Assembly: GCA_021613535.1 (NCBI GenBank)
Contig: CP075492.1
Coordinates: forward strand, 8,680,001 to 8,744,000
DNA from: Adineta vaga
Taxonomy: Eukaryota; Animalia; Rotifera
Length of the DNA stretch: 64,000 bases
Direction of reading: 5' to 3'
Made by a program: the position numbers and the translations under genes. The notes below the pieces were generated by a model. It saw nothing but the letters and a program-made list of their open reading frames with translations, did no database searches and was not told the DNA's origin. Below, one piece after another: positions 1 through 64,000 of this stretch; position 1 is the first letter of the stretch, and each line of letters begins with the position of its first letter.

Positions 1-1779
1 TTTTTTTCTCTTTTACATCATTTCTTGGCCCTGACATGCGTGTGAGTTCGATTTAGTTAATTATTTGAAAAAACGTTTATTTTTATTGAGAAAAAGACAA
101 AAGAAAAACATTCTTTTTGAATAGAACCGTTTTTTCTCTCTCTCTAGAAACAAGAATGATGAGTTTGATTCTTACACAGAATGATTAATATTTGAATCTA
201 ATGCGACATTCCGAAGGACATGTGATTGCTTTTACATAATGTAATTATCGGAAAACAACAATGTTGCTGTAATATAATATCTATTTGTTAGATTTATTTG
301 TTTTAATTGCTAAAAATATCTTTGAAATATTATAAACTATTTAATTAGAGTAATATCCTTGTCATCTAATGGAATATATAGTGATTCAAAATAATCCTAT
401 GAAAAGAAAGTTTTCGAAGAACAAATATCTTGACGTTGAGATGTATATTGTAAAAAAGAAAAGGAGGGAAAGATTGATATCTATAGAAGTACTATTCGAA
501 ATTATGACCTTTAATTGAAATATAAATATCTTGTCTTGATAGAGACATTAAAAAAAACCAATTGAATATTCTTTTCAAATAGTCTGAATATGATCATAAA
601 TGTTGAGATTTAATAATCAATGAGTATTTACAGTCTACTTGATTTCTATAGAAATCAAATTTAGTGAATATAGAAGAGACTTCAGGGTAAATACAGATTG
701 GATATTTGATTTGATGAAAACAAACGCAGTTATATCTCGTGTATATTTACATCATCATCATCATCAGTGTGTTTATTACGTATTCAAAATTATTTTCATT
801 CTTTCCTTTGAATGGTTGATTTTGTCTTTCTATTCAATGATTTTGACTATCGATGACAAGTAAAGTGCACCGAAAGAAAAATCATCATCATCATCATCTA
901 TCTATCTATCTATCGATTCAATAATTCGATGTTTATTTGTTTAGCGTAGTATGCGCGCAAGGTTTTCAATGTTTTTTTACATATCTGTTTAATATCATTC
1001 TGTCATATTTATCGATAATATGCATATTAGAATCATTATGTGTAGTATTCATAAACCGATATCCTACGATCATGTGAAAATGTACATTGAAAAATATAAA
1101 TTGAGTTGAGTGATAATCAATATTATGATGATGAAACCCATTGCATGTGTTTGCAAACTGATCGGAAATAAGAATAGGAGGTCGTAATACTTATTGAACA
1201 AATTTCACGCTATTTATTAGTATATGCATGAATAACTACGATATGTATACGCCTGCAATATTGCTATGGTTAATATATATTCGTAACATATAAAAACTTC
1301 ATTTTAATTTTGTTCACTTCAGTTATGACTGAAATATAATGGTATCTATGTATAATAGATAACAATTGATTTATGCTCTCATTCACATACGATGTTTCAA
1401 TTGGAACATTTTTAATTTCGGCAAATGATTGAGCACGATTGATCCTTTTCTATTTCGATCGTTATGTGATCAAAATCGACCACCATACAAAACATACCTG
1501 GATTTCCACAGATTATTTACTACAAAATTCAATGATTTTATAACAATTAGGAAGATTTTCGTCTTATTTCGATGTACCATTCAGAAAAATCTTTCAAATC
1601 TACATTACTACTTCGAAATTTCTGTCAACAGACAAAAACTATCTCAGTATAGGTTGTTTGCCTTCTCATGCTGTTCAAATGCAAGTACAATGAAATAAAA
1701 TTTTGATTAATTTCTAATGCTTTAGTAATTAATCTCTCTTTAAATTTTATTCCACCTAAAATCCTGAATAGTCAATCTT

Positions 1780-1950
1780 ACGTTGAATTTTAATGCATCA
1801 GCAACGACTTCTGCAACAACATCAGATAGATCATTTCCTTATATGTTAATTGTTGGCAAAGTTTAATTTATTTTCAATGTATTTACAATGCTTTTCAAAA
1901 CATTACTCATTATTTCGTCACCTTCGTCACTCAATTTATTATAACTACTG
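1780..1950 (-). pseudogene. Degenerate ribonuclease-inhibitor-type leucine-rich-repeat fragment
   Basis: Minus-strand translation SYNKLSDEGDEIMSNVLKSIVNTLKIN*TLPTINI*GNDLSDVVAEVVADALKFN follows the RNI-like LRR pattern (NxIxDEGAxxLAxALxxNxTLxxLxL). It has two in-frame stops and an apparent internal deletion. Confidence 0.6.
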
Positions 1951-4562
1951 TATTCTTTGATAATTCATTCAAATGAAAATTGATAGTATTGAAAGATGAA
2001 TTACTTTGCAATACATCGCTGAGTACTTCACTAACTTCGTCAGAGAGTGGATGTGGGAGATGCCTCGTCTACCTAGTATAAAGGTGCTGTACAGGAGTAT
2101 GAAAATGCTCGATTAGTTGAATATTTGCAATAGGTGAATTCAAATTTCGAGTATTACACTATTGAAAGTAGCGGCATGTCACATTTTATTTGAAATCATA
2201 TCGATTTGTTTAATACTGATCAAATTTGTTCATTCGAAATCGAAAAATCGAAAGTCCAAAAGAAACAGACAAATTTCTGAATAGATTTTTTTCTATTCGA
2301 ATAATGCTACATTGATTGTTAGAAATACAAATTCATTTGGCTTTTTTTCTGTTCGATCTGATCAATGAACAAAGGAAGTATCTATCGTGATTGAATATAA
2401 CAATAAATGAGAAGATTCTTTTCACTTTTTTTTCTCTCTCATCACAATAAAACATATTTCTGTCCAACTTCAATCAATAAAGATTCATTTAAAAGATAAG
2501 AAAACAAAATTACTAGTAATAAACATGATGATTTTCATAAGTGGATGTTTCTAATCGAACATATCGAGAAACATCGAATATTTATAACATCTGTATTGAG
2601 ATTGACATTCCTATTTTTTATTTTATTCAAACAGATGCATTCCCATGAGCCCCATCAACACCATTAGATCGTCCATCCTTGAAGAAAAGAAATGTCCATT
2701 TTTGATTACATACTTTGACATCCTATACACTAGTCACCTGCCCCCCGCCTTTTCTACACACACACCAATTGTTCATTGCTTGTCATGTCTCTTTCTTTTG
2801 ACCTGATTGCGAATGCTTGACAGAGATGTAAACATTAATTTCAACGTTAAGTATCCTATTTGAACTTTATTATTACTTTGTAAAGTAGAAAAATAATCAT
2901 TAGATGACTTGTTCATTTAGCTACTAACACCACATGCTTATTTATTGCAAAGCTATAGAATATTGACAAACGTTCATACGTGCTGTGTTTTTAATGTACA
3001 ATTGACATTTATGAACACGTTAGGATACCTATGATGTAATCAAACATTGATGATTTCTTCATTTCAAATAAATGTAACTGATTTTACTTCTATATCTGAT
3101 CTATTTTTTCATTTATTAGTTCTTTCTTTTTTAGTGAAAAGAAAAGAAATTTGATTAGCTTTTTTCCCAATATATCGATTAACGAGTCAATTTGACCAGA
3201 ACAAAAGACGCGTGCAAGAAGAAAGAAACAATCTCATATACATACATATTAAAGAGAAAATCTTATGGTGGGAAGAGATACTGCTGTTACAAGTACATCC
3301 ATTGATCATCGCCTTTTTTTTCCTATCTTATGTAAGATTAATTTTTAGCTTGATTGATTCCTGTAGTTATCAAAGTTTGCCGTTTTACTTTTATTCTCAA
3401 ATTCTTCTTATTACTTTTGAACATGCAAGAAAGATGATGTAGGTAATCCTTTCGTTTCGTTGTCTTACGCTAGTCAAGATAAATCATAATACGTTTGAAA
3501 TATACATGCATCATTAGCTGTCGATGTTCTATTGCATGTGTCAATTTCATCATCATCATCATAAGTAGACATGCAATGTACGAACATCGAACAAGAGAAA
3601 AAATCGCTGAAGAAGCAGAAGAAGAAAAAGATTCATTCCATGTTCACTAGGATGATTATGTATCTTGATGACATCCTATCAATTAGAGCTTAATCGTTAT
3701 TCGTTTATTTTGACTATGTTTAGTCCATATGTGACTACTCTCATCTATCAATAATCATTACACAAGTTGAAAGAAATGACTTATTCAATTTACTATCCAA
3801 CACCTAACGTATGGACATATATTCTCAGCCATAAATCTCTAATGTTGTTCAAAGAAAGAGGAAAAGAGGAAGATGATTATTGCCCTATAGAAAAAGAGAA
3901 TTCATTACATATGGCTTCATTTTCATGTCCATCTGTAGTGGAGGAGATAAACAGACGATCGATGTTACAAGAAATAAACAGATCATGTCGAAACAAAAGA
4001 AATTTTATGAATAAAATCATGGCCTCTTTCTCTTTCTCTCTCTGTCTGTCGTTGGTGTCTGTGATGAGACAAATAAATAGAATTGATCCAATCACTTAAA
4101 GATAAGAATATTTCAATGATTGAACTTGTTTCATTGTGTGATGAATGACGAATATATTTCGGTCATGCATAAAACCTCGAAATAAAGAAAAGAAAAAGAA
4201 TTCCGCCTTATATACATTCATTTCCTGTATATCTCAGAAAACCTTGAACTGTATTACAAGCGAGACAGACGTTCACTTGTCGTATTCATTATGATTACCA
4301 GCGAACAAATTATGAAGACATCGAAGAGAAAAATGCGTACTAGTTTCAAGACTATTACATTGAAATATTAATGATAAACAATAGCTGAAGAGAAAAATGC
4401 CCAAATCTAAAAGAGCACTATTCGCTAGTAATACCTTTGATTTGTGCTGTTTCCTCTCTTTCCTTTCCCTTTCCTTTTTCTCTCATTCTTCTTCTTCCTC
4501 TTTCCGTTATAGATAGACATGTATGTTGTTTGCTCGTTTCTTATATTCAATTGCTTCTAAAC

Positions 4563-7500
4563 ATGTTGCTCAGCTTGTTTCTCTTGATCAATGTTTTTAT
4601 CTCTTATTCCGATTCAATTGTATCACAAATTCTCTCACCTGTATCCATATTTGAAGAGAGTCCTCTTTCAACTATTGTTGTTGATCTTCGTCCAATCTTT
4701 CAAACACTCGATGTATATCCATATCAAGCAGTATTACTTCACAGTCAACCAAGTCAACCATTTGAATATATCAATGGATATATTCGATTGAAATCTCGTT
4801 TAGATCGAGAAGACTATGTTCAAAAACGTTTATGTCTTGGTGGTAATGTTCTTCAATGTAATTTTACTTTAACATTAACAGTTAATCTTAATCAAACACC
4901 ATTTAATTACATTCTTTCTCAACCGATCTCATGTCATGATATAAATGATATGATTCCGAAATTTTCTCAATCGGAAGCAAAAATATTTATGGCAGAAAAC
5001 GTTCCAATTGGTCATCGAATACCACTTGAAATAGCAATTGATTTAGATTCACCTCCATATGGAATTGATCATTATCGTTTAGAAACAATCGATGGAAATG
5101 ATCAATATCAATTTTCGATTGTTTATGATAATCAAAGTCGTGAATTAGAATTGATCGTAAAGGAAAAATTAGATCGAGAAAACAAAGAAAAATATGTATT
5201 CAAATTAATTGCAGTTGATCGAGGTCATCCACCTAATATTGGTACACAAACTTTAATAATCGAAATCACGTAAATCTATTCTTTTATTAATTATTCAAAA
5301 CGAACATTCGTTTTTTTTCTTCTTTTTCTCATTTATAGTGATATCAACGATTCTTCTCCACGATTTGAATCATCAGTATATAATATCAGTGTTGCTGAAA
5401 ATACTATTCCCGAATATTTACTTAAATTACGAGCTATTGATCAAGATACGGCATCAAATGCTGAATTAACTTATACATTAGAAAATGATTATCAAGGATT
5501 ATTTCGTTTAGATAGAACAACAGGAATTTTAACATTAAATCAAGCACTCGATTATGAATTACATAAATCTTATCAACTTAAAGTTGAAGTTACTGATAAT
5601 GGAATGAGCTCTCTAAGTGATACATGTATCGTCTATGTATATGTACTCGATCAAAATGATCATGCACCTTCGATACAAATGAAATTTAATCCTATCTTTG
5701 AACATAATCAAGATGGAAATATGGCTTATATAAAAGAATCATTTGATATTAATCTACCAATTGCATTTGTAACTGTCAATGATCAAGATTCAAATGATTT
5801 TGGACGAGTAAGTAATTTTGTTTTCAATCATTTGAAAATATGCCATTTCCTTTCTTCTAGTCTCAATTAACAGTCGAACCAAATCGTTTATTCTATCTCG
5901 AAACGATTCGTTCGAATTATTATGCTGTGAAATCTTTTCGTCAATTTGATCGTGAAACAGTTCCATTCTATGAAGTTGAATTACGTGCACGTGATTTTGG
6001 TCAACCAAGTTTACGTCGTTCAATGACATTTGAATTGAATATAACCGATATCAATGATCAAAAACCTGAATTTAAATCCAATTATACATTTGATCTAGTT
6101 GAAAACAATCGTATACCAACTACAATTGGTCAAGTTACTGCTTATGATTTTGATCTAGGTATCAACGGACAGATCACATATACCATCGTTCCACCATCAT
6201 CTTTATTTTTCATTACACCAATCGATGGCATTTTAACAACAAATACATCATTTGATTATGAAGTCAAACGTGAATATCAATTTCAAGTTCGTGCAAATGA
6301 TCATGGACAACCATCATTAGAATCGTTTGTTACTGTACGAATTAATATTATTAATATCAATGAATATTCACCACAATTTGAATATGATCATTATGAATTT
6401 TTGATTAATGAAAATGAAACAATTAAATTCGTTGGTCAAGTCAAAGCATATGATCGAGATATTGGTGATGCAATTAATTATTCATTAGGTAATCATGAAG
6501 ATTTATTTATTATCGATCAAAATGGTAAAATTTGGACACAAATGATTTTTGATCGAGAATTACAAGATGAATATAAATTAACAGTCATTGCAACAGACAA
6601 TTCAACAATTGGATCAACAACTGTAATCATTAAAATTCAGTAAGATTTCTTTTCTTTTTTTTCAGTCTATTTTATGATTAAATCATTCTTTCTGCAGAGA
6701 TGTTAATGATAATCCTCCAATATTCATTTGGCCTAATTCGAATGAAATTCGTCATATTCTTACTGATGATCATTCTCAACGTATAGATCATCAGAATCCT
6801 TCTTCACAATTCATAACTGATATTATCATTCATGATAATGATCTTGGAAATAATTCTTATGTTGAATTATCCATTGTTGATAATAATCTATTTTATATTG
6901 GTTTAAATAATTCCTTATGGTTAAGAAATTCATCCATGTCACCGGGTAGTTATAATGTCGAACTCAAAGCAAAAAATTATCATTTAGGAACAAAACAAAT
7001 GTTACATATTATTATTTATGAACATAATCCTCTTGGATTTTATTTATTTAATAACATGCGTAAAACTTTACGAAGATTTCCATTCTTATTTATTATTTTA
7101 ATAATTGTGATTACAATTAGTTTAATTAGCTTTATAGTTACGTATTATTTATGTATGAAAAAGAATGCACACAAACGATTGTATGGCAGTCGATTGATTG
7201 TTAATGATGAAGAAAAATTCAAACCAAATAGTCCACAAATAAAAACGACAAGCTCAGTGGTTTTACCATCCATTCATAGTAATAATTATACTATTATTGC
7301 TAAACAAAGAAAAGTAAGTTATGCGTAGATGTTTATGTCTTGAGAGTGTCATTGCCTTTTCTTCTTCTTCTTCTTGTTCTTTTGTCTATGGAGTATGTAT
7401 ATCAACAAGAAGAATGGTAACCTTTACCTTATATATACAGATGATCTATGAAATAGGAATGATTGTTTTTTGCTCAACTGAGCGCGTGCGTATTGTTCTG

Positions 7501-8234
7501 CCGAGCCATGTGGTGATAAATAACCTTCTCTGATTCATTTAGACTAAAGATATTTTTTGATTGACTTTTAAATAAGAACAAAATAAATAGATCAATGATG
7601 AAAATAATGTTTTTTTGTGTAGAATTCTCAACCACCATCTGGTAATAGTCCTTCAACAACTGATGGTGAATTTTCATCATCACTTCTCTCATGTCCATAT
7701 AATGGCACATCATCATCAACATCTGATCTTGATCGTTCACATAATCATCATCAACAACATCTAACATCATCAACAGTCTCTGCATTAACTACTCTAACAC
7801 GAAAATCAAATCCACGTCAATTAGTGAAAAATGTTAGTTTTCAACCAGCATTAATTAGTCCTATCGATGATACATACACTGATCTATTACAAAAACAAAC
7901 GTCAACATTTAGTACATTACCAAAACCAATGAAACGTGATATGATAATAACAAATAACAGTTCATCTGTTCTACCTGAATTATCCCGGATAGAATCGAAT
8001 GGTTTTCCAACATTACAAACCATGCTTAATCAACCGATGAAAGAACATCAAACAAAATTACCACAACCACCACCATTACTTAATGGTATTATTTTAATTG
8101 ATGAAATGCTTACAAAATCTTCAATATCAAATAATGAAAAAAATCACATTGCAACTTCATCATCATCATCGATTAATAATCGAGGATGGTATAGTGTCAC
8201 TTCTGATTATCATACACGTGCTAGTATTGTATAA
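4563..8234 (+). CDS. Protocadherin-like cadherin-repeat membrane protein (5 exons)
   Basis: Signal peptide from ATG 4563; repeated cadherin motifs (LDRE, DINDxxP, AxDxD, DxGxP); TM segment FPFLFIILIIVITISLISFIVTYYLC at about 7080-7155; Ser-rich tail ending ASIV. Introns at about 5270-5338, 5808-5860, 6640-6697 and 7314-7622. Confidence 0.9.
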
Positions 8235-8621
8235 TTTTTGTTGTTAATGTCAAATCAAGTGTGCCTATATGTTTCCTAGTCGTTGTTTCTGTTTCTTTTT
8301 AATTGTATAGAGAATGGTTTTAATAATAATAAAAAGAGAAATGTTGCTTTTACGTGTGTGAATATATATTTTCAAGTATTGATTGAATCAAGGGACATGA
8401 TGAAAAAAAAACAAAGAGCGCCTGTTTTTACTTACGACTATATGAACCATATTTTTTATGAAATTTTGTATTGTTTTGTGTAGTTAAGTGAAACTTATAT
8501 GCCTTCTAGTTGACAAAACATTTTTGTTTTCTTTTAAAATCGTATTTTCTCTAGAGAGGACTCTGAAATTTATTAATTTACTAGCGACATTGAATCGATT
8601 AAAGTGGATCAAGTAAGTATT

Positions 8622-8634
8622 GTTGCTAAGTATT
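8622..8634 (+). promoter_or_regulatory. RFX X-box-like motif GTTGCTAAGTATT in 5' UTR intron
   Basis: Imperfect match to the X-box consensus, about 50 bp upstream of ATG 8684. Confidence 0.35.
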
Positions 8635-8683
8635 AAAAGATACGAATGGAAAGAGTGTTTTTCTATTAGTTCAACGACTAATT

Positions 8684-10147
8684 ATGGCTCAAATTAGTAC
8701 TATGCATGCACGTCATCCAGAGAATTCGACCTCGAAATCATTCTCTCATTATAATAAACTACCAACTATTATTGATAAGAAACAAGCGAAACATCTCTAT
8801 CATTTAGAACGAGTACCTAACGTCAATACAAGTCTTTATTTGGATAGTTCAGATACAGGTGATAATACATCAAGTCCTTTGAAAGTAGCATACGTAAACA
8901 AGTCAATGGAAATTCCTTTCAACCAATTAGAACAGTAGATCAACGTTCATTAGAGATGCCCTATAAATCAATGGAAAATATTTCACAAGAAAAGACTGGA
9001 TTCGATGCTTATCGCGTTTTCACGAACAATATAGCCACGCTACAAAGTTATCCTTACGTACATCAGTATGATAGAATTTTCAATGATATTTAATAGGATC
9101 GAAAAATTATCTGCTATTTCAGAAGTGACCAGGGATATAATACTGATCGATCGAAGTCAAACAAAACATTTCATTATAGTAGAGGTTATGGTGGTAAGTA
9201 TCATCGTCTTCAATTAATTTTGATCTCTTTTTCACGCTGTTTTTCTCAGGTGTATTGCTTTGTGATGAATATGACTCCCAGTCTGAAATGCTTTTTTCTA
9301 ATCAGAACTACACATCCTATCAACAAACTACGAATAATCAATGCACACGAGGTAAAAATGTATAGTAACTAACACATTGATCTTTTTCTCTTCAAAAATT
9401 CCAGATTCAAAAGCGCCAACTTATGAACCTTATACAAGTGATCCATTCTTAAAATCTCATAGTTGTACATCATTTTACGATACACGTTCACCCGATATTA
9501 TTAATTGGGATCGTACACAACGACGAAATCTTGAATATTATCGAAAACCTCTTGATAATGTTCCATCAGCATTTCGTACGAGACAACACACCTCTAATTA
9601 TACGGATGCTTCTGACACTTATAAAATGCAAAATTTGAATCCAGTACTTCGCTCTAAAGAACCAAAATATGCAACCCATTTGCCGTAAGTTATCATATCG
9701 TAATCATTTGTTTTCCTTAAACGTCTTGATCCATGCAGAAAAACAAGAAATTCTCGATGGATCAAAACAAATCCTATACCCGACGATGATCAATCTGATG
9801 ATACTTATATAACAACAACAGCTGATGTCTATAAGTAGGAAATTTTCGACTTTATTTCAATTTTCGATGAAAAGTCTATGATTAGAATACTTCCAATTGA
9901 TTATTCATCGCCTCGTCATACTAACATACATGGCATTTTCTCTAAATCAATCAGCAATATAATGCCATACAATCCGTATCATCCAGCACATTATTGTAGC
10001 GAAACAGTAAATGGATCACTGGATTCTCGTCCTCATCTGATCCTTCAACAGCTTCCGAGAATAAAACTACCACCCAAACCTGTAATACACAATAATCCAA
10101 AGCCAGCATCAACTATTGAAAATGAAACTGGAAAACCTAAAGCATAA
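8684..10147 (+). CDS. Multi-exon orphan protein, low complexity (Pro/Ser/Tyr/His-rich); exon boundaries approximate
   Basis: Chain of open exons (ORFs at 8684, 9377, 9878) separated by short GT-AG introns; no recognised domain. Confidence 0.65.
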
Positions 10148-10432
10148 CATTCTATTTCATTATATTATCAGTGGTTTGCACGAAAAGAAAATATTCTTTT
10201 GGACACATGAACTTGAACGTGTTTGAAAGTATTATACAATGATCCATAACTCCTCTCAAAACTGAAACATATAATTTTTTATTGAATCTATCCTAAAAGA
10301 AGTTTTTTTTTCTATTTGAAATTGGTTGTTCATTTCGAAAATGAAAATATTAGAGATTAATATAAAGTTTATACACACTATATTTACTAGCAGTCAAAGA
10401 TGTCGTTAGGTTCTGTATCACATGAAATTGTT

Positions 10433-10445
10433 GTTGCTGGGTTAC
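10433..10445 (+). promoter_or_regulatory. RFX X-box GTTGCTGGGTTAC
   Basis: Near-palindromic X-box match about 100 bp upstream of ATG 10547. Confidence 0.55.
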
Positions 10446-10546
10446 GCATGGTCGAAATAAGACAAATATGGTGTAAAGAGAATAAACGTACTTAAACTAT
10501 AAGATTATTTAAGTAAAAAGATTGTCATCAATGTTAATGTAAAAGA

Positions 10547-12721
10547 ATGACGAATGAGATCGAAACTCAAGTAGATCTTTTTGAAACAGAAGATCAAGAT
10601 GATAAATCTCTGAGTAATTGTGATGATTTATCTGGTGTATCAATTACATCTTCAGCTGATTTAAATGAAGAAAACGAAGAAAATAGAAATGAAGAACTTC
10701 CTCCTGAATTCTACAATCAAATTAATGAAAATCTTCAGATTAATGAAAATAAACAAGATGACGATTTGATCGAATTTATATCTAAAGCTCGTGATCAAGG
10801 TTATAATTGTCTTGATCTTTCTAAAAAGAATATTACTCAATTTCCTGATATTCTACTCGAATTTCCTTCATTAGATGTAAGTTATTGAGAAACATTCTAC
10901 TAAGAAAATCTTATTTCGTTCTAGTATTTATATTTAGAGGGTAATCATTTAAAAGAATTACCCAATGATCTCTTTCTACAATTGCCAAATTTGAAATGGA
11001 TTGATCTAAGAAATAACCAATTAACTCATATACCCACAAATGGTCTTGCTCGACATTCTTCTCTAAGATATTTATTAATCGGTGGAAATTTAATTCGTAC
11101 ATTACCTCTTGAACTTGGTAAGATTGCTTTTTTAACCTTTTATTTCTCGAGGGAAAATATGTCAATTATTGTAGGTAAAGTAAAGAATCTATCAACGCTT
11201 AATCTCGATGGTAATCCATTAGAATATCCACCAGCAGATATTGTTAAACAAGGTATTAAAATCATTCAACACTATTTACGTGATGAATATATTCGACATT
11301 CAAAATCTACACAAGAACAATTTGATTCAGAAGATGAAAGTTATCCAAACGAACAAGATATTGTTCCAGATGTATGGGCATCTGATGATGATGATGACGA
11401 TGGGAAAAATAATCAACGACGAAAAACAAGGTTCGCTCATACACAGATTTTATCATTTACATAACTAAATAGATTGAAATGGATCTGCTTATTAAAAATT
11501 GAATAGATATCGAAAGATATAATATAGATAATAATTGAATATCTTTATTAACATCTCTAACCAAGTATGATAACACTTCATTTTAGAAATATGTCGACTT
11601 AATTAATGTGAACAAATGTTCTCTTAAAAGTTATTTCGTATAACAATTGCTTGCTTTTGTTGTACAGGAAACGATAGCAATGTATATTTCTCAAGTGTTG
11701 TTATCTTAATAGAAATGAAAAGACAAGAGAAAAAAGAGTATTTCTCTATCATTTTTTCTTTCTTTCTTTCTTTAGAAAAACAAAGTTAATATCAAAACAA
11801 AACAATCAACTAACAAAAACAATATCTGATGATCCAGTGGGAGATGTATATGCAGCTCGAGCACTAGAAGAACAACGACTTCGACAATTAAAAGTATATA
11901 TTCTCAGATTTGAAAGAGTGAAAACAATCTATTTCAGTTGTTTTTCTTTTAAAGCATCGTAATATTAAAATTACCGAAGAATTAGAAAAAGTTAAAAGTC
12001 GAGAATTCTTAGATGAATGGAAAGATGATTATCGTTCTAGTCAACAACAATTACGTCGAAAACGATTGGTGAAAGGCAAAGGTTATTATTTAAAAAAGAA
12101 TCTATCGTGCATGCTTATCATCTTGTTTTTTCAATAGATTATCCTGAAGCAGTTGTACAAGCTCCCTTCGGTATTGATCCAAATTATATTCAAGTGATGA
12201 ATAAAGATCAACAAGAAATGGTCGAAAGAGCTGTTAAATATGAAAGTCGACGTCATCGTTCACCTGAAAGTGCTATGCAAGAAGAAGAAAATCGGTAATA
12301 TAACAGTTTCTATTCTCTGGAGAATATTTGCGTGATATGATAGTTTTACAGAAAACATCATCCTTCAGATCATGTTTTAGTTCTTGTTGAAAATGTGAAC
12401 GATAGAAAAATCATGGTAACAATTTCTTTCGGTTTAGACGTACACGTGATCGTCAACTTCAAGCTCGTATTCGTGAAATAACTAGTAAAATAGTTACACG
12501 TCGTAATCAACCACGAGGAAATGCTTCTGAAGAAAAACATCAAGCTGAATTGGAACTTCATGAAGTAAAATTTTTAAATTTCTATTTGCTTTTTTGTTCT
12601 TTATCACAATTTCTTTTTTTAGTTACGAAAACTTCAAAATGAAGTACGACAACGTCGTATTCAAATCAATACTCGTTTCAAAGCATATACTGGTGATGTA
12701 AAAGCTCGTAAAAAATTGTAA
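10547..12721 (+). CDS. Leucine-rich-repeat protein with coiled-coil C-terminus, LRRC27-like
   Basis: Acidic N-terminus; LRRs (LDLSKKNITQFP, LYLEGNHLKELP, IDLRNNQLTHIP, LLIGGNLIRTLP, LNLDGNPLEYPP); charged coiled-coil exons ending RFKAYTGDVKARKKL*. Confidence 0.75.
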
Positions 12722-13117
12722 TCCCATCTATTTGTTTGTAAAAAAATTAATTCGCTTGAATAAAATTTGATTATCTAATCGTATGGTATTATCAGTGCTT
12801 GAATATTTATGCTTGATGAAGTCGAATTCATAAATTAGTTTATAGTAAAGAAAAACGCAAATTTCTTTCTCTTTCGTTCTTTCTTTCTTTTCATACGAAC
12901 GAAATAATCTGAAATATTTTACTTTCGATTTTAATTGAAAGAGAAGAATATTTCTTTGCCGTGTAATTGATACTAGACTAGCCAGTAATTAGTCGTTCGT
13001 CCCCAATTAACAATCAATGATCAGTCATTGGTCTCTTCGACTATTATACCCTCAAGGCAATTTCACATATTGAGCACACGAGAGACTCAAAATTGACGAT
13101 GGACGAGACATGTAAGT

Positions 13118-13144
13118 ACATACATACATACATACATACATACA
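13118..13144. repeat. (TACA)n microsatellite
   Basis: Tandem TACA units; a similar tract lies at about 16671-16694. Confidence 0.9.
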
Positions 13145-14383
13145 AAAAGAACAAAGACGAACAAATGGACAATACCCTCACGTGTAATTATAGAACGCGA
13201 ACTATGATGATGAACAAAAAGAAAAAGAACTTTAATTGTTATTTTTGCTTAACTTATTCGGCAAGCCAATCAGAAGGAGTGATTGAAAGATTTTTTATTC
13301 GAGAAACTAATCCGAATCTTGTTCACTATATAGTCACTCATCAGGTGGTCCTAATCGTTGATTAATTTCAAGAAGATCAGATACTTAACAATGGATAAGA
13401 AGAAAACAAGAATATGTCGAGTGTTGTTTGGTTAAAAAACAAATCTTTCGATAGTTTTTTTCCTCTTCTGTTTATCAAAACAAGATTTTTCCCAATCGAT
13501 CGATGAATGGAAGAAAAAGAAAGATTGAAGTTCTCATCGATGAACTAATATTTTCAAACAATATTCATGCGGTTCATTGCATTGCTTATATAATCGAATG
13601 AAGTTTGTGCTTGATGAATTTTTAAATCATCTCTCCTCCTTTTTCTTCTCTAGTGACAATTTGAGCTCGTGGCTAAATTTGACGCATTCAATGTTGTTAT
13701 TACCGATCATCGAATAGACACGTGTGGACTCATGTTGACGCGACACATACATACACTAACAGAGTTCATTCATCTGATAAATCATCAACTATAGGCTATG
13801 CTTGTCTTCATTAGAAATAAGTAAGATGACCCCTACCAATTATCAATGGTAGTCAAATCGGACAGGCGCGTAAAAGCGAAGGTGATGTCTTCACATTCGA
13901 CTCCACCCATTGAGTGAAAAGAAAACGAAAACGTTGATTTCCGATTTTGTGACACTTGACTCAAATTAAAGTTGATGAGAGTGAGAGAACATGTCTTAAA
14001 TCTCTTGTTCATTCTCTCTTAACAAAGATTAAAACTGAATAACGACTGTTCCATTTACCCTCCGGAATGAATGTATGTATCAGGCAATATATATATAGTG
14101 TATACACAAAATCTTTATTCAACTCATCTCGTGATAACAAGTAGTACAAGAACAAAAACGCGAAATGAAAATGTTGATGCTGATGATGATGACAATAAAA
14201 AGTAAAGTGCCCGAGAAAGAAACAAAATGGCCCGTAAATAGCACTGTGTAAAAAAAAATAAACCCAGACGAGAGGAAACGAAAAGAAAAACGAAAATGAG
14301 AATTATTGATACCCAAAACCGGGAACAAGAAGATCGAGAGAGAAAGAGAGAGAAAGAAAAGAAATTTGACGAAGATTTCTTGT

Positions 14384-17300
14384 CTAAGACAACGAAGAAT
14401 TCGCAACAATGTTTGCCATATTAATTTGATACATATCTTTAACTAATTGTTCCATATGTGTTTTATCTCCAATTGTTTTCCGAAAGAATAGTTCTTCAAT
14501 TGTTATCGATGATATTGAACGTAAACCAGCAAGTAAATGAAGTAATTTACCGAATCGATGTGGTTGAGAGGGATATTGTTTATTGATATATGTATTTAGT
14601 AAGATTTGAGCTTGTTCTTGTAAATAAGCGATGCTATGAAGATCATGTAATTGTGGATTTGTCATTGTTTGACAATTACTTAGAACAGTTTTAAATAGAA
14701 CAAGACTTTTCAAACAAATAAATTCATTGGCATCGATATCCATATGTTTAAATTTGATTAATAAATCTTGAAAATATTCAATATCTGACTTGAGATTTTC
14801 ATATTTACCTAAAAAGCAATAGTCACATTATTAATATGAAGAAAGTTCAAGTATGTCGAAAGAAATTCTACCTGATTTACTCAGGAGTTCAATATTATTC
14901 AATGAAAATTGTTGTTCAGCAGCAGTTAAAATAAATAAATCACGCCAACCTTCTTCCAATAATGAAAGCTATATAAGAGAGAAAGAGAAAGAATATATAT
15001 ATATTGCTTTTTCAAAAGAATATTTTATATTTATACTTGATCATGATTGGATAGAGAAACAAATGCTGGTACAGTTTTAGCCCAATTAATCGCACTGAAT
15101 AATATTCGAGCAGCAGATTCATGAGCATCAAATGGATGGTCAATAATTGATGTACGTAAATCTAAAGGATATTTTGGTGTTGGATGTATTAATGAAGGAT
15201 TAGTTGGAGTATTATTATAGTCAATTCCATTTGTTGATGATGAAGACGAAGACGATGATAATGGATGATGAAAAGAAGGTGGCATTGGATGAGGACGATG
15301 ATGAAAATGATGTTGTTGATGATATGCACTGATTAAATCACTTGATTCTTTTAATAATAGAGCCATTTGTCGTCGTATTGTTGAATTTCGTGGTCCACGT
15401 TCATGTTGAACAGCTATTGTATATGAAGAAAAAAAAGTAAAAAGTTATTTTTGCTTTAGGTATGTTTTTTCATTTAGTCGTTTGAAGAACTAACACACTT
15501 TGAAGTGGATAAATATTCGATGAAGTAGTGTTGAGTAAGTAAAAGAAAAAACCTGTGTCAAATTTTCTTTCTAAAGCGATTCTGTCTACAACGAAATTAA
15601 AAATAAACAAATACCTTCTTTATTCATTCCAGCTTCTATACATCGTGTTAGACGACAACTTCGACATTGATTACGATGAGTTTTATCAACAGGACAATTG
15701 CCTAAACCATGATTTTTACATACATATTGCCGATTTCGTCGAATGGAACGTTTGAAAAAGCCCGCACATCTATTCAAGAAAGGAAACATATATAGACATA
15801 TGATCTTAATTACAATTAATGAATACATATATAAACGAACGATAGAAACAAAAAAAGCACATACCCTGAATGTTAAGTATTAGTAAATGAGAGAGAAAAG
15901 GAAACTGAAATTTTGAAAACTAAAATATTTAATCGAATGAACTTACCCATCACACGCAAAGATTCCATAATGTTTGCCCGATGAATTATCATGACAGACT
16001 TTACAAGGTACATCTGTCAAGATTCGACCTAGTAAAGAAAAAAGAAAAGGCAAATGTAAAGTTTTATTATTTGAGCAATGTTAATTTACTAGATGTTGTA
16101 TTCATTTGTCGATGTGCGTTCATTGATGAAATAAAAAATTCTGAAATGGATAGGCCACTTTATGTTAAAAGAGAAAAGAGAGAACGACAAAAAGTCGAAC
16201 CACCATTCAGAGAATAGTATGCATACAAAATCAATTCATTGGGTGGTGTTTGATATGTCTATGTATATATATTTCCTTTCTCTTCTCTTCTCTCGTTCTC
16301 TTTCTCTCTTTTCTCTCTATCCATCGAGTTTGGCTCATGACATTCAAAGAAAAAAAGGCAAGTTTATTCTCATTGGTTCGATTGAAAAGAAAAAAAGTCA
16401 ATACAAAGTGAAAATACAATTCATCTTTCGAAAATTTGCTTTGAGTATCCACCCTTTTTCTTTCGAGTTTTTTTGTTACTTTTTATACAGGTAAAATGCC
16501 GAGGCAAAAGTTATAGAGAGAAAATGAAAGTAAGCAAGGTGATTTCATCCTAAATCAACAGAGAATGAAATGAATTTTGTACGTCAATTTTCTAGAGAAG
16601 ACAAAGACGAAGACGAACAGAAAAAAAGTGAGACAAAAACGAAAATATTGAAAAGAAAGATGAGCATGGATACATACATACATACATACATACATGCATG
16701 TTTAGAGACACTTTTAGTCTTATGTGTGAACAATAATTGGTCATTGTCTAAAAGTATATCTCTTAATGATATGTGAAAAAAAAGAGAAAAGAAGACAATA
16801 GGATCGTGAAGATAGTCGACCTCGTCAATCGATAGGTAAATGTCGTTGTCGTCGCCGTCGCTTTCGCATATTCAAGATCCTTGTGCTAAGCTTCACTACT
16901 CATATGATTGTATGATGTAGGTTCCTTTTCTTTCTTCTCGAAGATTTTTATAATCGTCAGTAGACATTTGTGCATGCTCTATTTGCTAAAGAAGAAAATT
17001 ACTATTCGACTATATTACTGGTTCCATTCAATCGACGACCACAAACAAATAAGCGAGGAGGGAGAGAGAAACTACCTGCCTGTCAAAGATTAGTGCCTGT
17101 TACTATTTGAATGACAAAGCGAACGAATGTTGATCGTGCTCGGTCAATATTGCACGCACACACGCGTGTGCATATATTTGTTAGTATGACTTTATTAGTA
17201 TCGATATTCGTAGCGGAATAATCAAGTCAATATAGAAGAAGAAAAAAACGGAGAGGAACTGAATACTAGTCTAAAAGAATATGTATTTCTTTTTTTTGCA

Positions 17301-17572
17301 TTAAGCAGCTTATATGATTGAAGAAGAAGAAGAAGAAGAAGAAGAAAAAAAAAGAAGACACGTACATTGATCGAGGTCGAAGGCAAAAAGGTATCCTTTG
17401 AGATATCAAATTGCTTGTTTCAAATGAAATTTTAGTAGTGATGGACAATGACAAGTCCGACAACAAACAGGGCGGCACAAATTAAAAGAAGAGAAAAAAA
17501 AATTGATCATCATATACCATTGAAATCGGTACGTGTAAGTTTGAGCCCGTAAGAGATCCGCTCTGATGTCAT
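14384..17572 (-). CDS. NR2E1: Tailless/TLX nuclear receptor (NR2E1)
   Basis: C4 zinc fingers [38 protein letters not shown]...[16 protein letters not shown]; T/A-box [19 protein letters not shown]; [12 protein letters not shown]...WAK and [12 protein letters not shown]. Candidate exon 1 (17572-17518, [18 protein letters not shown]) splices in phase to exon 16028-15947 but is less certain than the rest. Confidence 0.93.
17319..17346. repeat. (GAA)n microsatellite in tailless intron 1
   Basis: About nine tandem GAA units. Confidence 0.9.
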
Positions 17573-18879
17573 CTCCTTCTTCTCACTAATCTCCTAACAT
17601 GATCGAACAAGTTCAACAGTATACTTTTTCACAAGGTGACAGTTTGATGAAGACAGTTACATCACATTTGTGTTGATAATTATGTTCAACTTGTTGTTTC
17701 ACAAACAAAAAATAAATCAGCAAAATCAAAAAAATCTCAGATTATTATTTTGTCTGTCAAATAGAACACACATACATACAATCAAACGTGCGTGTCAATA
17801 TGAAATTAGTTATTTGTCAATTTATATATATTCATATATCGAAAGAGATTTTTTGTTTCTTTATTAGTATGTCTGTTATTTGCAAATTGCACTTTGAACG
17901 AATAGACAGACGAACAAGTCTTTTGAAGCGATTGAACGCGTGTATTTAAGAGAAAGTGTTATTTGGTTTGAAATGATTGTTGCCGCTTTGTTGATCACAT
18001 GTGACACATTCTCAATTATTAGATCGATTAAAATACTGATTCAATCTTTGCTCTTACGTAAACATCGATGAATGTGTAAGTGAAAGAGATGAAGAGTTCA
18101 TTCGATATACAAATGAAGTTCAAAGAAAGTTAAAACCGATAGTAGCTAACGTTGATGATGACCTATCGGGAGGATTTAATTTTTGTCACACACATGAAAT
18201 TTGACTTTGTTTCAGGTGAAGAGAAAAAGGATAATCATGGGACATACACGAGCATCATTGTTCAAGTCAACATGTGCATTGGAGAACATGCACGCCTGTA
18301 TGTACATGTGTTATAATCCTTCTTGTTTGTAAGGTGAAAAGGAAATAAAGACAATAGTGATTTAACACAGGAGGGTCAAATCGACCATCCGTCTTTTTCT
18401 CTCTCTATCTCGTTCCCTGTTCAACTAGCCTTGATAAGTGTGTTTAAATGTGCTGATTTATTTCTTCACTCGTTTTGTATTTGACAATCAAACATTCGTT
18501 AAATCACCATATCACTTCTCGATTTTGCCGCTTATTCATTATCAACAATGGTGGTAGGATAGTTTATGTATCTCGCAGGTGGCTATCGTTTGATCCTTCG
18601 ATAGAGAGACAGAGAGAGAGCGCGAAAGAGAAAGAGACACATCTACATTGACAAATTGTTTCACACCGACTAATTGCAGGTGGGTGGAGAGACAAGTGTA
18701 ACGAACAAACTCTCTTCAATTGATTGAAATCATCACTTCATTCTCAAATAAAAAAAAATGATCAACAACTTAAAGATTCTACACTCACTGTCAAGAGAAG
18801 ATTTCAAAAAGGTACCCCTTTCACACCTTTCACGAGCGACACCATCCGATAGAATTGAAACAAAATCGGGAGGAGGATG

Positions 18880-18892
18880 GTTGGGAAGCAAC
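18880..18892 (+). promoter_or_regulatory. RFX X-box-like motif GTTGGGAAGCAAC
   Basis: Good AGCAAC half-site in a GTT...AAC frame, about 75 bp upstream of the radial spoke gene ATG. Confidence 0.4.
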
Positions 18893-18967
18893 ATTGTGGA
18901 AACCATAGATGCATAAGACAGTAGTAAAGAAAGAAACGCAAACATTTTCTGACATATTCCATCAACA

Positions 18968-21040
18968 ATGAGCACAACAATTAATACCTATTTCGAAGGT
19001 TTGGTACCTAACACATAATCTATTTAATTCTAAACATTGATTACATATATAGATCAACAGCAACCAATCGGAACACCAGATATTGGTAATGATGTAGAAA
19101 AAAACTATATCGATGCGAAAGCATTCATTCTATCAACAACAACGAAAGATGGAGTAAATTTGTAAATATATATTTCCCACAGAAATTTATTAGTAGTAAT
19201 TTACTGAAATATTTTTATATTAGATATGATCATCTTGCTCATTGTATAACTCGATTATTAGCTGATCAACCTGGTATTGAATCAATACAAAATGAAAATG
19301 AAAATTTATCTCTAGTTTTGTTTGTAGACAATGGTGCAGATATGCTTGAAGATATCAGTAAAAATATTAAAAGTGAATCTACTCGTCCACAACAAGATAC
19401 ACTTCGAGATCGACCTGCACAAGATACTGAACATATCTTAGCAGAAGAACAAAAACCACTTTTTCAAGTAGATAATCTCTTTCCTATCTTTCGAACATAT
19501 ATATATATATATATACATATATAATTCTATCGAAAAATAGAAAGTTGACAATGCTGAAGAACTCGATGAAGAAGCCATTACAGTCTCCATTACCATATAT
19601 TCTCGAACAAGCGTATTATTTTGAACAATCTGGTATTGGTCTTGGTAAAGATGAATCATATCGGTAACTATAGAATAAAAGAAGTGATTTAAGTTACTTA
19701 AAAATTTTATTTCTCATCTATCTATAGAATTTGGTTGTCGCTTAAGCAACTAGTCGATAAAGGTCACATCGAAAAAATACGTTTTTGGGGTAAACTATTT
19801 GGTACACAGAAAAATTATTACGTCGCTGAAGTTGAACAAAATGTTGATGACGATGAACACGTTGATGAAAATAATAAACCGGAAGAAAATAAAGAATCTA
19901 ATAACGAAGAACTTGAAGGTGAAGAAGATCCATTACCTAAATCAACATTCAAATCACCACCAGTTGTACCAAAAGAAGAACGTGGTACCGGTGTTAATAA
20001 ATACACTTATTACGTTTGCAATCATCGTAAGTTTATACGAATCAAAATACAATATTTCATTTTGATTGTTCTAGCTGGAGCACCATGGATTAAACTACCT
20101 ATTGTCACACCAGCACAAATTGTGCAAGCACGTTTAATAAAACATTTTTTTACTGGAGATTTAAATAAAGAAATTGTGTCGTATCCAGCCTATCCTGGTA
20201 CAGAAAAAAATTATTTACGTGCACAAATAGCTAGAATAAGTGCTGCAACACATGTATCACCTTCTGGAAAATTTCGATTTTCCGAGGTAAACAAAAACAA
20301 ACACCAAGAAATAAATTTAAAATTGTACAGAAAATATTTCATTTTTCTAGGAAGAAGAGGAAGAAGAAGAAAGTGCACGAGAAAATTATCAAGAAAATGA
20401 AGATTTCAAAGGTGCACCACTAGCCGAATTAGTCGACGAAGAATTAAATGGATGGGTAAGATAACTATTGTTGTTTTCCTTAGTCATGATTTATTTTATC
20501 TATTATTAGGTTCATCATGTTCAATATGTTCTCCCGCAGGGTCGAACAAAATGGTGGAATCCAAGTGAGAATGCTGAAAAAGAAGAAGAGGACGAAGATG
20601 AAGATGAAGAAGAAATGAAAGCTGAAACAGAAGAAATCGAACCGGAACAAGGTCCACCACTTCTTACACCAATTGGTGCTGATGCTGAAATTGAAAGTAC
20701 AAAAGCATGGACACCAAAAATATCTTCAACTCTTATTCCACAATATGCTTGTGCATTTCTTCGATCGAATCTTTGGCCTGGTGCTTATGCATTTGCTCGA
20801 GGAATGGCTTGGGAAAATATTTATATTGGTTATGGACATAAATATGTTACAACTGATTATGGACCAGAACTACCACCATTACCAGCTAGTGAATATAACG
20901 ATGGACCAGAAATTGTTGAAGCTGATGATCCGTTACCAGAAGATGAAGCGAAAGCAAAAGCTGCAGAAGAACAAGCAGCTGAAGAAGAAGAGGAAGAGGA
21001 AGAAGAAGAAGATAATGGTGATGACGATGACGATAATTAA
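18968..21040 (+). CDS. RSPH4A: Radial spoke head protein 4/6 homolog
   Basis: AKAFIL...[82 protein letters not shown] and an acidic tail; multiple short introns. RSPH4A versus RSPH6A cannot be resolved. Confidence 0.92.
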
Positions 21041-21437
21041 TATCTTAAAACATAGTTTAAACGTTTTCTTTTTCTTTAATTTTGATTATATATAAATAAG
21101 TTTATTATTAATATGTTCAGTTGTTCTAAAGAAATTTGTAATGAAAAACTACTATTATTCAATACTACGAAAATAATGAACTCTGCTAAAACTTAGATCT
21201 CGGTATATTATCAAACAGAATTCAAGTATATATGTTTTCTATCGATCGGTTGTATAGAGGGCGCTAGTAACGGTGTAGCTATTTGTTATTTGTTATTCAT
21301 ATATTCCAATACATTTCGAATCGAAGACTTTTTTTTTTCATCATCCAGCCAGCTTTTCATTTTCAATCAGTCAGAAGATCATGGAATGACTCAGCATCGT
21401 GATCGTGAGAGAATCAATTAAATTCATTTTCTTTCAG

Positions 21438-23218
<1,781 letters not shown>

Positions 23219-23340
23219 AAATCACACCCGATTTTTCTCCCATTTGTTTTGAATAAAGACTTTTTTTCCAAGAAAAACTAAAATAAATCAAATAGATTAT
23301 ATTTATATTTTCCTTGTTTTCTCTTTTCTTTTCTTGATTG

Positions 23341-23919
23341 ATGTCAACAATACGAGTTCGTTGTTTATTACAACAATGTACCAAAGCTACGTTACGTCTG
23401 CAAGATGATTCAGTAGTCACGGTAAGTCAATTGTATGCAGAAAGAATTGATTTTCTTTTGATTCTTAATCATATTGAAGATCAATCGTGGTATGGTCGTT
23501 TTCGTTGCTTTTCTTAAAGATGCTCAGCTAGAAGATGTGGATAAATTAGGTAGGAATGCTAAAAAATAAAAGTAAAACTCGTCTCTTCAATGGCAAATTT
23601 TGAATATTTAGCAAAAGAACTTACCACTGTCAAATTGTGTGAAAGTGAGAATGGTTCGAAAACAATTGTGGATTTGCCAGGTGATCTTTTGATTATTCCT
23701 CAAGCAACATTGGGTGGTCGTCTTCATTCACATCGATTTCAATATCATCATAATATAAACAAAGATACAGGACAAGAATTTTATGATAAATTTGTATTAA
23801 ATTTACGTGAATTATGTAGTCAAAATAAGGATAATGTTGTTCATGCAGGTTCATATGGAATAAGACAAGTTTATTCAAGTGAAACGAATGGACCAGCAAT
23901 GCATATAATTGAATTCTAA
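23341..23919 (+). CDS. DTD2: D-aminoacyl-tRNA deacylase 2 / Animalia-specific tRNA deacylase (ATD), 3 exons
   Basis: LLQQC near the N-terminus, LPGDLLIIPQATLGGR, QYH, GSYGIRQ, and TNGP..HIIEF at the C-terminus. Confidence 0.9.
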
Positions 23920-23966
23920 TAAAATCGAATTGAATATTTTTCTTCTTTTTCTTTGTAGATGACTGA

Positions 23967-26900
23967 ATGAGATTAACTTCGATTGTATTGAAAGTAGTTA
24001 TGCATCGAGTGCTTAATGTTGCTGAAAAGAATGATGCAGCTAAATCATTAGCTCGTCTTCTTTCCAAAAATTCGACATCTATGGTAAAGAAATCGATTAT
24101 GATGACACATTATTCGTTTTTTTGTATTTCTTTAGCGTGAAGGCTTCTCTAGATTTAATAAAATTTATGAATTTAACTATCAATTATTTAATCGACCGGT
24201 ACAAATGACTTTTACATCCGTATCAGGTCATGTCATGAATTGTGATTTCACTGCAGCACATAATAGTTGGTAGGATATTTCAGTACTGATTCAATCTGTT
24301 GAATTAAATGTAATACTTTTTCTCTCAGGACACAAATAGATCCTGTGGTGTTATTCGATGCTAAAGTTCAAAAGAAAGTCACTGAACGTGCAGCAGATAT
24401 TGAAGTAATATAAGGTTTCTTTTTTTATAAAAATATCATTTGATCAATTTCTTTTAGAAAACACTCAAACGAGAAGTAACTAAATGTGAAACATTAATTA
24501 TATGGACTGATTGCGATCGTGAAGGTGAAAATATCGGATACGAAATCATTAATCTATGTCTATCAGTAAAACCCAATATTAAAGTTTATCGAGCGCGTTT
24601 TTCAGAAATAACTTACAGTAGTGCTTCTCGTGCTCTAGCAAACTTAGTTCAACCAGATGAACGTGTTAGTGCTGCTGTCGATGTTCGTCAAGAATTAGAT
24701 TTACGCATTGGTGCAGCATTTACACGTTTTCAAACGATACGTTTACAACGTTTATTTGGTTTCGATTCGAAACAAGTTATAAGTTATGGTTCATGCCAAT
24801 TTCCAACATTAGGTTTCATTGTTGAACGTTATCTTCAACGAGAAAATTTTATTCGTGAACCATTTTGGAAAATAGCCGTTGAACATCAAACAGAAAATGG
24901 TGAATTTTGTGAATTTACATGGGAAAGAAGTCGTTTATTTGAACATCAGCCATGTTTAATGATTTATGATATGGTTATGGATGAACCTTTAGCTAAAGTC
25001 ATGGATATAAAATCAAAAAATAAATCAAAATGGCGACCCGTAGCACTTGATACAGTTGTATGTACACTTCAAAATAGTGATGAATTTTGTTGAAATATTT
25101 GATTTCTATATGTTAGGAAATGGAAAAATTAGCAAGTCGAAAATTACGCATGACTGGTAAAAAGACAATGGAAATAGCTGAGAAATTGTATATGAAAGGT
25201 TTAATTAGTTATCCACGTACGGAAACAAATATATTTCCAAATGAAATTAATCTTAATCCATTAATTCAAAATCAACTTGGTGATCAACGTTGGGGAGCAT
25301 TTGCTCAACGTGTACTTAATGATGGACCTCAACCACGAAATGGAAAAAATTCTGATAAAGCCCATCCACCGATTCATCCAACACGTTATCCTGATGCACA
25401 ATTAACAGTAAATATGCAATTTCTTTATATTACTATTGTCTACGAGTTCTCTTTTTTTTTTCTTTTGATGAAATAATAGGAAGAAGAAAACAAATTATAC
25501 GAATTAGTTGTTCGACATTTTCTTGCTTGCGTTTCTAAAGATGCTCAAGGTGATGAAACAACAATCAAAATTGATATTGCCAATGAAAAAGTAAGTTTTA
25601 ATTGTTTTCTCTGACGATAATCAATCGTCTACATATCATCTAGTTTCATGCATCTGGTTTAATTATTCGTGAAAGAAATTATCTTGATGTTTATACGTAT
25701 GATAAATGGTCGGAAAAGGTAAGTAGAAAAGCAACGAATAATCTTTGAATAAGTGAAACAAGAAAACAATTTCGTTTGATTTGTAGACATTGCCACTTTA
25801 TGAAATGAATCAAACATTTTATCCAACAAAAATTGAAATGGTTCAAGGTGAAACAACACCACCACAATTATTAACAGAAGCAGATTTAATTGCTCTGATG
25901 GAAAAACATGGCATTGGTAAATATTCATTGAAGTGATTATTTGGTGATATTCTAATAAGCAAATCTAGGTACTGATGCAACACATGCTGAACATATCGCT
26001 AAAATTCAAGAACGAGTATATACAAAAATGAATGCTGAACGAAGATTTGAACCGGAAAAATTAGGACTTGGTTTATGTGAAGGTTATGATAAGATGGGTC
26101 ATGCATTATCTAAACCGTTTCTTCGTTCAGAACTTGAAAGTCAACTTAAAGCGTATGTTCGAAATTGTGTTTTTTCAATAAACTACTCCTTCTTTTTAGA
26201 ATATGTGAAGGAAGAGCTGATCCAACTGGTAAAATCAACATAATTTTCGTTCTATAGAAAAAGCTTTTTTCTATTTCATAGTTGTACTTCGAGAACAAAT
26301 TGATAAATATCGACAAGTCTTCATTGCTACTGCTGGACAAATTCAAAAACTTGATGATGCAATGACAAAATACTTTGGTGCACCAGGACAAAATCCTCCA
26401 CCACCACCTCCGCCACCTCGTCCACCATCATCTGGACCATTCGGAGATCGTACGAATCGAAATCAACCACCAGCTGGAAGAACTAATCCACCAAACCGGT
26501 AATCATGAAAGCTATCTATTGCTGAATTTTATATTTGAAAAAAAAATTTCTACTCTAGACCAGTACAAGCTTCACGTAATAACAATAATAATAATCCACC
26601 CGCTAGGTAATGTCGATTTACTTTGTTGCCACATTATAATTGTATTTAATTTAGACCACCACCGCAACAACCGAATCGTCCTGCTAGGTAAATTATTTAA
26701 TTCGAGTATATGCATATTCCTTCATTTATTCATCTAGACCATTACAACAAGAACAGATTCGTCCGACGAATAATGATGGAGTTCCTAAATGTAATTGTGG
26801 TGTTGATGCAAAAGAACTGACGGTGAAAAAGGGTAATAATTATTTATATCAGATCATGAATCTTCGGAAATAATCTTATTATTATTATTATTATTATTAT

Positions 26901-27288
26901 TTAGATGGTCCAAATAAAGGTCGAGCCTTTTTCCGTTGTGGTAATAATGACGGATGTCAATTTTTTGCTTGGAAGGATGAGTATGTTCATCATAATACTG
27001 ATATACCTGTTGTACAATAACTATAACATTTAATTTTAGTACAACAACGAATCAAATGAATGGTGGTGGTGGTGGTAATGATTATCGACAAGGTGGAAAT
27101 AATCAATCGATTTCGTCTCGTAAACGCCGAAGTTCAGATAATGATGAAGATGGAAAACAACGAAAATGTGGTCTTTGTAAAAAGACGGGTAAAAATTTAT
27201 TGTCTGTCATTTGATGTTCTATTTCATTTTTTTTCTTTTAAAAGGTCACACTCGTCGAAATTGTCCATCGATGAATTCTTTTCTATGA
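23967..27288 (+). CDS. TOP3A: DNA topoisomerase III alpha (second in-frame ATG at 24000)
   Basis: [53 protein letters not shown], catalytic [24 protein letters not shown], a GRF zinc finger and a CCHC knuckle [17 protein letters not shown]. Confidence 0.95.
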
Positions 27289-27507
27289 AATCATGCAATC
27301 TTTTTCTTCTTCTCTGTATCAGATATTTATTTTGTTATTGTTTATGTTCTATTGCAGGGAAAATTGTCAGATAAACAGTATTGTTCTCATTCTTTGTTAT
27401 ATTAATAAAACTAAATGATAGAGTATCGATATTAAACTATATAATAATTTTAATAATTATTGATAGATCCATTCAACTTCTCATTTGTTTAGAACAATTA
27501 GATTAAT

Positions 27508-28077
27508 ATGCTTTCATTACGAACAGGAACAGAATGTATAGAGGGTGAAAAACTTGAACGAAATGCACAAGTTTGTTTTTTACATGGTAGTCATAATGAG
27601 GTAATTGGAAGAAGATAATTCTTCATGAAAACTATTCTATTCTCATTAAACAATAAGAAGAAATTAAGTTTGATTTAAATAAATATCTTCGTCTTTATCT
27701 ATTTGTATCATGTCCACCATATGGATTAGATGTTTATCTATCTGATACAATTAAACAAACAAAATTTGAAGATAAATCATTAAATTCATATGATGAAGAA
27801 GAGCATCACTATTTGAAACTCGACAAAAGTTTTCAAAATCATAAAAGGACTTCAACAATTATTTAATAATCAAATTAGTATTTCACTTATTGAATTGTCT
27901 GGTTTAATTATTCAAACAAATATGTATTTAACTTTCCTATTTCAATATATTTCTATCATATCTGTGAAAAATCGATTAGCATATAATCGATACCCATCAG
28001 AACAGATCAAAAGTACGATATCAACAATATTTTATTCATCACCTAAAGTACTTTCATCAAGTGCCTTGAGAGATTGA
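27508..28077 (+). pseudogene. Possible decayed gene fragments
   Basis: Short coding-like stretches (MLSLRTGTECIEGEKLERNAQVCFLHGSHNE followed by a GT donor; SCPPYGLDVYLSDTIKQTKFEDK) interrupted by stops; no identity. Confidence 0.3.
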
Positions 28078-28948
28078 TTTATGAAGAAATCATTTTAATC
28101 AACGAAACAGACGAGCAGTCATTCTTTTTGTCTTTCATAACAATTTTCTTAGTCCATTCTTGTTTTGTTTTTAGAAACTAGAACGAAACACTCAGTTATT
28201 TATGACTTCTCTTTACATTTATGTTTGCCCTCGAAAAAAGAAATAGTCATTAAAATCCAGGCAAATCTCACTTATTGACACTATTCTATTCTGTAAAAAT
28301 CTTCATCTTATAGAATATCTTCTAGAAACCAAGCCGAACGATGTCAAGAACATAAAATAGCTTTTGTCTCGAGTTACGACTAAGATAAAAAGAATTTAAC
28401 ACTTATATATTTCTCGGTTTAGTCAGGCTATGTTTAAGCATTAATTTAACATTTAGATTTGTTAAAAGAAAAGAAAAGAATAAGTAGAATGCACTTTAAT
28501 TACATTTTAACATTAGCTGATGAAATTAAACAATATCGGTGCTAACAACCGACGTGGAAAAAACAACGCAATACTAATTGATTACAAAACTTTTTATCAA
28601 CATTTAAATGCATATTAATCTCTAATGATCAGATTTACGTAGTTGTTACTTCATTTTCATCTCTCTGTTTTTTTTATATACAATAGAGCTTCAATACATA
28701 CGTATGTTTGCTTTCAAACTTTTCATCGATTAATAAATTGTATTTCCTCGAAGAGTACCGTGGCATCTGAGTACCTAAATAATATATAGATCTATTTTAA
28801 AATGCCATTACTAAATTACTTCAAGGCAAGAGAAGATGTTTTTTTTTTCAAAATATAAAAGAAAAATAAAATGCCCTGTCATATCTAACAGTTGTTGTGC
28901 ATTTTGTTTTAGTTAAAGTCTGCTTCTCTATTTGAATGGTTGCAAGAT

Positions 28949-29769
28949 ATGGTTTGGATGAAAATATTCTTGTTCTTTCTAATGTTTATCATTCAAAAAT
29001 CGTTTCCAGAAACGATGCGTTCTTTTCGAATGTCTATGCTGACCGGTTGGCAGTTTCAATGTGAGAATACTACATGTCTACCATTTATGACAATCATTAC
29101 ACCAAATGTTCGTAAATGTCAAACAAACTGTTTAGCTCAAATTTATTGTCAAGCAGCTAGTTTTCAGAGTTCCATTAGTAGATGTAAATTGTTTGCCTAC
29201 ATTCATAATCAATATAGCAATAGAACAGTTCATGCAGATGTTGTCACCATGATTGTTATTCGTGACACACGAATACCTCCAGGTTAGTGCATGTACAATA
29301 TACTAGACAGAATGAACAAACAGATATGAGACAGCAAAAGTTGATGAGCCCTCTAAAAAAAAAGGTAATTAGTTATTATTACACGATAACTTTTTCTATG
29401 TGACTGATTTCCAACAATTGCCCTTCTATTGTCATAAGATATTTTATTTATTTAGAACCAACTACAACATCAACGACAAGTACCTCAACTAGCACTACTA
29501 CATCAACGACGTCGAAAACGACTTCAACAACATCAAAAACAACATCAACCACTACGACTACTGTCACCCTTTATCCACCATGTTCTCGTACTTTTTGTTG
29601 TACAAACGGTTCTCCAACTCCTTGTACGTACAATGGTATTAATTGTCATTGCGATACGAGCGGTGGTAGCGGTACCTTTGTATGTCCTATTTGTGCAGGT
29701 ACGGGTCCTTCTGAGTATATGGGTAGTGGTACCTGTTACTATAGTGGATATTACTATGCTAGTTGTTAA
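28949..29769 (+). CDS. Secreted Apple/PAN-like domain + Thr/Ser stalk + 10-Cys C-terminal domain (2 exons)
   Basis: Signal peptide; CENTTCLPF...CQTNCLAQIYCQAASF...CKLF; phase-1 intron 29283-29455; EPTTTSTT... stalk; Cys-rich end; stop at 29767-29769. Confidence 0.8.
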
Positions 29770-31019
29770 ATGAAAATATAAACCGGTATTCCTCCTGTGT
29801 ATTGGTATAACTAATAAATATTTTCGCTACTGATTTACTATTTTATTCTATATTTACAAAGCTCTTTAATATGTACATAGACCTTTTAATGATTTTTCTA
29901 TATTTCATTCAATCCGAATAAATACATTGTATTTCTTGAACAGATCAAACATTTTTAATACGAAAGAAAATCATCGAAGAGAATCAAATTATTTGATTAA
30001 CTATATACTGATAGCTGAAGTTATTCTGCTGATTGCAATCCTTTTGTGTATGGAAACTTGGAGATTTGAAAATTTTTATATATATTGTAACATTTATTTT
30101 TGCACAAAACTAATCATGAATTTCATTTTGAAAAGAACAAATACATAAAGAGTAATCTACAGAAAACAGTCAACACATATTTGATATTACCATTCATTAT
30201 TCATATCAACTCGTAAAAAGTAAGAAGGTATTCTTTTAACCATTTTTTTCATCTTATTTGTTTGTCAAGATTACCTTTTTTTTTATTCGACAGAACAAAA
30301 AATAAAAAAGTAACCAAATCATATGCAGTATTTATGATGTAGGTTGGTATGTTGAGTATAAAATGTTTTGATAACAAACGATTCAACACTTGATGGAGTA
30401 TAGCCATTATTTTTCTTATGTTTAACGACAATTGATAAACATTTCGTTCGATAAGTTCTAGTTTGTCTTCTGTTCGTTTTTACATGACTAATGTAGTTTG
30501 TTTATTGATGTAATTATTAGTGACCCCGCAAAGAAACGAAAATATTCCTGTAATTTTCCCCCTAGAATGATGAAAAAAGTCATGACAAAAAAGAAAGGAG
30601 AGAACGAAAAAAAATTACTTCTATATCATTCTTTTATTCGTAGCTAAGATAATTTATTGCTTTGATTTCAGCATGTTCAAGATTATGCGTCTATGAAACA
30701 AATTTTAAATGCAGTTTTTTTTCACTGCGATAGGTAAATAAGACTAGCAAAAGTGCTCGTTTGATTAGTAATACGACATAGTCCACAAATCGACAACCAG
30801 TAGTGGATTTCTCTTACCAATGATATACCTTTTGTTTCGCTAAAGGTGGATTATTCTTTTCATATAAGTGTTTAAAATTGATCAATAGAAATATGCATAA
30901 ACGAATCAAAGCTATGAATAGCCTTGATAAAGAGATAAGGTAATAAATCTTTTTTTAAACGTATTGAAGTATCCAAAATATCTGTTACAATAGAGAAAGG
31001 TGAGGTACTTTTATCATTC

Positions 31020-31330
31020 TTAGGGGCCTCCCACGGATGAAAAAAAAAGACGATTTTCGTCAATAATATAAGTTTTTAGATTTATACATAGCAAGATAGC
31101 TCATCATCTCTACTTTCGAATGCACCATAATTTGCTAGTTTTACGATGGTTTTTGAGTGATTTTCTGAAGATACTTGCATAAATTTTTTTTCCGCTTTAT
31201 TTGACTGTGTCAAAGATTTCTCCGCGATCTTGAATGTTAGAAAGTTCGGGAAGATTTTGAAATGAAGGTGAATTTCAGCGCTACAACCGTTTAAAAAAAT
31301 AAATTTTTGACCTAAGGGGAGTTTAACTTA
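31020..31330. mobile_element. Possible degenerate MITE relic
   Basis: GC-richer ends TAGGGGCCTCCCACGG... and ...TTTTTGACCTAAGGGGAG show weak inverted similarity around a non-coding interior. Confidence 0.3.
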
Positions 31331-31776
31331 GATTATATAATTAGTCCTAGTACATAATCATATGAGCTCAAAGCTACATTAATATGATTTTCATTTGAGT
31401 AAGGTACCCGAAAACCACGTTTCGCAAACTATGATTCATCGAATGATGTTTCTCTTCTCTCACCTGGGGCGGGGGAAATACAGAAGAAAAAATGGAGGCC
31501 ACTACCATTGGTTGTAGATTAGATGCACCATACATGTGTAACTAAATATTCACGAGCTTAGTTTGCATTGATGGTATTTATTTTATTCTGCCATCTTTTT
31601 ACATAGATGTCCTTTTCCGTTTTAGATTAATAATTCGCACTTTTAAAAACATCACAGTGAAAAACCAACGGTGCTAGAATTTATATTTATAATACAAATT
31701 TTCTCTTATTTCCTGAGATGGATTCCTGATTCAAACGACTGATATAAGTCTGTATTTTCATATCCAGGACAATATT

Positions 31777-32984
31777 ATGGACGATTTTGATTATCGTAAG
31801 TGTCAAAATATATAGCAGACTAATACAGCAAGAATATCTACTTCAAAATATTTTCTTTATCCAAACAATTATATTTATTTTTTTAATCTATATAGGTATT
31901 TCAGAAGAAGTTATTGAACGGCCATGTCGCATTTCAGTACGGATTGAGGGTACGATAAATTGTTGAAACTCGATAGATAATTATTTGTACTCTTATAATT
32001 TTACAGGTTTACAAATACCACTGCTTATTGTTGAAGATCGTAACGTCTCTAATACCATAGCTTTCGGACAAGATATTCCATATAATCCCGGTTCCAAGGG
32101 CTTGTTCATTGCTCGTACCGTTGTTCTAATCTTAATTCGTAAGAATTTTTTGAATTTTTTATCGAATGACCCTTGAATTGTAGTGTCAGTTTGCGGTTGG
32201 TCCATGCGCGATTTTCAACCAGTGGTAATAAAGTACACAGAAAAACATGATCAACTTGTTTATGAAACATATAACAGAACTTATGAAGGTACAGAAAATA
32301 TTTACATTTACAATTTTTGATTAATATTATCTATTATAGATCTAATAACGGAAGATGAAAATAATTGTTTTCTTATGAACTCGATGATACTAGATAATCT
32401 CGGTGTTGAGATGAAAGATGACATTGTTCCATCAGATATATACAATGGTAAATAAAGTATTTCAAAATTTTTGTTCTATATTTTGTGATAAAACTATTCA
32501 GATTTATCGATGGACTATACCATTGTAAACGATTACATGACAAAAGTTCCGCATACTTCAACATGTATTCACTCTGATTTATTTGAATGTATCTTTACAA
32601 AATGGTGCTGTGCGAAAGATATGATTGATGGTAATGTTTCCATTGGATTGTTGAAAAGTGCATACTCGACAAGTGATAGTATGTTTAATCAAGTCGATTT
32701 CCTTTTGTTTGTTATATATTTTCAATTTAGAAGCAACTATCGATTCGGAAGGTAGTTTTTGTGATGATGAAAGCAAAGGTTTGTAAAGATTCTTCATATT
32801 TTCATTTGAATTGAAATGAAATACGTACCATAGGTGAACTGGTGTTGGCATATACAGAACTGGGCCACTTTTTCGAACAATATCATCCGGCAATGTCTAT
32901 GTCAGGTAAAAGGAAAAGATCGAGTTTTATATTCATATTTTCTTTATGTATTTAGATTCGTTAATTAGTGAAGGACACGATTAA
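31777..32984 (+). CDS. Orphan gene A, 9 exons, all introns phase 1
   Basis: Exons 31777-31795, 31896-31949, 32007-32138, 32184-32288, 32340-32447, 32502-32678, 32731-32778, 32834-32905, 32956-32984 splice (GT-AG) into one open frame with a hydrophobic segment LFIARTVVLILILSVCGW. Confidence 0.8.
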
Positions 32985-35142
32985 ATTTCGAAGCGAATCT
33001 CAAAGCATTGTTTGATATTATTACTCTTGAAAAGCAATATTTACTCAAATTCTTGTTTTATTTCTTAAATCAGCTCATAATGTATTTTTGAATTAGACTT
33101 GTAATTAAATTAAATTTAATCCGAGTAATAAACACACATACAATCAATATTTTTAACTTTCTCTTTATTTCAATATTAATATTATTCGACTAAATATAAG
33201 TTGAAATATTCTGTTGATCGTATAAGAAAGGACTAATCTTTGCTGCTGAATTGCATTGTGTTATTCATATTCATCTGGACATTGATCTGTGAGATAATAA
33301 TAAACATTGACTTGAAATGATATTGTTAGTAATGTAATTTATCAATAATACAATTCACTTTTACATCTGATAAAACGTAGTATCGTTGATATTTTCTATG
33401 TAAGTGAGTAAACTATTACTGTAGTAAGGAAGAATCTATTGATAACAATAGTATCTTCATTGAAAGAAATGTCTTTTGAGACCTAAATTAAATTTATATA
33501 AACAGAGTAATTCTTTGCATATCTTGGCGTATAGTAAAGTACATAACAAACAGGTTTGATATTAATATAATGACGACAGTGCAATGACGCACGAAAAAAT
33601 GATGTTATCTGACGTAGAATATCGGTTTAAAAAAGGTCATGGATATCATGCTTCGATATGCACTATCACTTTTTCTTGCTGTTCATTGCAAATAATTATT
33701 TTATTATTTACTCGTCTTTGACTGATACAATTTTTTTTGCTATAAAAAGAATGTGTAATGAGTGCGCCCAATGATGATTCTTTGTTTTCTCCCTTATCTC
33801 GTTTTTACTTTTTTTTCTTTCATACATACATACGCTGTTCGAATAAAACATCAAAATAACACTCTTAATTATTATATTAGTAAAGGGGAATAGAGAGAGA
33901 GAGAGAGAGAGGGAGAACATTTTTTTGTCTCGATAGTGATGAAGAAAAATATTTTTCTTCTTGATCGTTAATTTCTTGCTATGCTTGGATTTGGTTATAT
34001 AAGTAATAATAAGAAGAGAAAAGAACGCTTTTGATACATTATTCGATGATTTATTACACTTAACACATATAAAATATATGTATTGTTCTTTCAAAGATGG
34101 TATATTTTATTATAGATGTTTTTGTTTTCATTGAGTTGATCATACTCAAGTAAGAGGGGAAATGCAGTTATTAGGATGTGTGAGTTGACTAATAAGAAAA
34201 AGAAAATATAAAAGACGCAAAAAGGCACACAAACAAGGTGCAAATACATCACCAAACGAGAAAAAAAAGTCATTTTCGTTATCTTTATAATTTTTTTGCA
34301 CATGTTTTTTGAAGAATCTTATATATCACTTTACTTCTGTTGAATTTTTAAGATTATAAAAACTACCTTCGTTAATTAAATCGTTTGGATTTATAAAGAA
34401 GAACATTAAACAATTCCAAGTATGTATTCATTTTCTATTTTTGAATACTTCGACAATCTCTTACGGATTGACTCGATAAGCTTTGAACAATAGGTACTTA
34501 TTGATTAATGATGACTACCTTGAAGGTGGTGTAAAGTTTAATTTTGCCACAAGTACATATCAATAGTAGCTCTTTCTCACAAAGATATGTCGTTTTATGC
34601 AAGACAGAAAATATATCAAAACTGAAGAAACACTACCAAATTCAGACATAAGACTTAGATAATTCAAGAGAATATATAAACGATAGTGAGGGTGTTGTTG
34701 GCGTTCGGAGTATAGAGAATATAAATAATAATGTTATGGGTTTAACCGATGCGTATCCAAGCGTAACGACGATTATAGTGGGGATAGATCACTTGAATGA
34801 TACTATATGTATTGTCAATGTTATTTTTATTCATATTTTTACCTTTTTTTAGTATCAAAGAGCGGTTTGCTTCGTTTCATTGATTTAAAGCGTTCGCTTT
34901 CAATTCAATGTAGAGTAAAGAAAGAAAAATATATTTGAGTTATTCCCTACACTGTACGTATGAATGATACCATATACCTACTTATATCAATTGAAGATTG
35001 TCATGAATAGTTAAAAATTCATCGTCTTTTCATTTCCATTAGATTTTATTTTACATTAATGAAAGAGGTCTTCAAAGTAAATTAAATTCAAACAAAATTA
35101 ACTAAACTGTCATCAGTGGACAGAAAAATCTTGTCCAAAACA

Positions 35143-36800
35143 ATGTCCAGCGAGTATGATAACTCACAAGATTATACCACAGATGAATCATCATCATCGG
35201 AGAACGGTTAGTAAATATTATATCTGGGTTGCAAATTATTATTCAATACTTGTATTTGAATAGAACTGGCGCAAATGGTTGTCGACGAACTATCTGATGA
35301 TTCACAACGAATAACAAGTATTGGTATAGACCAATTAGACATTTAATTTTACTTATACATATTTTCAGATGAACTAGTGAACAGGATTATATTATATGAA
35401 CCAGATCATCACCTTGAAGAAATAACAACAACAACAGCAGCTGTATTTTGGTTTATGTACATACTATTTTGTTTTGGTATTGGTCAGTTCTATTGTTTAT
35501 TTTTGTTCGTACCAATTTTCATTATTATTCATCAACTATTATCATGGAATCATCGATCTGATCAGATATTTCCTGTAGATCAAACAAACAAATCGAAAAT
35601 AGAGTTTTCTCGTAAGATTCGTTTTCCATTACATTTTATTAGATCATTTGGCTTAAATTTTTAGATATTATGGATGCCAATCGAGATGCACAAATTGAAA
35701 GTCGTCTTGCACGTAAATAATACCATAAGCTTTCGAAGAAATTTAATAATCTGATGCATGTCTTTTCTCATCTTTAGATCCAACCGATGAGAGTTTGCCA
35801 TATTCTTCATCTGTCGAGAGTGAGTATATCAAGATATGCCGTAGATGAATTTAATCGTTATCATATTTTTAGTTGTAACTGTCGGGCCATTGAATGTGCA
35901 AAATATGGGAACCGATCCTGAAGACATACACAACGATGCACCTAATATTCTACTTATGAATGCTGCTGGAAATAATGAGAATGGTAACAACGTTCTTTTA
36001 ACTACTCGAACTGGTACGTACTTTGAAAAATCTCACCTTACTACTACTAAGTCTAAATATCATTATTTAGAACTGGATAATCCTATGGTTGATGCTGAAT
36101 ACCATGCAGCAGAAGCTGCAGTCGATAATCCGAATTGTGAGTCAAATGACATATTAGAATATAATGAAAGAAAATTACATTTTTTATTTAAAAGGCAACA
36201 TAAATCCGATCAGTTCAGTTCAATCTCAAGATGACATCAACTCAAGTGAAAGTAGTGACGAAAGTATGTTTATCGAAGTTTCCTTACTCTCGTATTGTCA
36301 TATGTCATGTATTTACTCGTTAATGAATATAAATTTAGACTCTATCATCAGTTCAGAAAGTGGCTTTGATGGAGATGATGAAGGTGGCTCATCCGATGAT
36401 CAAGAACAAACAGCAGGTTTGTTTAATCTTTTTTAATTTTGTCCTCTTGACTAAATTCGACGAATCCTCTTTCATCGGTTCAGGTGAAACGTCGATACTA
36501 ACTAATAATCCTCCAACAAATGTTCGAAAAGACGCTTGTTCTACTCAAACAGATCATGGGTCGGAACAACTTCGAGTGCCAGGTAAAACTGAATATTCTT
36601 TCTTCAATCCGAAATATTTTATTGTAATTGGTGTAGCATCGCCTAATGATGTGAGAGAAATTATGGGAAACGTAACAAATCCACTTGAAGGTAATGAAGA
36701 AATGGTTAGAGAGACCAATCAACCATTGATGATGCCCATACCAAAACCACCGACTGATGTCAGTTCGACCGACAGTGTTGGTGAGGAAATTACTAACTAA
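35143..36800 (+). CDS. Orphan gene B, 11 exons, all introns phase 1; membrane hairpin plus acidic disordered tail
   Basis: Exons 35143-35206, 35264-35323, 35369-35611, 35665-35712, 35778-35819, 35873-36013, 36071-36136, 36195-36263, 36339-36416, 36484-36582, 36637-36800 give a continuous ORF. Confidence 0.82.
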
Positions 36801-38541
36801 ATAGTATGGATGAACGTACATTTAATCCTGATAAACAATTTACTTTTCTTTTACTTAATCCTAACGTTCCATTCTCTGTAACCATCAATTAAAGTGTTTC
36901 TCTCACTCAACAATCAATATGCGTTCACAAAAACCCAATTGACATGACATTTTGAGTATATATGTTGATAGATTAGCGAAGCAATTTTGAGTAAGATAGG
37001 ACCATGTTTGCTTTTTTTATGACGAGAGATTTATAAAAATTGAATTTAAAAAATAGCTAAAGATAGACAAGTTTTGAATTGGATAAATCTTTGTAATAGT
37101 AGGATACGCCATACTTCCTTTTTAGCGGAGGGAAAACATCTCTTTAGATATGCGAACTTCGTAGTAATTTAATGAAATAGAGTTAGATCTCTCTCAGTAA
37201 CAAATTGCTTCAAATAGAAGTAATGAAACATAAATAACTCAAAATGGAGGGTAATGACGATAATTGATTGTTGTGTGAAACAAACTTTTTGAAATCTTTG
37301 GCTTTTAAATTTTTGTCGTAAATTACCCGGTGATATATGGAAACAATCAAGTTAAAGCTGATGTAATGTGATATAACAAATTTTATTCTTTTTTTTTGTA
37401 TTCTCTTTTACTAATTTGTTAAACAAGTATAAAATAATACAATGGTAATGACAAAAACGAGTGATTAATATTTACGTCAGGCATTAATTCTTGAAATCGA
37501 AAGAGTATACAGAAATCATTATTGATAAATACTTGTCACATATTCTATTTACGATTATTAAAACGATGCTTATCGAAGAGATATGTTTATTTGACCTCCT
37601 CAATAAAAGGAAAGTTCATTCATGTTTAAACTCCAAATACCTTAACAAACGATCAAAACTGAATTCAATTACTGCTAAGAGACATTCTCGGTTTTCATTT
37701 TTATTGTCATATACCAAACTACCAATGATAACTGTGCAAAATGTAAGCCACTTACTTCATAATTTATAGCTATTAAGATTTACTGTATAATAAAGAAAAT
37801 GAAAACATGTGAATCTTGCTCTATAACAAAAATTATTTGTTGCTCTTTTTCTTCGAGAGAGAATCGACTTGCATCATTCTCCGGTAGATATAACCTTGAC
37901 AATTTGCTTATAGTTTTCTAAGGATGTTATCAAAACAAAAGAAATGCTTTCAATAATTAGCCTAGTCAGTTAGTAAAACATATGATAGTATCTTAATTAT
38001 ACACTGAAATAAATTGAGGATGAAAGCTAGATGTCACCTGTACAAATCAAGGTCACTTGATAGAAATATGACACTTTTACCGGCTACCTTTTTTATATGA
38101 TGTTGTTTTGAATTGATCCAATAGAAATACTTCAAAGGAACAAAACCTGTAGAAGTCGTTGTTTTGTGACTACTTTCATCTGATTCATTGCATGAAAATA
38201 AACAGAATTGTTTTTCTTTCTTGTTCACATTTGAGAAACATGCTTGACTAACATATAAAAGTAGCAAGGTATCAATGGCAGATGAACGCATTTTCTAATC
38301 AAATCGAAACGAAAGCTTTTCAAAGAGGGAGTGATTTTATTGCTATACAGGTAGACAATATGTACTGAAATTAAGTCAGATATACAAGAAAATCAAGTTG
38401 TCCTTCTTCGAGATTCTTATTTTATGACTATAAAAACTAGTTTCTAATTACTTTGATACCTTTTATTATATAACATATTCTTGAACTCATAATAGTTGAT
38501 AGAGATGTACTATTCATATCATTGTATTTATATATTAATAG

Positions 38542-39881
38542 ATCGTGAATAAAATTTGGCAACACTCAAATCTCCACTGCTGGTAGCTTCTTGTTTTCTT
38601 TTACAGTTTTTGTATTGGGATATATCGCATTAAAGCTTATTCGATCTTATTTTGGTACATCATCAACAAGAACAATAATGCCTAGACGAATTTTTGGTCT
38701 TCGTCTTGTTGTTTACTTGTATTGCTTGCTATTCATACTAATGGGTCTTACTATGAGTCATTCTTTTTTAGTCTATACTTGTATCAATTATTTGCAGTAT
38801 TTATATTATTAGTGTTATATGGACACCTGATCATCAATTTCGTGTTAATTTCGGTAGTGCACAACCTTATCCACAGAATTGTGAGATTTCTTTGTATTCA
38901 AATGTATTCCGTCTATGTTCTACTTCTAGATGAGAATGGTATAAATCGCGAAACTTTGAATACTGTCGGTGAGTATTCTTCTTCATTTTCAGAGCACGAT
39001 ATCCTTATTGATTTATATAGAACCTAGCGATGCATTGTTACTATCATTTCTTCATTATACGTTCTCATCAACGGTTACACGTAAACTATCTTTTGCAATT
39101 CCCTGTCCATCAAAGTACATATTGTTTTTTTTTGCAGTATATTTCGATCAATTTCCCGAAAGTATAGCCGTTGAAGATTCCCAGCCACATACTATGCCTA
39201 CACCAGCTATTCGACTTGCAAGAACTTTCATGGATACAACTCAGCAAACTATACCAAATGTTACAAATATTACTTTTGAAGAAAACGGTAATTATACTTT
39301 CTGAATACTTTTTATGTTTTTCGAAAATATTTTACAGAAGAAAACCAGAATGAAGAAACAGAAAACTCAACAACCCAAGCACCTTTGGAAATACCATGTA
39401 AGTTGAATAATACAATTTATTTGATTAAAATAATGTGCACTTTTTCACAGACATGGACATCTCAGAATCTGCAGCTGATCAGCCGATTCGTGCCAATGCT
39501 GCTAATGACGATCGATTGTACCACACAATTCGTTCACCAATTCCTTCGATCACTAATGATGTTACCGAAAATTATTCAGTTCATCAAATGGTAACAAATG
39601 ATACTTTGGAAAATCAAACAACTATCGGTACTGGAAATTTAATAGAAACCAATGCGACAATAGGTATGAAACAAGAATTTTATTTTAGATATGAATAAAT
39701 CTTCTTCTCTTTCTGAATAGATCCATCTACGTCACCAGAAACAATGGAGCGGGAAAGAAATACAAATATTCCAAATAGTGACGTTCCCGAAAGAATATTA
39801 CAATATACAAGCCTAGCAGTTAATACTGTTCCAAAAGGGCCAACTACAATCGAATCAAACGAAGAAAACATTCAACATTAA
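38542..39881 (+). pseudogene. Orphan gene C (or assembly-error-affected CDS); multi-TM exon with apparent frameshifts, then six phase-1 introns
   Basis: Hydrophobic exon 38542-38880 needs about three single-base corrections. Downstream exons 38930-38968, 39021-39080, 39138-39287, 39338-39397, 39451-39663 and 39721-39881 are open and in frame. 5' exons are unresolved. Confidence 0.65.
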
Positions 39882-40398
39882 ATAATACATGCATATTATA
39901 TTAATAACCGACAATTATGAATATTAGTGAATTATTTAATTATGATGCATCGACAAATCGTTTATTATGACTTTTATCTTCTTTTGACAATGTTAATATG
40001 TACCTTTTTGTTGTACTATACTATTGTTTTCTTATAACAATCACTTACCAAATATGAACATTTTTTGGTCAAATTGATACTGGTTACATTTCTGTCATTT
40101 GTTTTTTTTTAAAGTATATTATTAAATTAAATCGCTGTATTAAAACAATATAACTAAAAAATGTCGATATTTCTTTGTTAAATAGTTGATTCAAGTTAAA
40201 CTTATCTATTTATCTAACCACCTCGAAGGCATACTATTTTTGCTTATTTTGATAACAATAAAATGAGAATTTATCAGTAGACAGAGAAGAGAGTTAATAC
40301 TAAAACAATCTTTTTGAAACTTTTCATATTTATTATCATTATATCCAATCTATATAGTCATTTCTTCGCTGCATTCAACTGGATTTAACAATAGAATA

Positions 40399-41476
40399 AT
40401 GTTGAAAAATATCATCGATACTATTTTATTTTTGACCATAACTATTGATATTATCACATGTGTGCAAGTAACAATAAGTAATGTAGATCCACGTCGAGAT
40501 ATTAATGGAACTATCATGGATATTCACGATGGAAATATGGTACTATACGACGGACTTTATTACTATTATGGTGCAAGTTATGGTCTTTGTAAAGAACCTC
40601 CAGGTCCATCGGGTTGTACAGAATGGCATACAGGAGGATGTGGTTTTCAACTCAATCATAATGTTAGTTTGTATACGTCCACAAATCTAATGAATTGGAC
40701 ATTTCGTAGTTATGCTTTTCAAATGTCAACAATGAAAAATCCAGGAATATTGTTTAGTCCACGTGTTATACGAAATTATCAAACAAAGAAATGGGTTATG
40801 TGGTTTAATTTTCTTCCAGAAACAGGTACCGGTGTTACTCAATCACAATATGCTGTAGCTATTTCAGATACACCACAAGGTCCATTTCAATTGGTGACGG
40901 AAAAAGTCACAACATTAGCATGGGAAAATACAGGAGATTTAAATCTCTTTCAAGATGATAATGGTGATGCTTATATTATTTATACTGCTCATATAGATGG
41001 AAGTATTTATAATCCAAATCATTTAATGTCAGTAGAAAAATTGTCCAGTGATTATCTTAGTTCACTTGGTAAACAATTCAATAGTGGTTATTTTGGACAA
41101 ACTTTTGTAGAGGCACCTACCATGTTCAAACGTAATGGTATCTATTATGCAGTATTTGGTCAATGTTGTTGCTATTGTGCAGAAGGCTCTGCTGTTACAG
41201 TCTATACGTCTTCGTCAACTTGGCCCTTATAAAACAACTATTAGTATTGGTAATGAGGGCCATGCTCAACAATCTAGTGTTTTTAAGTTTCGAACTAGCA
41301 CAGGTGATGGAAATGGATATTTATGGCAAGGAAATCGTTGGCAAAGTTCTCCAGATGGTGCTAAAGGACATGATTTTACCTATTGGTCACCTATCTCTTT
41401 CGATCAAGATGGTAATGTGAAATATATGAACTATACAGCTAGTTTTACTCTTGATGTCATTACTAATAATCAATAG
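40399..41476 (+). CDS. Secreted glycoside hydrolase family 43 (5-bladed beta-propeller), intronless, one frameshift near 41218
   Basis: Signal peptide; DIHDG...YYYYG, SPRVI, AVAISDTPQGPF, GDLNLFQDDNGDAYIIY, EAPTMFKRNGIYY. The expected SSPLGPY motif is split across two frames and continues to HAQQS...WQGNRW...YWSPISF. Confidence 0.85.
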
Positions 41477-41599
41477 ATTTATCCTTGTATTCTATAATTG
41501 CAAAGGATAAGAAAAAACCTATGACATTTATTATTATAGATAAAATTCGAATAGACATCAGAAAGAGTGTTCATTACGTGCCACAAGTCAAACTGTCAG

Positions 41600-42549
41600 T
41601 TATGAATGTCCGATAGGATCTTCATTGACTGGAATGATTCGAACGCGACGGAAAATATATTGATACCAAGATTTAGAAACCAAAGTGAGAAATGCTCTTC
41701 GAAACGTTTTGGATGCACACATAGAAAGATAAAATGGTGCTACACCGATAATATAGACGAGAAATTGTACGAAAAAAGAGATGAATACTTCGATTTCAAT
41801 TCGTTCTCCACTTTTACCCACAACGTAATATGTCACTGCTCCATAGATGAGATTTGCCGAATATGGAATTGATGTGACAATATTTACTGTAACTTCTGCA
41901 ATAAGCATACGCATAAAATGTCTATCTCTCTGTTTAGCACGTGCCTGAGAACCATGCAATTGTTGAAGACCTTGAAGAGTAAGAATATTGGTGACGATCA
42001 TTAATGCTAGTGGTATGATACTAATTGTTATAATTTGATAAATTGAATAGATGAATTTATATATACCCAACAATTCACACACACCTTCTCTAATATCCAT
42101 AAAGAAGGGTACATGCATGACAATTAGAAAATATACGATAGTCATACCAAAAATAAGTTTCATTGCCATTCGAATGGAACTGAATGAACGAATATGAACA
42201 TTTGTTTGCGAGATAATCAATCGATCAATACACGCCAAAACAACCGTATATCGAATACATTGACCAAGAACATGAGCAATATAAAGTCTTGTTTTACAAT
42301 AGAATACGGATTGTACTTGAAGATCAGTATAATTCAATGAATAGAAGAGTGGAAACAGACCCCAGACTAGATGGATCTAGCAAAAATTGAAAGAAAAAGA
42401 AAATAGATTGAACTAGGCGTTTGACGATATCCTGGTCGAGTAAACATAATAATATTGCAAAGACTACCTATGATACCTAATGCAAAGTATATACTTGTTC
42501 CATATTGAATCATCATATTTTGTACCCAAATGAGATTCGTTACTGGCAT
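41600..42549 (-). CDS. Intronless rhodopsin-class (class A) orphan GPCR, one frameshift near 42377
   Basis: Seven hydrophobic segments; GIIGSLCNIIMF (TM1), FYCKTRLY, LACIDR (DRY-like), APFYL...SKTFR (NPxxY-like/helix 8). Two ORFs join after a 1-nt correction (IFA-x-IHLVWGLFPLFYSLNYTD). Confidence 0.82.
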
Positions 42550-42808
42550 TTTCAGAATGACTTCAGATTGAAAATGACGAATGCAAATATATTTCTCACA
42601 GTCTATAACACTAATGATGAATCTACATTTTTTCATGTGGGAAAGAGAAGGTTTTTTATTAAAAAGATTCATTAGGAATTTAAAAAGCACTTATGGAAAC
42701 TTCATCATTTCATTCGGTATCTTTATTCTATATTTGGATGTTACCATATTATTTAATTGACAAATACGAGATGAAAAGGTATATGGCGTACTTTTCAACA
42801 TGAAAATG

Positions 42809-43063
42809 CAGGGGTTTTTCGATAGGAAGGTTGTTGGGGCCACGACACCCCTAGACTTTGAAATTTCTCTCTTTTGCTCGACGTTTCACGAACATTTTTC
42901 AAACGTTTCTTACATATACTTCAAAATTTTATGAAAATTCAAAAAGACCTAAAAAAATATTGAAAAGTTTCCAAGAAAACTCGCATATTTTCTAAATGTT
43001 CGAGAAATTACACAAAATTTATCAATGCTCCCTCCTCAATCTTTTACGCTCCGGGATACCCTG
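42809..43063. mobile_element. Putative hAT-like MITE relic
   Basis: Ends CAGGGGT... and ...ACCCTG form short inverted termini around an AT-rich interior; no intact target-site duplication is visible. Confidence 0.4.
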
Positions 43064-43499
43064 TTTAAACGACTATTTAACTAACGATTTAACAAGATGT
43101 ACTTATCCATGTCCAGGAATTTGAATTCGGCATTTTATTTAATGAGATTTTATTAGAAATAACAAGACGGAACTAGATAAGGCTACAACTAACTGAGCTT
43201 TTAAAGAGTAAGAGATATAAAGAAAAGATTTGTGCTTCCATCTAACAGAACTAATCTTCAACTTTTTCAGATGATACCACTAGACATGCTTCAAACCTAA
43301 ACTGTTTGAGTATGTTATTTACATTTCTGTGTGTTCTAAATACGTAAATCTTCGAAATCTGACGTCCGCTGTACCCACACGTAAATCCAAACTCAGAATG
43401 ACAGTAGAGAGTATTCGAGCTTCATTCGAGTACGAAATGCGATTCGAAACGGGAAGAAAGACGGTTCTGGGATAGCTAATATAGATTTTTAAGAATAAT

Positions 43500-43657
43500 T
43501 GAACGTTTTTAGCTTTTACTATTCATCATTACATGCTCTCTCAGCTGCAAAATGTTTGTTGTACTAAATTCACGCCTAACTCTTCTTCTTCAAAATTTGA
43601 TTCTAATTATCTCAAAAGCTTCAAAGTCAAGATCGTTTTTTTTCGAGGCATCCTGTA
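43500..43657. mobile_element. One end of a Tc1/mariner-type element
   Basis: TTTTTTCGAGGCATCCTG followed by TA (reverse complement TA-CAGGATGCCTCGAAAAAA) resembles TA-CAGGGTG... termini; no partner end was found. Confidence 0.4.
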
Positions 43658-43865
43658 TACGGACCAAACTTCATGATTGAATTCGGATGACAAATATTCT
43701 TAGTTGAGTCTCGTTATTTCTCGTATGGTGTTTCAATTGCTTTTTGTGAGCTACAGTTCGTAAGATCATCGTGTCTCAAAATAACAACTTTAAGTGCGTA
43801 TGTCGAGAAAGGAAAAAATGAAGAAAGAAAAAAAGAAAATTAGTGATCATCCTCATGAACGCTTA

Positions 43866-44509
43866 ATGCTTCGCATCGCATTAAAAAAGACACTCGCGCG
43901 GAAGGTATCTTCCCATTTCATCGGCACGTCCTTAATTCGTCCATTTTTATCGACATACTCTTACTGAATATTTTATAGTCGTCTAAAATAATTTCACTTG
44001 AGAGAAGGAATAAAATAAGAAATGACAATAGCATTAAACTTTTCAAACGTATTATGATATTCAATGGAAAGGCCAGAGAGACACGTCCTATTAGTGGACA
44101 TGACTATTTTTTGTGCATAAGAATAGTCAAACAGAAAACAACAAAATAAAGATCGGTTCGTTGTTTGAGAATGCATATATATATAGACCTGCTTTCTATA
44201 CAATGAATCATTTCGATAAAAATGTTCACAGTCGTGTAAACAACGGAGGGAAAACAATACGTGATTCGAAATGAACGAATTCTTAATTTAATAAACCGAT
44301 ATAATGAAGGTTCATGGTCGCTAGATGCGTATTTCATTAAAACTAGTAAAACAATCGATAAAAAGTCTCAATGATGTTCTTTTTTCTCTTCTTATTTACT
44401 CTTCATAAATAGAGAATGTCGATGAAATGACACTGAACCCGCACGGAACTACATAAATACCTATGCTTATCACATCACATTGCATTTAGTATGCTTCGCA
44501 TCGTATTAA
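43866..44509. repeat. Two direct copies of ATGCTTCGCATCG(C/T)ATTAA (43866-43884 and 44491-44509)
   Basis: 18/19 identical; each contains the hairpin ATGC-TTC-GCAT (GCGAAGC on the minus strand). Confidence 0.7.
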
Positions 44510-44684
44510 ATAAAAATGAATCAGAGTTACCGTATCCATAATTTCAATATCTCTAGTAAATCTGTTTTCAAACTCAATATCGAAACTCACATTCCTCAAC
44601 AGATTGGATTTAGTGTATGTTGAAATATCACGATTGCACTTTTAGGAAATAACGAAGTTTAACGATTACCAGAGTACTCAAAAA

Positions 44685-45198
44685 TCAAGAGTTTATACAT
44701 CTTATATATGCCATGCCGAAGTTTAACTCCGACAAACAAATTTTGTCGAAGTTAATGTTAATGATATAAAATTAGTTTTTGCTGCTGAAAACCCTTCAAA
44801 ACTGTTTTATATTACATTTTCAAAATCATGTTTTACGATTAAAATATTAAAATTCACTTTTAAATATTCTGATCAACATGTATATATTCAAAAACTCGAG
44901 AATACATATATTTTCTTAATCAAAATTATTCATAGATTATAATCCTATTGATGCCGAGAGCAAGTTGTCGCATCCTGTGATCAGTAAGTACGAGTCGGGT
45001 AAACACTTTTCTAAAACTCTGTACATTTGTTAAAACATTTAAAAGTGAATTTTAATATTTTAATCGTGAAAAATGATTTTGAAAATGTAATATAAAACAG
45101 TTTTGAAGGGTTTTTGCAGCAAAAACTAATTTTATATCATTAACATTAACTTCGACAAAATTTGTTTGTTGGAGTTAAACTTCGGCACGGCATAAATA
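44685..45198. mobile_element. Non-autonomous fold-back element (about 500 bp) with about 165-bp inverted arms; Helentron/HINE-like ends
   Basis: 44703-about 44870 is the near-perfect reverse complement of about 45035-45198. An imperfect palindrome AAGAGTTTATACATCTT (44687-44703) lies outside one arm only. Confidence 0.85.
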
Positions 45199-45644
45199 TA
45201 TATACGATTGAACGTGTAGTAAGCTGTCTTCATTTTCTCTTGACAAATATAAGTGCCTCAAAGAATTTTGTAGTTATCTGTATATTTCACACGACTGCAA
45301 TCGAACAAATATATAGAATATACATAGATCTGATTTTAGAAAACAGCTTTGTCTCACTTTTGAGGCATAGCTTCTTGATTTCAATACTTAATTACTTCCG
45401 AATCCGTCACTCATATGACGACAGATGGTTTTATTTTGATACATTCTATCATGCAGACATGTATTTATATGACGTCATTCACATAGGTGAATACACTGAA
45501 TCAAGTATCAAAGAAAGAAAAAAACATCATAACCTAAAAATACATGCATACAAGACTATATAAATTCGGTCTTTTAACTTGCACAACAAGACAGTATACA
45601 ATTTGTATACATCTGATATCGTAATATTTTCTTCCAAGTTGTTC

Positions 45645-46342
45645 ATGACAGTACCAAATGCAAATCCTTTCCTGTTATCAATATCAGCTAATGAAGATAG
45701 ATGTGTACCAACAAGTAATTCTCAACCATTAAATTTATTTCTTCTTACATTTGATAAATTCAATTGAAGTTGTTTGTTTGTTTATGTACATAATACATGA
45801 ATATTCTATTACATTTAGAGAGAACAATTTCAAGACTAACTGGTCAACCAAAAGAAATCAATGGACATATTGATGGTAAGTTAAAATGATTCCATTTGAT
45901 ATTTAAGAACGTCTTTTCTTTTTTTTAAAGAGCCGTGGACTCCTAATCGATCACTTGAGCATAGAAGATCGAATATAAATCAAAACGAGATTGAAAATCT
46001 ACTGTTTTTACATTCATCGTCAGTTCAAAGTAAGATTGTTGATACTTGATTCCGAAGTCTATATTGTGATTTGTTATCATATATTTAGTACAATATGAAC
46101 TGTTCAGTTCTTCTTTACAAGATTATGAAAGTCAGATCAGTCATCTTGTTTACCAAGCAACTGAAACTAGTATTAGTCTTCCAAGTATGTTATTTTCCTG
46201 TTGAAGTCAAAGTATATCTCATTTTTTTTCTATTTTAGTTATTCAAACTGTTAAACGATCAATTTCAGCAGTAGATGCGCAATCATGCAATGATCAATCA
46301 ATAATGAGAAAAAGCAAACGTCATCGAACAACTTCTTCATAA
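45645..46342 (+). CDS. Orphan gene D, 5 exons, all introns phase 1; basic C-terminus (RKSKRHR)
   Basis: Exons 45645-45714, 45819-45875, 45931-46029, 46089-46184 and 46239-46342 splice into one ORF. Confidence 0.72.
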
Positions 46343-47145
46343 ATTAGCATAGTTTAATAATAAAATAATTCTAGTAGTAAATAATGTGTTGTTACACTTC
46401 GAGTCTTCTCGAAAAACATCGACTAATGAAGAATGTGAATTTCATTGATGACTGAGGCAATGGTTGCATGTATCATCAGATTTTGTGTGCTTGTGTTGAC
46501 TATTCATAATGAAAATTAAAAGTCAAAATGGGAACATTCTACTGGACTTACCTGTAGACTGCAAAGTATGTCTAGTGACGTCAGTTTACCTTTATATATG
46601 TATAGAATAAATGATGACTGAAGTATACGATATTATTCTTCAGAATTAGAAATTAATAAGAAACGCTCTGTATTTTCCAGTATTAAAGATTCTCTCGGAT
46701 TTAATTGAACATCAAAGACTTTCTAGGAGACGTACTTTTTTACAAATTTTTGACCAAAGACATATATACAAGTACGATATGTCAATCAGTATGTCGAAAA
46801 CTCTTTCAACGAGATAGAATTGTTTCTATTTTTCCTAGGTACGATAAATTACATTGATCTCATTGAATATTTGCAAGATGTCTAATTGTTGGTAATGGGT
46901 GAAAGAAACATATGTCATTTAGTTCAATCAGAAAGCATAAATCGTTCAGTAATAAAAAAATCAGAGTTCATCGTAGGACCAATTACATCAGCATGAATGA
47001 ATAGCAAACGGTTCCATGATGTCCTATATCAAGGTTCATAGAAAACCATTACTTCTGCTTTATTTATTATGGAGCAAAAAAGATTCATTTCATTGATGAA
47101 AGAGGAAAGAATTTACTTTGAATGAATAAATAAATGAGAAAGTAT

Positions 47146-48210
47146 TTAATATTCAACTGATTCACTAGAATGGTGCTGACGATGATATGAATGCGAACCT
47201 ATCGAAAGAAAGAAAAATAATTGAATTCTTTCTATTTTTCAAACAAAATGCATAATTATATACGTACGACGAAGATGTACCAAAGTTTTTGTTAACAAAC
47301 GAATCAATTTTGAATCTGTGAATAGTAGTTATAAGTTTTGTTTGCTTAGAAAACAAAAATGTGTCAGTGAAACTTACAATTTTCATTTGGTTTTGAATGA
47401 CGAGCATGTAAATTACATGGAAGTGGCCGTTCCTCGTTTTCTTCACTACTATGATGATTCTGTCCGTTTTTTCTTTCTTCGGCAGATGATGATGATGATG
47501 ATGATGATGATTTGTGATTTCTTGGTTTCTTGGCAAGTTTCTTTGGTTTAGTAGTGGTTTTTGATTGTTTCGTTTCAACTGGAGCTTTAGTAGTGGCTGG
47601 AGCACAACGATCGCAACATTCACCAGCGGTTACATTTGCTGGAATGAGATGAGTTCCGCACTTAAATTTAGGACATTCACTAGTATTGCATTTGGGATCA
47701 TCTATACGAGAAGAGAAATCTTTGCTTTAATCAATTTTTGAATCTTATAAAGTGTAACTCACTAATACATCGTTGACAACAAATTCCTTGACTTGGAATG
47801 GCTGGTAAACTATTTTCACAATAGATCATAGGACACATCATGCGTGCACATAAATCTACTAATAATATTTGTTAATTTAACAAAAAAATGGATAAGAAAA
47901 ATCACTCACCTAATTTTTCTTTAGTTTCTGTATCATTATTAGATGTCTTTTCTTCTTTTTTTGATGGATTATTGTCAGTGCTTGCTGCCGTGAGTGTCTT
48001 TCGTCGTTCCTCTAGCAAAATTTTTGGAGAAATTGCATCTTTATTTCCCTCTACTGTTACAGGTTTGGGTTTAGATGCAATTACTCCGACGGGAAGAATA
48101 GGTGCTTCAGGCTTTACATCGGTTTTCTCCATCGCTGCATTCACGTTAACAGTGTTATTTTTACACCAACAACCGAGAAGAACAATAATGACAAGAGAAT
48201 ATTTCATCAT
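47146..48210 (-). CDS. Secreted protein with two CxxxxCPxxxC...CCxxC modules and Lys/Thr/Ser-rich linkers (5 exons)
   Basis: Signal peptide MMKYSLVIIVLLGCWC; modules LCARMMCPMIYCEN...ICCQRC and KCNTSECPKFKC...ECCDRC; poly-Ser tract from (GAT)n at about 47485-47510; all four modelled introns are phase 1. Confidence 0.75.
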
Positions 48211-48464
48211 TCTCTGTTTTTCTGTTTTTGAATAATATAGCAGCAGCAATCTTTTTTCGCTTGTTCATATATGGGTTTTCTTCTCTTTATTTCACGCCTA
48301 CAAAAGCACAAATGGTGCCCATCCCATTTCATTTTCTTTTTTTTTATCACATGATCGTAAAACGAAAATGCGTCAATGTGACATATGCATCAAATGTGAA
48401 TATTTTATTTTTGTTCTTACAGTACAATTTTATCATATGATAAGGAGAAAAAATAAATAAACGT

Positions 48465-50041
48465 TTAAAAATGTTGTATGGCTGGTTTTTCATCATGATG
48501 AATTGATGACGTAGAAACAGGAACAATGATTTTTTCATTATCATTTGATTGTTCATCATGATGTGGGAGTGCTGATGAGAGTGGAACAAAGAAAGCACTA
48601 TTACCAAGATTTTGACCTATTTGACGAACCGTTGTTTGAACTTGTTGAGTTTGAACAGTTTGTGTAACAGTTTCTTCTTCACCTGAACCGGCATGTGTTG
48701 GATCATGATGAGATTCAATTGGCATTAAATTATTAAGAGTTGAAGAAGAAGATATTGATGGTGAATGAGACGTCAGAAGATGACGTGGAAGGTAAGTTGA
48801 TGTTAAAATATCATCGTAAGGATCACTATTTCTTGCACTTGCCTTTTGTAAACGAATAAGATCTTTGACTTCAAATTCGACTTCATCAATACCAGCTGTT
48901 TTGTAATCATCTTCATCTTCATCATCGATTGGTAAAAGAACTACAATACACAAGAAAAGAAGAACTTCTATGAACAGTAATAGACAAAACTAACTTTCTT
49001 TTTTCGGTGTAAATACTCGAATGGTTTCATAGATTGATTCTGAATCATGTCCACTCATTTCACTTGTAGTAGAATCATCATCCGAATCATCAGATCCATT
49101 TCCGCCTAACTTTCGATTTTTATCTGTTGGCGGTGGTTCATGAGTAAGTATATCGGGTGGTTTTTCATATTTAACTTCTTGTTTACTGATCGATGGATCA
49201 TTCTTTACAATTTCTGCTGCAGCTTGTTTGAGTTTTTGATCATTTAAATCTTCTTTTGCATTGACATTCTCCCAATCTATAATACAAAGAAGAGGAAAAG
49301 CTGATTAAGACAATTTTTATAAAATAAATCTCACTTGGATTATCAGTAATTCGTTCTGCTGCCATATTAATTGTTGTTACAGTTGGTGCTGGAAGTCTTT
49401 GAACTTCTGGATCATGTGTACGTTCGATTGATTGAACTTTTGGATCACTTTGCATGAAATAATTCTGTTCTTCATTAATATAATAATTCTTCGTAATATT
49501 TCGATGAATATTTGTTTCAACATTTTCAACCACTCCTTCTGTACTAGGATCAAATGTGTTAATCATTCCTGATGTTACATACGGCATTGCACCACCATAT
49601 ATACCATCACTAACTGCATAAGGAACAGGTGGTAAAGGTGCTGTAGCAAAATGCTCTCTCATAACATACGCACCTTGTCGACCATTGGCATTACCAAAAC
49701 CAAAGACTCGTTTACGTAATGACATACGCTTAAAAAAAAAGGAAAATAAATGTTTTCTTTCGAAAAACAAATTTAAACAAAATCAATTACATCAGTTGCA
49801 TATTGACGATGTCTCCACCATTTACAACAATAACGTAATAAATACAAAAGTAATAATAACCAACAACATAGTAATGCTAATAGAGCCCAAATAGCTAATG
49901 CTGCATTCAGCCACCAAGGATAAGGACTATGGGAAAGAAGATGTTCATAGATATAAGAAAAGAAGATTTTACTTACGTTGTGACACCAGTGTAAGAGGGT
50001 AATGGAAGTAAACCTTGGTCGGGTGTTACAATATTACCCAT
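48465..50041 (-). CDS. Single-pass membrane orphan protein with a long disordered tail
   Basis: MGNIVTP... exon, then a TM exon WWLNAALAIWALLALLCWLLLLLYLLRYCCKWWR, followed by open exons (ORFs 49240-49770 and 48465-48953) with GT-AG introns. Confidence 0.75.
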
Positions 50042-50396
50042 GATCTGTATGAAATGACCTTCTAATCGATCTATATGAATGACTATCATGTTCTTTCTCC
50101 TCCGCTTTTTATCCTCTCTTCTCTTTCTTTCTATAGAATTATTCTTATACACGCATATCAAATCGTTCTTTGATTTCATAATGAAGAATTAATATTCCTA
50201 TTATTTTGTTCTATGCGTAGCTTTACGAAGAGAATTAAAAATTATTTAGTGATTCATCTATATTAATACAATTAAAATTTTTTTTTTAAATAAAATTGTA
50301 TCTATTATTCAATTGAGAAGAAAAAAAACAACATCTTGAATATTGAATTGACACTAATTTATCACTAGATGAAGACGATCAACGATTTTGTACAGC

Positions 50397-51579
50397 TTAA
50401 TATCCACGTTTATTATACAATAAAGCTGGATCTTCTTCAACAACTCGGCATGCAGAGACGACTTCACCATTTCGATGTTGTTCATTTGGATAAGTAGTAC
50501 ATGGTATCGAAGTTGAACACGGATCGAAATCTCGACAATAAGATCGTTCATATGGAAATAATGAAATACCATTTCGAGAAAGCGCAATATTAATATGACG
50601 AATATCATCGAGTGTAAACGTTCCCACAGCTCGGGAAGGATAATCGGGATAATGATGACTACTAGAAGAACGGGGAATAGGACGAGATGAAGATGATGAT
50701 GATGGTACACATGGATCATAATCGTATTCATTGGTAAAGGTAGATGATGGAACATCTTGTCGAGTTATTTGACTGACAATACCTGTATGACGTCGTTCAC
50801 GCTCCAAACATTCACGTAGACAATGTTCGAATTGTGAAAAAGTACCGGTACCCAAATAAGAAACAGGTCCGCCATGAGACGCAACTTTTTCAAATGTACT
50901 TTCTCGTTCACTTGGTATGCCTGACTGTGGAGTAAATCTTGGTGGTGTTGGTCGATTTGCTACAGTATCTCCTTCATTAATTCGCACACTTGGTCCTGGC
51001 GGTGTCGGTTTTGATGCTGAATTTGTTGTTGGTGATTCATTAGTAATACGTTTTGCATAACTATTCTGTTGATCTGGTGTAACACGACGTAGAGCTGGTT
51101 TTGGAAAAGTTCGATCACTAGATATATCTAATCTACCCAGACCACCGATAGTTGGTCTTGAAGTTGTTTCATAACGTCCATTACTTTGTCCTGAGGTATT
51201 GACAGTTGTTCCCTTTGTTGATGGCTGAGATGTAGACGATGCAGGAGGTACAAGAGGAGTAGGTGGTGTTGGTAGTACTTGGTCTAAAAAGTATTCAAAA
51301 AAATGACATATATTTCTATTTCATAAAAGATAAATTAAGCCTACTTGAAGGACCTATTGGTTTTGAATAGACATAATCATTTTTTGATCGATTTGGAAAA
51401 CGATGTCTTAGTGCAGATATATATTGGTCCTGGGCTGGAAGAGGTGGTCCATCATTTCTTGGTTGTTCCTCGAGATCGTTCGATGGTTCTTCATACTCAT
51501 TATCATCTCGTTCATCACGATACGAACCGTTTGGTGATGTTGTTGGCGAACGTATTGATCGTCGTTCGTCGCCTAACAT
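50397..51579 (-). CDS. Orphan Pro/Ser/Arg-rich protein (2 exons)
   Basis: ATG 51579, intron at about 51344-51284, long open second exon to stop 50397; no known domain. Confidence 0.72.
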
Positions 51580-52093
51580 CGATGACAATCACAAGAGTAA
51601 CGTAGATTTTACGTTGATGTTAATACGACGTAATAAAAGACGAAAAACCTTGAGAATAACAAAAGCTTTGTTCTCTATTTATCTCTTGTTTCTTCTTGGA
51701 TTTTTCTCTTCACCTAAAATTAACATATATAAAATAGTATTGTCTCGCAATCGATTGTAACGTCCCTGTATGATTTGGAGTAGAATGATGATAGTGTACA
51801 CATTTGCTCCGAAAAGAACGACCATGAAGTAAGTGAGCAATGAAAGCAAAATGATTGATACGCATCATAGCATTTTTGTTTCTTTCTTTCGTTTTTTTGC
51901 AATATCAACATTACTTTGATGACTACTTCAAAATATCGTCCTTCATTCTTGTTAAGAAATAACATCTGTAACATGAAGATTAGTCATCTATTTGTCAATG
52001 TATATATTTTTTTTCTTTAACTAATGTAGAGAAAAAAATCAACCAAAAACGAAGATATCATAAGTATTATTTTGACGAAAATATTTTTTTTTA

Positions 52094-53388
52094 TTAATAT
52101 TTTCTCATTACTTCGCGTATCCAATTAATATCGGCTGATACTGATGCAAATGCATTATTATGATTAACTTTCTGTGAACATTCATCAAGACCATAACTTG
52201 CTACACCAAATACATGCCATTTCCATACTGTTTGATTTCTATTCGAATGAAGACCAGCACGTACTAACAGACCAGTACCGGAATCTCCACTACAAATATT
52301 ATTTCCACGTTCATTTCTTCCACATATATGAAGATTTTTATCGATCATTAAATTTGCACAAGATCGTGGTGATATACGAAGTTTTGCTTTACGTGGTCTA
52401 TTCACTGCCGAAGAAGTCGGTGATGAATGACCCCAACCAGCAGTATATGCTAATGTACCATCATTTAATTTATCGGTTGTTTCTGGTAAACATGCCGTAT
52501 TTATTGATGATGATAATGGTACTGGTTGCGCTAATTTAATTAATGCAATATCATGAATAGGTGCAGGTGATATTCGACTAATGCGAAATTTTGGATGAAT
52601 TATATATAAAACTGGTTGTCGAACATATTCTTTACGACTAGTTCTTGAACGATCATAATGTCCCATATAGAGATTGATTCCTTCCGCTGGATAAAGACGA
52701 TTTGTTTTACTATCGAACATACAATGAGCAGCAGTTAAAATCCATTGTGGATGAATCAATGTACCACCACAAAGTGTGACAGTACGAGCATAAATACTTG
52801 CACGATTTTCAATTCGAACCTTAAATATAGTTTAAATATATATTATTTACACATAGATTAATACTTACAAGCCATGGATATTCTGCAGGACGTAGAGTAT
52901 CTTTAACACCGGTACTAATTTTTAATTGTAAAGCTTTATTCATGATTGTAGGAGTACTTTTCATTTGTCCACATTGACTAAAATCATAATGTTGAGTTGG
53001 TAGATTTTCTTCTTCAGGATCAGTACTATTTATTATTGAAATACAATGGTATCCTCCACATGGTTCAACAATCATTCGTCGTCCATTTTCAATTGTTTGA
53101 AAACTAAAGCAATTTCGGCATATGGGTATTACCTAAAAAGAAAGAATTCAAGTGCCCAAGAAAGAATCAAAGAAATGTTCTACTTTTTTTTCTTGAGGTA
53201 AAGAATATTGAAAAGGTACATGAATAACTCGTCGAGATCCATCTGGTAATGGTACAACCACTGACCATGTTGGTCCACTTGCAATCTGTTCGAAGAAAAG
53301 AAATCTTTATTGAAATAACATTGATATTCGATTGACTTACACAGCATTTAATAAATATTATGAATAGAAAATGTCTCATCATTTTCAT
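52094..53388 (-). CDS. Secreted S1 (chymotrypsin-fold) serine protease with Cys-rich pro-domain (4 exons)
   Basis: Signal peptide; EYPWL, LCGGTLIHPQWILTAAHC (His), HDIALIKL (Asp), CSGDSGTG (Ser), GVASYG. Confidence 0.92.
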
Positions 53389-53927
53389 ATCGGCGCGTGT
53401 GAATGTGAAGTATTTTTATACAAGAAAGGAAAAGAAGATCTATTCTATGAGTTTCTCACATTCCAACCTACACGTCAGCTTTATTCAAAAAAAAAAGGAA
53501 GGGAACGAGAAACATGTCTGTTTCAGACGTAATTCAATGCGTGTCTTGTTTTTCAATTAAAAAAAACTGAAAATGTTCTTGATATCAAACGGCAAAACAA
53601 TAGAGAATATGGCCTTCACAGCAACACATGTAAATTAAAATCAACTGTTCGATCTAGTCAAGAAAGAAAGCAAAATTCTTGTTAATCTCAGTCGTCTAAG
53701 CTTGGATTGTCGCTGATAATTGTTGGTGAAATTTTCTTCGTCGGAAGTATTATGTCAGTTATAGTTCATGACATTATATTAAATAAAAAGACACAAACGA
53801 GAGTAATTAGGATCAAAGTATCGGCTAAAGCAACTTTTTCTTGCTACATAATATCCAAACACATGGATTTCATATTTATTAAGTAAATGAAGACAAACAA
53901 GTGTAGAAAAAAAAAGAGAATTAAATA

Positions 53928-56000
53928 TCATTCGAGGATTTTAATGTTTGCATTTCTTCTGCATTTATTTGTAAATGTTGATCTTTCTTCATTTTTTTCG
54001 ATCGAAAATATAAAATCCACAGTTGCACTAAATGTCCACCCATGATCAAACATAGGATTAAAATAACTAACCAAGCCTAAAATAGATTATTTTCATTTCG
54101 TACAATTGAATTTCTTCTTCGTCTTCTTAATGAAATCCTTACTCGCCAAGTATATTGAGGATCTTTTGCTAAACGTACTAAACCATACGTAGCAAAACTA
54201 ATAATTCCAGCTATTGTCCACATAACTCCAAGTAGAGAACCGATGAATTGTGGTGGAAAACTTTGAAGAGAGAGGAAAAAAAACAAATCATATATAAACA
54301 AATTTTTTAAGTGTATTCTTACACAGTAGCAATCAATGCTTGACTTCCAGCAACGAGCATTGTACGTGAAAAAAGTAAAATAGCCAAAGTGGTTAAAGCA
54401 GCACTAATTGAATTAAACATACAAACAATACAAAGTGCAATAGATGCAATCCAAGTCAATGTTTGTAATACTGATATATTCAACATTTTCTGTGAATAGC
54501 CTTGAACAGAAAACAAAGTTTTCGATTAATTAAAAACGAAAACAAATGAAACTTTAACATACCACGAGAACCTCTAAAATCCACAATCAAACCACATAAT
54601 GGAGCAATAATAATACTAGCTACAGCACTGATACTGTATAAAAACGTGTAACGAATTGCTAGAATAAGAAAAATAATAAAAAAAGCTTATCAATATGATT
54701 TTATCGATGGAATTTACTTGAAGGTTCGTTTCCTCCAGTTAAGTACATAAGCCACGGAAACCAGATAACGGGAAAAAATGAAATTGTCAATAAGAGACAA
54801 CTGAGAAAAAGTGTCACAACGATAAATAATGGGTTAGTTAAATGTCGACCTAATTTATCTTCCGATTTAGTCGCAACAACTATATAAACAAAACCAATCA
54901 AATATATTTTATTGATACAATGGTATCTTTACTAACTTTCTTGTCGAGTTGCTTTCACTTTCAATTTTGAGTCAATCCATGGAAAACGCCAATCGAGAAA
55001 AAGAAAAGCACTTCCGAGCATCAAAAATGCAAATGAAGCCCAAATAAAAGACAACGTTGAAAGGGTTACGATTCGATTATCAATTAAAACCTATAGAGAA
55101 AGAATTAATCAATATTATCATCAAAATAAGAGAATCGTGAAATTCATACTTGAAAGATTGCATACCAAATCGAACCAGCTAGTTGTGCACCTGATATCAA
55201 AGCTCTAAAATAGAAACATTACGTCTTTTTTTCTGAGTCATACAAAATAAACTGACGTCACAAGGCCTCGATTTTGTGTAAAATGTGCTGCAATACTGAA
55301 TGATGATAAAAGAGTACATATTCCAGCAAGAGATAAAGCTATTGTATGAAAGAAAATTAACCAATCACGACCTAGAAAAAAGAGATTTATTCAACATAAT
55401 GAATATTTCGAAATTCTTTGTTTACCAGGAACAGTAAAACCAAGAGATAACCAACTGATCAAATGAAACACACTATAACAATGTATAATGATAATAATCT
55501 TAATAAACTTTAAAGAAAAAATGTTTTGTTTCTACATTGCGATTAGCTTTAATGATCTCGGTCCGAAAAAATCATTAATCATTCCAATAAACACAGCCGG
55601 TAAATTATAAAATCCAATTCCCAAAGCAAAAGCAAGCTAAATTCAATAGATATCTCTAACTATCACAATCGTCTTAACTAACTTGATATTCAATAGTTCG
55701 ACCAGGACAATCTTTACTCTTCGTATTCGTTTCATCCAATACTTCTATACATTTCGATCCATAAATACCCTTTTCCTTTAATACACTGAATAAGGATGCA
55801 AATCCGAAAATACTAAAAAATAAAAGGATTATTTTATTTCTCTTTTCTTTCTGTTCATACTTTCCGGCAACGAGATTGCATTCAATCAGAATCCAAATCA
55901 ATGCAATGATTTTCAATGATGACTTAGGATCTTTCTAAAAAATTTTCAAACTTCTTCGATGTACATATGAAAAAAATTTTCCTTTTACCGTATCCATCAT
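53928..56000 (-). CDS. SLC43-family (LAT3/LAT4/SLC43A3-like) MFS transporter
   Basis: ECNLVAG..IFGFASLFSVLKEKGIYGSKC, LAFALGIG...IGMINDFFGPR, IAPLCGLIVDF and FPPQFIGSLLG; many TM exons. Confidence 0.82.
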
Positions 56001-58056
56001 AAATTGACTTTGGTTAAATAACTATGAGCACGTCTTTAATGAAAACCAGATAAGAAGGAATAATAAGTTTGTGTTTTTTCTTTCTCTCTTACTATACTCA
56101 TGGCATCATTTGCACTCGTCGAGTCGAAGAGAAAAAACATTCCAAGGTCTTTATTTTTGTCTGTAGTTAGAATTCTATTCATTGTGTCTTGTAGTCAAGA
56201 TACAGAACGAAGAACGGTAGAATAGAAAGACATTCCGCATCTGAGAAAAGAAAAAGCACAGAACAGAATAGGAGCAGAAGAAAAAACAAATAATCTTATA
56301 CAATTATTGATTATTGATGTTATTATGTAAATAGTAAAAATTGAACTAAGCGGGAAAAAAAGAATACTTATCGATAAAAAATTTGATTAAGAAGATTGTT
56401 TGTTTTGTACTATCAAACTTTTTTTTCCAGTACGGATTGTTTGTTTAACCAGAAGGACGTAAAAATACTGATTAAAAAGAGAAATGCATATGAGTATGAA
56501 TAATTTTCATTCATTTTTCATCGAGTGAGAATACCAATTGAGGATGATACAGAAGAAAAAAAAACAGAAGATGTTTTTATAGTTAATGTCAACGTCACGT
56601 ATTTTGATTGGAATATATCATAAAAGAATAATGTTGTGTATGACGTACAAGTCAATTATAACTCATTATGAATAAAATAAACTTTCAATGATTGCTTTTC
56701 GAGAAAGAAAAATGATAAAACAAATGTCATTCTTATTAACAATATAAAACAATCTTCTCAAAGGAGATTGATAACTTCGGTAGATATTTATATGAATCAA
56801 ACAATCAGATCGACGAAGATACATGTGTATAATTGCTAGCTGAAAATTGTTTTCGATTGAATAATTATTTTGTTTTTTTTCGATTATCTATAATTATCAA
56901 CATCTGTAGAACCATTCGTCCTCATCTCCTGTAGTTGTCAGTTGTACATTATGTTGTGTTTCTGATACCACATTCCAATCCAAACGTCGTACTTGATTTA
57001 GATACAGTTAACATTTAGTTCTTTTAAAAAAATGGCTACTTGATTTTCGAAGGTTTGTCTCACTTTCTTTTATCCATGTTAAATAAGTGTTAAAGGATAA
57101 ATCGATTGAGAATGTTCGTACTAATAAACTTTTCTCTAGAGTCGACAATAAGTGCAAAATTCGATACTGAAATTAGACGACCTTGTAATGTAATAGTTTC
57201 AAAAGATGTTGTTCATTCTTAGTTAATACCATTCGATTTTCGTGATATAGAGTTTGAAACATCAAAAAGAAAGATCATTAACGAAACTCGCAATTGTATG
57301 TGTGATTGATTTCATATAACGAGAATTTGATAACCTATAAATACATTTCTTAGAAAACCTTGGTATATACTAATAAATTACAATAGAAATCCTTTTTGTT
57401 TTGATAAACATATTCAATAAGTCACACTCTCAAAAGTGTCAGTTTGTTTAAATTCGATATTTTTCTCTCAAAAGACTGCGTCAAATATCATGGATCAGTG
57501 TATAGACGGTGAATCTTTGGTCCATTCTCAATCGAGTAAATATTTCTCTGACCTTTTCACCCAATGTTTATATCAAACACAACCTAAGTTTTGTGCGTCA
57601 TAAATATCGTTTTTTAACACACTAATCGTGACCCTATTTGTCTGTTAGTATGCTCTAATTATATTGCCGTGAATCGTGTCATTTGATGAATCATGATTCA
57701 TTGTATATACGAAATATTATCGAAACGAAGACAGAACCTTTCACGGATCATGCTTCAATAGTTTTACGGTTAAACATATTGAGAGAAAAAAAACCCAAAG
57801 AGAACGAAAAGAAAAACGTAATTTATAACTTGGTTAGGATGTACATTATACCGGAATACATTTCAAATGTTTATCGTATTCAAATAGAAAAGAATAACAA
57901 AGTGGTGTATTGCACGTGATTATATTGCTTGGTTACTTTAGAATACGTTGAAAGATAAGAATTGTAACTTGTTATCAAAGTAAAGCTTTCTTCAATAAGA
58001 AAGTCAACAATGGCAGATGGTAAGAATATACATATTGTTTCATATTCAATTATGAT

Positions 58057-60432
58057 ATGACTGCAGCAGGAGACAAATCTGATGGAAGCTCGAAACAATT
58101 TGAAGTTGAAGAACAAACGGAATTAATGTACAAAGATGATACGATATGGACTGCAGTGTTTAGTGCTGATAAGAGTGCAATTGAAATGTTGATTAAAGAA
58201 GATTCTGATGTCATTAATTCACGAGGTGCTGTTGGTGAATGTCCTATTCATATGTTGTTTTTATGTGGATCAGATGCACATTTGGAAATTGCACGCGATC
58301 TTATTTTACGTTTTCCAAGCACTGTAACGCAAATTTATCATAAACCAGTTAGAATAGATTTTATTGTTATTCTAACTTCATAATTGTTGTCAATTCTTTA
58401 GATTTATTATGGTGAAAATATTCTTCATATCGCTATTGTTAAACGAAATCCAACGATGGTTGAATGGTTACTTGGTACTGAAGAATTAGAACCTTACCGT
58501 AAAGAATTATTGACAGCTCGAGCTACTGGTGATTTCTTTAAGATGTAAGTCATACTATTACTCTTATTTTCTCGATTTTGATTTTAACATTCAGAGGACA
58601 ACCATCATATTATGCAGAAAGTCCGTTAGGTTTTGCTTGCGGTACTAATCAATGGGATGTAGCAGAAATTCTATTAAAATATGGTGCAGATATGAATGTG
58701 GTAAATATATCTCTCTCATACAGAAGAATTTCTTCCTACTAATAAATTTTAGATCGATAGTAATGGTAACAATATTTTACATATGCTTGTCATTTGTAAT
58801 TTACCTGAAATCTTTGCAAAATTCAAAGCACGCTGGTTAGAACAAAAAGTATCAGTACAAATATTTGATACAATGAAGAGTCACAAGAATAAATCCAAAA
58901 AAATGAAAGAAACAAATTTATGGAATCGATTAAATGATAATAGTTTAACACCTTTAACATTAGCAGCTGATCTAAGTCGTATACAAATGTTATCATGGTT
59001 ACTAAATGAACGTAAAATTGTTCAATGGTCCTATGGAGATGTTTCATGTGTTTTACATCCACTCGATCAACTTGATATTGGTTTTCGTGATGAAGTAAAC
59101 TATCCGTTTTGTAGTTATTTTCTTTGATTTATGGAATTATTCTATTTAGGAAAAAACGCAAGCACTTAGTGTATTAGAAGTAATTATAAAAAATAATGAT
59201 GCAGAATTAGTTCATCCAATTATAACATCTTTAATTGATAAAAAATGGAAACATTTTGTTCATCGTGTACTTGTTAAACGATTTACGATAACCTTCATCT
59301 ATTTGATAATTTTTCTTCTAACAACAATTCTAGAACAATCGCGACCAGAAAAAGTAATTTTATAATATATTTAATTATTTATTTGATATATTTCTAGTCA
59401 GAAGAAGGAGAAGAAGAAAATGATGAAGTAGCAACAGCAGATTTCGAGAAGTCGGAGTCAACTCGGCGAATCTTCTGTGCTATTGGTCATGTGATTGTAA
59501 TAGCTGGTGCTCTGTTCAAAGCTGGACGTGAACTTAGAGAGATATCTACAATGGGTTTACGAAATTATTTGAATACTACGGTAGATCATCTTCTCGAAAT
59601 GAACTGTCACTAATCTGATTGATTTTTCGATTTAGGGATCTATTTTCCTTGAAAATTGTCTAGCATCTTCATTTTGTATTTGCATTATTATTGTTCAAAT
59701 TCTTCGATTATTTGCTATGGAGAATGATGCAGTCATTCTTGCCTTTGCATCTCTTCTCGGCTGGGGTTATATGTTCTTTTTTACAATGCCATTTCGATTT
59801 ACAGGTCCATTTGTAATCATGATCTATAAAATGTTATTTAATGACGTATTACGATTTTGTATAATTTATACGATATTTCTTGCTGGCTTTTCACAATCAT
59901 TCTTCGTATTATTTAATGAAAATGGTAAAGTACACAAGAAAACAAAACGAATGATTTAGTTAAAGATTTTCATTCATTTAGGTTTTCATGGTTATATGAC
60001 AACGATTAAACAATGTTTTCTAGGTTTATTGGGTGATTTTGATTTAGACTTTTATATCGAAGGAACACATCCATTTATCAGTGTCTCACTTCTAATCTTC
60101 TATGTCGTAGTTGTAACAATTCTTCTATTAAATTTACTCGTTGCCATGATGGGTGATACATATGCAGATGTAAAAAAAAGTGCAAAGAAACTTTGGTTTG
60201 TTATATGTACACTAAATAAATTCTAGTTCTTTGTTTCTTTTTTTTTCTATTTATTAGGCATCTGGAAAGAGCACGTATTGCATTAGATGTCGAAAATAAT
60301 ATGTCAGCAAACGAACGAAAACTAAAAGCGCATAAATATTGGGTTGATGTTCAAGGAGAACGTTATTTACAAGTTGAACAAGTGAATAATACACTTTTCG
60401 AAACGAAAGATGATGAAGAAGATGATGATTAA
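58057..60432 (+). CDS. TRPV-family cation channel (TRPV5/6-like)
   Basis: Ankyrin repeats (RGAVGECPIH, YYGENILHIAIV, YYAESPLGFAC, GNNILHML, LTPLTLAA); TGPFVIMIYKMLFNDVLRF; S6 LLNLLVAMMGDTY; TRP box KLWHLERARIAL. Confidence 0.92.
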
Positions 60433-60558
60433 AAGAACAAAAGCTCATGAATACATAATCATACGATTTTATAAATCGATTATTTAATTTTTATCTAGTA
60501 TGAATAAATAATGTATGTAAAGAATGTTTATTTTAAAAACAAATCTAATATCTGAACA

Positions 60559-60972
60559 TCAATCATAATAATTCTCTGGACGAAGTGGTGGTAAATTCCT
60601 TTCATATTCTCTTCCTTTTCTCACATGCATTTTCTTCTGTCCACCACCGACGATTTCGTTAGGTTTGGGATTCATTTGTTTTATATCTTGTCGTATTGTT
60701 TCCATAACATCGATATCATCTGGTATGCGAACATATCGAACATTTGTATATCGAATATAGAGACGATGAAATGATATAGGTTTATGAATTGGTCGAGACA
60801 TTGTCACTTGAGATAATTGAATATTATGATTAACATCAATATCAATAAGAATACCGACAAGCATAATACCACCATAAAGATCAATTTGTGTTCGTTGTCC
60901 AATAAGACATCGAAGAAATCCGAGTAATGTTCGACAAGATTCTTTTTTATATTTTCGATTTAAATTCGACAT
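60559..60972 (-). CDS. LSM10: U7 snRNP-specific Sm-like protein LSm10, intronless CDS
   Basis: Sm fold with LSm10-like RTLLGFLRCLIGQRTQIDL...GILIDIDVNHNIQL...NVRYVRIPDDIDVMETI. Confidence 0.8.
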   Translation of the reverse strand: MSNLNRKYKKESCRTLLGFLRCLIGQRTQIDLYGGIMLVGILIDIDVNHNIQLSQVTMSRPIHKPISFHRLYIRYTNVRYVRIPDDIDVMETIRQDIKQMNPKPNEIVGGGQKKMHVRKGREYERNLPPLRPENYYD

Positions 60973-61148
60973 ATCTGTATGGAAGGAAAATAAAGAGAGA
61001 TTGTTTCAACATGTTTTTATTGTACGTCAAACTGAAATGAGAATTTTTGATTTTATTTCAAGTAAAACTTCATAATAAAAAATGCACAGAACAATGAACA
61101 TCACAAATTGCTGAGAGAAAATTTAAAAACAAAAAAAAAATGTGAGAT

Positions 61149-63263
61149 TCATGTTTCCTCATCACGTTCGAACAATTTCTCCGGATCAGGAATACCATGT
61201 TCATCAACATTATCAATTAAATCGCAAAACACTGGACTTTCAACCTAAGCAAAGCAAAAACAAATCATTCGCAATATTAAAATAGGATTTGATCTTCATA
61301 CTCCAAGCACATAAGAACAAGTTTGTGGCTCAACAAGATACATTGTTGCAATAAGAGATTTATCATGTTTTTTTGCACATCTAAACAAATAAAAACAGGT
61401 TAGCATTTAAAAATTTTGTTTGTTTCTTTCTCTACTTTAATTTAATTTCGACAACACGTCGATCATTGGTCAATTCACAAACATCGCCATCGGTGTAATA
61501 CAATGAAACATATCTAAAGATTAGATCAATAATACAATCGAACTATTGAATGTTAGATATACATACTGTCGCTCTTGGTTATTTTGATTTGATCGTTTGT
61601 CAGAATTAGAATGTATCCATTCAATATGTTTCTCACGATTCCATAAACCAAGTAGAATGGATGTTCGTTGTTCATTTTCTTCCTAAAGAAACGAAACAAA
61701 TTTAAAATGTCATTTCTTTGCTAAAAAAAATTGATTTTACATGAAATTGTATGACATGTTTTCCATAACAGATTTCATATTGCCACCAATCCGATCCACT
61801 CGTAAGACACTCTTCACCAGTCAAGAATTTTTGAAGAAACTCTTGATGAACTATTTCAGGCGATTTGTTTTCAGGTTCACTTGAAGTTGATGGAGTAACT
61901 GTATGGGATGTGTCACTATTTGTATTATCAGGCATTTCTTTTACATCAGCTTCATTTGAATATTGATATGAAATAATGAATGTTGTACCATCGGCATTTG
62001 TCATCTAGATACAAGTTTTTGAAAAAGACTTTAAACTATTGATAGAAAAGAGAACGTACGGTGAATTGCGCACTGCCACTCTTTCTGATCGATGATTCAT
62101 GTTCATGTTCAAGTCTTGCTAAATTTCGTGGTCGTCGACCAACATTTTCATGTGGATAACAATTTATTTTATATTGACTTGGTTCTACCAAACTAAAGAA
62201 AATAATTCCAATATCATTCTTTGTAAACCTAACAGCTTTATATATTTTTACTTAAATGCAGATATTTTACAAAGTTGTGGTGAAGCAATAACTATTTCAT
62301 AGTGACATGATGATACTTCTTGAATACTCATAATTCCATTTCGACCATTTTCATGACACACTAAACGAAAAAAGACTCCATTTTTCTTCGCCTATCAATA
62401 GAATTCTCGATCTTACTATAGAGTACAACTGTTTCACGTGGACTATCTGAATTTAAGTCACAATTAGTTCCATGTGTATAACGAACTTCCAACATTGGCA
62501 TTTCACGATTATCAAATGTTTTATAAAGAATCTATATAACATTCAATTTCATAAAAATAAGCTTGAAAAAGATTGATTTAAATCTTTTACTCGAGTGACT
62601 GCTTGATCTTGATCATTGACGAGTTTTTCTTGACTAGCTGCATGATAATAACCGAGAAAATATTCTTGATGCATTGTTTTCTATTCAAATCTATATTGAT
62701 GATCATCAAACAAAAAAAAGAATTATTCTTACTTTGCCTGCTACTTTTGTTTCATGATATTGTCGAATATGCATTCCATGACATAATTCATATGTCCAAT
62801 ATGGATCTAACTGTAGAATTGTGAATTATAGATGAATACCATGATTTTAATTCATGTTTAAACTTACGCGATAAGTGCATGTTGTTGCTGCTTGAGAATG
62901 TAAATTTTGAAAGAATGATTCTAATTCCGTATTCAAAATATAATCTGGTAATGTCTATCGAGAACGAGGATAGATGTTGCAATGAAAGGAAAAGAATTCT
63001 TATTTACTGTATCTGTGGATTGAGTTGTTGGTAAAACACAAGAATATGTTTCTTTTCGTTTGGACGTGAAGATAAAACTATTTGCTAAATCCAATGACTA
63101 AAAATAAATTCTAATGAATAAAACGAGATAGGGTTGTTCAATGGTATACGGAAGTGATTTCTCGTTGCCATTTTATATCATAGAGTATATCATCGTCTAA
63201 GATGGTTTGCGTGAACGAAATGAACAAGATTATTGCGAGAATTGATTGGAAGAACAACGACAT
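61149..63263 (-). CDS. ERLEC1: Endoplasmic reticulum lectin 1 (XTP3-B/erlectin), two MRH domains
   Basis: Signal peptide [14 protein letters not shown]; DDILYDIKW; [17 protein letters not shown]; [16 protein letters not shown]; [10 protein letters not shown]; EPQTCSYVL; ESPVFCDLI. Confidence 0.9.
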
Positions 63264-63509
63264 TATTATTGATCTGTCAAGTAAGGATTGATCATTTTTG
63301 CACACTCGAATGAATTAGCTCATCATCATTTATTTCCTGTAAGCGAAGCATTGGGTTATAGAACGATCCAATGATGCTTTGAAGCGACCTCTTTTCCAAA
63401 TGTATCGATCATAACACATATCAATCAAAGTTTATTAGTCAATAAAAGAAAAACGTCTATTTCTAGTAAATTCTACTCTTGTCAACAGAATTCCAAAGAA
63501 TGACTAAAG

Positions 63510-64000
63510 TTACATAGATTCAGATTCACTAGTGTGAAAGTTTATACATGTTTCAGTAGCAATCGCCAGTATATCCGATGTGAATTGATTAATACGATAT
63601 GGAGTTGGTTGATATGTAATTCGTTGAATTAATTTTCCATCTGCAGATACATGCAATAAGTGATTTCCATGCAAATCCGGAATTAGCCATTCATTTGATT
63701 CAATTGAACAACAGCGTAGCGCAGTAGTTTTATCATAATTAGTATGTAGGACAAATGACCAAATTTGATGAAATGTTTTAGTCGACCGCAAATCGACACG
63801 TATCGTTTTTTTCGTTCTATTTCGAATTGATAGTACCAATGTTCCATTGTTGTAAACAATACTTTCGATAAATTCATCCGCTGCACATGTTTCAGGTGAT
63901 TTCCATTCTTTGATGATCATCATTGGTGACGATAGTCCTATTTGTACGATCGATGAGCCCCATTCTTCCGTTGATAAGTATAGATATTCATGTGAACAAG
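63510..64000 (-). CDS. 3' part of an orphan beta-rich repeat protein, runs off the window edge
   Basis: Open frame from the window end to stop 63510 (EWKSPETCAADEFIESIVYNNGTL...RCCSIESNEWLI...LLHVSADGKL). Confidence 0.65.
   Translation of the reverse strand, partial: CSHEYLYLSTEEWGSSIVQIGLSSPMMIIKEWKSPETCAADEFIESIVYNNGTLVLSIRNRTKKTIRVDLRSTKTFHQIWSFVLHTNYDKTTALRCCSIESNEWLIPDLHGNHLLHVSADGKLIQRITYQPTPYRINQFTSDILAIATETCINFHTSESESM

Follow-up and report, generated by a model that had tools for sequence, protein, structure and literature searches.

Why should several neighbouring genes without known relatives be split almost exclusively by phase-1 introns, and does such an architecture serve to generate protein variants? 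The question is raised by four genes, A, B, C and D, which lie on the same (+) strand in a stretch of 64,000 nucleotides of the Adineta vaga genome (C3:8680001-8744000; the window). The original prediction took this cluster for a micro-exon-gene (MEG)-like system. The near-exclusive phase-1 splitting of several neighbouring orphan genes is a real observation, while the MEG-like reading of cluster A-D is not supported. The phase-1 pattern looks like a fit to the known build of floppy, fast-evolving proteins, not to a variant generator, and the locus reveals no new mechanism.

The RNA evidence consists of spliced contigs from four runs of four studies and covers A and B. Splice sites were also scored in a way that ignored the reading frame, and phases were then read from the open frame of the spliced product. 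The two RNA-based genes are built as follows:

31658..33151, + strand: gene A; transcript starts at 31658 or earlier; spliced contigs in runs X1, X5, X9 and X6
31777-32984, + strand: coding sequence of gene A, 9 exons, 247 aa
31777-31795, 31896-31949, 32007-32138, 32184-32288, 32340-32447, + strand: gene A exons 1-5 (RNA)
32502-32678, 32731-32778, 32834-32905, 32956-32984, + strand: gene A exons 6-9 (RNA)
34400..34419, + strand: 5' non-coding exon of gene B; 3' end fixed by RNA, 5' end approximate
35043..37299, + strand: gene B; 3' UTR covered by contigs to at least 37299
35143-36800, + strand: coding sequence of gene B (ATG 35143, stop 36800), 11 coding exons, 355 aa
35206/35264, 35317/35369, 35611/35665, 35712/35778, 35819/35873, + strand: gene B exon ends/starts 1-5 (RNA)
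36013/36071, 36136/36195, 36263/36339, 36416/36484, 36582/36637, + strand: gene B exon ends/starts 6-10 (RNA)

Every coding junction of A and B is confirmed by RNA and is GT..AG, and the predicted phase-1 counts (8/8 in A, 10/10 in B) hold throughout; the spliced product of A has one open frame only, in which all eight phases are read. The 5' exon of B is joined from 34419 to 35043 across a 623-nt GT..AG intron (joint in X1 and X9). One of the exon sizes predicted for B had to be corrected, with the phases unchanged: the second exon measures 54 nt by RNA (donor at 35318), not 60. The resulting B model is identical to the public NCBI hypothetical protein I4U23_013502 (355 aa). C and D are models based on splice scoring and an open frame, with the following features:

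38505..39882, + strand: gene C (predicted only)
38881-38929, 38969-39020, 39081-39137, 39288-39337, 39398-39450, 39664-39720, + strand: strong phase-1 introns of gene C (frame-blind splice scores)
45645..46342, + strand: gene D (predicted only), 5 exons, 141 aa
45876-45930, 46030-46088, 46185-46238, + strand: strong phase-1 introns of gene D (frame-blind splice scores)

The 5' part of C has two candidate starts, ATG 38505 or 38678. Since the C exon at 38798-38880 holds no ATG, an upstream intron is needed, for which 38719-38797 (phase 2) or 38711-38771 (phase 0) are the best candidates. The first intron originally drawn for C (38757-38929, 173 nt) has a splice score of 1.7, versus 7.7-14.6 for RNA-confirmed introns, and a C model with one extra phase-2 or phase-0 intron is likelier than one with this 173-nt intron. 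The first intron of D (45715-45818, 104 nt) is weak, with a score of 4.3, and would be in phase 1 if real. In all, 27 introns (8 in A, 10 in B, six in C and three in D) are in phase 1, as against 28/28 originally counted; the first intron originally drawn for C is doubtful and that of D weak. Frame-blind scoring recovers 8/8 introns of A and 9/10 of B, together with nine further strong phase-1 introns in C and D. When spliced, each of the four genes has only one open frame, the other two frames containing 5-41 stops.

This excess has to be judged against the rest of the genome. Phases 0/1/2 number 101/93/47 in 264 kb of genome sequence (strict set defined by ORF flanks, zero decoy matches), with a phase-1 share of 0.33-0.39; phases are mixed. 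The remaining genes of the window have mixed phases too, as originally stated for the neighbouring conserved genes. Elsewhere, 1-1 internal exons amount to about 10% (46/475 predicted), and only one other run of 5 or more phase-1 introns is predicted in the 200 kb sampled. A custom exon-chaining gene finder was used for phase tallies only, and only tallies stable across settings were relied on; when retrained it fuses neighbouring genes, and with a high intron penalty A and B are lost. Under independence and the background share, 18/18 phase-1 introns in A and B have a probability of about 4e-8, or about 9e-7 if the proto-splice bias of these genes (0.46) is allowed for. The phase-1 excess in A and B is far beyond chance.

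The internal exons are symmetric, as predicted. All 16 in A and B are multiples of three by RNA, so that loss or gain of any one keeps the frame, and the same is predicted for five exons in the tail of C and three in D. Successive exons of class 1-1 (phase-1/phase-1) number 7 in A and 9 in B (RNA), with 5 predicted in C and 2-3 in D. Exons measure 39-243 nt and introns 45-100 nt; the 21 internal exons of A, B and the C tail comprise 12 of 39-78 nt and 9 of 99-243 nt, all of them longer than 36 nt. Intron lengths were also considered as multiples of three, an idea rejected because the lengths are mixed.

All four proteins are rich in polar residues (S+T+N+Q 21-37%), with 16-18% D+E in A-C and 10% in D. 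From composition and hydropathy, A contains one hydrophobic segment (about residues 53-77), 8 Cys and 17% D+E. For B, AlphaFold2 on the single sequence predicts a helical membrane hairpin (helices 52-106, pLDDT 80-85), after which pLDDT stays below 50 for residues 110-355, with no secondary structure; the acidic tail, of roughly 250 residues, is predicted to be disordered. The N-termini of A and B are acidic and hydrophilic, their first hydrophobic segments lying near residue 53 and residue 58, respectively, and by hydropathy only they have no N-terminal signal peptide. In C the tail, acidic and polar, has several N-x-T/S sites; the D protein is polar without a hydrophobic segment. Judging by composition, the tails of A, C and D may be disordered as well.

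Relatives of these proteins are hard to find. Full-length B, searched against 1.84 and 5.8 billion proteins, matches itself only (the query being the stored public protein); its Pfam search gave no match and its ESM Atlas features no usable match. B exon 3 against the 5.8 billion proteins returned nothing, in a search restricted to proteins near the query length and hence uninformative. By these sequence comparisons, gene B is a true orphan. Full-length searching was applied to B only, and single exons served as queries for A, C and D: Pfam gave no match for four exons of A or three of C, and no real match for ten exons of the cluster genes. Allelic codon differences between the haplotypes comprise 14 non-synonymous and 6 synonymous changes (pN/pS about 0.6), which, with the absence of B relatives among public proteins, bears out the predicted fast evolution.

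We consider it on balance probable that these are lineage-specific genes with disordered acidic polar tails, in which the same-phase 1-1 exon build is an evolutionary footprint and splicing is constitutive. A, B and C would be small membrane-anchored proteins and D a soluble one, all lineage-specific to Adineta vaga, and each would end in a long, acidic, polar and probably intrinsically disordered tail. Their coding regions would have been put together almost wholly from class 1-1 exons: the genes may have grown by addition or duplication of symmetric exons, tolerated by the disordered tail, with G-initial codons (Asp, Glu, Gly, Ala) favouring phase-1 splice sites, and later rapid sequence change would have wiped out similarity among exons and among neighbouring genes. 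The frame-neutral design would matter on an evolutionary timescale and not for regulated isoforms, the exons being spliced constitutively. We infer both the addition or duplication of exons as the source of these genes and any shared ancestry within the cluster. Some observations weigh against this explanation: exon duplication leaves no trace here, the composition bias of 0.46 alone cannot yield 18/18, and the disorder prediction comes from a single sequence and concerns B only.

The original prediction saw in the same architecture a MEG-like means of diversification, whereby symmetric exons are skipped combinatorially or exchanged between alleles or genes to give many protein variants. Any internal exon of A or B could indeed be dropped in frame, the proteins are fast-evolving orphans, and contigs, in which 15 of 20 joints are listed, hide rare isoforms. 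However, all 15 listed joints are constitutive, and every exon of A and B occurs in contigs from four studies (X6 records 15-17, X9 records 18-19 and X1 record 7); no exon skipping in A and B was seen among these joints or in the contigs of the four runs, which drop rare variants. Comparing exon number between alleles, as had been proposed, gave the same exon set in both haplotypes, with no gain or loss in the A and B contigs. Swapping or duplication of exons finds no more support, there being no exon-exon, intron-intron or gene-gene similarity: Smith-Waterman scores between exons average 15.83, versus 15.89 +- 0.18 when shuffled, and neither blastp-short between exons nor blastn between introns gave a signal. 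A DNA search of the genome for a paralogue or ohnologous copy of 31600-39950 (A-C) returned that region itself only, and protein searches with one exon each of B (exon 3) and C (exon 6, 39451-39663) found the query exons only, plus one E=0.15 match at C2:483386. The sizes of exons and introns and the absent signal peptide are also unlike MEGs, and we regard this reading as very unlikely. On evidence that covers the contigs of A and B and two haplotypes, we also hold it improbable that the locus acts as a nursery where new genes keep arising, with membrane proteins that look unrelated being assembled and reshaped time and again out of 1-1 exons; real variation would then come from exons gained, lost or exchanged among Adineta lineages, or from low-level skipping under a stress such as desiccation. 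Introner-like similarity among introns was looked for separately, and none was found.

Alternatively, introns may have been gained one by one at proto-splice sites, steered to phase 1 by acidic G-initial codons, with no exon addition and with clustering as a compositional coincidence. In A, B and D the proto-splice potential is highest for phase 1 (0.40-0.46 weighted; 45-46% for these coding sequences), strong proto-splice sites fall in phase 1 in 42/72 cases in A and 57/103 in B, 10/18 RNA-confirmed split codons start with G, and the exons lack similarity; but even at 0.58 per intron the probability of 18/18 is about 5e-5, and a run of five phase-1 introns is predicted just once in the 200 kb elsewhere, which leaves this course of events a modest chance. 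A small chance may be granted to an origin of A, B, C and perhaps D by ancient tandem duplication of a single ancestor with phase-1 introns only; the 27 introns would then represent few independent events, and the cluster one diverged family. The genes adjoin on the same strand and have a like build (short hydrophilic N-terminus, hydrophobic segment in exons 2-4, acidic polar tail), exon 2 is 54 nt long in both A and B, and weak top scores link the last exon of B with the tail exons of C (best pair B11/C6, p=0.0045 among 406 pairs). Yet pairwise BLASTP among the A-D proteins gave nothing better than E=0.07, the genes do not correspond in the number or size of their exons, and between C and D lie two other genes, one GH43 and one receptor-like. 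Tandem duplication is compatible with the explanation that we favour, not opposed to it. Against the favoured explanation also stands the presence of three or four such genes side by side, which only a shared origin, putative here, would explain. Finally, the pattern is hardly credible as an artefact of hand-built gene models, a reading already refuted for A and B: the models were made for frame continuity, with one wrong exon size in B and a doubtful first intron in C, but the 18/18 introns of A and B are fixed by RNA and nine others by frame-blind scoring, stops fill the alternative frames, and the public annotation of B agrees.

With the footprint explanation preferred, the locus is a clean, RNA-verified case outside vertebrates of disordered, fast-evolving proteins encoded by same-phase exon runs, and such genes are here orphans without detectable relatives. 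Exon phase may therefore record how such a gene was constructed after sequence similarity is gone. This record could serve genome-wide tracing of orphan-gene origin in bdelloid rotifers.

Three known systems invite comparison. Schistosome MEGs have exons of 6-81 bp, mostly 15 bp, and introns of 100-5000 bp, and their proteins carry a signal peptide and come in many spliced isoforms (PMC10526429). A-D share with them lineage specificity, fast evolution, internal exons that are multiples of three, and exon loss in frame. They differ in that exons are of 39-243 nt and introns of 45-100 nt, the coding region does not consist mostly of micro-exons, A and B lack a signal peptide and no skipped isoform was seen in the contigs, which may hide rare forms; nor is there sequence kinship with MEG families, B matching itself only and A, C and D being judged by exon-wise Pfam searches. 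Class 1-1 modules spread by exon shuffling predominate in metazoan extracellular and transmembrane proteins, for which a proto-splice-site explanation has been given (Patthy 2021, PMC8001218). Common to these modules and A-D are phase-1-only introns on a phase-0-rich background, membrane-associated proteins and a proto-splice-site bias in the same direction. Patthy's modules, however, are folded, recognisable domains common to many genes, whereas the exons of A-D belong to no Pfam family and, within the searches made, have no other counterpart in the genome or among public proteins.

A third parallel is offered by genes for intrinsically disordered proteins (IDPs) made of successive same-phase symmetric exons, such as calpastatin and the SIBLING genes (Schad, Kalmar and Tompa 2013, PMC3632108). 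The human-genome literature serves here as an analogy for rotifer genes. A-D differ from that class in having no residual exon-duplication signal, which is frequent but not obligatory in it, in being species-restricted orphans of a bdelloid rotifer with introns of 45-100 nt, and in that their 1-1 exons encode the membrane anchor too. What they share with it are long runs of symmetric exons in one phase, polar tails predicted to be disordered, and modular, frame-neutral evolution.

The exon structures of genes A (31777-32984, 247 aa) and B (35143-36800, 355 aa), two of four candidate orphan genes on the + strand, were compared with spliced RNA contigs (4 runs from 4 studies) aligned over window positions 31300-37299, with repeats at 33882-33926 left out; the earlier gene models were reconstructed from the exon sizes given for them. 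A (GA)n microsatellite lies between A and B, at 33895-33917. All coding introns (8/8 in A, 10/10 in B) were either found as a GT..AG joint or spanned by a contig of a length fitting the exons between, some joints of A being inferred from a second joint table, one loose contig end and contig pieces. Each spliced product has a single open frame, with 16-41 stops in the other frames, and in the open frame 18/18 introns are in phase 1, so that the original prediction is borne out for both genes. The exception in detail is exon 2 of B, proposed as 60 nt, which by RNA ends at 35317 and measures 54 nt; the longer version would need a donor 6 bases downstream, with the phase unchanged. B also has an additional non-coding 5' exon, ending at 34419 and followed by a 623-nt intron.

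The RNA contigs extend at least 500 nt beyond the stop codon of B (window 36635-37299) and differ there from the assembly by several substitutions and by 14 nt inserted after 37170, which suggests a long 3' UTR and a haplotype or strain other than the assembled one. At 31876 and 35441, contigs in all four RNA runs match up to that point and then continue with 76-255 letters foreign to the locus; the departure at 35441 falls in an ACA/GCA codon repeat. These contigs are probably transcripts of other genes with a common short repeat.

For genes C (38505-39882) and D (45645-46342), GT..AG pairs were scored without regard to reading frame, using splice-site matrices trained on predicted introns of this genome; the window has 31% G+C and introns of about 50 nt. 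The method is informative, since it finds all 8 introns of A and 9 of the 10 of B. In C it predicts six strong introns, scoring 8.2-13.9, and in D three, scoring 13.5-16.6; the predicted spliced products have one open frame each, in which 9/9 of these introns are in phase 1. Acceptor and donor of the C exon at 38798-38880 are both good and the intron downstream of it, at 49 nt, is typical, but the exon lacks an ATG and therefore requires an intron upstream, for which 38719-38797 (phase 2) or 38711-38771 (phase 0) would be workable. What was apparently modelled instead, a 173-nt intron at 38757-38929 bypassing this exon, reaches a score of 1.7, where introns confirmed by RNA range from 7.7 to 14.6. 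C is therefore probably in phase 1 at all introns but one, not at 6/6 as proposed; of the four introns claimed for D, three are strong and the first (104 nt, score 4.3) is doubtful. A strong candidate intron of C, 39081-39137, was read through by an exon-chaining predictor; as it is 57 nt long and open in frame, its retention would keep the reading frame too.

Three features lie between C and D.

40399-41476, + strand, glycoside hydrolase family 43 (GH43) gene, apparently intronless (Pfam PF04616, E=1.9e-14)
41600-42549, - strand, multi-pass membrane protein gene of two exons, with a weak 7tm_1 (rhodopsin-family receptor) match under the Pfam cut-off (E=8e-5)
44703-44868 and 45034-45198, large foldback whose two arms, inverted repeats each about 166 nt long, are 91-96% complementary and separated by 165 nt

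The supposed cluster is thus interrupted by the two-exon membrane gene. GH43 genes are of a kind known to reach bdelloids horizontally. In this one the frame is broken near 41215-41235: a stop ends one frame at 41232, and it is the +1 frame that encodes the family-like C-terminal part, up to 41476. Either a 1-nt indel, in a pseudogene or through an assembly error, accounts for the break, or there is an odd 58-nt intron here, as proposed by the predictor. The inverted repeat, possibly a foldback or MITE-like element, occupies a gene-poor stretch upstream of D.

The phase-1 excess is real and local. In a background of 264 kb (200 kb from two other chromosomes plus the window, with our own predictor), phases 0/1/2 are mixed, at 101/93/47, among 241 introns chosen strictly by requiring 30 or more open, coding-like codons on each side; reversed sequence gave zero matches through the same filter. 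The rough exon-chaining predictor gave 254/223/135, and with it the window's other genes show mixed phases, as originally described. Symmetric exons between two phase-1 introns (1-1 exons) make up 46/475 (10%) of predicted internal exons outside the locus, as expected from independent phases, and the 200 kb sampled elsewhere yielded a single further predicted run of five phase-1 introns. If each intron had a 0.39 chance of being in phase 1, 18/18 would occur with a probability of about 4e-8. The genes' acidic make-up lifts their phase-1 proto-splice potential to 0.45-0.46, at which the figure is still about 9e-7.

The proposal that this pattern serves a micro-exon-gene-like diversification system fared poorly. 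Among the joints listed (15 of 20), 15/15 are constitutive, in contig evidence from which rare isoforms could escape, and the small exons of 54, 48, 42 and 72 nt are present in contigs from all four studies. Pairwise comparison of A, B, C and D revealed no likeness (best BLASTP E-value 0.07), nor were exon peptides similar to one another or introns to one another. When 29 exon peptides were compared all against all by Smith-Waterman alignment, they scored no differently from shuffled versions (mean 15.83 vs 15.89 +- 0.18), the best pair having p=0.0045 among 406 pairs. A search of the genome (100.8 Mb, six pieces), with A-C as DNA and one exon each of B and C as protein, turned up no paralogue. 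Exon turnover between alleles did not appear either: the second haplotype in the RNA contigs is 1-5% different and has the same exons. The listed haplotype differences comprise 14 non-synonymous and 6 synonymous codons, with a pN/pS of about 0.63, indistinguishable from neutrality.

The B model is identical at every residue to a public protein titled 'hypothetical protein I4U23_013502 [Adineta vaga]'. This sequence matched itself alone at full length among 5.8 billion proteins, as did its exon 3 (80 residues) among 1.84 billion representative proteins; it has no Pfam family, and ESM Atlas features brought up no similar protein. Single-sequence AlphaFold2 models residues 52-106 with confidence as a helical hairpin (pLDDT 80-85) and residues 110-355 as unstructured (pLDDT <50), a disorder prediction that concerns B alone. 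The orphan label of A, C and D rests on finding no Pfam family for exons searched singly and no relative in the genome itself. A carries eight cysteines and a single hydrophobic segment; in C, hydrophobic exons are predicted upstream of a tail that bears several N-x-T/S sites, and in D no hydrophobic segment is predicted. All four are polar, and A, B and C are acidic (D+E 16-18%). We conclude, with moderate confidence, that these are lineage-specific proteins, A-C membrane-anchored and with tails probably disordered, whose coding regions would have been built by the addition of 1-1 exons, all spliced in constitutively, while rapid sequence change would have erased all internal similarity. It is plausible that old tandem duplication brought three or four such genes together.

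In schistosome micro-exon genes the exons measure 6-81 bp, most of them 15 bp, and the introns 100-5000 bp; the products carry a signal peptide and occur in many isoforms (PMC10526429). Exon symmetry is common to both systems, whereas the small exons, long introns, signal peptide and many isoforms are absent or were not seen here. In the human genome, the regions encoded by runs of at least three same-phase symmetric exons are those with the highest disorder, and genes of mostly disordered proteins tend toward symmetric exons, often via internal duplication (PMC3632108). Class 1-1 modules dominate in metazoan extracellular and membrane proteins, with proto-splice-site bias offered as a cause (PMC8001218). 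By analogy, the phase-1 pattern of A-D matches a regularity already known.
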